A stretch of 46,899 nucleotides of DNA from a virus (taxonomy: Duplodnaviria > Caudoviricetes). Where the stretch lies: positions 1 through 46,899 of IMG/VR virus record IMGVR_UViG_3300030433_000503; one strand, 5' to 3'. The number at the start of each line of letters is the position of its first letter. Within the stretch, counting starts at the first letter, position 1. A model generated the notes under the pieces. The model was not told the DNA's origin. It saw only the letters and a program-made list of their open reading frames with translations, and searched no databases. Both the position numbers and the translations under genes were made by a program. Positions 1 to 46,899 of this stretch are shown here, one piece after another.

Positions 1-2247
1 ACCTATACCAGCTTCAGCATATATTTCTTGCATTTTAGGCTTTAAAGAATTTGTTACATATGTACTCCAGGTAACTCCTTTTGCAGGGTCAAAATTATTT
101 ATAATTGGACCAAGTCTAGAATTAATAGCTTCTAATACTTTGTTTCTTGGTATTGTACCTGCTTCTGTACTAAATCTAACAGCTTCTAAGTATAAATTTT
201 GATTACTATCTATTAAAGCTTGTTGAGCTTGATTTTGAGCAGCTTGGCTAGCATTAGGATCTTTTATTGTTTCAAGTAATGTTTCGTTTATACCATCAGC
301 AGAGTCATCTACTTCTATATCTGTTTCTTCTACAGCTTCATCAGTTCTTCTAGTTGGTAAAACACTCATACCTACTGTTTGTGATTTTTCTTGTTCAAAA
401 GCAGCTTTTTCTTCTACAACTATTTCGCCTAATCTACTATTTATTTCATTTACTCTATTTGTATCTTCTTGAGTTAAAGCAGAATCATCAACTTGTTTTA
501 TTTTTTGTTGTAGTTTATTTTTTTCTATCAATAAACTAGCTGCTTCAACATTTTCATTTAATCCTAGTGGTTTTAATTGTTGAGATGCTTGAGTTATATT
601 TCTAAAATTTTCTTGTATATTATCAGCTTGTTCTTGATTTATTTTACCTAATTCTAAATCTTTTGTAACTTGTTGATCTAATATTGTTTTAGCTTTTGGT
701 GTTTGTGCTATTTTTAATTCTTCTAATCCACTAACAGGTTTAGATAAATCTACAGGTGTAGAATAAACTTCGGTTATATTATTAACATTAAAATTAGGAT
801 TAACTTTAGCAAGACTTTTGTTTATTTTATTAATAGCTACAGCTTCTTGAATACCGTTTTTAACTTGCATTACATTTATAGGACCAGCATATGTAGCACC
901 ACCACCAACACCTTGTATAAAAGCATCGTTAACTCCTTCAAACGGATCTTTACCGTTTATCATGTTTTGAGTTATTTGTGTAGCAACTTCTTCTATACCT
1001 TCACCTAATGCACCTGCTGGAGCTCCTGCTTTTTTAAGAGCTTGTTCATACATTTCAATTAACCCGTTTCTAAATACTTTTTGTCCTTGTTGTCTACCTT
1101 CTTTCAGTAATATATCTTTATATACTTTACCTAAAGTTCCACTACCAATAGCAGAAAAAACTGTTTCAGCACCTGCTAAACCTATTGCTTTAGCTGTTAA
1201 ATCAAACTCACTAGCACCTGGATTTTCTTCTCTTAATCTTCTAAGTTCAGGTCCTAAAAACATAGGGGTTGAACCAGCGGCTAATTTAGGTATACTTGTA
1301 GCTGCTCCACCCATCATCATGCTCATGCTTACAGGCGCACTTTCAGCTAAACCACTACCTAGCTGTTTAAAACCATCTGACCAATTGCCTTTTTTAAAGT
1401 TTTCATAAATACCTTGAGTATCATAATTTTCATTATTCCAAATAGTTTGTTCTTTACCTAGCTTTTCGGTTTCTTCTTGATAAAACTCTAACAAAGGATT
1501 TGTTATACCAAACTCTTTTTTAAATTTTTCAGAACTTAATTCGTATTCTTTAGGTAAAATACCAGCATCTACTAACCAGTTTTGTGGTGTAGAAAATATA
1601 TCATAAAAACTCTCACCTAAACCAAACATCATTTCACCTAATGTTGTACTACCTTTAGCTAAATCTACAGTTACTAATTTTTCTAAATAAGATTTTTTAG
1701 CTACTTTATCTTTTTCAATTTGCTCTCTATTAGAGCCGCTTCTTAAAGCTGCGTTATGATCTTCAATAGCTTTATTTAACTGAATTAAAGTATCGTTATA
1801 CATTTTAATTCTATTAGGAGCATCCATGGCATCCATTTCCATATCACCTCCAGATATTTTAATTAAATCAGCTTCTAATTTATTTATATTTTCTTGAGAA
1901 CTTTTAAAATCATATTTAGGTCCAACTTCAACCATTTCTCTAAAATAAGTTTGTGGGTTGTCGTATTCTTCTGGTATATTTATTTTTTCAAAATCTATAT
2001 TTGTTGGAAAACTATAACTACCATCATTAACATATTGTTTATAGGCATCGTTAATAGCTTTGTCTAATTTTTCATTTTCATCTATTGGCTCAGTAGCAGA
2101 TTCAATAGTTAATTTTATAGGCTTTTCTTCTACAACTTCTTCAACTTCAGGCTGAGGATTTTCTTTTCTCCACTCTTCTAATCTTCTTGTTCTTTCTTTG
2201 TCAGATATGTTTTGAGGTAGAGACAGTGCAAATTCTTCTTCTGTCAT
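1..2247 (-). CDS. Giant internal virion/ejection protein, N-terminal part (runs off the left edge), with a sigma70 region-2-like segment
   Basis: Not in the ORF track because it has no stop in the window. ATG at 2247 (MTEEEFALSLPQNISDKERTRRLEEW...); frame spot-checked open to position 1. Gly/Ala-rich hydrophobic stretch with EGIEEVATQ motif; position after tail and ejection genes as in crAss-like phages. Confidence 0.8.
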   Translation of the reverse strand, partial: MTEEEFALSLPQNISDKERTRRLEEWRKENPQPEVEEVVEEKPIKLTIESATEPIDENEKLDKAINDAYKQYVNDGSYSFPTNIDFEKINIPEEYDNPQTYFREMVEVGPKYDFKSSQENINKLEADLIKISGGDMEMDAMDAPNRIKMYNDTLIQLNKAIEDHNAALRSGSNREQIEKDKVAKKSYLEKLVTVDLAKGSTTLGEMMFGLGESFYDIFSTPQNWLVDAGILPKEYELSSEKFKKEFGITNPLLEFYQEETEKLGKEQTIWNNENYDTQGIYENFKKGNWSDGFKQLGSGLAESAPVSMSMMMGGAATSIPKLAAGSTPMFLGPELRRLREENPGASEFDLTAKAIGLAGAETVFSAIGSGTLGKVYKDILLKEGRQQGQKVFRNGLIEMYEQALKKAGAPAGALGEGIEEVATQITQNMINGKDPFEGVNDAFIQGVGGGATYAGPINVMQVKNGIQEAVAINKINKSLAKVNPNFNVNNITEVYSTPVDLSKPVSGLEELKIAQTPKAKTILDQQVTKDLELGKINQEQADNIQENFRNITQASQQLKPLGLNENVEAASLLIEKNKLQQKIKQVDDSALTQEDTNRVNEINSRLGEIVVEEKAAFEQEKSQTVGMSVLPTRRTDEAVEETDIEVDDSADGINETLLETIKDPNASQAAQNQAQQALIDSNQNLYLEAVRFSTEAGTIPRNKVLEAINSRLGPIINNFDPAKGVTWSTYVTNSLKPKMQEIYAEAGIG

Positions 2248-2253
2248 TTAATT

Positions 2254-3357
2254 TTATTTACGTGGATTTCTTTGTAAAAAAGCTTGAGCTTGTTTTTTCT
2301 TGCCTTCTTCTAAATCAAACACAGCTGCGTCAGCTTGTACTGTAGGTATTTGATTAGTAGTAAATTGTTTTAAATAGTTATTCATAAAATACTCTTTGTA
2401 TTTTGTCATGAATAATTCTTTTTTATTTTGCTGTAGTGGTAAATCTTTTTCATAAGACCAAGCTACAAAACCAGCATTAGCATTTTGCGCCATCTGATCA
2501 TCTTCAGAAACACTAGTATCAGCACCAATAAATACGTTCCATGCTGCAACCACTGACTGTTCAGAGCTTAATAAACCAGCTACTTCAGCATTTATAAATG
2601 GAGTTACTTTTCTTTCAATTTTATCTAAATCATATTTAAGTAAGTTTCTACCTTTACCCATACCTATATCTATAATTTCATAATCGTAACTACCATCGGA
2701 GTTTTTTAATACAAACTCATCTGCTATTTTAGCTCCAGGCATTAATTCACCTGTTTCCGGGTTAGTTGAATTACCTGCCATTACGCCAACTTCGCTTAAT
2801 AATCTTAGCATGTCTGCATTTATATCTGGAGTTTCAGCCACCATATCTGTATTAGAAGCAATTAGAGCATCCAGAGACTCACTATTTATTACAAAAGGTT
2901 GTTCTAGCATAGGACCTTCAAAAACCATCTCTTGACTTCCGTTTGAATTTAAGTGTAAAGATATATTATAACCATCGTTTTTTGCAAAAGTAGGTTTACC
3001 TGATAATATACTATAAGCTACAGCGTATTTATAATCTTGATTAACATCATAATAATTATCTTCTGTAACGCTTAATTGTGATCCTATATTGCTAATAAAA
3101 TCCATAGATTTTTGAGGCGCATCCATTAAGTATTTTAATTGTTGATTTTCTCTATAACAAGTAGCGTCAACACAATCGTTGTTTTGTATAGCTGTTTTTA
3201 GCTTAGCGTAAACCTTACCAGTGCCTTCATAAGCGTTATCTAATAATCTAAAATTATAATCAGCTTGACTAGCAATATATTGTTTATTATAACCAAGCGC
3301 GTTACTCTTGTTTAGTTGTTTTATAAACAGATTAATTTTTATATTTTTATCTTCCAT
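2254..3357 (-). CDS. Putative internal virion protein
   Basis: 367-aa ORF between the pilot-like gene and the giant virion protein; function inferred from position only. Confidence 0.6.
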   Translation of the reverse strand: MEDKNIKINLFIKQLNKSNALGYNKQYIASQADYNFRLLDNAYEGTGKVYAKLKTAIQNNDCVDATCYRENQQLKYLMDAPQKSMDFISNIGSQLSVTEDNYYDVNQDYKYAVAYSILSGKPTFAKNDGYNISLHLNSNGSQEMVFEGPMLEQPFVINSESLDALIASNTDMVAETPDINADMLRLLSEVGVMAGNSTNPETGELMPGAKIADEFVLKNSDGSYDYEIIDIGMGKGRNLLKYDLDKIERKVTPFINAEVAGLLSSEQSVVAAWNVFIGADTSVSEDDQMAQNANAGFVAWSYEKDLPLQQNKKELFMTKYKEYFMNNYLKQFTTNQIPTVQADAAVFDLEEGKKKQAQAFLQRNPRK

Positions 3358-3370
3358 TATAATTTATTTA

Positions 3371-4033
3371 TTAATCAAAATCAGCTGAACCTAATAAATT
3401 AGCTGCTGCACCAATACCTCCTGTAAAAGCCGCTGTAGCATCTGCGCTTGCTTGAGCTGCCGCACCTCGTAAAGCACCTATTTGATTAGCTAATCTATTT
3501 AATTGTTGCATTTCTCTTTGTTCTCTTTGAGTAAATACAAATTGATCACCAGCAACTTCTGCTTGTTGTATTCTTTGAGCTTCTGCCATTTGTTGTCTTT
3601 GTAGTGACGCTTCGCCTTGAGCTCTTGCTTTTTCGTTTGCAACTTCTTGTGATTCAATACTAGCAGCAACACCTTTTTTAGCTTGTAAAGCAGCTTGTGC
3701 TAATGCAGTTGCACTACCAGCGCCACCACCTGTAGCTCTAATAGTATCTAAAGTATTAGCTAAAGCTATATCTGATTGTTCTATTTGCATTTCAGCAGCT
3801 TGCGTAGCAACCGACAAGCTAGCAAAAGGATTAGACAACATTGAACTTAAATCAGTTACGTTTTCATAAGGATTTATTATTTGTTGTCTATTATTTTCTA
3901 GTCTATTTAATTTACTTTGTAATCTGCTTGCTTCACGCTCTCTACGTCTAGCTTCACGTTTGGCTCTACTTGAGCCAAATATTCCGCCTACGACACTAAT
4001 TGCACCGCCTATAATTGCACCTGTTGCTGACAT
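3371..4033 (-). CDS. DNA ejection/pilot-like protein
   Basis: Gly/Ala hydrophobic N- and C-termini flanking an Ala/Gln-rich coiled coil, typical of podovirus ejection proteins. Confidence 0.65.
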   Translation of the reverse strand: MSATGAIIGGAISVVGGIFGSSRAKREARRREREASRLQSKLNRLENNRQQIINPYENVTDLSSMLSNPFASLSVATQAAEMQIEQSDIALANTLDTIRATGGGAGSATALAQAALQAKKGVAASIESQEVANEKARAQGEASLQRQQMAEAQRIQQAEVAGDQFVFTQREQREMQQLNRLANQIGALRGAAAQASADATAAFTGGIGAAANLLGSADFD

Positions 4034-4052
4034 AGTTTATTTTTTTATTATT

Positions 4053-5543
4053 TTATTGATAACCATTATTTGCTATATATTCACTTCCAACAGCAAACAA
4101 CTCTTTTTCACCTCCAACATCTGTTACCGAGTCTGTTGCTATTGTTACTGTTGCAAAAAATCCTTTAATACCTGACATAGATGAGCCAAAAGCTATTTCA
4201 CCTGAAGCAGCGCTGCTATTGTTTATTAAATTTGCAACATATTTATTTTCTTTTCTATTAAAACCAGCGTAGTTAAAAGGAAGCACAATCGCTGATGTAC
4301 CTGTGTTTGCAGGAGTTGCTGAGTCATAAGTTCCTTGAACATAACTATATATTAAAGCGCTTGTATCTTGAAAATCAACCCAGTTGTTATTAGAGTAATT
4401 TAAATTTTTACCTGTTAAATCTGAAACAAAACTATTTATTTGCCAACCATTACTTCCTTCATAATCAACAGTTTTAAAGTTTTTAGATCTTGACACTGCT
4501 GGGTTAAAAACAAACGTAATAGAACTAGGTTTTATTGAACCACCATCATTAGGATAGAACTTGTTTCTAACACCCGCTAAAGAATAATGCTCATATAAAG
4601 AACCAAATTTTACGCTATAAAACTTATTACCTAAACTAAACATGTGATCTGGTTTATAAGTAAAAAAGCTAGTCCAACCTTTAATATTTTCGTCCCATGT
4701 TAATGTTTCATAACCTTCTTCAAATGTAAATTCATTTTTGCCTGATTCTTGAGTAGATAAAACATATTGTTTATTATAAATATCCCAACCTCCTATTATT
4801 TTACCTGGAACTCCTGCTACATTTATATCTGTTCCTAATCTGTCTCTAAAATAATCTATCATATTAGCTGCTGATATTTCTTGTATTTGACCACCAACTA
4901 GTTTTAATATTACATTATTATTTTTATCAGAAAAATATTTTGCTGTTCCATAAAAAGCAAAACTCTGAGGATCTTTACTAATACCATATTTACCTGGAAA
5001 AGGAACTATTTGACCTATTACTAAGTTTTGTTGTGTAACAGCTGTTCCAGATCCTTCTGCAGAATATATAGCGTCTTTATTTATTAAAGCTTTATTTATT
5101 TTTAATTCTTGAAATATAGTTAAATTAGTATTTTCTGCATGAAGTTTTTGTATTGAACCATTTGATGGATTTAATGATTTAACTATATTGTCACCAACTG
5201 AAAAAACATTTGTTTCATTAATACCTGTTCTAGAATTAAATATACCAGAGTATATCATACTGTTACCTCTTACAGAACTGTTTGGCTCTTCTTCTACTAA
5301 ATAAGCTTTAGCTCCAAAAGATACAGTTGTATTATTATAACCACCATTTATTCTTGATTCTTCAATAACCCAGTTGTTACCTACATCTGCATTTGTAGAA
5401 CTAGGATAACCACCTTTATCTGCTGGTATACCATTAGAACCGTTCCAAACAGGTATATCACCGTAGCTTGGACTAGTTATATTAGCATTAACTTTCTTTA
5501 GAAGGAATGTATTAAAGTATTTAACTTCTACAATAGCAGCCAT
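4053..5543 (-). CDS. Tail stabilization/muzzle protein, C-terminal part (beta-propeller)
   Basis: Motifs IYSGIFNSRTGINETNVF, KSLNPSNGSIQKL, YGISKDPQSFA, TWDENIKGWTSFFTY resemble the C-terminal half of crAss-like muzzle proteins. Confidence 0.7.
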   Translation of the reverse strand: MAAIVEVKYFNTFLLKKVNANITSPSYGDIPVWNGSNGIPADKGGYPSSTNADVGNNWVIEESRINGGYNNTTVSFGAKAYLVEEEPNSSVRGNSMIYSGIFNSRTGINETNVFSVGDNIVKSLNPSNGSIQKLHAENTNLTIFQELKINKALINKDAIYSAEGSGTAVTQQNLVIGQIVPFPGKYGISKDPQSFAFYGTAKYFSDKNNNVILKLVGGQIQEISAANMIDYFRDRLGTDINVAGVPGKIIGGWDIYNKQYVLSTQESGKNEFTFEEGYETLTWDENIKGWTSFFTYKPDHMFSLGNKFYSVKFGSLYEHYSLAGVRNKFYPNDGGSIKPSSITFVFNPAVSRSKNFKTVDYEGSNGWQINSFVSDLTGKNLNYSNNNWVDFQDTSALIYSYVQGTYDSATPANTGTSAIVLPFNYAGFNRKENKYVANLINNSSAASGEIAFGSSMSGIKGFFATVTIATDSVTDVGGEKELFAVGSEYIANNGYQ

Positions 5544-5549
5544 ATTATT

Positions 5550-5577
5550 ATTATTACTTGTTTTTTAAAGATTTTAA
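5550..5577 (-). promoter_or_regulatory. Class II (middle/late) promoter motif
   Basis: TTAA-N16-GTAATAAT; one of six copies with identical spacing. Confidence 0.65.
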
Positions 5578-8500
5578 GAACCGTTACACAGTGTTTGAGT
5601 TATTGGTTGCTGCACAAAGCCAGCAGTTATAGCAGCAGCAGACATACTTCTAGCACAAACAGTATATATAGAACCATTATTTATTATAGTTCCAGTTGAA
5701 GCTGTAGCATCGCCTAAACAATCAGTATAAACAAAACTACCTAAATTAGCTCCATCATTAGATGAGTTATATAAAAACGTATAACAAAAAGTTCTATCTA
5801 TAACTAAATTAAAATTACAAGTAGCTATTGCTCCTCCAGCATCTTGAACTGTTGCCACGCATACATATGTTCCGTCAACCATACTAACTGGAGGGTTACC
5901 TCCTTGAAAATAAAATCTTCCTCGCCAGTTTAATACATTTATTCCTTGATCTATTTGTACATCACCAGTACCACTAGGCCCATAATCAATACCGCTTTTA
6001 GTCACTGTTATTGACCACGTTAAATCTTTATAAGTGTTACCACCTAGTGCATTAGATCCATTTTGAGCGTTTAACGTGTGGAAAGTTCCACTACCACCAC
6101 CACTAGTTCCTGGCACATAAGTAGCTGGATTAACACAACTTATTATTGTTGGATTAACGTTTTGAAGTGCAACTGGTCCTTGACTAACTATAGTTTCAAC
6201 ACCTGAAGGGTGGTTTATTTTAAAATTAAATAAATATGTTTGACTAGTAGTGTTTTGATTACTATAATATAAAAAGTCTTGAGTTTTTACATTATAACTG
6301 CTAGATGCTGAATTTGTTACTAAAGCAAAGCTAGAAGTAACATCATTAGGTGGTTCATTATAATCTAAAACACTTTCTAATTCTATTTGAGGTGGAACAG
6401 TAGCCGCATACGAAACATTATTACCAAACTGATCAACTATTGTAAAATTACTAGTTAATATATTGTTATTATTACCTAAAGTTTCTAAAAATGTTCCTGT
6501 GTAATCAAAACCACTTATACTAACTGAATCATTTATACCTCCTAAAATAGCAGTATTTAACTCGCTTATTAGTCCCGTGCTTGTAGTTTCCCAAAATATA
6601 TCTAAATTTGAATCTACAGCATCTGTTTCCATTACAGCTAGTTGAGGCATATTTACAAGCCTAGGTACTGTAAGAGACGTTGAATTAGCATTTCTAAATG
6701 GTGTAGGTGAAAAAGTTATTACATCACCATTTGATGGAGTACAAGCAACACCGCTCGGATTATTAATATTTACTACACTACCTACAACATTTACAACTGT
6801 GCAGCCTTCAGGTATTCCTTCACCAGAAATTTTTTGACCTGCAACTATAACATTTGAAGGAACAGATCCTGGAGATACAGTAGTTGTATCTACTCCAAAA
6901 GTAGTTGCTGTATTATTAGCGCCATCAGCCTCTATAGTTACTAAAACCGCTTGTATACCAAATTGACCTGAAGGTGTGTTTATTCTTGCTATTAAAGGAT
7001 CTGAGTCAACATTGTAAAACTCAGTAGGAGCAGAGTAATTAACATTATTAATACCATTAAATAAATCATCATCTGTAGCTATAGCGCTTACAATAGGCGG
7101 TAATAATCCAGGGTAATATTGTTTATTATTAACATCAACAGTACTACTGTTTAAATTTTCTACTCTACCGTGTAGTATTACACTACTTCTAAATAGTTTT
7201 TGTTCAGGACCAACTTCTGTTAAATCTCTAGGTACTTTATTAATATTGTCATTTATTAATACAGCGTGAGATGTTTTACCTAGCTCTTTGTTTATATTTT
7301 CTGGATAAGCAGCCATAACACCAGGTAAATATACATTGTAATATTCTTGCTCTGTTTGTTTTACTACAATTTTATAAGAATACCAACCAGTTGGATTGTA
7401 ATCAGTACTTGTTGTATCGCTATTATATAAACCAGTAGTTGATCCACTTATAGGATCATTAAACAAAACTTTTAATGAGTTGCCTAAAAAAGTTCTAGCA
7501 GCAACATTGCTATCAATATACGGTGAAAAAACTGTAGAACCTAAATAATTTTTATTATTAAAACTAACTGAATTATCTGTAGATGATAAAACAACAGTAG
7601 ATTGTCTTCCATATCTATCAGATAAAACTACACCTACTTGATAATTTCTATTTTGTTTTAATGAAGAATTAGGATATTCAACAGAAGATGTAGTATAACT
7701 AGTAGGATTACTATTACTAAAAGTTAAAACAGTATTATCAGGTAAGCTTTGAGTTAAATTATTACTTATAGTTAGTGTTGAGCCGATATAAGATACTACA
7801 ACTGTACCCACAGGAACACCTGGGTTACTAGCAATAACAGTCATTCCATTATTTATAACACCTGTTATTGTGTCTATAGAAAAATTATCAACTGTTGCTC
7901 CTGTAGCTCCATTGACCAGCGCGCCGCCAGTACCAATATTAAATTCTGTTTTTTCACTAACACCTACATTGTAATTTATTGTAGAAGGCGGATTGTGTTT
8001 GTTTTGAAAATTAGCATAAACAACTCTATTACTTATAACTTCTTGACCTAATGCTTTTACAGGAACTACATCATAAGTTCTGGTTGTTTCGCTTGAAGGC
8101 AAAGTTTTAATTGGTTTAGTACTTTGATACTCATATTCAAAAACATTTGGATCACCAAAAGTTAAAACTGTATTATTTGCTAAGGTTTGAGCAGTAGATA
8201 AAATAACTGTGGTTCCATCAAAACTTACAACAGTAGGGCTATTAGCTATACCTGTGCCTGTAACTAAAGCACCAACTCTTATACCACCTGTGACAGTATC
8301 TACTGGAATATTAGTAACACCAGCAGGTGTTCCATTAACTTGAGCAGTACCTGTTTGATTTTGTATTTTTGATATTGAAACGCTATCAATTACGTTTATA
8401 TTGTTTGTATCAGACTCTTTATATAAAATATCTATTTCTTCTACTTTTAAAACACTTTGCATTTGAGTAGAGTTATAAGGTAATGGTATTCTAAGTAAAA

Positions 8501-9674
8501 TTTTATTTACTTTGTTTTCCATAAACTCTACAGTTGTAGTTCTATAAGTATCTTCTTCATCTTGAATATCTAGTATTGGAGAATTATTTTTATAACTAGA
8601 AAGAGAACTATCATTTACTTTATACATAAAATACCCGTCTTGTTTTGGTATAAAACAATCTTGGGTAAATGGAGACATTATAGAATATTCACCATCAATA
8701 AATTTAAACCTATAACCAAACCTTACAAATTTATCATGTAAAAAATCACTATCACCATTATAGTTTATTTCATAATATTCATTGTAATTAAATATAAATT
8801 GAGGATTATCCGTAGTAGTAAGCGTAGGTATAATATTAGCTAATATAGTTACATTGAAATATGTTCCACCGCTTGTAACATTACTAACAACTGCTGTAGT
8901 TTTATAAAAAACACCATTTAATATATATGCTATAGTTGCACCTATTATTAAATCACCTTCAAATGAGCTTTTTAATATTCTTAATGTAGTTGATGCAGTG
9001 CTATAATTATTAGATAAATAACCAATACCACCATCAGGATAATGTTTACTAAAAACATCATATAGTGTTGTTTCATAATTAGTGTTAGATACCGCTACAT
9101 CAGAAGCAACTCTATATAATTCAATAGTTTTATAAGGATTATATTTAGCTACAGATATTTGATCTTCTGTAGTATAATAAGTAACTCCATTTACTAAAGC
9201 TAATGATACATTTATTTTTCTTGGTTGATTTCTATTATCTGTAAAAAATAGTAATTCTTCTAATATATTAACACCTGTTATTGGAAAAAGTGTAGAAAAA
9301 TTTAAAAAATCACCTTCAACTAATATAGAGCCTACTGAACTAACAGCGTCATACATTACTATAAAAGAAGATTTATCTGCTCCAGGTGAAACTTTATAAT
9401 CACTACCAGTATTATCTGTTAAAAATAAAAAAACTCTATTATTTATTTCATCAGTGCAATAACCTATAGAAAATAAGTTATCATTATTACATAGTTGTCT
9501 AAAATCAAAAGATAAAATGTTTCCTAAAGTATTTTCTAGCGCACCTACATTTTGGCCTTCAGATTTGCTTATCTGAGTATTAATTGCGTTTCTATATTCT
9601 CCATTAGGTATTAATCGATCATCAAGATCTTTATTCATTCTACCTTTTAGAAAATTATTAATTACTTTTGCCAT
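5574..9674 (-). CDS. Tail stabilization/muzzle protein, N-terminal part with inserted beta-rich repeats
   Basis: N-terminus FLKGRMNKDLDDRLIPNGEYRNAIN, FFTDNRNQPRKIN, RFGYRFKFIDGEYS and SLKQNRNYQVGVVLSDRYGRQS typical of crAss-like stabilization proteins. Confidence 0.75.
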   Translation of the reverse strand: MAKVINNFLKGRMNKDLDDRLIPNGEYRNAINTQISKSEGQNVGALENTLGNILSFDFRQLCNNDNLFSIGYCTDEINNRVFLFLTDNTGSDYKVSPGADKSSFIVMYDAVSSVGSILVEGDFLNFSTLFPITGVNILEELLFFTDNRNQPRKINVSLALVNGVTYYTTEDQISVAKYNPYKTIELYRVASDVAVSNTNYETTLYDVFSKHYPDGGIGYLSNNYSTASTTLRILKSSFEGDLIIGATIAYILNGVFYKTTAVVSNVTSGGTYFNVTILANIIPTLTTTDNPQFIFNYNEYYEINYNGDSDFLHDKFVRFGYRFKFIDGEYSIMSPFTQDCFIPKQDGYFMYKVNDSSLSSYKNNSPILDIQDEEDTYRTTTVEFMENKVNKILLRIPLPYNSTQMQSVLKVEEIDILYKESDTNNINVIDSVSISKIQNQTGTAQVNGTPAGVTNIPVDTVTGGIRVGALVTGTGIANSPTVVSFDGTTVILSTAQTLANNTVLTFGDPNVFEYEYQSTKPIKTLPSSETTRTYDVVPVKALGQEVISNRVVYANFQNKHNPPSTINYNVGVSEKTEFNIGTGGALVNGATGATVDNFSIDTITGVINNGMTVIASNPGVPVGTVVVSYIGSTLTISNNLTQSLPDNTVLTFSNSNPTSYTTSSVEYPNSSLKQNRNYQVGVVLSDRYGRQSTVVLSSTDNSVSFNNKNYLGSTVFSPYIDSNVAARTFLGNSLKVLFNDPISGSTTGLYNSDTTSTDYNPTGWYSYKIVVKQTEQEYYNVYLPGVMAAYPENINKELGKTSHAVLINDNINKVPRDLTEVGPEQKLFRSSVILHGRVENLNSSTVDVNNKQYYPGLLPPIVSAIATDDDLFNGINNVNYSAPTEFYNVDSDPLIARINTPSGQFGIQAVLVTIEADGANNTATTFGVDTTTVSPGSVPSNVIVAGQKISGEGIPEGCTVVNVVGSVVNINNPSGVACTPSNGDVITFSPTPFRNANSTSLTVPRLVNMPQLAVMETDAVDSNLDIFWETTSTGLISELNTAILGGINDSVSISGFDYTGTFLETLGNNNNILTSNFTIVDQFGNNVSYAATVPPQIELESVLDYNEPPNDVTSSFALVTNSASSSYNVKTQDFLYYSNQNTTSQTYLFNFKINHPSGVETIVSQGPVALQNVNPTIISCVNPATYVPGTSGGGSGTFHTLNAQNGSNALGGNTYKDLTWSITVTKSGIDYGPSGTGDVQIDQGINVLNWRGRFYFQGGNPPVSMVDGTYVCVATVQDAGGAIATCNFNLVIDRTFCYTFLYNSSNDGANLGSFVYTDCLGDATASTGTIINNGSIYTVCARSMSAAAITAGFVQQPITQTLCNGS

Positions 9675-9680
9675 TAAATT

Positions 9681-10913
9681 TTAGTGTTTTATCCACTTAG
9701 ACTTACCGCGCATAATCTGCGTAAACTCTTGTAGTTTAATATTAGATAATCTTATTTTAGCATTACGCAAAGCAGCGTATCTATCTTTTTTATATCTTTG
9801 TACTAAATATTCTGGTTGATTAGCTCTAGTTGAAACAATATTGTATAATATACTTTTATACATTGCTTCTTCAGCCATTTTAGGTATTTTAGTATCTAAA
9901 TCATAAGCAAGTCCATCTGATATATACTCTAATACGACTAGCTTGTCTACTAAATTACTAGAAAAAGTAAACTTACCTTCTCTTTCATTAATACCAAACC
10001 AACCATTTGCTTGTGATAAAGCTGGGTCTAAACCATATAATCTACCCCAGTTCCATGGTCCATTTAAACTATATAAGTCTGGATTAGCAAAACCGTAATA
10101 ATCAAAATCACGATACCACTCACCAGTTAATAATTTAGTATTAGCTTTTTTCCATCTTTCTTCTGTTATAGATGTTCCTTCTAAATTTTCACCAAAATTA
10201 TCTTGAGTTGGAACAGAGTCACTATCTTGTATAAAAGTATAATAAGGATCAGTTGTTAAATTATTAGCCGGATACAAAGGTCTTTTAACACCTAATTGAT
10301 CTATATAACAAAAACTTACATAGTTAACATAATCTTGTGGTATTATTAAAGATAATGTAGAGGGTATAGTAAGCTCTGATGATTTAATGCTTTTTAACGT
10401 ATCATAACTAAATTCTTGCAAACTTCTTTTAGCAAAAAATACTACATCAGATTTTTTACATGTTTGTATAACTTTACCGTCACCTACATAACCAACCATA
10501 AAATTATTAATAACATCGTTTAGTTTTACATACTCATAGCCACCATAATTATCTTCTACAGCTTCACCGTAAGCATCGTTGTTACCATATTTACCACCAT
10601 CTAATTTTTTTAATTGAACTACAATAAATGCATTAGCACCTGGACTACCAGTAATAGTAATTGTATTATTAGCTATAGTATAAGCAGATACATATTCAGT
10701 AAAACTTCCTGGTAAACCTGTAGCGCTAGTATATAATTTAAAATTATTTAAAGCATATAATTCATTATTAGGGTCCCAAGCATTAGTACCTCCAAATACT
10801 AAGTCTGTATCAAAAGTAGTAGTAAATGATTGACCAGCTGTATTACCAGCATCACCTCTAAAGCCTTGCGCGCCTTGATAATATTGTGCGTTAGTTTCTG
10901 TTATTTGTGACAT
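9681..10913 (-). CDS. Tail ring/tubular protein
   Basis: 410 aa in conserved position upstream of the muzzle gene; C-terminal ALRNAKIRLS motif. Confidence 0.6.
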   Translation of the reverse strand: MSQITETNAQYYQGAQGFRGDAGNTAGQSFTTTFDTDLVFGGTNAWDPNNELYALNNFKLYTSATGLPGSFTEYVSAYTIANNTITITGSPGANAFIVVQLKKLDGGKYGNNDAYGEAVEDNYGGYEYVKLNDVINNFMVGYVGDGKVIQTCKKSDVVFFAKRSLQEFSYDTLKSIKSSELTIPSTLSLIIPQDYVNYVSFCYIDQLGVKRPLYPANNLTTDPYYTFIQDSDSVPTQDNFGENLEGTSITEERWKKANTKLLTGEWYRDFDYYGFANPDLYSLNGPWNWGRLYGLDPALSQANGWFGINEREGKFTFSSNLVDKLVVLEYISDGLAYDLDTKIPKMAEEAMYKSILYNIVSTRANQPEYLVQRYKKDRYAALRNAKIRLSNIKLQEFTQIMRGKSKWIKH

Positions 10914-11662
10914 TATGATTTTTCGTTTTGTTCAACTTTCATTGCTTCTTGAGTAGCTGTTTGAATTATAGTTGGATCATTTATTATTACACCAGCATAT
11001 TTTAAAATACCTGTAATTATATTTGTTTGTTCTGATATATCTAATTCAAAATCTATTGATGTACCAGCATTATAAACATATTGACCTACACTACCAAGAG
11101 TAAATTTCCACTCAGGTTCAGTAGGTTTAAATAAACAATTTATATTTAAGTTGTTAGGTTGTGGTGATACTTTTATTAATACAGATCCTCCAGTTCCTCC
11201 TGATTTAGTAAAACATAAAGGATATTGTTTTGTTGGTGCTGTTAATTTAGATCTAGTTATTTTTTCAAAATCACTTTTACTTGTTAATTGAGTTATTGAA
11301 TCAAACTGTGGTTGACCAGTATATGTAGATATAATTTCCCCTAACTTATAAATAGTTCCAGCGCCTGTATATTCCCAACCTAGAATACCAGCACCAGCGT
11401 TATAAGTAAAAGCAACACTCTTTTCAAAAGGATATAATTTATATGAAATATCTTTAAAGACATTGAAGAACTCAGTGTCGTTTTGTGTGTTTTTTTGATT
11501 TTGACGGTTTACTTGATTACCATCAGGAAAATATGAATTAAATATTTCTTCTTGCACCTGTGTAGCTAAAGCATTAAACTCAGTTGGAGTTACATAGCCT
11601 CTTTGTTCTTTGTTTAATATGTACAAGACTGTAGTGTATACTGTGTTTATATTTACCGCCAT
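10913..11662 (-). CDS. Tail ring/adaptor protein (tail tubular A-like)
   Basis: LNKEQRGYVTPTEFN...AQ N-terminus and ILKYAGVII C-terminus typical of crAss-like ring proteins; synteny. Confidence 0.65.
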   Translation of the reverse strand: MAVNINTVYTTVLYILNKEQRGYVTPTEFNALATQVQEEIFNSYFPDGNQVNRQNQKNTQNDTEFFNVFKDISYKLYPFEKSVAFTYNAGAGILGWEYTGAGTIYKLGEIISTYTGQPQFDSITQLTSKSDFEKITRSKLTAPTKQYPLCFTKSGGTGGSVLIKVSPQPNNLNINCLFKPTEPEWKFTLGSVGQYVYNAGTSIDFELDISEQTNIITGILKYAGVIINDPTIIQTATQEAMKVEQNEKS

Positions 11663-11683
11663 TATATTTTTTTATTATAATAC

Positions 11684-11706
11684 AGAGGTGACATAATGTC
11701 ACCCCT
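11684..11706 (-). terminator. Hairpin (terminator or 5' stabilizing stem)
   Basis: AGGGGTGACA-TTA-TGTCACCTCT on the minus strand, in an intergenic gap just downstream of a class II promoter. Confidence 0.55.
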
Positions 11707-11711
11707 ATATT

Positions 11712-11739
11712 ATTATCACTTGTTAATTTAGTTTTTTAT
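11712..11739 (-). promoter_or_regulatory. Class II promoter motif
   Basis: ATAA-N16-GTGATAAT. Confidence 0.65.
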
Positions 11740-12532
11740 CTATAGATTTATAGATTTCAACACCTTCATCAGTTTTTAAGAAAGATGCAAACGCCGAGTA
11801 TGGATTTTCATCAAACGGCACGTTCATTAACTTTCTATTATTTGATCCCCAATAAAATGTTCTTTGGTCTTGAGATAAAATAATAATACCTGCTTCTTCA
11901 GCTCTAATAGCTAAATTTCTAAGCATTACATTTTCATCTTTAGCTAATTCAATAAATAACTTTGGATTTCTTTTAGCAAATAAAAGTAAATCTCTTTTTA
12001 TTTCTTTAGAACTCATTAAACCAACTTTTGAACCTAACTCAACTCTCATTATTGCTTCTGCTTGATCAATATCAATTGTTCTAGCAGCATTTAAAGCATC
12101 AATTTCCCACTCAATAGTTTCAAGCTCATCTTCTGCTTCTTTAATTGGTTTAAACTCAGTATACATTTTACCTTTTAAAGGGTGGTATAAACTTAATAGC
12201 TTTTGTAGAGCAATGTTTTTTGCTGGCACGTCAAGTCTACCATCTTTAAATACAATATGCCCAAGAGTTGCCTCTCCATTTTGCTCGTCTGCAAATGGTG
12301 AAGACATATTAGTAGCATATCTTATTTCTCTTTGTTTTTTTGTTTTTGGATCAAACCAAAGTAAAGCATGTTTTCTTGTATGCTTACCTGGTATTGTTAA
12401 TGTTAAAGGTGTTTTATTTCCTTTTAATAGATATGTTCTATCTTTTACTTCCCATTCAGGTTTTACAACCTTAGGTGTTTCTTTTTTAGGTTCAGCAACA
12501 ACTGCAACCTCTTCTTTTTTCTTTTTTGTCAT
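11723..12532 (-). CDS. Conserved protein downstream of the MCP (crAss gene 75-like position)
   Basis: 269 aa; position right after the major capsid gene. Confidence 0.6.
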   Translation of the reverse strand: MTKKKKEEVAVVAEPKKETPKVVKPEWEVKDRTYLLKGNKTPLTLTIPGKHTRKHALLWFDPKTKKQREIRYATNMSSPFADEQNGEATLGHIVFKDGRLDVPAKNIALQKLLSLYHPLKGKMYTEFKPIKEAEDELETIEWEIDALNAARTIDIDQAEAIMRVELGSKVGLMSSKEIKRDLLLFAKRNPKLFIELAKDENVMLRNLAIRAEEAGIIILSQDQRTFYWGSNNRKLMNVPFDENPYSAFASFLKTDEGVEIYKSIDKKLN

Positions 12533-12554
12533 GATATAATAAAATTAAATAGTT

Positions 12555-12590
12555 AAAAGGTATATGGGCGCCGAAGCGCCCTTACCTTTA
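12555..12590 (-). terminator. Intrinsic terminator after the major capsid gene
   Basis: AAAGGTAAGGGCGC-TTCG-GCGCCCATATACCTTTT; GC stem with a cUUCGg tetraloop. Confidence 0.8.
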
Positions 12591-12596
12591 TAAAAA

Positions 12597-14048
12597 TTAC
12601 ACTCCTTTGAATAATACAAAGTTGTTAGCAGCTTGTGTTACTAAACATCTTTCTGATAGGAAATTAATTTCCATAGCATCAAGAGTTGAAGTAAACGCAC
12701 CACCTGCAGAACCAGTCACCCAAGACTTCATTCTTCTATCGTCAGCTTGAGAAGCTCTATATCTAACGTGTAAGAAAGGTCTTCTGATGTTAGTTCCTAA
12801 AACTTGATCGTAAACTGTAGAAGTTCCAGCTGGTATTAATACACCTTCAATTGAGTTAATACCTGTAATAGCACCTCTTGTAGAAGCGTCATTTAAGTAT
12901 TTCCAATCGGTTTTGTAAAAATCATAAGAACCTCTTCTAAATCCTGAAAATCCTAGGTTAAGCGCCATTTCTTCTGAATTTTCAAATAATCCAAAAGCAA
13001 CACCACCTGTGCTACCAGCAGAAATACTAGCTAGCATATCATCAAAATCTAGTGCAGTTTGTCTTTGTAAGAATAGCATGTTTTCTTCAATTGCTCCTTG
13101 AGTATCTAGGTTTCTAAGAATTTCATCAAAGTCTCCAATACCACTTGCAGCAGTAAATCCTACTTCAACATTACCTCTTCCTTCAATAGCAGCAAATAAA
13201 CCTTCAGTACCTGGTAATTTGTTAATTTGGTAATCACCATTACCTGCAGCAACGTTTAGTTCACCTTCAATACATACCATTTCTAGGTAGTCTTCGAATC
13301 TTAATCTAGTTTCAGACTCAGCTTTTAAATACCATAAGTATCCAGAAGCACCATCTTCAGTAGCAACTTCAACCCAACCTATCTGCGCCATATCAGAACC
13401 ATTTACTATATATTGATCTCTAATAATAACTGGTGAGTTAGAAAATTGTGTAAAAGAAGGATCAACAGATAGTCTTTCTGCACTAGCACCTGTTGCAGTA
13501 CCAGTTAAAGTAGAACGACCTTTGCTGTATGCAGAACCGTAAACAAATACTTTAAGACTTCCAGAATTAAAGTTGTTTGCAGCAGTATACTGAACACCGT
13601 CCCATGCTTGTACTGTAATGTCACCAACACCAGGTCCACCAGTTGTTACAGCAGTAACAATTGCTTTTCCTGAAGCACCAGTACCTGTATCTAATACAAC
13701 TACAGTGTCATTTACAGAAATAACCATGTCTTGACCAGCAGTTGCACTTAATGTTAAAACAGTACCAGCACCGTTAGCAGTCATGTTATCGTATGAAATA
13801 TGTAATCTATTTTGCTCAGACCAGATTACTTGGTCAGAAGTCATTGGCATTTCTGCACCGACCATTCTTAAAAATCCAGATAACGTTCTGTTTCCATAAC
13901 GCTCTACTTCAGCTTCGTAGACCTCTGGTAAATACTGTTGGATAAAATCATTAGCACCTCCAGTGTTGAACTTTAAATAATTGCTATTTAAAAGCTCTTG
14001 CTTCTGAGATGGTAATATTGATCCAAACTGTGGACTTAATGTACCCAT
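12597..14048 (-). CDS. Major capsid protein
   Basis: 483 aa after portal and scaffold; SDQVIWSEQNRLH, GWVEVATEDGASGYLWYLK, GTEGLFAAIEGRGN, LGFSGFRRGSYDFYK; followed by a strong terminator. Confidence 0.85.
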   Translation of the reverse strand: MGTLSPQFGSILPSQKQELLNSNYLKFNTGGANDFIQQYLPEVYEAEVERYGNRTLSGFLRMVGAEMPMTSDQVIWSEQNRLHISYDNMTANGAGTVLTLSATAGQDMVISVNDTVVVLDTGTGASGKAIVTAVTTGGPGVGDITVQAWDGVQYTAANNFNSGSLKVFVYGSAYSKGRSTLTGTATGASAERLSVDPSFTQFSNSPVIIRDQYIVNGSDMAQIGWVEVATEDGASGYLWYLKAESETRLRFEDYLEMVCIEGELNVAAGNGDYQINKLPGTEGLFAAIEGRGNVEVGFTAASGIGDFDEILRNLDTQGAIEENMLFLQRQTALDFDDMLASISAGSTGGVAFGLFENSEEMALNLGFSGFRRGSYDFYKTDWKYLNDASTRGAITGINSIEGVLIPAGTSTVYDQVLGTNIRRPFLHVRYRASQADDRRMKSWVTGSAGGAFTSTLDAMEINFLSERCLVTQAANNFVLFKGV

Positions 14049-14065
14049 AATTAATAAATTTTAAA

Positions 14066-15280
14066 TTAGTTAAACTTTTTTGTTTTAATTTTAAGTTTTG
14101 TAGAGTCTGCACCACTAATTGATTTTACTTTAAAGCCACCAACGAAAACTTCACCTGTATTACCTTGTCTAGCTTTTACATCAGAAAGGTTTTTAGATTT
14201 GTTAACTACATCCTTAACGGCATCGGCTTTGCCTTGTTCATAAAAATGAGTAGCGATCTTATCTACGTTTTCAGCAGCATACATTGCTTTGTGATAACCA
14301 GCCGGGTCTACTACACTACCATCTGCATCTAGGAACTTCCCTATCAGATTGTTAATGTTTGATTGGTTTTCTGCAACTGCGTCACGATTTTGTATGTTAT
14401 ACTTATACTTTTTGCCTCCAACTTCAAAATCAAAACCTTTGAATTGATCGTTGAAAAGCTGTTTAGTACTTTGTTTAAACTGCGTGTGTAGTTGCTCAGC
14501 CTGTTCTTGCTGTTTATTGTAACGATTAAAAAAGTCCATTGCTTTTTGTTGCTCTTGAGTTACACCAGGACGTAGTTTAATTTCGTCATAGTATTTATTT
14601 TTCAAGTCATCTAGATATGTTCTAGCTTTAGCAACTTCTTCTTTAAATGCTAACTTTTTCTTTCGTATGTCTTTTTCCTCATCAACATCTGCATCCCATG
14701 TAAAATCTTCTAAAATAAGATTTACATCATCAGCATCTAAATGAGGTTTATTTTTTTTATAATATTCTTTTAACAATGCTGTTTCATCAATGTTACTGTA
14801 ATCAGCGTTTAATCTAGCATAATCTTCTACAGTACCACCTGTTTCTTTCATGAAGTTAATAAGTTTTTCTACATTTTCAGGTAAATCTATATTTTGTTGT
14901 TCAACTGTTTTTACCTCTGGTTGCTTTATTTCTTGCTTAACTTCTTGTTTTATTTCTTCTTCAGTTACTTCTTGGATCGGAGAAAACCCTTCAGTAGTCT
15001 CGTTGGACTCTTGTACAGGTTCTCCCACCTCTGTGCTATCTCCGGATGGTTTTTCCACAGGTACCTCCTCTGTTTCTCCGATTTGAATGGCATCGTCTTC
15101 TTTTTTAATTTCTACTTTTTTAACATCAGGCTCAACTTCTACTAAAGGTTCTTTAATACTTACCTTTGGTATTTCTTGTTCTTTATTGCCTAATTGTTTT
15201 GGTTTTTTAGGTTTTGATTTACCTTTTAAAGTAAACTCACCTTCTTGCTTTACCTCTACGGCTGCTTGTTTTTCTGACAT
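14066..15280 (-). CDS. Capsid scaffolding protein
   Basis: Acidic low-complexity N-terminus, helical body and HFYEQGKADA C-terminal motif; between portal and MCP. Confidence 0.7.
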   Translation of the reverse strand: MSEKQAAVEVKQEGEFTLKGKSKPKKPKQLGNKEQEIPKVSIKEPLVEVEPDVKKVEIKKEDDAIQIGETEEVPVEKPSGDSTEVGEPVQESNETTEGFSPIQEVTEEEIKQEVKQEIKQPEVKTVEQQNIDLPENVEKLINFMKETGGTVEDYARLNADYSNIDETALLKEYYKKNKPHLDADDVNLILEDFTWDADVDEEKDIRKKKLAFKEEVAKARTYLDDLKNKYYDEIKLRPGVTQEQQKAMDFFNRYNKQQEQAEQLHTQFKQSTKQLFNDQFKGFDFEVGGKKYKYNIQNRDAVAENQSNINNLIGKFLDADGSVVDPAGYHKAMYAAENVDKIATHFYEQGKADAVKDVVNKSKNLSDVKARQGNTGEVFVGGFKVKSISGADSTKLKIKTKKFN

Positions 15281-15308
15281 AATATAATATAATTAAATAG
15301 TTAATAAT

Positions 15309-17684
15309 TTACACCATTGGAGGTGTTGATTGTTCAAAGTTTATAGGAAGTCCATCATTTTTTCTTTGTGAAATCATTTCACTTTGTTGAGTACCTTCCA
15401 TTTTTATTCTTTTATCTTTTCTATCCTCTCTTTGTTGTTCTCTTGTATTTGTAGCATTTTGTTGTAATTGAGCTAGCTCCATATCATTTTTATGCTGTTG
15501 CATTAATTTTTGTTGATCTAATCTAGCTTGTAACTGCATACGATCTTTTTCAAACTCACTTTTAGCTTTTTCATATTCTACGTTAGCTCCAGATATAGCT
15601 TGTTGTTTTTGTACTTCTGCCATAGCTGTTTTTTCTGCAGCAGCTGATTGAGCTTCGCTTTGAGCCTTAATATTAGCTTGTTGAGCTAATTGATCTTGTT
15701 TAGCTTTTTCTTTACGTTTTACTTTTAACATTTGATTAGCTAGTTTAAGATTTTTAATTTGTCTTAAATCAATAGCATCTTCAACATCAATGTTTTTAGC
15801 TTGTAAAGCTATTTGTATATTAGCTTCTAATTGTTGTTTTTCTTCTTCATCTGGTTCTAGTTCTAAGAAAATACCAAAATCATGTAAGTTAAGATTAACA
15901 ACTTCGTCTAATGTTTTAACATTATATGTTGATATAGAGTTTTGCAACGCAGATCTTGTTAATGGAAATTCTAGTGCATCAGCTACTTTTAAGCTAATAT
16001 TTTCTGCTAATTTAAGAGTTAAAAATAAACTAGACTGTACAATATGTCTTGTTGCTACATTTGATGCGTTAGCGGCTAGTTTCTGTAATCCTACAAGCGT
16101 ATTACGGTCTGGTAAACTACCATCTCTAGCTTCGTTTAGTCCCGTTACGTCTCTTATCATCTGTAAATAGTATTGATACGTGCTTATAAGACTTTGTATT
16201 TTACCTGCACCAGTTCCAGAATTAAGTTCTTGTATTGGAACTTTACCTGGATTCATATCACCTTCTTGTGTTAAACTTCTACCAACAATACTACCAGTTT
16301 GAAAATACATATTTAATGCTTCTGCTGGGTTATAATTAGTACCATTTCCTAAATCAACTTCAGCAAGCCCGTCCATATCTAAATAAACACCATCTGGTAC
16401 CATGCGAGATATAACTTGTTGTAGTTTTAAATGTGTAATTTGAATCATATCAGCAAAACCAGTACATTTACTAACTAGTGATTCTATTTTACCTTTATAA
16501 ATTCTAGGTGCGCATATAGCATAATTCATTTTAACTTTAGTAGTATCAGCATAAGGTCTTGACATATTTTCAGCAAGCTCCCATTTAAGCATTGTATTAG
16601 TACCTAAAACTTTAGCACCGCTATATAATACTTCAATTGATCTTGATACTCTTTCAAACATATCATTTTCTGGCGGATTAAACGTATCTGGCTTTTCAAT
16701 AGCTTTCATTAATCCTTGATCTGTTTGTTTTATTTTAAATACTTGATTATGATATGTTTTGTAATCAAAATATAAAACTTGCACTGTGTTTTCATCATAA
16801 TCACCCCAACCAGTAATATAAGATTTATTACCTGGCATAGACTGTATTCTTTTTAATTCATCTTCTGATATATTAGGAAACTCTTTTTTAAGTTCAGAAA
16901 TAGTAATCGCTTTTAACTCACCTACATAATATATATCTTCAAAATTTGGATCTTCTGTGTAAGAATAAACCATGTAAGCTGGGTCAACGTAATCAACTGT
17001 TATACCTTCAGCAGTATTAAAATTAGTTTTAGCAGCTGCTATACCACAAACTGTTAAATCCATATTTAATCTACGTCTAATTAAATCATATTTGTTTTGC
17101 GCAAAAACACTTGATATAGATTCTTCTTCTGCTATTTCAACACTTTGTTTATAAGACAACTGCATGTGAAGCTCTAGTTCTTCTTTTGTTTCAGGCATTA
17201 TACCAGTGCTAGGAGTTTGATATAAATCAATACCTAACGTGTTTTTTAAATTATCTAAATATTCTTTAGATAACATGTCTTCGTATATTTTAGAAGCGTA
17301 GCTAGTTCTTTTCTTTATAGACTCAGGATCTTGAGCATATGCTTTTATATCATAAGTTTTTGATGATATACCGTTTACAACTATATCTACAAATTTTGAT
17401 AAAATTGGTACTGGCTTCCAGTCTAAATTTAAATATGATAAATCACCATTAATAGCTAACTCATCTTTATATTTTTGTATAGACTGCTCACCTCTTGCAT
17501 AAGATCTTAGCATGTGGAAATTATTCCAGTTAGTTAAGTATCTATTACCACTAGTCCTTCCTCTTTGAAACCACTCTTGCTCTATAGCTTGAGCAACTTG
17601 TTTCCCATACTCAATACTAGCTTTTTCTGCGTCACTTACTACTTGACTTGGAAAAGGACTATTAGTGTTAGTGTATATATTCAT
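15309..17684 (-). CDS. Portal protein
   Basis: 791 aa directly after TerL; WKPVPILSKFVDIVVNG, IRDVTGLNEARDGS, Gln-rich coiled-coil barrel at the C-terminus. Confidence 0.88.
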   Translation of the reverse strand: MNIYTNTNSPFPSQVVSDAEKASIEYGKQVAQAIEQEWFQRGRTSGNRYLTNWNNFHMLRSYARGEQSIQKYKDELAINGDLSYLNLDWKPVPILSKFVDIVVNGISSKTYDIKAYAQDPESIKKRTSYASKIYEDMLSKEYLDNLKNTLGIDLYQTPSTGIMPETKEELELHMQLSYKQSVEIAEEESISSVFAQNKYDLIRRRLNMDLTVCGIAAAKTNFNTAEGITVDYVDPAYMVYSYTEDPNFEDIYYVGELKAITISELKKEFPNISEDELKRIQSMPGNKSYITGWGDYDENTVQVLYFDYKTYHNQVFKIKQTDQGLMKAIEKPDTFNPPENDMFERVSRSIEVLYSGAKVLGTNTMLKWELAENMSRPYADTTKVKMNYAICAPRIYKGKIESLVSKCTGFADMIQITHLKLQQVISRMVPDGVYLDMDGLAEVDLGNGTNYNPAEALNMYFQTGSIVGRSLTQEGDMNPGKVPIQELNSGTGAGKIQSLISTYQYYLQMIRDVTGLNEARDGSLPDRNTLVGLQKLAANASNVATRHIVQSSLFLTLKLAENISLKVADALEFPLTRSALQNSISTYNVKTLDEVVNLNLHDFGIFLELEPDEEEKQQLEANIQIALQAKNIDVEDAIDLRQIKNLKLANQMLKVKRKEKAKQDQLAQQANIKAQSEAQSAAAEKTAMAEVQKQQAISGANVEYEKAKSEFEKDRMQLQARLDQQKLMQQHKNDMELAQLQQNATNTREQQREDRKDKRIKMEGTQQSEMISQRKNDGLPINFEQSTPPMV

Positions 17685-19904
17685 TTAACTTATAATTTTT
17701 GATGTCGATCCTTTATTGTTATATTTTTTAATACCTAAATCAACAGGTTTTAATTCTCTTGCGGCTACTGGGGTGTATCTATGTTTATTACACGCCATTA
17801 AAGCTAAACCTGAACTAATCGAAGCATCATGAGTTGTTCTATTGTTTATATTAAATTTTGCCCAATCTTCTAATGTTCTTTGAAAATACATATCTCCATA
17901 TCCTGTTTCTTTTAAACCCACAAAATGTTCTATGTATGTTTCAATAGCAGCTGCATGAGCTTGTTTTATATCTTCACTAGAATTAGGTATACCACCTATT
18001 TCTCTTTCTGTAACTGATAATTTATTTCTTACTTTATCAGGTCTATTCATTGCAAAACCTCTATAGCCTCTACGTTTAAAATAATATAAAAGTCTTGGTT
18101 TATTATTTTCTACAAGTATTGGCATACCATAAAAAACACACGCCATTAATACATCTTCAAAAAATATTTCAGCTGTTTGAGGTCTAGCTATATATTCTAA
18201 GAAAAAATGATTTGGTGGAGCATTTTCCATGCTAAATTTTGTTAATCCGTGCAAAGAACCATTTGAACCTCTTTTATCTACAGTTCCTGATATATCATAA
18301 GGATCGCAACCAAAAGCACCCATATGTTCATTGCTAGGATAATTTACACCATTTTTAATATATCTTCTGTTTTGTACGTTTATATCTGGTATCCAAGTAA
18401 TAAAAAATCTTCCTTGTTTATTTGGTATAAATATAACTTTAGTATCTTGTTTACTATCTTCCCATTGAAAATTACCTTGAGTTACACTTATACTATTTTT
18501 TAAATCTTCATTAAAATCTATTTGTTCATATATTTTAGTTAGATTAAATAAAGATTGTTTTGACTCATCTCTAAAAGCATGTTTAGTTGTACGAGGAAAC
18601 TGTCTATAAAATTCATTTAAAGCGTCTTGATCTTGCTTCAAACCTTCTACTTCATTATCCCAATATTCTATAACACCTTGCTTTATTAATACACCATGAG
18701 GGTCTTTAACTTGTTTTTTCGGTGTATCGAATACAGGTAATCCATAAGAATCAATGTATCCTTCGTAATTCCATTCCATAGGTATGAACAAACTATATAA
18801 TCCTGAGCGAGTCTGTCCATTGCTGTTTCTTTGTGTGACATCTGAGTTATCATATAATTTTTTAAATTCTTTACCACCTTTATCTAAAGAGTTTGATGTT
18901 GAACCCATCATACACTTTCCAATAATTCTACTACCTAATCTTAACGTGGTTTTCGTAACCCTCCAGTTGTTGAGGATGTTGTTCGGCTTTTCCCATTTAC
19001 CGGACTCGTCGTGAACGAGAAGTTTGAGTTTCTCACCGTCATAGGAGTTGTCACCTGTGTTTTTCCAATCGATGGTGGTGTCAAGACCTTGTAATTCGTC
19101 TTGTAAGGTTTCGTCGGCTGGGGCGGTAAGCTTACGACGGGTATACTTGGTTGCGGGGACACGGTAGGCAAGCTCGGTCTTTGGACGGTCCATTCCGTCC
19201 TGGGTCGGTTTGAAAAAGAAGGGATAATTAACTGATATGGGTACCACCTTATCTGTGAACATCTTCTTGGCATCAGGACCGGACTTGGATAATATACCAT
19301 ACCTACTGTCACTTGATATGGTTGCCAGGTTAACCACCTCTCCTGAGGCCATGAAAGAAAACCCGGAACGCCTGTTCTTAAGGTAACACATCCCATAGGA
19401 TCGTGAATCTGCCTTGCAAGCTTCCCAGAAAATAAAGAATAATCGATTTGACTCCCTAAAGTCTGGTGCCCCGACGTCAATCTTAGACCACTGCAGGTAC
19501 ATGTAATGAGTACCACTAATATAAGTAGGAACGTCTTTGTTATAAAACCAAAAACCTTCTTCCCTACGGGTAAACTCGTTGTCAATGTAATCATACCATC
19601 TTTCTTTAAAATCTTCTGGATATTGTTTAAAATCAAATACTGTTTTTATTTTACTTAAAACTTTAGGATATTCAAATCGGCTCCATTTATTATCTTTAAA
19701 CTTATGAATACTTTTTGCTTTTGGTAAAGCTATTTTAAGATTTTGTATTTCATATATATCACCTATTGTACCGTCTTTGCTAATAATAACCATATCATGC
19801 TGATCATTATAACCATACTCCCATTTTTTATGTTTATTATATTTTTTAAGAGTACTAGGTGTAATATAATCTTTTAGTATTGTATATAAAGTTTGCTTAT
19901 ACAT
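17685..19904 (-). CDS. terL: Terminase large subunit
   Basis: Walker A LKNRRSGFS, Walker B LLVHDESGKW, motif III MGSTSN, nuclease FGCDPYD...HDASISSGLA. Confidence 0.92.
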   Translation of the reverse strand: MYKQTLYTILKDYITPSTLKKYNKHKKWEYGYNDQHDMVIISKDGTIGDIYEIQNLKIALPKAKSIHKFKDNKWSRFEYPKVLSKIKTVFDFKQYPEDFKERWYDYIDNEFTRREEGFWFYNKDVPTYISGTHYMYLQWSKIDVGAPDFRESNRLFFIFWEACKADSRSYGMCYLKNRRSGFSFMASGEVVNLATISSDSRYGILSKSGPDAKKMFTDKVVPISVNYPFFFKPTQDGMDRPKTELAYRVPATKYTRRKLTAPADETLQDELQGLDTTIDWKNTGDNSYDGEKLKLLVHDESGKWEKPNNILNNWRVTKTTLRLGSRIIGKCMMGSTSNSLDKGGKEFKKLYDNSDVTQRNSNGQTRSGLYSLFIPMEWNYEGYIDSYGLPVFDTPKKQVKDPHGVLIKQGVIEYWDNEVEGLKQDQDALNEFYRQFPRTTKHAFRDESKQSLFNLTKIYEQIDFNEDLKNSISVTQGNFQWEDSKQDTKVIFIPNKQGRFFITWIPDINVQNRRYIKNGVNYPSNEHMGAFGCDPYDISGTVDKRGSNGSLHGLTKFSMENAPPNHFFLEYIARPQTAEIFFEDVLMACVFYGMPILVENNKPRLLYYFKRRGYRGFAMNRPDKVRNKLSVTEREIGGIPNSSEDIKQAHAAAIETYIEHFVGLKETGYGDMYFQRTLEDWAKFNINNRTTHDASISSGLALMACNKHRYTPVAARELKPVDLGIKKYNNKGSTSKIIS
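18941..19594 (-). CDS. Putative overprinted (+1 frame) lipoprotein/membrane-anchored protein nested in terL
   Basis: 217 codons from ATG 19594; KTFLLILVVLITCTC signal-like segment, W/Y/P-rich middle, P/S/T/R-rich tail; boundaries coincide with a GC-rich island. Confidence 0.55.
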   Translation of the reverse strand: MITLTTSLPVGKKVFGFITKTFLLILVVLITCTCSGLRLTSGHQTLGSQIDYSLFSGKLARQIHDPMGCVTLRTGVPGFLSWPQERWLTWQPYQVTVGMVYYPSPVLMPRRCSQIRWYPYQLIIPSFSNRPRTEWTVQRPSLPTVSPQPSIPVVSLPPQPTKPYKTNYKVLTPPSIGKTQVTTPMTVRNSNFSFTTSPVNGKSRTTSSTTGGLRKPR

Positions 19905-20182
19905 TATTTAGACCTCCCTTCTGCAAAACCTTTAAAATTTGATTTTTTCTTTTCTTCAACTTTAGGCTTGTCTTCTAACATATTTTTTTCTTCTTCAATA
20001 CGATTAAGTATTTCAAAAGCATCGAATATAGCTAGTTTTTTTGTAGCTGCAGCATTTTTAAGTCTGTCTGCGGAAATATCAGGACCATAATCTATAATAG
20101 GTTCTTTAGCAACTTTAATTAACTCTTTAACTGCTACTTGCCCAGCTTGGATTATATTCTTCTTCGTTTCCTTGGTGCTCAT
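19904..20182 (-). CDS. Putative terminase small subunit
   Basis: 92-aa helical protein directly upstream of and abutting terL. Confidence 0.55.
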   Translation of the reverse strand: MSTKETKKNIIQAGQVAVKELIKVAKEPIIDYGPDISADRLKNAAATKKLAIFDAFEILNRIEEEKNMLEDKPKVEEKKKSNFKGFAEGRSK

Positions 20183-20732
20183 ATTTAATTACAATATCAT
20201 TTGATTCCATACAATATAAACGCTTACCATCTACTAAAAACTGCCACTCTCTATTTGGTTTAAAACCAACTAAGTCACCTTCGTTTATATTAAGGTTTTT
20301 TAAACTCGTATTACCGTATTTTAATATACCTTTTAATTTTTGTTCTTTATTTGTAGTAAAATCACTCTTATCTTTTATTGGGTGCACAAAACACCTGTTT
20401 GCAAATGAATGCCAACCTTTATAGTTTTTATATAAATATATTTGATCTAAACTTACAAAATAAAGATTATCTTTAAACCATGATCTACTAACTTTTTTAT
20501 TACCACGCATGTCATAAAAAGTTCTAAATACATTTTGATGTATTACAATAGTATCACCTTTTTTAATTTTTGTTTTAAAAGCAATTGGTGTTTCAATTAC
20601 TTTAGCTAGTCTATTTATAAAAGTCCATGATTCAATTTTAGTATTAACAACTAGTTTTTTATCACCAACTTGTATTTCATTATTATATTTATCACCTAAA
20701 GGTTCTACAATAAAATCATATAAGCTTTTCAT
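20127..20732 (-). CDS. Tandem GroES-like co-chaperonin
   Basis: Two GroES-like units: FIVEP...IKKGDTIV...VSLDQI and RCFVHP...INEGDLVGF...VDGKRLYCMESNDI. Confidence 0.6.
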   Translation of the reverse strand: MKSLYDFIVEPLGDKYNNEIQVGDKKLVVNTKIESWTFINRLAKVIETPIAFKTKIKKGDTIVIHQNVFRTFYDMRGNKKVSRSWFKDNLYFVSLDQIYLYKNYKGWHSFANRCFVHPIKDKSDFTTNKEQKLKGILKYGNTSLKNLNINEGDLVGFKPNREWQFLVDGKRLYCMESNDIVIKYEHQGNEEEYNPSWASSS

Positions 20733-20956
20733 TAATACTCTAAATCGTATTCAATTGATATAGCCATGTTAGAATTAAACTTTTTCCACGGCAATACTTC
20801 ATTGTTTTTCTTTATATAAATGTTATAAGAACTATCAGAATCTTCAAATAAAATATGTGATATTTCATGGCCACCATAAACTTGTTGGCCAACTGCGTAA
20901 TGCATTGCATCATTTTTATAATCAGTTCCAATACTGATTTTTCTAATGTTATGCAT
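20732..20956 (-). CDS. Hypothetical protein
   Basis: 74 aa, translationally coupled to neighbours. Confidence 0.7.
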   Translation of the reverse strand: MHNIRKISIGTDYKNDAMHYAVGQQVYGGHEISHILFEDSDSSYNIYIKKNNEVLPWKKFNSNMAISIEYDLEY

Positions 20957-21197
20957 CTTTTTCTTCTTCCTTTATTTCTTCATAAGTACCATTAGCTAAA
21001 TTAATATTAACTTTACCGTACTCTTCTTCTAGTTCTAGTTTTGTTTTTTCAATTTCTTCACTAATATTTTTAACTTGTTGTGCTAAATTGTGTTTTTGTA
21101 CTTCTAAAACACCAATATTAGTTAAGACATCATTTAATCTTTTTTGTTGATCAGTTATTTTTTTTAACTGATGATCTGTTATTTTTTTAACTTCCAT
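20949..21197 (-). CDS. Small coiled-coil protein
   Basis: 82 aa with heptad pattern, ending YGKVNINLANGTY; first gene after a class II promoter. Confidence 0.7.
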   Translation of the reverse strand: MEVKKITDHQLKKITDQQKRLNDVLTNIGVLEVQKHNLAQQVKNISEEIEKTKLELEEEYGKVNINLANGTYEEIKEEEKDA

Positions 21198-21232
21198 TTT
21201 ATTTTAATTTAATTTAATTACTATATATTTAA

Positions 21233-21260
21233 ATAGTTACACTATTTTTTAGTGTTTTAC
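21233..21260 (-). promoter_or_regulatory. Class II promoter motif
   Basis: GTAA-N16-GTAACTAT. Confidence 0.7.
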
Positions 21261-21604
21261 TCTTCTTCTTCTTCCGGTGGAGTAGGTTCTACTTCTGCAG
21301 TTATCGGCCAACCTAAAAATCCATGTACTGGATTTGTTGGATATACTTCGTTACTACCAAAGTCTAATGTGTCAGTAGTCATAATATCATAGCACCAACC
21401 TGGATAATATACTGGATTATCTGGATCAGTTGTTTTTGATTCATCTATTACTTTACCAATGTTAACTACAGCTTGCGTACCGTTAGTATATACCATCTGA
21501 GTAACACCTTCTTCTGTTACCTCAGCCCACACACCTGCAGCTACTAATGCTGCTTTACCCACAGCTTCATCTGCAAAATTTGTTTTATAAATTTGTATAC
21601 TCAT
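21257..21604 (-). CDS. Fibre-associated protein (chaperone or tip)
   Basis: 115 aa after the fibre genes; YPGWCYDIM...PTNPVHGFLG motif. Confidence 0.55.
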   Translation of the reverse strand: MSIQIYKTNFADEAVGKAALVAAGVWAEVTEEGVTQMVYTNGTQAVVNIGKVIDESKTTDPDNPVYYPGWCYDIMTTDTLDFGSNEVYPTNPVHGFLGWPITAEVEPTPPEEEEE

Positions 21605-21605
21605 T

Positions 21606-23336
21606 TTATGTTATATTATTTGTTAATTCTGCCATTTCAGAATCTGTTAATGTTCTTCTAAATACTTTTACATCTTTAACTCTTCCGTAAAAATTATTAC
21701 CTGTAGATCCATCGTATGGTATAAAACCAAATTTATCTAATTTACCGTTAAACGTAAAAGTAGAGTTGTTTGTAAAACTTTGTGAACCATTTACAAAAGC
21801 AGTAATTTCACCTGTTTTATATCTTATAGCTACTTTAGCAAACTTATTTAAGGTTTCTGTTGTTGTTAAGTTTATACTATTAGACATCGCGTTTACACTA
21901 GCTGCTCTTACTTGAAAACTCCAATTTGAACCACCGCCTCTAAATAATAACAACCTATTATTAGAACTACTTTCCTGCGAAATACCTATACTTGTTTGAT
22001 TTGGATTTGCAAATCCTAACTCTGTAAACTCTACATACATTGTTCCTTCTTGGTTATTAAAAACCCCTCTTTGACCTGCGTTATCACACAATTCTACATT
22101 TCGAGTTACTGTAGAATTAAATGTTGGTATGTAGCTTGTGCAATAGCCTGTTGTTTCAGCTTGTACACCAAACATATATAAAAAATTACTTCCATCTCGT
22201 GTAATGTTAAAATTACTACTTAATGTAGCCATACCAATAACAAAACTACCTTGAACATCTGTTGTTGTTAGATTACTAATAGAGCATCTGTACCATCCAT
22301 TACCATAGTTTTCTATTTTTATATTAGAATGATTTACACTAGCTGATGAAACAGTTCCTGTATTAAGATTGAAAAAAGTTTGTCCATTTGCTGAAGCATC
22401 AAACCCACCTGTACTTAAATAAGCAAAATCAGTTGAGCCTTTTTTAAGAAAAATAGAAAAAGTATTAGTATCTCCACTTGTTACGGTTGTAGCGTAATAA
22501 GCTAATTGAGAAGCTCCAATAGAACCATCATTGTTATCAGTAAGTTTCCAACTACTATTAGTACCATCAGGAACAGTAATACTACTAGCTGTTAATACAG
22601 AATTATTAGCATTTGGACTACTACTACCATCAAATATATCTCCTTTAGTAAAATTATTAGAATAAGTAGCTGTGTTTGTTGACTGCGGCTCAAGCAATAA
22701 ACTTGGTTTTTGTAATTCTTTTGCTTTACCTATTTCTGTAAGATAATCTATTCTAGGTACATTTAAATTAACTTCTTTTAAAGATATATTAGTTATATAA
22801 AAACTACTATCATTACTAGCTGCATTTAAAGCATTAAAATGAAAAACATTGCCATTTGGTCCATCAGGAGAAGCATAAATCACGTAATCACCATCTTTAA
22901 ACTGAGTATAAGTAAAAAATTTACTACTAGCGTTAGAAAGAACCCACAATGCAAATCTAGCAAATTTACCTGGTTCTACTCCAGAAATAGTAAATTTTAT
23001 TTGATATGTTTTTGAAGCGTCTGTTACAAGAGTCTGTTTTAATCTTTGCGAATTTATTGTTTCATCATAAAAAGCTTTTCCATTAGCTATACTCCATGCT
23101 GGATCAATGTCCCAGTCAGTAGAACCATTACTAAAATCTCCATTAGTAACTAATTCTGTATCACTAACACCAGATACTTTTATGGTACCATTACAGTCTA
23201 CATATGTAGCTAATGTATTTCTTGTAAAATCTAATGGCTGAGGTATAAATGTTTCATGATCTGTAAAGTCACACGAAAGAACGTTACCAGATTTTGTTGC
23301 TGGTTTATTTGGTACTTCAAAATAATCTTTTAGCAT
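21606..23336 (-). CDS. Head-spike fibre-like protein, paralog 3
   Basis: DFTRNTLAT, PRIDY, LLLEPQSTN, YGNGWYRCS, TSYIPT..TVTR, LamG/ConA-like C-terminus, CBM-like NGDF insert. Confidence 0.65.
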   Translation of the reverse strand: MLKDYFEVPNKPATKSGNVLSCDFTDHETFIPQPLDFTRNTLATYVDCNGTIKVSGVSDTELVTNGDFSNGSTDWDIDPAWSIANGKAFYDETINSQRLKQTLVTDASKTYQIKFTISGVEPGKFARFALWVLSNASSKFFTYTQFKDGDYVIYASPDGPNGNVFHFNALNAASNDSSFYITNISLKEVNLNVPRIDYLTEIGKAKELQKPSLLLEPQSTNTATYSNNFTKGDIFDGSSSPNANNSVLTASSITVPDGTNSSWKLTDNNDGSIGASQLAYYATTVTSGDTNTFSIFLKKGSTDFAYLSTGGFDASANGQTFFNLNTGTVSSASVNHSNIKIENYGNGWYRCSISNLTTTDVQGSFVIGMATLSSNFNITRDGSNFLYMFGVQAETTGYCTSYIPTFNSTVTRNVELCDNAGQRGVFNNQEGTMYVEFTELGFANPNQTSIGISQESSSNNRLLLFRGGGSNWSFQVRAASVNAMSNSINLTTTETLNKFAKVAIRYKTGEITAFVNGSQSFTNNSTFTFNGKLDKFGFIPYDGSTGNNFYGRVKDVKVFRRTLTDSEMAELTNNIT

Positions 23337-25393
23337 GGTATTGTATAGTTTCCTAACGCTGCCACCATACCAGAGTATGCTGAGTATTGCGTTGATGTTA
23401 TTGTATATAATTCTGTGTCTGTAAGCGCTCTGTTATAAGTAGCTAAACTTTTTGTTTTTCCGTAGAAAAAATCACCTGTGTTACCTCCTTTATCAAAATC
23501 AACACTTGAAAGTTGAGATAATGTAAAAGCTTGTGTTCCTATTTGTACTTGTACGCCGTCAATAAATAAAGCACAATCTCCTGTTTTAAATTTATAAGCT
23601 ACTTTGTGAAAATCTCTAATGTCTGTAACATCAAAATTTAAATTATTTACAGCACTTCCACCATCCCTTATTAAACCATTAATTCTATTAGTAGTTGTTC
23701 TAAACCTAATTACAACAGCTTCATTATCTGTGCCGTCATTTATTGATATACTTCTAAAAGTTAAATCATCAGCAAGCGCAGCTATTTCTGCATATAAAAC
23801 ACCCTCTGTACTATTAAAAGTATTTGCATTTCCAGCACTTGTACAAGTTTCAGCTACACGAGTTCCTGTAACTCCTGCTGTGGGTATGTAAGATGTTGGA
23901 TAACTTTGTATTTCAAATTGAGCTCCATAAACAAATGTCCCTTTAGTTCCATCACCTGTTACAAAAGCTGTATTATCTGCACTTGCTAGCTGTAGTCTAA
24001 CTCTACCGCTACCTGTTCCTGTAGCTGTTCTTGTAGCTGAACATCTATACCAACCATTTCCATAGTCTTCAATTTTTGCTGTTATACCAGCTTCAACTGT
24101 ACCTAAAGTTCCATTACTAATATTATACCAAGCACTAGCAGCGGTAAAAACACCACCTGTTGCTGTGAATCTCAAGTGAAAATAATCATAATCTAATTTT
24201 TTAACAAAACAAGATATAGTAACGTCATCTCCAGATGTTACACTTATTAATGTTGAATTATATATATATTGTTCACTAGTTGCGTTTGCTGAAACTAAAG
24301 TGTCTGCGTTTTGTATTCCTTCTGGAGATATTGTTTGATTTGAATTAACAGTACCACCTCCTTGAATAAACCAATAACTTTGCGCAAAATCTTCACTAAA
24401 TTTAAAAGAATTAGTAGACTGCGGTTCAAGTAAAAGATGTGGACAAGTTGGATTGATTGGATCGTAATCTAATCTTGGTCTATCGCCTTGTACTTCTACT
24501 AAAGATATATTGTCTATTGAGAAAGAAGTTCCACTTGTATTGCCATAAAAAGCTAAAGTGCTTTGGTTAGATGGCATATCAAACACAGTAATATGATTAC
24601 CATTTGTAAATGCTCTATAACTTAAACCCTCATAATTTACATTACCTACACTATTCCCAATCCAAATATTTGCATTTGCTGAAGCATCAGATATAGTAAA
24701 TGTTAATTTATATTTTTTTCCACTCGTTAATGTTAACCCTGATTGATATATAGCACTTGTTAGTGTATCATCAAAATTACCTTTATCAGTAATATCCCAA
24801 GCTACTCCGACACTCCAATCATCATCTGGATCAACTTGTTTTAATGATACGTTGTCTATTTTTCCTGTAAAATTTGTAAAACCTTTAAATCTAAAATTTA
24901 TACTCGCCGCGTTTGCTACAAAATATTGAGTAAATGTTCCGTTTTTATTTCTTGTTTCCAAGTTTTGTACAGGGTTACCACCTCCTGATAATTGAGGTCT
25001 CACACTGCCTGATACATAATCGCTAATAGTATATACTAATTTATAAGTTTTATTTGCTATAAAGGAAATACCTGTTTGTGATAATAAATTATTAGTAACA
25101 TTATTAGCAACAGCTTTACCATTACTTATACTCCAACCATCTCCTTTAGTCCAATTACTATCTGTAGCAAAATCTCCGTTAGTTATTAACTCTGGTCCTA
25201 ATTCACTAAAGTTTCCATTTCTAACTAACTCATCAGAAAAATAACCTACATTTTCTATTAATCCTTGATGATTAACACGAGTTGCCGCAGAAGCTCTAGA
25301 AAATTGAAAGTCTGTATCAATTCTATTAGGAAGTATGTTATGAACGCGCGAGTCTGACACTGCGCTAGGTAGCATTAATAATCCTGGTTTCAT
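23330..25393 (-). CDS. Head-spike fibre-like protein, paralog 2
   Basis: FSRASAATRVN, PRLDY, LLLEPQSTN, YGNGWYRCS, TSYIPT, LamG-like end; two CBM-like inserts. Confidence 0.65.
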   Translation of the reverse strand: MKPGLLMLPSAVSDSRVHNILPNRIDTDFQFSRASAATRVNHQGLIENVGYFSDELVRNGNFSELGPELITNGDFATDSNWTKGDGWSISNGKAVANNVTNNLLSQTGISFIANKTYKLVYTISDYVSGSVRPQLSGGGNPVQNLETRNKNGTFTQYFVANAASINFRFKGFTNFTGKIDNVSLKQVDPDDDWSVGVAWDITDKGNFDDTLTSAIYQSGLTLTSGKKYKLTFTISDASANANIWIGNSVGNVNYEGLSYRAFTNGNHITVFDMPSNQSTLAFYGNTSGTSFSIDNISLVEVQGDRPRLDYDPINPTCPHLLLEPQSTNSFKFSEDFAQSYWFIQGGGTVNSNQTISPEGIQNADTLVSANATSEQYIYNSTLISVTSGDDVTISCFVKKLDYDYFHLRFTATGGVFTAASAWYNISNGTLGTVEAGITAKIEDYGNGWYRCSATRTATGTGSGRVRLQLASADNTAFVTGDGTKGTFVYGAQFEIQSYPTSYIPTAGVTGTRVAETCTSAGNANTFNSTEGVLYAEIAALADDLTFRSISINDGTDNEAVVIRFRTTTNRINGLIRDGGSAVNNLNFDVTDIRDFHKVAYKFKTGDCALFIDGVQVQIGTQAFTLSQLSSVDFDKGGNTGDFFYGKTKSLATYNRALTDTELYTITSTQYSAYSGMVAALGNYTIPC

Positions 25394-27696
25394 AAAAATC
25401 TAGTTATATCGTGTTCCGTGCATTGTAATTCTTGATCAGCACCTATCATTTGCATTCTGCTTCTATATGGTATAAATAAATCGTGGTTGTTATACGATGT
25501 AAGGTTTGCAAGTTCTATATCTGTTAAAGCTGTTTTATATACTGCTATAGCATTTAAATCACCTCTGTATTCAGCTGAATTTGCATTAACTCCATTTGAA
25601 AAATGTAATCTATCTAGTCCAACTGGCATTGCTACAGTATTAGCTTGTATTCTTTTAATTCCGTCTACAAATACCGCGCAATTATTTAGTTTGTATTTAA
25701 CTGCTATTTTATGTTTTTGAGTAATATCAATACCATCAACATTACCGTTTAAACCACCACCAGCAGTACTTTGTATAAAACCTACAACTCTATAACTTGC
25801 TGTGTTTGGGTATGATATTACAACTCTATTTTGACCATTACCAGCATTTATACTAATACTTCTAGCAACAGCGTTATTAACTAAAGCTTTAGTTTCTATA
25901 AATAAAACACCTTCACTATCATTAAAAGTATCTGTAGTACCTAAACCAGAATTAATAGCTTTGTCTTCATTTCGTGTTACAGTTGAACCTTTTGTGTGTA
26001 TTAAAGATGTTACATAGCCAGCTTGCTCAACTTGTCTACCGTATATTAAAAACTTTGCATTTAAAACACCAGTACTAAAACTAGAAGAACTTGTGCCCGC
26101 TGTCATACCTAACCATTTAATACCACTTTTTGATGCGGCCGAGCCTGTTAATATAGTACAAGTAATTCTATACCAATTATTTTTGTGAGCTATTATTTCA
26201 CAATTATAAATATTAGTTGCTGATTGTGAAAAAGCTCCATTGCTTGAAACGCCTATAAAAGTACCGGTATTTAAATTAAATTTAGCGTATTGATTACCTA
26301 TATCTTGTTGATAAAAACCTAAACCAAAAAAATCTCCTGTAACTTTTTTTACATAACAACTTACAGAATAAACAGTTGTATTTGAAGTTGCAACACTTTC
26401 TACTCTTGGTTGACCTGTAGCAATAACTTCAATTTCTTCTGCATTGTTTATACCTTCAGGAGATAAATTATTAGATGAATTAATTTGTAAATTTAACAGA
26501 ACGTTACCTGATAAAGCGTTGGCTACGCTGTTTGAATTATTTACTAAATTTGTTCTTTGCGGCTCGGTTAAAAGCGATGGACAACCACCATATGTAGGAT
26601 AATTTAATCTTGGTAAATTTACTATATCAGTTGTTGGTAAATAATATTTTGTTTTATCGCCTTTTACTACTTGCGCGCCCCATATAAAAGCACTTAAAGT
26701 AGCAGCTCCAGCATTTGTAAGTCCATCACCTTCAGAAGGTGCTATAAAAACAGAGTTAAATGGTGAATTTTGATATGCCACAAAAGTATTGGCAATACGA
26801 TACCAACCGTTTCCAGCGTCTACTATTGTAGCTGATTCAGAGTTTACCGTACCAACAGCAATATTATCTAAATCAAACCAAGCACCCGTTTGAGCACTTG
26901 ATATGTGAGCTAATCTTATCCATCTTATAGAACTTATATTTTCTTTTTTAACAAAAACAGAAACAGTATATGTTTGACCTATTCGTAAAGACAATGAATT
27001 AGGTCTTATAAGACAAGGACCTGAACCTCCAGTTGTAATTAAAGCACCTTTAAAGGTATTTTTAGGAGACATTGTTTTATCAACTTCTACTGTCAGTGTT
27101 TGAAGACCCCAGTCGCCGTCAAAATTTTCACTATCTTCAATTAAATTATAAGGCACATCTTCTATATAACCTTCTTCATTAATTCTAGTTCCAGTGGTAG
27201 CGCGTGTAAATTCGAAGTCAGATCCTTGAATTTCTTCTTTTAAAGTTATATTAGAATAAGTAGTTGTACCTGCTGTATTATTAGATGCTCTAAAAAATAT
27301 ATTTGTAGTAGTAGAATCTGCTGTAAAACTTAACTCTAATCTTGTATCACTTGTGTTTAAATTAATATTAACACTACCTGAGTTTATATAAATACCACCT
27401 GCGCCTAACTCTCCTGTTGCGTTCGCTTTAAATAAATATCTTCTACCTACTATTGTAGTTGCACTAAATCTTGCACCTTGATTACCTCCACTTGTTACAA
27501 TAACTAATTTTTCATCTACAACATTTCTTGATACAGCTGTGTTATAACCAAACCATCCTGTTAAAGTTGCCACATCTGTTCCATCAGCAACTCCGTTAAA
27601 TTGTGTAACAATTTCTGGACCAAATACAGTAGGTCCACTATATAAAATACCGTCTCCATACATACTGGGAACTGTTAATACTGAAGGTGTTGCCAT
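25390..27696 (-). CDS. Head-spike fibre-like protein, paralog 1
   Basis: FTRATTGTRIN, PRLNY, LLTEPQRTN, GNGWYRI, LamG-like end. Confidence 0.65.
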   Translation of the reverse strand: MATPSVLTVPSMYGDGILYSGPTVFGPEIVTQFNGVADGTDVATLTGWFGYNTAVSRNVVDEKLVIVTSGGNQGARFSATTIVGRRYLFKANATGELGAGGIYINSGSVNINLNTSDTRLELSFTADSTTTNIFFRASNNTAGTTTYSNITLKEEIQGSDFEFTRATTGTRINEEGYIEDVPYNLIEDSENFDGDWGLQTLTVEVDKTMSPKNTFKGALITTGGSGPCLIRPNSLSLRIGQTYTVSVFVKKENISSIRWIRLAHISSAQTGAWFDLDNIAVGTVNSESATIVDAGNGWYRIANTFVAYQNSPFNSVFIAPSEGDGLTNAGAATLSAFIWGAQVVKGDKTKYYLPTTDIVNLPRLNYPTYGGCPSLLTEPQRTNLVNNSNSVANALSGNVLLNLQINSSNNLSPEGINNAEEIEVIATGQPRVESVATSNTTVYSVSCYVKKVTGDFFGLGFYQQDIGNQYAKFNLNTGTFIGVSSNGAFSQSATNIYNCEIIAHKNNWYRITCTILTGSAASKSGIKWLGMTAGTSSSSFSTGVLNAKFLIYGRQVEQAGYVTSLIHTKGSTVTRNEDKAINSGLGTTDTFNDSEGVLFIETKALVNNAVARSISINAGNGQNRVVISYPNTASYRVVGFIQSTAGGGLNGNVDGIDITQKHKIAVKYKLNNCAVFVDGIKRIQANTVAMPVGLDRLHFSNGVNANSAEYRGDLNAIAVYKTALTDIELANLTSYNNHDLFIPYRSRMQMIGADQELQCTEHDITRFL

Positions 27697-27869
27697 TATA
27701 TGTGTGTTGTACGGTTTACATAATTATTGTAACAGTTTTCGCTTTCAATTTGGTTTGTTATATAACCAAACTTATCTTTATCTATTACTACTCTATTTCT
27801 TAGTTGAGTTACTAAGTCATTATAGGAATTTCCTCCACGCTTTTGCGTGACGCCTATAGATATATTCAT
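27696..27869 (-). CDS. Small protein (57 aa), possible spike anchor/adaptor
   Basis: Below the ORF-track cutoff: MNISIGVTQKRGGNSYNDLVTQLRNRV...; fills the gap exactly, and its stop overlaps the next ATG. Confidence 0.65.
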   Translation of the reverse strand: MNISIGVTQKRGGNSYNDLVTQLRNRVVIDKDKFGYITNQIESENCYNNYVNRTTHI

Positions 27870-27870
27870 G

Positions 27871-28374
27871 CTATCTTAATGCTAATAAGTTGCTAGCTGT
27901 AGTGTTTGTTGCTAATACTCTTTTTACTTGTATTGGTAAGAAAGATCCTGATACTACATTTTGAAATAAATGTTTTTCAGTACCTACTCCTGCTGTCATC
28001 ATAACTTCAATATCACCACCTGTTCCTACATATACATTTAAATCTGTACCACCAGCAGAATTATTACTTTGGTATATTTCATATGTATTTCCAACAGCAG
28101 CCATAATAGCTGTATCTAGTGTTATAGTGTTAGCGTCAACAACTTGTAATACTTTAGCAACAGCATTCGTCGATGTATTATAAACTACATCACCGCCATT
28201 TACGTTATAACCATTTGGATTAGTAGCTGAATTTAAAAAATCATTAGATGAATCTTTTAATGTTACACCTGTAGTACCAGTAGTTGAAGTACCACTAGTT
28301 TTAATCCCTGGCTCTGGTAAATTTATATTATCGTTAGGTATTATTTTAACTGCGTTAATTGATTGGTTAGCCAT
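27871..28374 (-). CDS. Head-spike base protein (RcGTA Rcc01079-like)
   Basis: C-terminal VYVGTGGDIEV...FQNVVSGSFLPIQVKRVLATNTTASNLLAL signature; internal beta insert. Confidence 0.65.
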   Translation of the reverse strand: MANQSINAVKIIPNDNINLPEPGIKTSGTSTTGTTGVTLKDSSNDFLNSATNPNGYNVNGGDVVYNTSTNAVAKVLQVVDANTITLDTAIMAAVGNTYEIYQSNNSAGGTDLNVYVGTGGDIEVMMTAGVGTEKHLFQNVVSGSFLPIQVKRVLATNTTASNLLALR

Positions 28375-28377
28375 TTT

Positions 28378-28833
28378 TTATTTTTGTTTAAATATATTAC
28401 TTGCCTTTTCTGTCGTACGTCCGCCAAAATAGGCTAAGACTACTGCCATCATTACTTTTTCAAACGTATCGTTCCATAATTCATTTATATGAAATGGTAT
28501 AGTTTCAACACTATCTAATATTCCAGCTAATGAAAATATACATATACACCACACTAAAACTAGTGGACGTACGTTTTTCGACATCCATGAATCAGACATC
28601 GAGTCTGCCTGCCATCTTGAAGTGATAGCTTCTATTTCTTTATTTTGTTGTTCAAATATTATTTGTTGTAATTTTACTTTATCTTCAGCAGGTGCATCTG
28701 ATTTAGTAATAGCTTCAATAGCTTCTTTTGGAGATGTTACGCCTTGCAATACACTACCTAATGTAGGGTTTATTGCTGATGCTGCCCCGAACAATATTTG
28801 ACCAACAGTTGTGTCTTTAAATTTTTTACTCAT
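28378..28833 (-). CDS. Holin (GTA 3TM holin-like)
   Basis: SDSWMSKNVRP followed by TM segments and AYFGGRTTEK; start placed at the ATGA overlap (28833). Confidence 0.7.
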   Translation of the reverse strand: MSKKFKDTTVGQILFGAASAINPTLGSVLQGVTSPKEAIEAITKSDAPAEDKVKLQQIIFEQQNKEIEAITSRWQADSMSDSWMSKNVRPLVLVWCICIFSLAGILDSVETIPFHINELWNDTFEKVMMAVVLAYFGGRTTEKASNIFKQK

Positions 28834-29138
28834 GCTTTTCTGTATGCTTCTGCTTCCCAAGGTAAATTTTTAGCTCCTTCTTTCATTTGAGCTCTTGAGT
28901 ATTTTTTACCTTTCCAATATACATAATTATCATCATAATCAAGATCTCCTCTACGCATTTGATCTATATGAACTCGTTCATGCGCTATAACTTCTGGTAT
29001 TTGATGAGGTTTTAAATCTTTATTTAAAATGATAGTTCCATTGTTATTAGCTTTACCCATAACACCTGCTTCCATATCTACATGATATACTGGAGTATTG
29101 TCAATTTTATATGGAGGGTTTGTTAATTTAAAAGCCAT
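28830..29138 (-). CDS. Small HExxH zinc metallopeptidase-like protein
   Basis: VIAHERVHIDQ and downstream PWEAEAY third ligand. Confidence 0.7.
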   Translation of the reverse strand: MAFKLTNPPYKIDNTPVYHVDMEAGVMGKANNNGTIILNKDLKPHQIPEVIAHERVHIDQMRRGDLDYDDNYVYWKGKKYSRAQMKEGAKNLPWEAEAYRKA

Positions 29139-29140
29139 AA

Positions 29141-29284
29141 TTATTTTTTATAAGGAAATATTTTATTTAACGCGTCTCTGCGTTTACCGCATCCGCAGCC
29201 ACCGGGTATGCTATCAGCTAGCTTTTTAATCCCGGTAGCTTTGGTGAAGTTTTCAATTGTGTCTCCTAATCCTTTAGGTTTCAT
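29141..29284 (-). CDS. Small protein (47 aa), GLGDT...CGC..R...LN type
   Basis: MKPKGLGDTIENFTKATGIKKLADSIPGGCGCGKRRDALNKIFPYKK; fills the intergenic gap. Confidence 0.75.
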   Translation of the reverse strand: MKPKGLGDTIENFTKATGIKKLADSIPGGCGCGKRRDALNKIFPYKK

Positions 29285-29287
29285 AGA

Positions 29288-29578
29288 TTATGCTACAACA
29301 ATATCAGTTATTTTTACACCTGTACTATTTTGTACAATTGCTAAAGGTCCTCCTGGGTTTGCAGTAGCTGCAGAAATAAATTGATTTGCCCACTCTTTAC
29401 CTTTTGCTGTAGTAGTAAATAAATAACTTTTACCTCCAGCATAAACTGTCCATTTGTTAGCATCAGCAGTTCCGTTTGCTAATCCTTGATAAACAGCTTC
29501 AACATTTGAAAGTATTACGTCTGAAAGCTGATTAGCGACGTTAATGTCTGCAGCTTTAATTTTAATGTAACTTGCCAT
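29288..29578 (-). CDS. Small structural protein (possible capsid auxiliary protein)
   Basis: 96 aa, Ala/Thr-rich, with a long structured leader. Confidence 0.55.
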   Translation of the reverse strand: MASYIKIKAADINVANQLSDVILSNVEAVYQGLANGTADANKWTVYAGGKSYLFTTTAKGKEWANQFISAATANPGGPLAIVQNSTGVKITDIVVA

Positions 29579-29585
29579 AATTTTA

Positions 29586-29609
29586 AATGTTAATGTTAAT
29601 GTTAATGTT
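29586..29609 (-). repeat. (AACATT)4 tandem repeat in 5' leader
   Basis: Four exact hexamers just upstream of ATG 29578. Confidence 0.8.
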
Positions 29610-29636
29610 TATTGAGTTTTATACAGCTCTCTACTG

Positions 29637-29999
29637 TTATTTGTGATCCATTTTAGGTCTCATGTCTTCCGTTTTTTTAGGAGCAGCGTCTCTAGGTTTT
29701 CCTGATTTAAAATGTGAATCAAAAAATTTATCATCTCCAAATTTTTTACCATCGTGAGCTTCCATAGGACTGGTATGACCACTGTTCATAGGTGTACCAT
29801 AATTGATATTTGATTTATAGTGTTTAGCTATCCATGGTCTATCTCCTGCAGCAGTTCTTGCTACTGGATTATCATCCATAAGGTTTTTTCTTTCTTGCTT
29901 AGCTGACTCCATATGTGGCGCACCGCTATGCATTGGCATACCGTGATTTTTATTCATAGGCATACCTTTCATTTTGTTACTTGAATCGTAATTAGGCAT
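29637..29999 (-). CDS. Low-complexity hypothetical protein (Met/His/Lys-rich)
   Basis: 120 aa; SPM/TPM motifs. Confidence 0.65.
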   Translation of the reverse strand: MPNYDSSNKMKGMPMNKNHGMPMHSGAPHMESAKQERKNLMDDNPVARTAAGDRPWIAKHYKSNINYGTPMNSGHTSPMEAHDGKKFGDDKFFDSHFKSGKPRDAAPKKTEDMRPKMDHK

Positions 30000-30020
30000 A
30001 ATATTATTTTTTATTAGTTA

Positions 30021-30299
30021 TTAATTCATGCAGTGCTTTTGCGCCGCTGCGTTTCTTTTTGCTTTTTTATCTTCTATTTCTTGTTTTCTGCGAGCATCAT
30101 CTTCATAACCATCTGGGTTGTCGTAACCTTCTTTTTTAGCTGGTGAATCATGATCGTGTCTAAGATTTTCTAAATAGTGTAATCTTGCAGAGTCTGTTAA
30201 ATTTTTATTATATGCTTCTTTAGCATCATAGTCTTCATCTCTTTTCTTTGAAAACTTAGAGTTTCCACTGTATTGTCCGTAATATCCTTTATGTCCCAT
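30021..30299 (-). CDS. Hypothetical protein
   Basis: 92 aa, charged; SPAK motif. Confidence 0.65.
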   Translation of the reverse strand: MGHKGYYGQYSGNSKFSKKRDEDYDAKEAYNKNLTDSARLHYLENLRHDHDSPAKKEGYDNPDGYEDDARRKQEIEDKKAKRNAAAQKHCMN

Positions 30300-30312
30300 A
30301 TTTTATTTTTTA

Positions 30313-30597
30313 TTAATCACAAAATCTTTTATCGTTATTTTTTTTACACCACTCGTCATAAGCAGTTATGTCTGCATTTGGATATGCTTCTTTAAATTTT
30401 TCTTTTTTAGATTTATTATCACCATATTTAACTTCTGGTGTATCTATTATATTAGCCGTAGCCTGAGCTATTTTATTAAACATATCTGAATACATTTTAC
30501 CTGTTGGTACATAGTAAGCGCCTTTAACATCAGCGCCACCTACATAACCCCCTTGTTTAAAAGGTGTATTACTTGCAAATTTTTCTGAAAAACTCAT
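30313..30597 (-). CDS. Hypothetical protein
   Basis: 94 aa; NTPFKQ motif. Confidence 0.65.
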   Translation of the reverse strand: MSFSEKFASNTPFKQGGYVGGADVKGAYYVPTGKMYSDMFNKIAQATANIIDTPEVKYGDNKSKKEKFKEAYPNADITAYDEWCKKNNDKRFCD

Positions 30598-30600
30598 GTT

Positions 30601-30819
30601 TTATTTTTTTGAACAACCAAAGTTTTTAGCATAGTTAGCCATTTTTACTACTGATGCACTATAATTATCTTTTTTAGCCATAACAGCGCTAGCTGCTTCG
30701 CATGTTGATTTACCTGGCATATTTTTCTTTACCCAAGCTGTAAATTTTCCTTTGTTTTTTTCTTTTATTTCAGGAAATTTTTCCTGTAAAAAAGGACTAT
30801 TGTATTGTAAATATCCCAT
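30601..30819 (-). CDS. Hypothetical basic protein
   Basis: 72 aa; IKEKNKGKFTAW...KMANYAKN; NSPFLQ motif. Confidence 0.65.
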   Translation of the reverse strand: MGYLQYNSPFLQEKFPEIKEKNKGKFTAWVKKNMPGKSTCEAASAVMAKKDNYSASVVKMANYAKNFGCSKK

Positions 30820-30821
30820 GA

Positions 30822-31028
30822 TTATTTATATACTTTAGCTCTTTGTGAAATAGGCATAGCATCATATTTACATGGATATTTTGATACTTGCATAGGTGTT
30901 ATACCTGAGCTAGAACCAACTCCCATTGGAAAACCCTCTTTACTAAGTGGACCTTCCCATATAGCATTTTCTCCTATTTGACCTTCAAGTTTAGGATTGT
31001 TTTTAATTTTTTCTATATCGTGTCTCAT
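30822..31028 (-). CDS. Hypothetical protein
   Basis: 68 aa, tightly packed in the operon. Confidence 0.6.
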   Translation of the reverse strand: MRHDIEKIKNNPKLEGQIGENAIWEGPLSKEGFPMGVGSSSGITPMQVSKYPCKYDAMPISQRAKVYK

Positions 31029-31030
31029 AA

Positions 31031-31432
31031 TTATTGTTTTTTACAATTTGCTTCTCTATATTTTCTAATATCTTCTGCTGAATGACCAGCATCAGTTGCT
31101 ATTTCATAATCAAACTCTGCAGAGCAAGGATCAACGTTTGGCTCAGAACCTAATGCTTTTAACATTGGACTCATCATAATACCAGAACCCATAACAGCCA
31201 TGTTTCTAGCATTTTGATCACCAAAAATACCCATACCAACTTGTTGAGTTAATGGATCAAAACCACCAGTCATTACTTGTTGAGACATATCTGGCCTAGC
31301 CATCATTGAGTTAGCCATCATTGGTTGTTGGCTTGCTATGGCGTTTGCATTTGTTAAAGCATTGATACTTGGATTTTGCCCCATTCTGCCAAATATACCG
31401 GATACTCCAAAATTTAGTGGATCTTTATTCAT
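31031..31432 (-). CDS. Met/Gln-rich hypothetical protein
   Basis: 133 aa; SPMLK motif; ATGA overlap with the upstream gene. Confidence 0.6.
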   Translation of the reverse strand: MNKDPLNFGVSGIFGRMGQNPSINALTNANAIASQQPMMANSMMARPDMSQQVMTGGFDPLTQQVGMGIFGDQNARNMAVMGSGIMMSPMLKALGSEPNVDPCSAEFDYEIATDAGHSAEDIRKYREANCKKQ

Positions 31433-31869
31433 CTTGTTTTATCTTTGTTTAAATTATAAATTGCTTTTGTCATTACTTTATCCATATATGAAGTGCCAGT
31501 TATTATTTTATTTCTACTAGCAACGTTTATATCTTCATGACCAAGCATTATTCTATATATGCGCTGAATTAATTGTTTACCTTTAAATGATATTTTATAT
31601 ATATTATATTTTTGTGTAGTTCTATTTCTATTACGCCACACAACTATCCAATCATTTTGTATTAATTTATTCCATCTACGATTATTCCAACTGTACGTAT
31701 ATGTACCCGCTTTAAAATCTTTTATTGTAAATAAATCAATGCAATCAAGGTATATTAATAATTCTAAATCACTATCGGTTAAATTGTTGTTTTTGCAAGC
31801 CCATTTGCGTATTACTCGATAGTGTTTCATTAAGTTTAAATCCTTAATATCTTTTGCACTTAATCTCAT
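31429..31869 (-). CDS. Winged-helix (MarR-like) DNA-binding protein
   Basis: LTDSDLELLIYL...KLIQNDWIVVW...YKISFKGKQLI pattern. Confidence 0.6.
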   Translation of the reverse strand: MRLSAKDIKDLNLMKHYRVIRKWACKNNNLTDSDLELLIYLDCIDLFTIKDFKAGTYTYSWNNRRWNKLIQNDWIVVWRNRNRTTQKYNIYKISFKGKQLIQRIYRIMLGHEDINVASRNKIITGTSYMDKVMTKAIYNLNKDKTR

Positions 31870-32126
31870 AAAACAACTACAATATCTTGAGCTTTAATTA
31901 CACGATAAGATTTTTTATCAATTTCTATTTTATGACCAGCATGACGATCAAAATATATTTTATCATCTTGTTTTAATCCTACAACTTCATCACCTACCGA
32001 AACTATACTAGCTTCAACATATCTAATGTCTTCACGTTGGTTTTCTGCAAGAAGTAAACCACCTTTTGTTTTAGTAGTTCCTTCTTTTATTATATTTATT
32101 ATTAAATTTTTACCTACTGCTTTCAT
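31866..32126 (-). CDS. groES: Co-chaperonin GroES
   Basis: KTKGGLLL mobile loop, IVSVGDEV, VIKAQDIVVVL; adjacent to groEL. Confidence 0.88.
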   Translation of the reverse strand: MKAVGKNLIINIIKEGTTKTKGGLLLAENQREDIRYVEASIVSVGDEVVGLKQDDKIYFDRHAGHKIEIDKKSYRVIKAQDIVVVL

Positions 32127-33657
32127 CAACTCTAATATTATTAATTACACAATCTGTTGATAAAATAGTAGTTGCCACTGAAGCTGCATTTTGAAGAGCG
32201 CTTTTTGTAACTAACAGTGGATCAATAATACCACTATTAATCATCTTTACCATATTTCCTGTAACAACATCAATACCTTCACCATCTGAACCTGATATTC
32301 TATATTCTTCATATCCAGCATTAGCTAGTATTGTTTTATAAGGAGATAATATAGCTCTACCTAAAACTTCTTCACCTACATTTTTTTCTTTTATTTTTAA
32401 TGCAGCGTTTAGCAAAGCAACACCACCGCCGGGAACAATTCCTTCTTTTATTGCAGCTTTAGTAGCACATATAGCGTCTTCAACTCTATCTTGTTTTTCT
32501 TTTAATTCAATATCAGAGTTAGCGCCTACTTTTACTATTGCTATTTTGGCAGCTAACATAGCAAGTCTTTTTTCTAACTTAACTACTTCGTTTGCTGTAT
32601 TTTTTTTATTTAATTTATTTTTAATTTCGTGTATTACTTCTTTTACTTCATTTGAAGTATTTTTTACTTGTAATATAGTTTCGTTTTCAGTTGTAATGCT
32701 TTTTACACATTTACCTAAATATTCAACTTTAATTAAATCTAAATCATCACCTAAGTCTTCATTTATAATTGTAGCGCCAGTTAGTAAAGATAAATCATCA
32801 AGTAATTGTTTTCTATTAACACCATATGTTGGTGCGTCAACTACATTGATCTTAATATTACCTTTTATTTTATTCATAGCTAGAGCCGATAAAACACCTT
32901 TTTCTAAGTCGCCAATAATAAGCAAAGGTTTATTGTTTTTTATTACGTACTCTAGCACTGTTTGAATTTGTCTTATAGAATCTATTTTTGATTCTACTAA
33001 CAGCACTAATGGATTTTCTAATTCAGCTGAATGATTTTCAGCATTAGTTATAAAATGCCTATTGGTTAATCCTTTTTCATATTGTGCGCCTTCAACTAGT
33101 TTTATTTCTGTTTTACCAATAGCTGACGGCTCCATCATTACTACGCCTGTAAGATCTACAGCTCTAAATGCATCAGCAATTAATTTACCAAGCTCTGGAT
33201 CATTATTTGTTGATATTGTAGCAATGTGATCAATCATATCTCCTTCTACTGAAACAGATATTGATTCTAAATATTTTACAACTTTTTCAACAGCAGAGTT
33301 TATACCTTCTTTTAATACTCTTGAATTTGTTTTATCAGCAACTTTATATGCTTCTTGTAATATAGCATGTGCTAAGACTGTTGCAGTAGTAGTACCATCT
33401 CCTGCTTGTTGAACTGTTTTACGTGCTGCTTCTTTTAAAAGCGTAGCACCCATGTTTTCTACTGGATCTAACAAAATTACTGAGTCAGCTACTGTTACAC
33501 CATCTTTTGTAATAATTGGTTTACCTGTTGCGTCTTCAAGTAAAACACACTTACCGCTAGCTCCTAGTGTGGAGCTAACAGCTTGTGTAAGTTTTGTTAT
33601 ACCCTTAAATACTTGTTCTCTGGCTGTATCGCCAAAGTTCAGATTTTTAACTATCAT
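32110..33657 (-). CDS. groEL: Chaperonin GroEL
   Basis: ITKDGVTVA, AGDGTTTATVLA, GIVPGGGVAL, GIIDPLLVTKSALQNAASVA; lacks the GGM tail. Confidence 0.95.
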   Translation of the reverse strand: MIVKNLNFGDTAREQVFKGITKLTQAVSSTLGASGKCVLLEDATGKPIITKDGVTVADSVILLDPVENMGATLLKEAARKTVQQAGDGTTTATVLAHAILQEAYKVADKTNSRVLKEGINSAVEKVVKYLESISVSVEGDMIDHIATISTNNDPELGKLIADAFRAVDLTGVVMMEPSAIGKTEIKLVEGAQYEKGLTNRHFITNAENHSAELENPLVLLVESKIDSIRQIQTVLEYVIKNNKPLLIIGDLEKGVLSALAMNKIKGNIKINVVDAPTYGVNRKQLLDDLSLLTGATIINEDLGDDLDLIKVEYLGKCVKSITTENETILQVKNTSNEVKEVIHEIKNKLNKKNTANEVVKLEKRLAMLAAKIAIVKVGANSDIELKEKQDRVEDAICATKAAIKEGIVPGGGVALLNAALKIKEKNVGEEVLGRAILSPYKTILANAGYEEYRISGSDGEGIDVVTGNMVKMINSGIIDPLLVTKSALQNAASVATTILSTDCVINNIRVDESSR

Positions 33658-33679
33658 TTGATTTGATTTAATTTAATTA

Positions 33680-33967
33680 TTATTTAAAGGTTTTTACGAC
33701 TTTTGGTCCTTTCAAAAAATCTACTTTTTTAGCATAATGCTCTACTGAACCATCAATAGCTTGCTCTGCTCCTTCAATAGTTTCTCTACGGGTTACGTCG
33801 TGCCAAGTATCTTCATTTGGATCTTGGTATTCAGTTTGATAAAAACCGTTAGGTAATTGGGTTATTCTCCAGTTTTTCTTTTCTGCGAGATGTTTCCAAA
33901 GGTTAATGGTTTCTTCTGAAATTTGTGGTTGACTATTCCACGATCTAGTCTGGTAATAAAACGTCAT
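33680..33967 (-). CDS. Hypothetical protein
   Basis: 95 aa; first gene after a class II promoter. Confidence 0.7.
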   Translation of the reverse strand: MTFYYQTRSWNSQPQISEETINLWKHLAEKKNWRITQLPNGFYQTEYQDPNEDTWHDVTRRETIEGAEQAIDGSVEHYAKKVDFLKGPKVVKTFK

Positions 33968-34026
33968 AGTTTTAGGTTTTAAGTTTATATTTGGTTTTAC
34001 GCTCTTAACCGAGCAGGTATATTTCT

Positions 34027-34054
34027 ATTATTACTTGTTTTTTTTGTTTTTTAC
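34027..34054 (-). promoter_or_regulatory. Class II promoter motif
   Basis: GTAA-N16-GTAATAAT, followed by a small leader hairpin GCTC-GGTTAA-GAGC (34001-34014). Confidence 0.7.
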
Positions 34055-37000
34055 GCTACAACTAAGTTTCCGGAATTGTCTATGCTTATTTTTCTAGTAG
34101 TATTGCCGTCTGGAGACACTAAAGTAATACCGTCGCCAGGTCCTGGTAACTTAGCACCACTAGATATAGTTTCTAATTTTGAAACATTTAAATAATAAAG
34201 CTTTACTCCTTGACCATTAAATCTTGCTAAATTATCCGTGCCTTCTTTAATCCAAACATCGTTAGAGCCTTGTATTATTAAATCTCCAGTTCCAGTATCG
34301 CTAATATAAGAATCAGTACTATCGTGATATATTTGTAAATCAAAACCAGTTCCAAAAGTTGCTCTAGAATTATCAGGAAATACGGTATATACAGTTCCTG
34401 CTGATGCCGCACTACCATCTAATCTAAAGTATTGAGAAACACCCCCACTTCCATTATCACACTTAAATATTATATCAGAATCATCATCATTGTTAGTAAT
34501 AACAATATTACCGTTATTACTTAATATGCTGCTGGATGTACCATCGTGGCTTATTCTAAAATCAGCACCATCTCCAATTAAAAGTTGTACATTATCTGAT
34601 AACTTAACATTTTTAGAAAATAAAGTTACTTCATCACCACCATCAACTCTAAAATATTCAGTTAATCCACCACTACCATCATCACATTGAAAAGCTATAT
34701 TACTATCATCAGCTCTTTGCTGTATTGTAAGATTACCAGTATAATTTTCTATTTTACTATCGCTGCCATCGTGTGAAATTCTTAAATCATTTCCAGAGCC
34801 AATAGTAAAAGTAATATTATCTTTTACGTTTACATATTTTTGACTTCCATCTAACATTAAGTATGTAGTCATACCACCAGAACCATCATCACTTTGAAAT
34901 ATTATATCTCTATCGTCAGCACTATTTGCTATATATAAATCACCTGTATTATTTTGTATAATGCTATCTGTAGCGTTATGTGATATTTGTAAATCAAAAC
35001 CCCCACCAAAATATGCCACAACGGTATCATTCCACATTACATTTTTTTGAAATCTGTTTAACTCAGCGCTACCATCAATGGTATAATAACTGGTTACTCC
35101 TCCACTTCCATTATCGCATCTAAATATAATATCTTTGTCATTAGCGTTTTGCTGAATGTATAAATCACCATTTATATTATCTATTTGATTTAATGAAGCG
35201 CCTGAATTGTGTTGTATTAATAAATCATTGTTAGCGCCAAATGTTAAACTTTTATCATCAGGAACATTAACCGTATTGGTATTACCATCAATAACGAGCA
35301 TTTCAACACCATCGTTTGGCATTAACTTTAATTGTGCACCTACATTTAATAATCTTGAATATGCTGTATTATCTTTTATTCTTATTTCAGCAATAGAATC
35401 ATCTGACTCAAATTGTGCTACTAAATTTTCATTTCCAGATTTAACTTGCAGTTTTACTGTAGGGTTTAAAAAACTATGGCCAATTCCAAGATTACCAGCA
35501 TCAGTAAGAACCATTTTGTAACTTTGAACTGTATTATTAAAAAATGATAAACCAGCTGTTATTTTACCAACTACAAAGTCGTCACCTGGTCCTGCAAAAT
35601 TTACACCAGGCGCTCCACCTTCTAATTTTATTCCATCGAATCCACTACCTATATCTGCTGAAAATTTAAAGCTATCAGATCCATCTACAACATGTAATTT
35701 TTCAACTGGACTAGTGGTTCCAATACCTACGTTTCCTGATGAGTTTATTGTTAAATAATCAGTTGAACCTACTGAATTACCGTTAGAAATTTTAAAACTA
35801 TCATTATCACTATTATCTATACCTATAGCATATTCTATTGTTCCTGAAAGTCTAAAAGCTAAAGTTGCATCACCAGTTCCGTCTTGATCTATTAACAACA
35901 TTCTACCAACCTGATTATCGTTACTTCTTACATGTATTCTTGCTTCAGGCGATGTTGTTTTAATACCTAATCTCATATTAGTATTATTCCAATAAAAATC
36001 ATTGTCACCAGTTACAGAGTTTACACCATTCCAGAAACTAACTTGACCAGTAGCGCCCGCACCTTGTACAAATGTTTGATCTATTTTATCCCATTTATCA
36101 ACACCGCCAACTTCTACAAATACAGCCCAGTCACCAACTTCCCAGTCAGTAATACCATCTAGGTTTGTATTACCAGCTACAGATACTACATAGTAATTAC
36201 CTACAGTACCTGTTCCCGATGCTAATGTTGGAGTATTTGTGCTAGCGTTCCAGTTACCTTTAAATACAAGACCTGCTGGTATACTTGATATTTGTTGATC
36301 AACGTATTGTTTTGATGTAGCATGCGCATTTGCTGTAGGTATAAGTGGTATTTCTACATCACCTGAAAAATGAGATGGAAGCGTAGAGTCAGAATTAATT
36401 GCTCTTGCTGTACCTGTTACTGGAGTGGGAACAGGATCATTTTGTATTTGTAAGTATGCAAAGTCACCTTGAAGTGTTCCACCACCTGGATAATCAAAAT
36501 CTAATAAATTAACCGCTATATCACCTGAAACATTACCAGAGTTAAATGTAACGTTGGTATGTTGGCCTTGTAAAAACTCTACATCAACAGCAGTTCCAGT
36601 ATCCATAACAGAAGATATATTATTACCTATCATATAACCCAAATCACCAGTCGCTGTAGCTGTTACTCTAGCTTTTGCTTGAGCACCGTATAATGAAGAC
36701 CAAGTAGCATTAGTACCAGAACCATCATACCTAGCTTCTGTATATGCACCGTATAAAACGCCATCATAACCATTAGTTCCTTCAAACTCAGCTTTTGTAT
36801 ATAAACCATAATTATAAGAACCTTTGTTTGCGCCAGTGTGTTTACTATCACCATATAATGCAATGTTAAACGCTCCTGTTGCTGTACTTGTTTGATTAGC
36901 TCTTATTCCATGTATTGGTCCTGATGTGCCTGTTGGTGATGATGTAGATAAAAAAGTACCTGCTAAATCTATTTGCGTAGCATTTTCAGTCATAATAGAA

Positions 37001-37215
37001 TCACCTAGTAAACCAGCTGGACCGTCAGTCCATTTAATTATTGCATTGGTTGTACCAGTACCTGTACCAGTTGAGGTAACAAAATCTGCTAGATTTTTTA
37101 ATGTTAATGCTTTTGTAGGTTTACCATTAGCACTCATATCGGAAATGATCATAAGATCACTAGCCTCTAAGTCACTAGACGAGTTTATTTGTGGATAAGT
37201 GTATATTATTGCCAT
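34051..37215 (-). CDS. Tail fibre/receptor-binding protein with internal repeats
   Basis: FKGNWNASTNTPTLASGTG domain, GNVGIGTTSP fibre repeats, and about 4-5 ~77-aa repeats (DLQISH...TGDLYI...DDxDIIFxCDxGSGG). Confidence 0.7.
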   Translation of the reverse strand: MAIIYTYPQINSSSDLEASDLMIISDMSANGKPTKALTLKNLADFVTSTGTGTGTTNAIIKWTDGPAGLLGDSIMTENATQIDLAGTFLSTSSPTGTSGPIHGIRANQTSTATGAFNIALYGDSKHTGANKGSYNYGLYTKAEFEGTNGYDGVLYGAYTEARYDGSGTNATWSSLYGAQAKARVTATATGDLGYMIGNNISSVMDTGTAVDVEFLQGQHTNVTFNSGNVSGDIAVNLLDFDYPGGGTLQGDFAYLQIQNDPVPTPVTGTARAINSDSTLPSHFSGDVEIPLIPTANAHATSKQYVDQQISSIPAGLVFKGNWNASTNTPTLASGTGTVGNYYVVSVAGNTNLDGITDWEVGDWAVFVEVGGVDKWDKIDQTFVQGAGATGQVSFWNGVNSVTGDNDFYWNNTNMRLGIKTTSPEARIHVRSNDNQVGRMLLIDQDGTGDATLAFRLSGTIEYAIGIDNSDNDSFKISNGNSVGSTDYLTINSSGNVGIGTTSPVEKLHVVDGSDSFKFSADIGSGFDGIKLEGGAPGVNFAGPGDDFVVGKITAGLSFFNNTVQSYKMVLTDAGNLGIGHSFLNPTVKLQVKSGNENLVAQFESDDSIAEIRIKDNTAYSRLLNVGAQLKLMPNDGVEMLVIDGNTNTVNVPDDKSLTFGANNDLLIQHNSGASLNQIDNINGDLYIQQNANDKDIIFRCDNGSGGVTSYYTIDGSAELNRFQKNVMWNDTVVAYFGGGFDLQISHNATDSIIQNNTGDLYIANSADDRDIIFQSDDGSGGMTTYLMLDGSQKYVNVKDNITFTIGSGNDLRISHDGSDSKIENYTGNLTIQQRADDSNIAFQCDDGSGGLTEYFRVDGGDEVTLFSKNVKLSDNVQLLIGDGADFRISHDGTSSSILSNNGNIVITNNDDDSDIIFKCDNGSGGVSQYFRLDGSAASAGTVYTVFPDNSRATFGTGFDLQIYHDSTDSYISDTGTGDLIIQGSNDVWIKEGTDNLARFNGQGVKLYYLNVSKLETISSGAKLPGPGDGITLVSPDGNTTRKISIDNSGNLVVA

Positions 37216-37218
37216 GTG

Positions 37219-37671
37219 TTATGAGTATATTCTTACTTCAAATGATGCGTTTTGCATTGCGTTGTCGATACCACCAGTAGTTAATGTAATTACCGTGTCA
37301 CTAGTTCTTGTCCATTGCGGAGGTGTATTACCACCAGCTACATCAATACCATTATTGTTAAATACTATTGTTTTATTCACTGTAAAAGCACTACCACTAG
37401 CAGTCATTGTATACGTGCCACCTGCTGTTCTAGCCCAAGTGTACGTGTAACCAGTGTTGTTTTTTAGTACTGTTGCCACTGGAGCTGCGCCACCAGCTTG
37501 TGTTAATAACGCTGTATACACTGTATAGCCTACACCTGCTTGCACAACTGCATCTACTGTAAAGTTTTTAGTTGGATTTGTTTGGTTGGTACCACCTGTA
37601 GTCTTTTGTGTACCTAATAGTAAGTCTTCACTGTCTGGAGTTGCTTGTTGATATGCGATTATTCTTGCCAT
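37219..37671 (-). CDS. Fibre-related structural protein
   Basis: 150 aa; N-terminus resembles that of the adjacent fibre; YTVYTALLTQ...EVRIYS. Confidence 0.6.
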   Translation of the reverse strand: MARIIAYQQATPDSEDLLLGTQKTTGGTNQTNPTKNFTVDAVVQAGVGYTVYTALLTQAGGAAPVATVLKNNTGYTYTWARTAGGTYTMTASGSAFTVNKTIVFNNNGIDVAGGNTPPQWTRTSDTVITLTTGGIDNAMQNASFEVRIYS

Positions 37672-37697
37672 ATTTTAATTTTTTTGTCTATAAGTAT

Positions 37698-37725
37698 ATA
37701 CTCACACAAAAATAGGTAAATTTAC
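37698..37725 (-). promoter_or_regulatory. Class II promoter motif heading the structural arm
   Basis: GTAA-N16-GTGAGTAT. Confidence 0.65.
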
Positions 37726-37777
37726 TTTATCGTATGTGATATAGTATATCTATTATATAATATATTACTCCTATCTA

Positions 37778-37800
37778 GATATTATACGTAGTATAATATC
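37778..37800. repeat. Perfect 10-bp inverted repeat
   Basis: GATATTATAC-GTA-GTATAATATC. Confidence 0.75.
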
Positions 37801-37944
37801 ATAAGGGGGAAGAGAATTTAGAAAAGTTGTTGCAAATAGAGAGGTTTAGCGTCCCCCCTACCTGTTTTTATTTTCGTTTTTCTTGTAATTTACCTTTTTT
37901 TTGGCGGCCCCGCCTGTTTTTTACACATTTTTTACATATTTTTT

Positions 37945-37975
37945 CGAAAGTTAATACTAACTTTGTTAGATAATA
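37945..37975 (+). promoter_or_regulatory. Class I (early) promoter motif, copy 1
   Basis: CGAAAGTTAATACTAACTTTGTTAGATAATA. Confidence 0.75.
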
Positions 37976-38018
37976 TAAATGTAAGTATAATAAATAATTA
38001 CTATGCGTATAAATATAT

Positions 38019-38065
38019 ATGACATAATGACATACAATGACACATTGCGCAATGACACAATGACA
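38019..38065 (+). repeat. ATGACA x5 direct repeats
   Basis: Copies start at 38019, 38027, 38037, 38052 and 38060. Confidence 0.7.
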
Positions 38066-38100
38066 TTATTATACACTAAACAAAACAACACTTTTAAAAA

Positions 38101-38131
38101 CGAAACTAAATACTAATAACATTAGATAATA
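38101..38131 (+). promoter_or_regulatory. Class I promoter motif, copy 2
   Basis: CGAAACTAAATACTAATAACATTAGATAATA. Confidence 0.75.
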
Positions 38132-38172
38132 CTAATATAAATAATAAATAATAATAACTTAAAATTCTAATT

Positions 38173-38406
38173 ATGACAAACACTATTAACTCAAAAAGAT
38201 TTGTAGTACGTAAATCTTTAATCGGTAAAAACACAACTATTAATGTTGAATTTAAAAATGGTAAATCTTGTACTTACTCTCATGATAAAGTATATGAAAT
38301 TATGAAAGATACACTTACAAAATTACCTTGCTGGTTAAAGTATAACTCATATACAAGTTCTACAAATGTACCTGTAAAAGTTAGAGAACTAGTTGAAGTA
38401 AAGTAA
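38173..38406 (+). CDS. Early hypothetical protein
   Basis: 77 aa after two class I motifs. Confidence 0.75.
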   Translation: MTNTINSKRFVVRKSLIGKNTTINVEFKNGKSCTYSHDKVYEIMKDTLTKLPCWLKYNSYTSSTNVPVKVRELVEVK

Positions 38407-38421
38407 ACTAGTCTCTACAAA

Positions 38422-38465
38422 TCTAGTCTTGGAGCAGAGGTGGGTTTCGATTACCCACACTAGAG
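38422..38465 (+). ncRNA. Minimal tRNA-like RNA (acceptor stem plus T-arm, no anticodon arm)
   Basis: TCTAGT/ACTAGA stem, GTGGGT-TTCGATT-ACCCAC T-arm, 12-nt GG-containing linker, followed by CTA. Confidence 0.55.
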
Positions 38466-38479
38466 CTAAACATATAACT

Positions 38480-38704
38480 ATGCGAATATTTAAAACTTAT
38501 AACACTAAATTTCAATGTGATTGGTTTCACTGTGAAATAAATAATGAACACTACTCATCACCTCATCGTGAAAATGTAGAGGCTTGGCGTGACGACAAGT
38601 TAATCAATGCTGATTACTATAAAGAGTTAGCAAAGTTAACTGATGGTGCTATCGCTGAATACTATGCAAGTAAAACAAGGTGGGATAATTATACAGGAGA
38701 CTAA
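38480..38704 (+). CDS. Early hypothetical protein
   Basis: Start reassigned to ATG 38480 (MRIFKTY...); the track's TTG start lies inside the tRNA-like element. Confidence 0.65.
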   Translation: MRIFKTYNTKFQCDWFHCEINNEHYSSPHRENVEAWRDDKLINADYYKELAKLTDGAIAEYYASKTRWDNYTGD

Positions 38705-38750
38705 TATGAAAAGAGATTTATATAGATATGCAAAAGAAAGAAGGGATTTT

Positions 38751-38781
38751 CGAAATAAAATACGAATAACCTTAGATAATA
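38751..38781 (+). promoter_or_regulatory. Class I promoter motif, copy 3
   Basis: CGAAATAAAATACGAATAACCTTAGATAATA. Confidence 0.75.
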
Positions 38782-38799
38782 ATAATATAAAATTTAAAT

Positions 38800-39012
38800 A
38801 TGAATACAATAAAATTTACTTCTAAAACAACTTGCCGCTTAAACGGTATTGAGTACAAAGGTTATAATGTTGGCGACTTACCTAACTCATTTGGCTTCAA
38901 AGAAATATATCTTGGTCAAGATGAAGAAGGTAATGACCAGTATAAATTTGGTAAAGACAACTGGTTTAACTACAAAGGTTTAACATTTATAGAAAAACCT
39001 TTGCAATGGTAG
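38800..39012 (+). CDS. Early hypothetical protein
   Basis: 70 aa after a class I motif. Confidence 0.7.
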   Translation: MNTIKFTSKTTCRLNGIEYKGYNVGDLPNSFGFKEIYLGQDEEGNDQYKFGKDNWFNYKGLTFIEKPLQW

Positions 39013-39197
39013 TAACTAATATGAAAGAATTATGCGAGTATGTTAAGCAGAAGCGTAAAGCTCGCGCAGCACAACACACTGAAATCATAAAAATATATGG
39101 TGCGTGTAGAGGTATGGGTAATAGAAGATACAAGTTGCCGCAAAAATCTTCGTTCCCTAAACAATATAAAGCGGCATATAATAAAATATGGAGATGA
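39006..39197 (+). CDS. Early basic hypothetical protein
   Basis: 63 aa, overlapping operon-style. Confidence 0.6.
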   Translation: MVVTNMKELCEYVKQKRKARAAQHTEIIKIYGACRGMGNRRYKLPQKSSFPKQYKAAYNKIWR

Positions 39198-39394
39198 AAA
39201 TAAATAAAAATCTACGAAGAGTGCTTGTCACTGTAGCACTAGTTAGTACAAGTTTTTACTTTGGAACAAGAAACGGTGAACAAAATATATTAGACAGGTG
39301 GGAAAATAGATGGTTTGAGTCAGATTGGTATGACACTAAATCTATTGAAGACTTCTTATATGACAAAGATTATAGTATTGAACTCGGTGAATAA
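39188..39394 (+). CDS. Early membrane-anchored hypothetical protein
   Basis: N-terminal hydrophobic segment VLVTVALVSTSFYFG. Confidence 0.6.
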   Translation: MEMKINKNLRRVLVTVALVSTSFYFGTRNGEQNILDRWENRWFESDWYDTKSIEDFLYDKDYSIELGE

Positions 39395-39395
39395 T

Positions 39396-39426
39396 CGAAA
39401 CATAATACGAATCAAGTTAGATAATA
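39396..39426 (+). promoter_or_regulatory. Class I promoter motif, copy 4
   Basis: CGAAACATAATACGAATCAAGTTAGATAATA. Confidence 0.75.
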
Positions 39427-39442
39427 ATATAAAATAAAAAAT

Positions 39443-39631
39443 ATGTATTGTAAATGCGGAAACACTGTGCACCCAGTGCGATTAGAATTAGGTTATAAAA
39501 ATTGTGTTAGTTGTAGTACTACTAAAACTTACTCATACGTACCTATTATCACCCATAAAACTGGTAATACTATACAAATAGTATCACAAGAGGTTTCCGC
39601 ATCAGTACACAAAGCATGGAGAAGAAAATAA
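39443..39631 (+). CDS. DksA/TraR-type C4 zinc-finger protein
   Basis: CKCGNTVHPVRLELGYKNCVSC. Confidence 0.6.
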   Translation: MYCKCGNTVHPVRLELGYKNCVSCSTTKTYSYVPIITHKTGNTIQIVSQEVSASVHKAWRRK

Positions 39632-39810
39632 ATAAACTATTAATATTTGCAGCAATATATCTAACAGGTATATACTCAGCTATGTATTACTGTTATAAAC
39701 AACCTGTAGATGAGCATATAAATATTATAAACAGACAGTTAAACTTTCCTAAACAGGAGTGTTATACTGAAAAAGATTTAGAATTAATAATATATGGAAA
39801 AGAAAGGTAG
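39616..39810 (+). CDS. Membrane-anchored hypothetical protein
   Basis: N-terminal TM segment LLIFAAIYLTGIYSAMYY. Confidence 0.55.
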   Translation: MEKKINKLLIFAAIYLTGIYSAMYYCYKQPVDEHINIINRQLNFPKQECYTEKDLELIIYGKER

Positions 39811-39970
39811 AAAATATGTATTTGTACTCGACTATGAAGATGGTAGAGTGTATAGATATGATGTGTGGTTTGATGATTCAGAAAAAATAGAAGAATATTT
39901 AGACGACATGGGACACTCAATAGGTAATATAGAGTGGATGTTAACAAAATTTAAACGAGTAATAAAATAA
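39794..39970 (+). CDS. Hypothetical protein (58 aa)
   Basis: MEKKGRKYVFVLDYEDGRVYRYDV...; below the track cutoff; fills the gap. Confidence 0.65.
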   Translation: MEKKGRKYVFVLDYEDGRVYRYDVWFDDSEKIEEYLDDMGHSIGNIEWMLTKFKRVIK

Positions 39971-39971
39971 T

Positions 39972-40157
39972 ATGGATAGTAGAAAAGCTTACGAGCAAAT
40001 TAAAGAAGAAATAGTTGACAAAGAGTCAGCTTATCTATGTACTGAAGTAGAAAGAGCATTGGATAGAATAATTAATTACACTGATCCACTTGATGAAACT
40101 ATGTTCAGAGATATAAAAGCATCAGCCATTAAATTATTAAAAGAATGGCACTTGTAA
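39972..40157 (+). CDS. Hypothetical protein
   Basis: 61 aa. Confidence 0.65.
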   Translation: MDSRKAYEQIKEEIVDKESAYLCTEVERALDRIINYTDPLDETMFRDIKASAIKLLKEWHL

Positions 40158-40184
40158 TCAATTGATTATCAATAGATTACATTT

Positions 40185-40247
40185 GGGTTAAAACACGAAG
40201 GACGGTTAATACCCCAGGAAGCGTGGGCACTGTGCACGGTGCAACCC
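40185..40247 (+). ncRNA. Putative structured RNA (three-way junction) upstream of the tRNA
   Basis: GC-rich; GGGTT/AACCC closing stem, CACG/CGTG stem, GCACTG-TGCA-CGGTGC hairpin. Confidence 0.4.
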
Positions 40248-40254
40248 TTAATAT

Positions 40255-40326
40255 AGCGGGATAGAGCAGTGGTAGCTCGCAAGGCTCATAACCTTGAGGT
40301 CGTAGGTTCGACTCCTACTCCCGCAA
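40255..40326 (+). tRNA. tRNA-Met(CAT), initiator-type
   Basis: Cloverleaf with 1:72 mismatch, GAGC/GCTC D-stem (A11:U24), CAAGG-CTCATAA-CCTTG anticodon arm, GTAGG-TTCGACT-CCTAC T-arm; CCA not encoded. Confidence 0.93.
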
Positions 40327-40342
40327 CTATGACAAAATGTCA

Positions 40343-40373
40343 CGAAACATAATACGAATATAGTAAGATAATA
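40343..40373 (+). promoter_or_regulatory. Class I promoter motif, copy 5
   Basis: CGAAACATAATACGAATATAGTAAGATAATA. Confidence 0.75.
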
Positions 40374-40385
40374 AAATAAAACAAT

Positions 40386-40625
40386 ATGAAAAACACATGG
40401 CAACAACTCAAGCCTCATTATCAAATCAAGATTAGACATGCGGCGCACAAGTATCATACTGCTAAAAGACTTAAGTATAAACTTATGGCTTCAGATGGTT
40501 GGTATGATTTACAATTAGATACTATTAGAGACATACTAATGTTTACTGACAAGCACAGCTATGATGTTAATGGTGCAGATATTATGTATGGAAATGAATT
40601 TTTAAAACCCGACTCAAATGACTAG
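40386..40625 (+). CDS. Early hypothetical protein
   Basis: 79 aa after a class I motif. Confidence 0.7.
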   Translation: MKNTWQQLKPHYQIKIRHAAHKYHTAKRLKYKLMASDGWYDLQLDTIRDILMFTDKHSYDVNGADIMYGNEFLKPDSND

Positions 40626-40983
40626 ATGGAGACAAGAACAATTACGACTAGAAAATGCATACGCACGCGCTATGCTTCACGAAGACGGTATCGTAGAAGT
40701 TACCACGAAAAGACAATGGAAAAACGGTACACGTCAATTTAAATTACCAACAGGACAAATGTTAGCAACCTACAAATCAGGTTATGTACGTAGATGTGAT
40801 AGCAGCGATAGAATATGGCAGCTAAACCCTAAGTATCAACGTGAAGTAAGATGGGTAATGCTTAACGGTACTGAACTAGTTACTCAAAGATTTACAACGT
40901 GGTCAAGAGCACTGATCTGGTCAGGTTTAGCTAGATTAAACTTCTTACACGAATATGCAAAGAAAAATTACTTAAATAAATAA
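40618..40983 (+). CDS. Hypothetical protein
   Basis: 121 aa. Confidence 0.7.
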   Translation: MTRWRQEQLRLENAYARAMLHEDGIVEVTTKRQWKNGTRQFKLPTGQMLATYKSGYVRRCDSSDRIWQLNPKYQREVRWVMLNGTELVTQRFTTWSRALIWSGLARLNFLHEYAKKNYLNK

Positions 40984-40985
40984 AT

Positions 40986-41444
40986 ATGGCAGAACTATTA
41001 ACAGATGAGATAATCATCGAAAAACTAAACGAAGAAGACGGTATTATGCAAGAGCCAGATGGTCCTTGGTTACGAGAATATCTATACGAAAATTATGGTG
41101 GTAGTCTTGATACTACTAGCGATTTTGTAGATGACAAATGGACTTTAAAAATATACAGCGAATCAACTTATGATGGCTATGATATATTTTGGTGTACATT
41201 TGATTCTAAACCTCATATATGTCAAGACGGTTATTACTATGAAGATTATTCTGACTGGTCTGAAAAAGCAATAGAAGAATTAGTTAATGGTAGTAATGTA
41301 TGGATAGAAAATCATATATGGGACGACATGGAATACGACTTTAATGCTGCACTAGAAGAGTGGTGGCAAGATATATATGAAGAGTTATATGAACAAAAGA
41401 AAGAAGAATTATTAGATACAGAAGAATATTATGAAGAAAATTAA
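40986..41444 (+). CDS. Highly acidic hypothetical protein
   Basis: 152 aa, D/E/Y/W-rich. Confidence 0.7.
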   Translation: MAELLTDEIIIEKLNEEDGIMQEPDGPWLREYLYENYGGSLDTTSDFVDDKWTLKIYSESTYDGYDIFWCTFDSKPHICQDGYYYEDYSDWSEKAIEELVNGSNVWIENHIWDDMEYDFNAALEEWWQDIYEELYEQKKEELLDTEEYYEEN

Positions 41445-41688
41445 CAGCACATTACCTGACTGGTTTAATGGTGAGGTATATGAAGAAGGTGAAACAATTA
41501 CTAATCCTTTTACTGGTGAGTCTTATGACTTAAACGCTGGTGAAACATCTATGTACGACTTAATTATGGGAATTAATTATGTTGGTGATCATAGAGGTTG
41601 GGACGATGAATTAATAGAAACACATCAAAAAGCTTTATCTTGGTTTAGAACTGTAAACCCAAAAGCTTATATGGTATTATTAGATTAA
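41431..41688 (+). CDS. Hypothetical protein
   Basis: 85 aa; NPFTGE...WFRTVNPKAYMVLLD. Confidence 0.7.
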   Translation: MKKINSTLPDWFNGEVYEEGETITNPFTGESYDLNAGETSMYDLIMGINYVGDHRGWDDELIETHQKALSWFRTVNPKAYMVLLD

Positions 41689-41694
41689 ACTAAC

Positions 41695-41790
41695 GGGCGC
41701 GATAAGGTATTGACCGAGACGTGGTAACAGTAAGCGTAAGCTGAATCCAACCGAGTCATGGTAACGCAGGTTCGAATCCTGCCGCGTCCA
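41695..41790 (+). ncRNA. Mini-tmRNA: tRNA-like domain with Ala identity and no normal mRNA-like domain
   Basis: GGGCGCG/CGCGTCC-A acceptor with G3-U70 and A73; unpaired D-loop ATAAGGTATTGA; helix CCGAGAC/GTCATGG; TAAC linker; GCAGG-TTCGAAT-CCTGC T-arm. Confidence 0.7.
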
Positions 41791-41804
41791 CTAAAATTTA
41801 AATT

Positions 41805-42344
41805 ATGGCAACAAGAAACTTAATAATGGTCGTAGACCGCAAACACAGTAGTAAATACCCAGAAGGTTTTGCTATACATCCTGATCTTGTTAGGCAACAT
41901 AGTTATGTGAATATGTACATGCACCATGACGGTTATCCTCAGTGGCAAGGTGTGCAAATTGCTAACTGGTTACTAGCAGGTAATAACGGGTGTCAAAATG
42001 GAAGTAGACTAGCATCTAAATTAGTACATGATATGTATTATGATAGTTGTTATCTATATCCTGATGCAGAAAATATAGATCACGAGTATAGATATATAAT
42101 ATGGACTGGTGACAAAGATAAAATACATGTAAGTTGCTGGAATCTTTACACTAATGATTGTGTATTTGTATTAAAACCTGAAAAGATTATATCTAAATAT
42201 TATGATGATATGGAATATACTGACTTTGCTAATGGTGAAACTAGAAATGGAGATAAAAAATGGAATAAAGATGATGTAGCAGAATATAATAGAATTAGGA
42301 GTCACGCTCAAAGAATAGTAGATATACTAACCCATGAAGACTAA
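41805..42344 (+). CDS. Hypothetical protein (MATR...HHDGYP type)
   Basis: 179 aa with YMHHDGYP motif. Confidence 0.75.
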   Translation: MATRNLIMVVDRKHSSKYPEGFAIHPDLVRQHSYVNMYMHHDGYPQWQGVQIANWLLAGNNGCQNGSRLASKLVHDMYYDSCYLYPDAENIDHEYRYIIWTGDKDKIHVSCWNLYTNDCVFVLKPEKIISKYYDDMEYTDFANGETRNGDKKWNKDDVAEYNRIRSHAQRIVDILTHED

Positions 42345-42414
42345 CATAGATAAATATTTCATATTTATTATGAATATAATTATATTATTACATGTTTAAA
42401 AATAGAATTACAAA

Positions 42415-42445
42415 CGAAACTTAATACGAAAAAAGTTAGATAATA
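42415..42445 (+). promoter_or_regulatory. Class I promoter motif, copy 6
   Basis: CGAAACTTAATACGAAAAAAGTTAGATAATA; last base is the A of the next ATG. Confidence 0.7.
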
Positions 42446-42678
42446 TGACTGATGAACAAATCGAACAATTAGCTCAACGTGTGGCTAAACTCATACTTAA
42501 TCATTTGCATGAAGGTTTAATACTTGACATGCAGCCTGACGAAGAAGAAGATTTATTAGCAGAACTAGCTAGATGCATGACACTTATGAGTAAGTATCTA
42601 GCTGAAGAGCAATATGAAAAGTGTGAATTATTAAAAAAGAAAATTAAAACAATAGAAAAAAAATTAAAAAACCTATGA
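42445..42678 (+). CDS. Small protein with C-terminal UVR-like coiled coil
   Basis: YLAEEQYEKCELLKKKIKTIE matches the UvrB/C motif pattern. Confidence 0.6.
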   Translation: MTDEQIEQLAQRVAKLILNHLHEGLILDMQPDEEEDLLAELARCMTLMSKYLAEEQYEKCELLKKKIKTIEKKLKNL

Positions 42679-43550
42679 TGAAACCTATGCTTGCACACAA
42701 GTTTGATAACAGTCGAGTTGACTGGTCACTACCTGTGTACATACAACCCAAACTAGATGGCGTCCGCTGTCTAATTAAAAGAGTATCAGACTTTCCTGGT
42801 CAAGAAAACTTAGCTTCATTCAGTGTAAAGGCATACTCACGAACAGGTAAAGAATTTAAAAACGTTAGGCATATCACAAATGCTTTAAAACCGTTTTTCT
42901 TTAACAACCCTGATGTAACACTCGATGGCGAGTTGTATAATCACAAACTTAAAAACGACTTTGAAAAAATTATATCATTAGTTCGTAAGCAAAAGCCTAC
43001 CGCAGATGATAGATTAAATGCTCAGCACCTTGTGCAGTTTCATGTATACGATTACTTTGATGGTGTCAAATATGACAGCTACAAAACTCGTATGCAACAA
43101 CTTGTAACATCAGACATATATGATGCTCAGATCAAGTATGTACCTGCGCAATTAGTTGACAGTTATAATTATGCTAGAGATATACATGCTAAGTTATTAA
43201 GTGAGGGCTACGAAGGCTCTATCATAAGACTTGATGGTCTATACAAACACGGTAGATCTTACGACTTAATGAAATTTAAAGACTTCAGTGATGCTGAAGC
43301 AACTATTGTAGGTTATGAATTAGGTAAAGGCAAAAGGACGGGCACGCTTGGCAAGTTTCTGATGCTAGATGACGAAGGTGTACAGTTCGGTTGTCCACCG
43401 GGCAAAGGCTACAACTACAAGGATTTAGCAAATATGTTACTTAACATTAATGACTATATTGGTCAGCGTGCAACCTTTACCTATTTTCAACGAACACAAG
43501 CAGGTAGTTACAGACACCCGCTATTTAAATGTATTAGAAATTATGAGTAA
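42675..43550 (+). CDS. ATP-dependent DNA ligase
   Basis: QPKLDGVR (motif I), LDGELY, FHVYD, EGSII, LMKFK, OB-fold end. Confidence 0.93.
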   Translation: MMKPMLAHKFDNSRVDWSLPVYIQPKLDGVRCLIKRVSDFPGQENLASFSVKAYSRTGKEFKNVRHITNALKPFFFNNPDVTLDGELYNHKLKNDFEKIISLVRKQKPTADDRLNAQHLVQFHVYDYFDGVKYDSYKTRMQQLVTSDIYDAQIKYVPAQLVDSYNYARDIHAKLLSEGYEGSIIRLDGLYKHGRSYDLMKFKDFSDAEATIVGYELGKGKRTGTLGKFLMLDDEGVQFGCPPGKGYNYKDLANMLLNINDYIGQRATFTYFQRTQAGSYRHPLFKCIRNYE

Positions 43551-43653
43551 ATTAATATGGCAACTATACCAAGACAACATGATAAGTTACGAGGTAGCAA
43601 ACCTCTTATTAGACAAACATTATAATAGATTAGAACATAAAAGATACAAATGA
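43543..43653 (+). CDS. Small hypothetical protein (36 aa)
   Basis: MSKLIWQLYQDNMISYEVANLLLD...; start reassigned to the overlap ATG. Confidence 0.5.
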   Translation: MSKLIWQLYQDNMISYEVANLLLDKHYNRLEHKRYK

Positions 43654-43757
43654 GAAGAAAATTATACGAACACTTAGTAAGTACCAATGTATTTGGTATT
43701 AGAGATAAAATAAAACAATTAAAAAAAGGCAGAAAAAAAAGAAATGAAAAAATATAA
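43650..43757 (+). CDS. Small hypothetical protein (35 aa)
   Basis: MRRKLYEHLVSTNVFGIRDK...; ATGA overlap; fills the gap. Confidence 0.4.
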   Translation: MRRKLYEHLVSTNVFGIRDKIKQLKKGRKKRNEKI

Positions 43758-44487
43758 TGTAGCTAACTACATTCGGTATAAAGAGGATTTAAAAGCAAGT
43801 ATGCCAAAAGATAAACCTTATAAAGATTATACCAGACAAGAACTAATAGTAAAGTTTTTACCATTAGTAGAAACACTAGGTAGAAAATTTTCAACTAGTG
43901 ATCAAGCTTCAGGTGTTATGAGTATTATGGATATAATACAAGCTGGCAGCGAAGCATTAACAAAAGCAGTTGACAGATTAGACTGGGAAACAGTAGATAA
44001 ATCTGACGACGTAGAAAAAACTTTAAAATCATTTTTTAGTAAACGTATTAAAGGTGGAATACGTAGACGTATAGATGCCGCTCGTGGTAACATACGTATA
44101 CCAGAACACCAATTAAATCATATGCGTAAAACAAAAGATAAAAAAGCTGTTGAAATGTTTTTTAATAGTATATTTTTATCTATTGACGCTAAAGTAAATG
44201 ATGAAGATATATTTAATCAAATACCTGATAAATCAGAACCATACAACATACACTTAATGAATTTATACTTAAAAAGCTTAATGCAAAAGTATTTAGAATT
44301 TGGTGAGTATGAAGTATTAAGATTAAGTTATGGGTTAGACTGTGATAAGCACTCAGCCAAAGAAATAGCTGCTAAACTAGGCATTGAAGGATCGTCTAAT
44401 TATGTACGTGTTTCAGAGCTAAAAAAGCAAGCTGTAAATAAGCTTATAGATAATGTAGATCACTCGCAAGTGCTTGATTATCTGTAA
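43744..44487 (+). CDS. Phage sigma70-family RNA polymerase sigma factor
   Basis: Region 2 (RQELIVKFLPLV...DIIQAGSEALTKAVD...IRIPEH) and region 4 HTH (VLRLSYGL...AKEIAAKLGI...RVSELKKQAVNKL). Confidence 0.88.
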   Translation: MKKYNVANYIRYKEDLKASMPKDKPYKDYTRQELIVKFLPLVETLGRKFSTSDQASGVMSIMDIIQAGSEALTKAVDRLDWETVDKSDDVEKTLKSFFSKRIKGGIRRRIDAARGNIRIPEHQLNHMRKTKDKKAVEMFFNSIFLSIDAKVNDEDIFNQIPDKSEPYNIHLMNLYLKSLMQKYLEFGEYEVLRLSYGLDCDKHSAKEIAAKLGIEGSSNYVRVSELKKQAVNKLIDNVDHSQVLDYL

Positions 44488-44496
44488 GTTAGATAT

Positions 44497-44524
44497 GTAA
44501 ATTAATGTTTAAATATGTAATTAT
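44497..44524 (+). promoter_or_regulatory. Class II promoter motif heading the replication genes
   Basis: GTAA-N16-GTAATTAT, directly after the sigma gene. Confidence 0.7.
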
Positions 44525-44530
44525 AATACT

Positions 44531-45043
44531 ATGACCATTAACGAAAAATTATCACAAATTCAAGTAAGATTTAAATCGAAAAAAAGTAGATTTAATTCCT
44601 TCGGTAAGTATTACTTCCGGTCAGCCGAAGACATTTTAGAAGCTATTAAACCCTTTAACAAGGAGTTAGGTGTATATGTCGTAATTAACGAAGAGTTAGT
44701 TAGCGATCATGCTATACCTGTATTAAAAACAACAGCAACATTATGCGATGGCACAAGCAGTGTGTCAGCATCAGCATTAGTTGGAGTTGATCTTAATCAG
44801 AAAGGTATGCAAACACCTCAACAGTTTGGCTCTGCGTCTTCGTATGGCAAAAAATACGCATTAGGAAATTTATTCCTAATTGATGATACTCAAGATAGTG
44901 ATGCTACTAATAACCACGGTAAAGATAAACTTACTGATATTAGTAAAGCTAAAACCTATATTAAATCAGGTGGTACTGTAGATGCTATTAAAAAGAAGTA
45001 TCAATTAACATCAGCTCAAGAAGCTGAACTTAAAACTCTCTAA
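44531..45043 (+). CDS. ERF-family ssDNA annealing protein
   Basis: FNSFGKYYFRSAEDILEAIKP, GMQTPQQFGSASSYGKKYALGNLFLIDDTQDSD. Confidence 0.85.
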   Translation: MTINEKLSQIQVRFKSKKSRFNSFGKYYFRSAEDILEAIKPFNKELGVYVVINEELVSDHAIPVLKTTATLCDGTSSVSASALVGVDLNQKGMQTPQQFGSASSYGKKYALGNLFLIDDTQDSDATNNHGKDKLTDISKAKTYIKSGGTVDAIKKKYQLTSAQEAELKTL

Positions 45044-45774
45044 TGAATAAAGAAAATGTAATTGAAAAGTTACGTGATGACAAGCATTATTATGGAGACT
45101 TTGGTAAAAAGTATCTAAGTAATTCTGACATCAAAGCTTTACTTACAAATCCTTTAGCTTTAGGAAAGCCTAGCGAGCCTAGGCCTGCATTCTTAGTCGG
45201 TGGATATTTTCACACGTGTATACTTGAACCAGATAAACTGCAAAAGTACACAGTAATACCTTCATCGACTAGGAATACTAAAGTTTACAAAGAGATGTCT
45301 GGTGGTGAACTATGCTTATTACAACATGAAGTTGATGCAATAGAAAAATTAACTAATATTATGTTAGATAATGATGTTTGCAAAGCAATGATACGTGATA
45401 GTAACACAGAATATGAAACGCCAGGTATTAAAGAGATCGAGGGTGAAATGTGGAAAGGTAAAGCAGATATAATAAACCACAATGAAAAATTAGTAATTGA
45501 TTTAAAAACTACTAATGATATTCAAAAATTTAAGTGGTCTGCTTCTAAATACAATTATGACTCTCAAGCTTATATTTATAGCGAGTTGTTTGGTTATGAA
45601 ATGGTTTTTATTGTAATAGATAAAAACACAGGACAACTCGGAATATTTGACTGCTCACCAGAATTTTATGCAAAGGGTAAAGACAAAGTCCAACGAGCAG
45701 TGGAAGCTTATAGATTATTTTATAAGCAAGATGGTTTTGACCCAAAGCAATATTTTATTAATAAAACCTTATAA
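45043..45774 (+). CDS. PD-(D/E)XK exonuclease (RecE/ExoVIII-like)
   Basis: LSNSDIK, GGYFH, KGKADI...IDLKTT, YDSQAYIY. Confidence 0.85.
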   Translation: MNKENVIEKLRDDKHYYGDFGKKYLSNSDIKALLTNPLALGKPSEPRPAFLVGGYFHTCILEPDKLQKYTVIPSSTRNTKVYKEMSGGELCLLQHEVDAIEKLTNIMLDNDVCKAMIRDSNTEYETPGIKEIEGEMWKGKADIINHNEKLVIDLKTTNDIQKFKWSASKYNYDSQAYIYSELFGYEMVFIVIDKNTGQLGIFDCSPEFYAKGKDKVQRAVEAYRLFYKQDGFDPKQYFINKTL

Positions 45775-45775
45775 T

Positions 45776-45955
45776 ATGCCAAGAACTAGAAAAAACCAAA
45801 TGAAAGTATGCAGTGTAACTGGATTAGAAACTTCTGTAAATAATTTTTACAAAAATCAAAACCATGTTAAAGCTGTGGATAATTTAAGAAGAACTACAAA
45901 TGCTAGTAAAGAGCAATTGCAGAGAATGTTTAACCAAATTAATCAATACGCGTAA
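45776..45955 (+). CDS. Small hypothetical protein (59 aa)
   Basis: Start reassigned to ATG 45776 (MPRTRKNQMKVCSVTG...). Confidence 0.6.
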   Translation: MPRTRKNQMKVCSVTGLETSVNNFYKNQNHVKAVDNLRRTTNASKEQLQRMFNQINQYA

Positions 45956-46266
45956 TGGCAGGAATTATTAAAGGTAGTATTAACTTATCTGAAATACCTA
46001 AAGACAAAATTGTTGAAGGTAAAAAAGGTAAGTATCTACCAATATCAATTACGATTAACGATGAAGTCGATCAGTTCGGTAACTTCGGTCCAATCATAGT
46101 TGATCAGTCAAAAGAGGAAAGAGATGCTAAGGTTGCTAAGAAATATCTTGGTAACGTTAGAGTTGTTTGGAGCAACGGTACTTTCCCTGATGCACCAAAG
46201 CAAGGCGCACCAGCTCCAGCTTTGAAAGCAGCAGCAGTTGAAGTAAAAGATGATTTACCATTTTAA
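45955..46266 (+). CDS. Putative single-stranded DNA-binding protein
   Basis: 103 aa ending in the SSB-type acidic tail DDLPF. Confidence 0.7.
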   Translation: MAGIIKGSINLSEIPKDKIVEGKKGKYLPISITINDEVDQFGNFGPIIVDQSKEERDAKVAKKYLGNVRVVWSNGTFPDAPKQGAPAPALKAAAVEVKDDLPF

Positions 46267-46276
46267 TTAAATCTAA

Positions 46277-46899
46277 ATGCAAGTAGAACAATACGAGATC
46301 AATGGATTTGTTATTGACCAGTTCAATCAATATAATCTAGAGCAGAAGAAACAGGGTATATGTCCTCTTTGTTCTCATAATAGAAAACCCGAAAATCGTA
46401 AGAAAAAATGTGCTTCATACGACTGGGAACGTGGTCTTGGAACTTGCCACAACTGTGATTCAACATTTCAACTACATACGTATCAACGTAAAGGAGCAAC
46501 TGATAAAGAGTATATTAGACCAGTTGACCCACCGCAAGAAGAATTTAATATTCCTCGTACTAAAGTAGCTGAGTGGTTTGAAACTAGAGGTATATCTACA
46601 GAGACTCTCATTGATTTACAAATCAGTGAGGGTCCTGAGTATATGCCGCAAACCGGTAAGACCGAGAACACTATCAAGTTTAATTATTATGTAGGCGATC
46701 AGCTTATTAATGTAAAATATAGAGATGGTAGAAAAAACTTTAAATTATATAAAGGTGCTGAAAAGGTATTCTATAATATCAACAGTATCGTGGGTTATGA
46801 TAGTTGTGTTATAACCGAAGGAGAAATGGATGTACTTGCTTTACATGAAGCAGGTATTAAAAACTGTGTGTCTGTACCTAATGGTGCAACAATAACACA
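46277..46899 (+). CDS. Primase-helicase (T7 gp4/Twinkle-like), N-terminal part
   Basis: Zinc finger CPLCS...CHNC, NVKYRDG, TOPRIM ITEGEMDVL...SVPNGA; runs off the right edge. Confidence 0.88.
   Translation, partial: MQVEQYEINGFVIDQFNQYNLEQKKQGICPLCSHNRKPENRKKKCASYDWERGLGTCHNCDSTFQLHTYQRKGATDKEYIRPVDPPQEEFNIPRTKVAEWFETRGISTETLIDLQISEGPEYMPQTGKTENTIKFNYYVGDQLINVKYRDGRKNFKLYKGAEKVFYNINSIVGYDSCVITEGEMDVLALHEAGIKNCVSVPNGATIT

Follow-up and report, generated by a model that had tools for sequence, protein, structure and literature searches.

A sigma domain-2-like module embedded in a giant, putatively virion-packaged protein of marine flavobacterial phages

Introduction

In the literature covered by our search, phage sigma factors are described as products of the infected cell, and a phage whose early promoters are not of the host type is described as carrying a polymerase of its own. 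The closest systems of the latter kind are the virion RNA polymerases of the Crassvirales phage phi14:2 and of N4 (PMC10136315, PMC5512222), described, like the protein considered here, as the product of a giant cargo gene that ends a crAss-like virion block and with a proposed role in early transcription. In contrast to these enzymes, the giant protein reported here showed no polymerase motif or family match in the ORFs and relatives searched; as a cargo of this kind would act by redirecting the host's own enzyme, rifampicin would be expected to inhibit early transcription. The polyvalent proteins of Iyer et al. (2017; PMC5512222) are comparable in being multidomain, with swappable enzyme-like domains and a frequent, though not universal, zincin-like HExxH hub, which many relatives of the giant protein also have but its own lineage lacks. 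The word 'sigma' is absent from the main text of PMC5512222, and it does not occur in the part of PMC8776804 that was covered either.

Among sigma factors, domain 2 of sigma-70 (PF04542; SigB, 8x6g; SigA, 4x8k; sigma-28, 6pmj) resembles the domain described below in predicted fold, helix order, the FDP...ST(Y/F) segment and predicted docking on the polymerase clamp. The domain of the giant protein, however, lacks the region 2.2 signature, falls below every curated cut-off, has no sigma-4 that we could find, and is embedded in a protein of 2,300 aa. The late sigma gp55 of phage T4 (7d7d chain F; PMC2988020) is described as likewise highly diverged, with a sigma likeness confined to domain 2 and with another protein taking the sigma-4 site, a role that we propose for the domain downstream of the embedded one. 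The small, free-standing gp55 is produced in the course of infection and serves late genes, whereas the embedded domain is putative virion cargo, and its candidate sites are early and carry an upstream part. Finally, gp53 of mycobacteriophage D29 (bioRxiv 10.64898/2026.10.05.756390) has also been modelled on the sigma-binding surface of the host polymerase, but it is a small protein found during infection that displaces sigma, and we liken it to the embedded domain by its description only. A literature search, confined largely to open-access papers, turned up no account of a sigma domain carried by a virion protein.

Results

The window, i.e., the whole stretch of DNA analysed (46,899 nt), is an entire virus record of 46.9 kb that is 73% complete. 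According to Pfam and PHROGs, the terminase, portal, capsid, ring and muzzle genes of this phage are crAss-like, and its terminase is 62% identical to that of MW202828 and 31-44% identical to those of elemo, Pachyviridae and Pervagoviridae phages. The presence of GroEL-like and sigma-70 genes is compatible with the group 2 Flavobacteriaceae phages as described by Nishimura et al. (PMC5332604). GroES- and GroEL-like genes, read by eye at 31866-33657 (minus strand), also occur in elemo phages and in MW202828, and the terminase gene contains a 231-codon open frame on its own strand (18941-19636, minus).

The virion block ends with the gene order muzzle, 220-aa gene, 367-aa gene and giant gene, all on the minus strand, which matches the order in phi38:1, phi13:2 and elemoA, whose last gene is annotated as structural. 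Two genes of 496 and 1,366 aa (4053..9674) jointly correspond to the crassvirus-type muzzle protein (PF25731, E 6e-9; PF25729, E 6e-7; phrog_14478) and have homologues in cultured relatives among the matches listed; phi38:1 and elemoA, in contrast, have a single muzzle gene. The 220-aa gene (3371..4033), with hydrophobic, glycine-rich ends and weak matches only (T7_gp14 family, E 0.08, Pfam), is a candidate first ejection (cargo) protein, and the 367-aa gene (2254..3357), which lies between the 220-aa gene and the giant and has no family match in Pfam or PHROGs, is a candidate ejection protein by position. The last gene (1..2247) is open at the end of the record and encodes the N-terminal 749 aa of a protein that measures about 2,300 aa in close relatives. 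It stands last, after the muzzle and two smaller genes, as ejection or cargo proteins do, and because of this position we infer that its product is packaged in the virion. Since the window is the whole record, the remainder of the protein was taken from the relative L003, whose complete giant of 2,311 aa is 95% identical to the window's protein over the last 300 aa; all statements on the giant beyond the end of the window refer to L003. A glycine-rich segment (850..1422, minus strand) is conserved in the family and weakly common to the last-gene structural proteins of cultured relatives, the family profile scoring 29 bits with elemoA gp21, 12 bits with phi38:1 gp101 and 8 bits with phi13:2 gp127 (best reversed control, 4 bits). 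Among the matches listed, the giants of cultured relatives showed this weak N-terminal likeness only, without the sigma-like, HAD and C-terminal domains, and tblastn with the giant as query found no match, and hence no isolate carrying it, among 50,697 phage records.

A preliminary description of this DNA had proposed that a sigma-70 region 2 is embedded in the giant protein. The peptide on which it was based is indeed encoded at 16-285 of the minus strand (residues 655-744 of the ORF, nt 285 corresponding to residue 655). The helical domain to which it belongs, resembling sigma domain 2 (regions 1.2-2.4), extends over 1..285 (minus strand; giant residues 655-749), its last helix being cut by the record end so that it overruns the window by about two residues. 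In a phmmer search (E<=0.001), 24 of the 27 matches covered the domain segment, all of them in giants or giant fragments, and the peptide is therefore more than chance; the other three were unrelated repeat proteins. The sigma pattern read into the peptide holds for one half: FDP.KG..(W/F)STY is plainly sigma-like, and the (W/F)ST(Y/F) segment is the best-kept part of the window's subfamily, but DLxQEGxxGL is not kept. Compared with SigB, the family profile retains at most an acidic pair and one leucine-glycine in that stretch, the window's own sequence retains less, and the glutamine and glycines of the core-binding signature of region 2.2 are gone. In the gene preceding the giant of one relative (L016:4369-6282), a short end stretch resembles the first helices of the sigma-like domain (E 3.6 among the matches listed, which may be chance).

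A Pfam match to Sigma70_r2, named as a check in the preliminary description, did not appear: neither Pfam nor PHROGs gave a sigma match in the window's protein or in 23 relatives, only one of 68 family members matched PF04542 (E 0.03), and NCBIfam searched with the window's 110 aa returned RpoS models only (E 0.004), far under their cut-off. Remaining below the curated cut-offs of PF04542 and of the NCBIfam profiles, the embedded domain is, judged by sequence, not a member of any curated sigma family. When searched against the PDB, a profile of 11 rows (A1) had SigB as its only match under E 0.1 (E 0.008), and a deeper profile (A3) had no match; a profile of the whole protein (A2) returned coiled-coil noise and was set aside. 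ESM Atlas gave 0.96 for Sigma70_r2, with all ten named matches in one family or clan and the match resting on 155 of 256 shared features. The subtypes of the embedded domain show low mutual identity and indels, and hhalign of A1 against the phage's own free sigma factor reached 0.5%, i.e., there is no sign of a recent duplication.

AlphaFold (68 rows; the L003/L012 copy) predicted a confident five-helix domain (pLDDT 70-95 by block), followed by a disordered acidic linker and a helical domain of 200 residues with a beta hairpin. In a structural search of 48,161 chains, rows 1-30 were sigma-2 chains (29 by title and one scaffold with the same residue range), with SigB as best match (Z 8.6, rmsd 3.1 A over 89 residues), gp55 at Z 7.3 and the first unrelated match at Z 4.5. 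A subtype of about 20% identity gave the same ranking (top 14 rows sigma, Z 8.5; gp55, Z 7.6). These Z values are middling and in a range common for helical bundles, and Foldseek on the first model found no match at E<=0.001; the assignment is therefore based on the ranking and on the agreement of methods rather than on Z alone. Two subtypes thus have the predicted fold of sigma domain 2, as the preliminary description had expected, whereas a region-4 helix-turn-helix, which it suggested seeking, was not seen: the downstream part gave no sigma-4 match in two models, which the structural search barely tested, and ESM Atlas returned no usable match for the downstream domain.

The host RNA polymerase, named as a possible partner in the same description, was modelled together with the module. 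The complex with residues 1-345 of a flavobacterial beta-prime subunit scored 0.69, versus 0.00 for three controls, a mark reached by 116 of 157 solved pairs and by 2 of 215 mismatched pairs; the runs share at least 62% of contacts, and partner pLDDT was at least 75. The modelled contacts join beta-prime residues 274-321, which we take to be the clamp helices, with partner residues 28-40 and 67-78 and with the linker. The coiled coil is described as the docking site of both sigma-2 and gp55 (PMC2988020). A docking on the host clamp is thus predicted, but because holoenzymes have already been solved, the score may merely echo those known structures. Overall, genuine kinship of the domain with sigma-2 is very likely, and it may still be able to dock on polymerase.

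At the opposite end of the window, the promoter-like motif CGAAA-N3-AATAC-N11-GATAAT (class I) occurs in six exact copies before small plus-strand genes, with 0.01 expected. They lie on the plus strand at 37945..37974, 38101..38130, 38751..38780, 39396..39425, 40343..40372 and 42415..42444, the last one preceding the genes for the ligase and the free sigma factor. Two tRNA-like stretches were seen by eye in the same region (41695-41790 and about 40256-40327). In 12 of 19 contigs, this motif family came out on top of a blind dyad search; the other seven, where the early region may be missing, gave no such motif. The giant gene was present in 25 of 28 records picked solely by the ACAAA form of the motif (long records among the first 80 of 205 loci), and in 1 of 11 picked by CGAAA, mostly through single matches, namely G061. 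Among further records, 37 of 40 were without a motif copy, all being under 90% complete, and four related records without the sigma-2-like domain were also without the free sigma gene and the CGAAA motif. In G038, 19 class I copies lie in two near-duplicate blocks, which might be a terminal repeat or an assembly duplication. The host consensus is given as TAnnTTTG in PMC9723704; this box is not enriched in the window (76 versus 79.5 expected), and no full host-type promoter was found in its non-coding DNA. The isolates provide a weak control, with five such promoters in phi13:2, three in 42 kb of MW202828 and none in the 50 kb covered of phi38:1 or the 37 kb covered of elemoA, and a sigma-70 consensus scan of the early region was uninformative (59 versus 48.5 expected). 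The non-host early promoters of the preliminary description are supported to the extent that a repeated non-host motif precedes the predicted early genes and travels with the giant.

A free-standing phage sigma factor of 247 aa is encoded at 43744..44487 on the plus strand (phrog_351, E 3e-15; TIGR02937, E 4e-10), downstream of the last class I copy and upstream of a class II site. It is present in 31 of 43 records with a mean identity of 65%; in G008 the gene is split into two frames (35215-35965). Directly after the gene lies a short GT-TAA-type motif (GT-G/A-(T/A)-TAA; 44516..44526, plus strand), here called class II, and class II-like elements precede four late genes on the minus strand (upstream of 11662, 12532, 21197 and 33967). 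Of 346 other gene starts in relatives, 62 are preceded by the motif, versus 21 in shuffles, a count made with a pattern chosen after inspecting the data. The motif is a candidate target of the free sigma factor.

The giants of this family share an order of domains: a glycine-rich N-terminal part, an optional HExxH domain, the sigma-2-like domain, a linker, a helical domain (type A or B/C), a variable nuclease-like part, an HAD-like domain and a helical C-terminus. The HAD-like (DFDDT) and nuclease-like motifs were read by eye in the protein P0002 and are conserved in A2, with no library match; the enzyme names HAD-like, nuclease-like and protease are presumed by us from such motifs. The sigma-2-like domain is found in 195 of 199 long ORFs, a circular figure because these ORFs were gathered through this same module; a set of 80 loci selected through the C-terminal domain instead includes 57 that match one of three sigma-2 profiles, four that are too short and 19 that are unmatched. 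One sigma-2 subtype comprises 1,104 clusters. In L239, L240 and L241 (about 2911-3975), the downstream domain of L223 is combined with unrelated-looking sigma-2 subtypes, which suggests that the modules were swapped independently. Several giants (P0114, P0116, P0125 and others) carry extra domains according to precomputed Pfam accessions, presumably a zeta-toxin or AAA_33-like kinase or LysM.

The HExxH protease is located directly upstream of the sigma-2-like domain in 109 of 195 relatives. Among protease-bearing proteins, 57 of 99 have xxS(K/R) tags ahead of the domain and 41 of 83 have them behind the downstream domain, as against 2 of 54 and 6 of 52 in protease-less proteins (background 9%; all counts from related, not independent, sequences). 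In the protease-bearing relatives, the tags thus bracket sigma-2 and the downstream domain as one unit. Neither the window's 749 aa nor the full-length relative contains HExxH. The release of the sigma domain by proteolysis, as envisaged in the preliminary description, is consequently unsupported here in the form of self-cleavage, since this lineage has neither the protease nor the tags. A virion RNA polymerase, its second candidate partner, did not emerge either: no catalytic motif is conserved in the 199 long ORFs or present in P0002, and PF00623 was found in 0 of 5 near-complete relatives (control 14/14), as was PF00940 (0/5, without a positive control), although a very diverged enzyme could escape such searches.

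Discussion

We propose, at about even chances, that the giant protein delivers a gp55-like sigma factor with the virion and so starts the transcription cascade of the phage. According to this proposal, the giant with its diverged sigma domain 2 would be packaged and then injected together with the DNA, and the module would bind the host's core enzyme and initiate transcription from the six class I sites. There, sigma-2 would open the GATAAT element, and the upstream CGAAA-N3-AATAC part would be bound by the downstream domain in place of sigma-4. In the protease-less lineage of the window, the module would remain tethered. Class I transcription would yield the free sigma factor, which would then act on middle and late genes by reading their class II sites.

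Which of the two sigma-like proteins goes with class I may be judged from covariation. In favour of the embedded one, each genome keeps to one version of the motif's first five bases, and this version changes from genome to genome, yet the 2.4 and 4.2 helices of the free sigma factor are identical across both motif kinds. The C-starting form accompanies a type-A downstream domain (7 of 7 genomes), and ACAAA accompanies the other types (10 of 10 unselected genomes); among the 25 ACAAA-picked records there is no strongly type-A one, yet G034 and G057 combine a weakly A-like downstream domain with ACAAA. In a tree of the C-terminal domain (32 rows, with G001 standing in for the window and nine proteins without the full domain left out) type A appears at two places, and the covariation therefore represents at most two events. 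The base before GATAAT, compared by eye with the sigma-2 subtype, followed no clean rule. A single mosaic record, G061, breaks the covariation of motif and downstream domain: it has a non-A module and three CGAAA copies, the latter within 2 kb at the contig end (42225-44281) where identity to the window's early region switches abruptly to 96.5%, the remainder being 67-88% identical. As its first site is ACAAA-like, G061 may be a recombinant or an assembly chimera.

The likeliest alternative, which we consider unlikely but by no means negligible, is a decoy: the injected domain would bind the beta-prime clamp and displace host sigmas without reading DNA, either for host shut-off or to free core enzyme for the free sigma factor, which would read class I after a leaky first expression. 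The predicted docking would serve this role, and displacement of sigma by mimicry has a precedent in the description of D29 gp53 (bioRxiv 10.64898/2026.10.05.756390). The rates of change fit it as well, and count against the main proposal, because the embedded domain is hypervariable (median identity 23% in 16 genomes, versus 57% for HAD in 15 genomes and the 65% of the free sigma factor) and AATAC-N11-GATAAT is nearly invariant nonetheless; G104 and G105 have an identical motif despite very different sigma-2 subtypes, and the mosaic G061 points the same way. One TAnnTTTG box lies inside class I copy 1, but it is absent from the equivalent site in G004, and the box is not above chance in the window. 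The presence of two motif classes and two sigma-like proteins, with the free sigma gene between class I and class II sites, speaks against a mere displacer, as do the recognition helices of the free sigma factor, which do not track the motif variants, and the preservation of the (W/F)ST(Y/F) segment above all others in the window's subfamily.

It is improbable, in our estimate, that the domain instead serves as a tether at the entry channel, holding host RNA polymerase on the ejected protein, promoter choice being left to the downstream domain or another factor, such that transcription would pull the genome in or the nuclease-like and HAD domains would reach their target. Lacking protease and tags, the window's lineage would keep the domain in a protein with hydrophobic C-terminal segments, and the upstream motif variants track the downstream domain and not sigma-2. 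This is countered by the relatives, where the protease directly upstream and the flanking tags, found on each side in about half of the protease-bearing proteins, point to a released unit.

Quite doubtful is a relic, i.e., a once-fused sigma factor decayed to a structural spacer that lost polymerase binding. Low identity between subtypes, indels and the lost region 2.2 signature would agree with decay, but the best 120 of 1,104 proteins of one subtype, compared together with the linker and the first part of the downstream domain, are 56-100% identical, the domain keeps a fixed place while the neighbouring enzyme domains are swapped, and docking is still predicted. That the domain is a common helical bundle without sigma kinship is most improbable, since five methods put sigma first in two subtypes, despite the middling Z, the missing Pfam match and the 0.5% obtained by hhalign with the phage's own sigma.

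Conclusions

More broadly, and tentatively, at somewhat less than an even chance, we suggest that a large group of marine flavobacterial phages uses a third route to start transcription, dependent neither on the host holoenzyme nor on a virion polymerase, in which an injected hybrid sigma directs host core immediately to promoters found in the phage alone and opens a two-sigma cascade. This hybrid would consist of sigma-2, an acidic finger and a DNA reader other than sigma-4, all inside an ejection protein. The core claim is open to in vitro work without a phage isolate, and the phage group concerned comprises over a thousand protein clusters. If true, the swapped sigma-2 and downstream domains with their matching promoter variants would form a natural set useful for the study of promoter recognition, and delivery of a sigma factor by the virion would capture the host enzyme from the first second of infection at a lower cost.

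Follow-up and report, generated by a model that had tools for sequence, protein, structure and literature searches.

Lipoprotein genes embedded in full within a late phage gene, in a different frame, have been described in lambda, where Rz1 is contained in Rz, and in T7, where gene 18.7 is contained in gene 18.5 (PMC6139136, in the sections cited here; NC_001604). Rz1-type o-spanins are rich in proline and lack clear secondary structure, and the same sections give [LVI][ASTVI][GAS]C as the lipobox consensus; widely separated spanin pairs are not detectable by the criteria of that survey (PMC6139136, section 15). T7 also carries two ORFs annotated inside its terminase large subunit gene, 19.2 and 19.3, of 85 and 57 codons, which are annotated as hypothetical and are compared here by annotation only (NC_001604). 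Overprinted viral proteins are often disordered, with a high content of Leu, Arg and Ser, according to the cited part of PMC8227390, whose dataset consists of small eukaryotic viruses. Candidate unimolecular spanins were noted in other flavobacterial phages (PMC8776804); the cited part of that work does not mention the gene reported here, and no prior report of it was found in the literature searched, mostly open-access texts without supplements.

The locus studied here comes from an uncultured tailed phage, of which a 46.9-kb fragment is available (the window, i.e., the whole stretch of 46,899 nucleotides that was analysed), which contains terL, portal and structural genes, GroES/GroEL and a holin-like gene. 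Within terL (terminase large subunit, 739 aa; 17685..19904, minus strand; phrog_6681, E 1.3e-163), a 217-aa ORF runs in the +1 frame of the same strand from the ATG at 19594 to the stop at 18941 (18941..19594, terL codons 104-321) and encodes a predicted lipoprotein. As with Rz1 and 18.7, this gene is wholly contained in another frame of a phage late gene, and its product shares with Rz1-type o-spanins a Pro-rich composition and the lack of clear secondary structure. However, its host gene encodes the terminase ATPase instead of the i-spanin partner, its candidate partner is encoded about 25-30 kb away, its mature chain has about 184 aa against 40 for the Rz1 type, and there is no sequence likeness; unlike Rz1 and 18.7, it is present, shortened or absent among close relatives. 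It shares its location with T7 19.2 and 19.3, but is much longer and belongs to an unrelated phage group. The overprinted genes in the cited part of PMC8227390, arisen de novo, similarly occupy part of the range of their host genes, are S/R/P-rich, predicted to be disordered and in the +1 frame, whereas the present gene belongs to a tailed phage, has an export leader at two positions and is apparently exchanged with a non-homologous ordinary gene.

The window terL is 31-44% identical (tblastn) to annotated terL of Elemovirus (43.5%), Pachyviridae (31-39%) and Pervagoviridae (36.5%), and because these matches are to phages of Flavobacteriaceae, a Bacteroidota host can be inferred. This phage group is abundant; we estimate that about 13,000 stored stretches in IMG/VR belong to it. 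Directly upstream of terL, a 92-aa gene (19904..20182, minus strand; 76-94% identity in five relatives) is the presumed small terminase by position, a family search giving no match. Two GroES-like genes, one of 201 aa beside the small terminase gene, and GroEL are found at 20127-20732 and 31866-33657, and three tandem paralogous tail-type genes (phrog_5939, 21606-27696) are absent from five compared relatives.

The nested frame in terL

The original prediction rested on hand counts of G+C in four lines of 60 bases (16, 31, 35 and 14), which a recount found exact, and on a GC island spanning the 217-codon ORF, which was confirmed: G+C reaches 0.456 against 0.285 in the rest of terL, and the ORF is the highest-G+C 600-base stretch of the window. 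The shift lies at third positions, since GC3 of terL is 0.52 in codons 101-320 and 0.12 and 0.14 in the flanks, and C fills the wobble position of T/C-degenerate terL residues of codons 293-320 at a frequency of 0.82, compared to 0.32 in closed genes and 0.28 in the flank. Because terL wobble positions are second codon positions of the nested frame, where S, T, P, R and W need C or G, the island is a third-position effect of the nested ORF and thus the footprint of a second protein, as had been proposed. The overlap covers two conserved frame-0 motifs on the minus strand: KNRRSGFSF (19353..19379, under the nested gene), which we take to be Walker A-like, is invariant in 55 relatives, and LLVHDE (19005..19022, under the nested tail), presumably Walker B-like, is near-invariant. 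Synonymous resampling with the region's own codon frequencies (20,000 draws) yields a mean of 5.8 stops in the nested frame and a probability of 0.00065 of having none. When 19 further long genes of the window were tested, none showed an alternative-frame stretch above 79 codons, and the longest +1 stretch in terL codons 330-739 of 207 genes has 107 codons.

The alignment of related terL genes that had been suggested as a check included 80 relatives with 75-93% terL identity and the window, a second terL-selected set being added later, and it revealed a frame kept open in diverged relatives. The +1 frame is open to codon 316-323 in 35 genes (full-length), to codon 293 in 18 and to codon 259-271 in three, whereas it is closed in 20; five genes are partial. 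Stops over terL codons 110-255 are distributed bimodally, with none in 73 of 131 genes, one or two in four and three to nine in 54. Codon choice discriminates by the following base: among Leu, Ile and Val codons of the 35 full-length genes, those ending in A make up 0 of 352 before A or G, a value that follows from the definition of the class, and 232 of 370 before C or T, which does not; the 20 closed genes show 103/194 and 158/204, respectively. A-ending codons are hence avoided only where a stop would result. Among open genes, 45% of the wobble sites that can be compared are different, which argues against a single recent sweep.

The gene has a narrower range than terL. The frame is closed in five of five distant phages, and a profile search with 149 hits revealed no free-standing homolog. 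Across these hits, 873 of 985 positions forced by terL match; the hits that were read correspond to terL in the +1 frame or to chimeras, apart from one candidate (P0144) rejected as a chance match. The nested gene has therefore probably arisen later than terL; gain and loss are not separated by the trees, which are unrooted. Length classes end at stops in terL codons 191, 259, 271, 293, 311 and 321-327. In three lipoprotein-bearing phages (L476 of G076, L478 of G087 and L479 of G074), the frame is open only to codon 191-193; G076 and G087 retain CTCSG with a stop at codon 191, which looks like decay of the nested gene, and all three loci are possible decay intermediates. Altogether, a frame longer than chance allows, kept open in diverged relatives over a range narrower than that of its host gene, leaves us nearly certain that the nested gene is real; by these comparisons it is an unannotated gene under selection, overlooked by standard gene calls. 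The open, short and closed alleles provide a natural series of the sequence before and after overlap.

An in-frame start codon precedes the leader in all 84 open genes of the window's clade (clade A) and all 56 of its sister clade (clade B), being ATG in 134 of 140. The ATG at 19594 lacks the A at -3 found at most starts of the window, and given this weak context expression is probably low. TAnnTTTG is the promoter consensus of Bacteroidetes. An internal promoter for the nested gene was rejected: this motif does not occur in the first 104 terL codons of the window, and that region contains it in 35 of the 136 genes with an open frame and in 38 of the 59 with a closed one.

Predicted leader and mature chain

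Residues 1-33 (19496..19594, minus strand) form a predicted signal peptide, based on hydropathy and a modelled helix, with K12, K13 and K20 followed by a hydrophobic stretch at 21-31. Over terL codons 125-134, the 84 open clade-A genes have a mean hydropathy of 2.82 and the 55 closed ones of 0.29. The features initially described, i.e., KK, TFLLILVVLI, TCTC, a W/Y/P-rich middle and a tail ending SSTTGGLRKPR, are all present, but the selected Cys of the putative lipobox is the second one, Cys34 (19493..19495, minus strand; T-C-T-C-S-G), which is the likely lipidation site. It is found in 83 of 84 open versus 13 of 55 closed genes and is followed by Ser in 70 of 84 versus 13 of 55. On the contrary, a Met of terL imposes the first Cys (55/55 closed genes), and three genes have lost it and kept the second. 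The residue before Cys34 is constrained by a terL Tyr that permits only T or I; T or S is present in 83 of 84 open genes (T in 79, S in 4), the four genes with S-C having gained it through a Tyr-to-Phe change in terL. T before Cys and a leader of 33 residues depart from the consensus lipobox, while a basic n-region and a hydrophobic h-region ending at a conserved Cys are recognizable in the sequence.

In the sister clade (terL about 63-70% identical), the start is at codon 90 in 50 of 56 genes and the hydrophobic stretch at codons 108-118. CTCSG is lacking, and the Cys lies about 16 codons upstream of that of the window clade, within I/T-G-S-C in 46 of 56 genes and GLC in 10, in a set collected mostly with a query holding the GSC pattern; the only closed control of this clade (L081) already has a terL Met-Cys yielding the Cys. 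Two leader positions in one frame lead us to argue that export itself is the selected property of the +1 frame. Seven loci (L139, L143, L144, L148, L150, L153 and L154) read G-L-C and then A-T-A-Q-Q or V-T-A-Q-Q in the +1 frame at terL codons 119-127; here the lipoprotein may have given way to a product of signal peptidase I with N-terminal Gln.

The middle of the product, residues about 82-125 (19220..19351, minus strand), is rich in W, Y and P. Trp is encoded at terL codons 190, 193 and 220 in 21, 27 and 25 of the 35 full-length genes, whereas most closed genes have a stop or Leu. The S/T/P/R-rich basic tail, residues about 140-217 (18944..19177, minus strand), coincides with the wobble C, is predicted to be disordered (pLDDT under 50) and is absent or shorter in short forms. 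The mature chain contains 21 K/R for 4 D/E. AlphaFold2 modelled the whole product with a mean pLDDT of 41, residues 12-33 being the sole helix and the rest predicted disordered. No match was obtained against PHROGs, Pfam, NCBIfam or PDB sequences, and the ESM Atlas returned only unnamed clusters at 0.89-0.90, with low recognition. The product has no C-terminal transmembrane segment, as a unimolecular spanin would, its tail being polar and basic.

The envelope protein originally proposed is thus favoured by a lipoprotein-like export leader with selected residues and a relocated counterpart in the sister clade, and we consider it quite likely that the product is a lipoprotein.

The lysis cassette and its stand-alone lipoprotein

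The absence of a visible spanin beside the holin-like gene had been taken as a hint to function. The holin-like gene is present, but no spanin is seen because the endolysin cassette is not part of the window, which is a fragment. In the closed relative G001, this cassette encodes an exported protein of 408 aa, a lipoprotein of 145 aa, a helical protein of 96 aa anchored in the membrane, and an endolysin of the peptidase-M15 type. The lipoprotein gene usually adjoins the endolysin gene and overlaps that of the 96-aa protein by 32 bases. Open and closed phages alike encode the exported cassette protein of 390-410 aa (L261:421-1647), which belongs to no family, as well as an exported thioredoxin-like protein (L262:2791-3189). 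The 96-aa protein is acidic and present in G012 and many relatives; it was not found in G056, G058 and G059, gave only E 0.041 in G061 and was weak in G057. Seven loci of larger phages without this terL (L284, L285, L298, L299, L306, L310 and L312) pair it with a different lipoprotein of 180-196 aa, so that this marker is recurrently found near a lipoprotein.

The stand-alone lipoprotein (L261:2095-2532; alignment A5, without the non-homologs L302 and L333) has no Pfam or NCBIfam family. Like the nested product, it consists of a leader ending at a Cys, an aromatic and Pro-rich middle and a basic S/T/P-rich tail, whereas it has a canonical S-S-C box, a mature chain of 106-129 aa richer in Asn and Tyr and a conserved motif, VLAVTxxGDT, with no counterpart in the nested product. 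The two are not homologous (hhalign probability 2.8%, signal only). They share the same three nearest named Atlas clusters, all below 0.9, which is a lead only. Some short-form carriers have, in the same cassette, a W/Y/F-rich lipoprotein of a second, unrelated family, also with a basic tail (L334:3560-4213, L336:3561-3980 and L340:1826-2497).

The two genes are nearly exclusive in their distribution. Sampling of 80 loci of the 96-aa marker provided 49 on long contigs that were searched, 28 of which held terL, and the exclusion set counted 38 records having both terL and the marker. Of the 18 full-length records, one has the stand-alone Y/W/P-rich lipoprotein, against 8 of the 9 short and 7 of the 11 closed ones (15/20 short or closed), with G037, whose ORF ends at 311, scored as full-length and two of the 8 short cases belonging to a different Y/W-rich family. 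This scoring leaves out the clade-A class ending at codon 293, whose contigs are too short; assignment of G044-G052 to the closed class from raw stop counts was rejected, as they are short open forms. Fisher's exact test gives 1.4e-5 on rows that are not independent, and among 7 independent pairs 4.9 point in the same direction and 0.1 in the opposite one (median p 0.0625).

A fresh test was made from 80 lipoprotein loci; the search covered the 34 that were new and lay on contigs >21 kb, and terL was present in 20 of these. These 20 lipoprotein-bearing records included 16 closed, 4 short and no full-length frames, compared to 35 full-length of 76 in the terL-selected set. With the fresh records, 6.1 of 7 pairs agree and 0.1 oppose (median p 0.031, range 0.016-0.219), in a pair set enriched for the lipoprotein by rows chosen for bearing it, in which G090 duplicates G044 in the tree and from whose tree G046, with frameshift-like errors, was left out.

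Individual records illustrate the pattern. G012, which shares 97% identity with the window across 15 kb, contains the entire cassette with no lipoprotein in it, whereas the cassette of the closed G010 (terL 89%) is complete with the lipoprotein. A six-frame filter set to accept T before Cys recovered the nested ORF as the sole plausible lipoprotein in G012 and in five near-complete records with the full-length frame (G003, G056, G057, G061 and G062), only the stand-alone lipoprotein in the closed G001 and two others in the distant closed G066. In G003 (L087-L090), about 10 kb with the cassette and replication genes is repeated at both ends with some divergence, possibly an assembly artefact. 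Short nested forms stay open beside the stand-alone gene, and the nested protein therefore has a use of its own. Replacement of the stand-alone lipoprotein by the nested gene appears probable to us. The function of overprinted genes usually cannot be assigned from sequence; here comparative genomics points to an ordinary gene that was apparently replaced, so that convergent de novo gene birth is open to a direct test by cross-complementation.

Candidate role and competing explanations

In the mechanism that we propose, the terminase ATPase domain is overprinted by a second gene in the +1 frame, which selection holds open. This gene would be translated from ATG 19594 on the late transcript of the packaging operon, and its product would be anchored as a lipoprotein at Cys34 and sorted to the outer membrane. 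There, it would substitute for the cassette lipoprotein at the outer-membrane stage of lysis with an o-spanin-like job, the long, basic and disordered chain spanning the distance from the outer membrane to an inner-membrane partner, for which the acidic 96-aa helical protein of the cassette is a candidate. We lean slightly towards this whole chain, i.e., an overprinted outer-membrane lipoprotein that may replace the cassette lipoprotein in the last lysis step. Counting against it are G015, which has both genes, the incomplete records with neither, the near-complete carriers in which the 96-aa protein is missing or weak, the atypical lipobox, the small number of independent pairs and the short forms that stay open beside the stand-alone gene. 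If the chain is true, phages scored as spanin-less can conceal their sole lipoprotein within an unrelated essential gene. The Rz1-like role first suggested is retained in part: near-exclusion with the lysis-cassette lipoprotein supports it indirectly, but the gene lies within terL, neither in nor beside an i-spanin, and its product has no likeness to known spanins in PHROG, Pfam, NCBIfam or PDB, so that it falls outside the Rz1 family. More tentatively, and with some doubt, the overprinted gene could be a non-homologous functional equivalent of the cassette lipoprotein, the two having been exchanged many times and both representing an undescribed class of long, disordered, basic o-spanin-like lipoproteins of Bacteroidota phages with a distant inner-membrane partner. 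In that reading, the length classes would be stages of gain or decay, the full tail being needed for replacement.

Phage lipoproteins such as Cor and T5 Llp block receptors. The main rival, which we hold to be unlikely, keeps the replacement but gives the lipoprotein a job in superinfection exclusion or in masking a receptor or transporter at the outer membrane. It can draw on G015, in which both genes are present and the stand-alone homolog (L383:1489-1911) lies among ribonucleotide-reductase and replication genes, away from the cassette, on five records with neither gene (G024, G067, G068, G069 and G073, all incomplete), and on the two exported cassette proteins, the one of 390-408 aa and the thioredoxin-like one, which have no known lysis role. 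On the contrary, the nested gene belongs to the packaging operon and the stand-alone gene usually sits beside the endolysin gene and overlaps that of the 96-aa protein, an arrangement in keeping with late expression.

Another reading, which seems to us rather improbable, is that the product is anchored uncleaved in the inner membrane or exported through signal peptidase I and is unrelated to the stand-alone lipoprotein, the exclusion reflecting shared ancestry. The atypical T before Cys, the long leader, the modelled helix 12-33, which could span a membrane, and the small number of independent pairs all leave room for it, and the GLC-ATAQQ subclade would suit signal peptidase I followed by the Bacteroidetes Q-rule (PMC5837995, in the part cited). 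However, selection acts on the second Cys, which persists in genes without the first, a change in terL itself gives four genes their S-C, the sister clade has GSC, and none of the 20 out-of-sample records was full-length.

That there is no second gene, the frame being opened by a GC-rich recombinant patch or by a constraint on DNA or RNA, is very improbable and already largely refuted. The GC rise does stop at the stop codon of each length class, as a patch of variable length would give and where cause and effect are inseparable on this evidence alone, and some closed genes group together in the segment tree, which indicates that recombination occurs. Nevertheless, stop avoidance depends on the next base, a frame without stops has the low probability computed above at the region's own codon use, some open forms have a GC3 as low as 0.31-0.35, three closed genes (L021, L032 and L058) have open neighbours in the segment as well as in the flank, leader hydrophobicity and Cys are selected, and an Rfam search of window positions 17000-21000 gave no match. 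Both refuting outcomes named in the original prediction fared poorly on these data, since relatives with stops also lose the island and a patch from a higher-GC phage is not supported.

Programmed frameshifting into the +1 frame to make a terL fusion is hardly credible, as the terL/+1 chimeras among database proteins that might suggest it change frame at many different places, like sequencing errors, whereas all 140 open genes have their own start before the leader and a signal peptide requires a free N-terminus.

Follow-up and report, generated by a model that had tools for sequence, protein, structure and literature searches.

Maturation of tmRNA involves cutting by RNase P and charging by AlaRS, and its binding partners are EF-Tu and SmpB (as outlined in PMC3985003); its alanylation is governed by G3-U70 (reported in PMC9976931), and SmpB is contacted by tmRNA bases U17, G19 and A334, a G19C change abolishing binding, while helix H2 points out of the ribosome (according to the account in PMC8363625). 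An RNA comprising only the tRNA-like domain (TLD) has been described from mycobacteriophage DS6A, an 80-nt molecule that is the single phage example presented in PMC4131195 and PMC11915505, and a DS6A-like molecule is stated to inhibit tmRNA whether or not it can be charged (Mao 2009, as cited in PMC4131195). In organelles, the CDS-less tmRNAs of jakobid and oomycete mitochondria (RF02544) and the ∼65-nt forms of Mallomonadaceae plastids have no tag frame, represent the only tmRNA of their organelle and are mostly permuted, as summarized in PMC11915505. The sequence-only reading of the DNA considered here had placed tagless tmRNAs mainly in jakobid mitochondria; with the DS6A RNA, and the plastid and oomycete forms, already in print in these sources, the novelty implied by that reading was overstated. 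Plant mitochondrial t-elements place the top half of a tRNA at gene junctions without an encoded CCA, and need neither alanine identity nor SmpB-contact bases.

The window, by which is meant the whole stretch of 46,899 nucleotides analysed, from a virus record of the Caudoviricetes, encodes a conserved 96-base RNA corresponding to the tRNA-shaped head of tmRNA alone, with the alanine-identity bases present and the tag message absent. Its features and surroundings are as follows.

38422..38465 (+): 44-nt tRNA top-half mimic with a 6-bp acceptor, 6-bp T-stem, GG loop and CUA trailer, without alanine identity
40255..40327 (+): tRNA-Met(CAU), CCA likewise not encoded
41431..41688 (+): 85-aa gene upstream of the RNA, with its stop codon 6 nt ahead of G1; without a family
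41695..41790 (+): tagless, TLD-only tmRNA-like RNA gene, from G1 to discriminator A73 (fold; RF00023 score; covariation in 24 sequences)
41695..41701 (+): acceptor stem, 5′ strand, with G1 G2 G3 (24-homologue alignment)
41702..41712 (+): open D-loop of 11 nt without a D-stem, GG at 41706-41707 (sequence)
41713..41725 (+): arm (P2/H2-like helix), 5′ strand (11 pairs, covariation)
41726..41749 (+): internal loop, AGUA at 41729-41732 opposite GAA at 41743-41745, and variable hairpin at 41733-41742
41750..41762 (+): arm, 3′ strand (fold; covariation)
41763..41765 (+): AAC linker (AC before the T-stem in relatives)
41766..41782 (+): T-arm (100% of cells paired)
41783..41793 (+): acceptor 3′ strand (41783-41789, U70 = 41787), A73 (41790) and CUA trailer (41791-41793)
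41805..42344 (+): 179-aa gene downstream of the RNA, its start 14 nt after A73; no family

Judged by structure, the window RNA belongs with the TLD-only RNA of DS6A (read in L345). Both are phage-encoded and have G3-U70, A73 and an open D-loop ending in GAC, and in both a single closed arm and a T-arm are combined with the absence of a tag and with an A-CUA rather than a CCA end. Unlike the DS6A RNA, to which it is unrelated in primary sequence, the window RNA comes from a flavobacterial-type phage and is part of a clade-wide family (47-185 nt) whose arms are modular and hypervariable, whose subfamily around the window RNA has an AGUA/GAA loop, and which is accompanied by non-alanine mimics. 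With standard tmRNA (RF00023) it shares the TLD layout, alanine identity and D-loop and linker bases, but it is without pseudoknots, resume codon, tag and stop and scores under the cut-off, and the standard form was rejected for it. The lack of a tag frame is shared with the CDS-less organellar tmRNAs, in comparison with which the RNA here is a one-piece phage molecule that presumably exists beside an intact host tmRNA. It also resembles the t-elements described above, being a tRNA top half at a gene junction with no encoded CCA, although the companion minis fit that model better.

The predicted fold of 41695-41790 consists of a 7-bp acceptor, an open D-loop, one long irregular arm, a linker and a T-arm (-37.2 kcal/mol, z -3.47; 1 of 200 shuffles equally stable), and the tmRNA TLD layout that had been recognized from the sequence alone (acceptor, G3-U70, A73, open D-loop and T-arm) is present in both the sequence and the fold. 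CCA is not encoded, the gene reading A73-CUA. A 7-mer helix had been described after the D-loop; the helix exists, but it contains one A.A mismatch and forms part of the 11-pair arm 41713-41725/41750-41762, and the linker given as UAAC is reduced to AAC, as its U pairs with A19 in all 24 homologues. The middle of the element (∼35 nt) is structured as an internal loop and a 3-bp hairpin with a GUAA loop. By their spacing from the GG, U 41710 and G 41712 would be the equivalents of the SmpB-contacting U17 and G19 of tmRNA, A 41764 in the linker probably maps to A334, and the base at the A15 equivalent is U (E. coli tmRNA numbering). The AGUA/GAA internal loop fits the loop-E/bulged-G consensus. 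A mimic of the sarcin-ricin loop, whose consensus has AGUA/GAA one pair from a fixed GNRA loop, was rejected, the distal stem being at least 3 bp and its loop freely varying.

On the tmRNA model RF00023, the element scores 36.9 bits, under the cut-off of 47 and the sole match in the genome, and on the tRNA model RF00005 it scores 19.8 bits with its central part unaligned, where 29 bits are required; it is thus nearer tmRNA than tRNA, the two scores coming from two different tools. The check by Infernal-type models that had been proposed therefore gave no strong canonical tRNA match, and a canonical tRNA was rejected, D-stem and anticodon arm being absent and ARAGORN making no call. ARAGORN and Rfam at gathering scores, applied to the whole window, missed the element and returned the tRNA-Met at 40255 only. 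Ranked by E-value, cmscan put tRNA as the best clan match and omitted two overlapping clan matches, whereas the separate search with the tmRNA model filters differently; a control with RF00023 also gave scores under the cut-off in archaeal genomes, so that a sub-threshold match alone is unspecific. Short forms in the clade score 24.8-45.2 bits on the tmRNA model and lone T-arm fragments 12-15, and an 80-nt clade member of the same build (L362) reaches 65 bits, above the tmRNA cut-off. A permuted two-piece tmRNA was also rejected, since the standard order is found here and RF04321 gives only 10.1 bits, for the T-arm alone.

Close homologues were collected with a pattern comprising the D-loop, linker and T-arm, which left the acceptor free and hence unselected; 5 viral, 29 metagenome and 4 genome-contig matches (1 real, 3 chance) gave 25 distinct sequences, and 24 were aligned after removal of one truncated row. 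In this alignment 97.4% of cells pair and two-sided changes are seen in 9 of 27 pairs, values reached by none of 500 shuffles (a test inflated by relatedness), and slid-register controls pair only 31-46%. The covariation asked for by the earlier reading was thus found, with neither G3-U70 nor the helix lost in these 24 homologues. G1-C72, G2-C71 and G3-U70 are kept in 24/24, and acceptor pair 6:67 varies (U-A 11, C-G 10, U-G 2, unpaired 1). The 11 pairs of the arm helix are formed in 96.6% of cells, with two-sided changes in 3 pairs; all 4 pairs of the distal stem show such changes; and the fully paired T-arm contains one A-U to G-C change. The length of the distal hairpin is free among close homologues, and AGUA..GAA is kept in 30 of 31 members of the window's subfamily. 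The RNA gene lies between different gene pairs in different relatives and is therefore regarded as kept as a unit. A peptide frame of V-S-V-S-stop, suggested earlier for the central part, does not survive comparison: of 29 subfamily members that were translated, 11 have a stop, and no peptide is conserved. A candidate-finding model (R1), in which two pairs were mis-registered onto A.A columns and which was used for candidates only, found no strong match in the whole of Cellulophaga phage Calle_3 and half of MW202828 (best 24 bits), and BLASTN against cultured phages gave T-arm-level matches only, none covering 80%. The one real genome-contig member is on a MAG contig labelled Ilumatobacteraceae (L154) that carries the proteins of this phage clade; the contig is a piece of the clade that was probably misbinned, and its taxon label was accordingly not taken as the host.

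A wider search with a T-arm/acceptor pattern, in which U70 is fixed, detected at least 96 distinct family RNAs of 47-185 nt; ten loci were removed as outside the clade (eight with multi-kb flanks and no shared protein, two by eye), and loci with short flanks were retained without a check for shared proteins. Among the matches listed, G3 is present in 95 of 96, the trailer is CUA in 87, CAA in 9 and CCA in none, and AC precedes the T-stem in 91 of 95 scored members. The D-loop is succeeded by a closing helix of 4 bp or more in 91 of 94 of them, whereas only 19% of shuffles have such a helix. A 65-nt variant has A3-U70 and a 47-nt variant has no arm. In most members the D-loop is one base shorter than the canonical spacing. 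A short tag ORF was rejected for the family, only 1 of the 96 matches listed having a short ORF by the UA rule with a hydrophobic end; lengths modulo 3 are spread 28/32/36 among the same matches. The head is constant and the arm hypervariable and modular, with recurring modules, some of them nested. The window-type arm with its AGUA/GAA loop also occurs without acceptor or T-arm (L168:4683-4788, L170:4617-4701 and L238:2691-2735), and for other arm modules, too, copies are found both within TLDs and elsewhere, as far as imperfect masking allows.

An unselected survey used 80 loci chosen by their sigma-factor protein, 43 of which span the whole small-gene region, and a detector that gives a small bonus to G3-U70. 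A G3-U70/A73 element was detected in 29 of the 43 fully covered loci, and the same detector returned none in the other 14. In the 41 distinct elements from the 80 loci, pairs 1:72 and 2:71 are invariant (G1-C72, G2-C71), while pair 4:69 covaries four ways (C-G 26, G-C 8, U-A 4, A-U 3); the G19 equivalent is kept in 40/41, the A334 equivalent in 38/41 and both in 38/41. The alanine-identity pairs, as claimed from the single sequence and now seen as G3-U70 in all 24 close homologues with an unselected acceptor, and the bases matching SmpB contacts are thus under selection.

A search of 50 records other than the window (44 of the clade, 6 from outside it) detected no SmpB gene. The 27 clade genomes examined for a full tmRNA contained none, and in 24 clade records there was neither a tyrosine integrase over the cut-off nor a gene for a CCA enzyme or an RF-1-family factor. 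In the relative Calle_3, the corresponding arm carries a full tmRNA (L343:2950-3309). Nine long phage RNAs with the window-type acceptor stem (L210, L248, L205 and others) include eight that ARAGORN calls tmRNA, and their loci have no protein in common with this clade.

The window's 44-nt mimic at 38422-38465 lies directly after the first small gene, and its positional homologues (41-45 nt) have freely covarying acceptors, mostly without alanine identity; mini elements of 41-47 nt were found in 21 of the 43 fully covered sigma-factor-selected loci. A 47-nt class combines a fixed 15-nt core with swapped acceptor stems (L161:4045-4091, L174:6578-6624, L348:5054-5100 and L171:4065-4111), that in L171 joining the core to an alanine acceptor, and a mini of this kind may be nested in a TLD as its arm, judging from a loose contig end in run X4. 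A longer non-alanine class of 78-150 nt has a conserved motif 5′ of the T-stem (L348:4610-4687, L349:5934-6045, L351:4696-4795 and L377:814-899). Nearly all non-alanine mimics, including the longer classes, have the CUA trailer. The tRNA shape serves more than one use in this region, and because the non-alanine mimics share it, processing or carrier roles are kept in consideration below. Together with the swappable arms, the companion top-half RNAs suggest that these phages have a layer of small RNAs missing from annotation. TLD-like paralogues were also observed (L176:4379-4484, L191:2958-3022 and L356:1654-1757), one having A3-U70 and U73, another A3-U70, and the third standing for a further class of G3-U70 elements whose acceptor differs and which co-occurs with the main class in three loci.

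A PHROGs comparison covering 40 of 55 ORFs placed terminase, portal, GroEL/GroES and virion genes on the minus strand; on the plus strand, small genes of unknown function are followed by ligase, sigma factor, Erf and exonuclease. The RNA gene is located in the small-gene arm ahead of the replication genes, and from this position it would be transcribed early. Terminase matches in the cultured collection are phages of Flavobacterium, Cellulophaga, Tenacibaculum or Maribacter in 86 of 87 cases (one record is unassigned), and a flavobacterial host is therefore likely. No sigma-70-type promoter was listed at the 5′ end of the RNA, for which the consensus may not fit this host. A run search gave small-share runs only. 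Contigs from five RNA runs and one unlabelled run include relatives, some spanning either end of the element and none with an added CCA, such contigs carrying no ends, strand or level.

The reading we favour, with evenly balanced confidence, is that the RNA, once processed by the host and alanylated, binds host SmpB and is a tagless competitor of host tmRNA at stalled ribosomes. RNase P would cut at G1 of the early phage transcript, the trailer would be trimmed and CCA added by host enzymes, and host AlaRS would probably charge the product with alanine, after which it is predicted to bind host SmpB and EF-Tu. Alanylated RNA and SmpB could then enter the empty A site, where the nascent chain would pass to the RNA (one Ala) and the broken mRNA would be ejected; there would be no message on which to resume, and host factors would be required for release. 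Overall, tag-directed degradation would be reduced while the phage infects. Such sparing of proteins is not assured, because repeated entry could add several Ala, possibly itself a degron, and natural Ala-Ala tags are listed in PMC11915505. Counted for this reading are the tmRNA score exceeding the tRNA score, the conserved G3-U70, the outward orientation of H2, the 65-bit score of the 80-nt clade member, the absence of SmpB and of a full tmRNA from the phage records covered, the retained G19/A334 equivalents and the closing helix; counted against it are the 14 of 43 loci without an element, the shorter D-loop, U at the A15 equivalent, the A3-U70 and armless variants, the non-alanine mimics, and the consideration that alanylation could merely stabilise the RNA via EF-Tu.

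The RNA might be purely a sponge that titrates host SmpB (and EF-Tu) and switches trans-translation off without productive ribosome entry, for which the SmpB-contact equivalents are kept and no phage release factor that could complete a tagless rescue was found (0/24); inhibition of tmRNA by a DS6A-like molecule, perhaps via SmpB titration (Mao 2009, cited in PMC4131195 and PMC11915505), is in line with it. That inhibition is independent of charging, however, so that titration alone would not need G3-U70, and the near-invariance of the alanine identity therefore suggests that the RNA works charged, entering stalled ribosomes; we consider a pure sponge possible but unlikely. Alternatively, the head could be a processing signal or natural tRNA scaffold, marking the sites where RNase P and 3′ cleavage would divide up the early transcript and free a stable RNA, with the variable arm as cargo or neutral. 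The gene's close fit between its neighbours (6 and 14 nt), its varying position among neighbouring genes, the missing sigma-70-type promoter, an ATG directly after A73-CU in 13 of the 96 matches listed, the CUA trailer common to several non-alanine top-half mimic classes, and the recurrence of the window-type arm without a TLD in three contexts and of other modules in and outside TLDs all agree with such a role. Yet processing requires neither G3-U70 nor the G19/A334 equivalents, and the acceptor varies freely in the non-alanine minis but not in the alanine class, and a processing or scaffold role is accordingly judged improbable.

Hypervariable arms and several mimic classes would also fit an arms race in which the RNA diverts those host toxins or defence proteins whose target is tmRNA or the top half of tRNA, and CoCoNuT systems are described in PMC11090510 as carrying SmpB-like domains predicted to bind tmRNA; without an anticodon arm, however, the RNA cannot decoy anticodon nucleases, and a decoy seems distinctly improbable. 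That the element has no function and is either left over from a tmRNA integration site or a tRNA in decay is highly improbable: prophages do contain tmRNA fragments, according to PMC9004378, and there is a weak tRNA match, but both ends of the element are present and covary beyond all 500 shuffles, the family spans 47-185 nt without an anticodon arm, and no tyrosine integrase over the cut-off was found in the 24 clade records, so that an attachment-site remnant was rejected; the covariation already largely refutes this reading as a whole. The favoured reading of a charged, tagless competitor of tmRNA may be extended, tentatively and with no great likelihood, to a natural tRNA-scaffold display, in which alanylated tmRNA heads and non-alanine heads carry interchangeable structured modules, shuffled by recombination. 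These would act as decoys or effectors brought to SmpB, to stalled ribosomes or to defence proteins, and the alanylated head would serve in addition as a message-free rescue RNA that caps stalled chains with Ala.

The clade offers a natural series of ∼100 variants that retain the alanine identity and the bases for SmpB contact, with everything distal free to vary; charging is therefore argued to matter, and the series tells which bases to mutate. If the favoured reading is true, phages of a common marine group adjust the ribosome rescue of their hosts by means of an RNA missed by ARAGORN and by Rfam cut-offs. Literature searches returned no description of this RNA family; the tmRNA database behind PMC11915505, which could hold members, lay outside their scope.

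Further observations concern other phages and the surroundings of the RNA gene. A first broad scan gave 119 matches, most of which were without a 5′ acceptor strand and were set aside; L002, L012, L034 and many more are, by eye, apparent acceptor pieces of permuted phage tmRNAs, standing directly behind a TTGAC..TATAAT-type promoter (also by eye). Other short G3-U70 TLD-like RNAs occur in phages that may or may not belong to the clade (L029:390-495, L051:387-484, L075, L109:291-370 and L019:391-475), and the elements of L029, L067 and L091 are located within a tRNA array. In the window, a very acidic 152-aa protein encoded near the RNA (40986-41444) is conserved in the clade, has no family match and is possibly a nucleic-acid mimic. 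A conserved structured motif at 40186-40250 (+), usually found just 5′ of the tRNA-Met and with no Rfam match at cut-off, includes a variable insert; in most copies the loop of its hairpin contains the palindrome GUGCAC, through which a kissing-loop dimer could possibly form.
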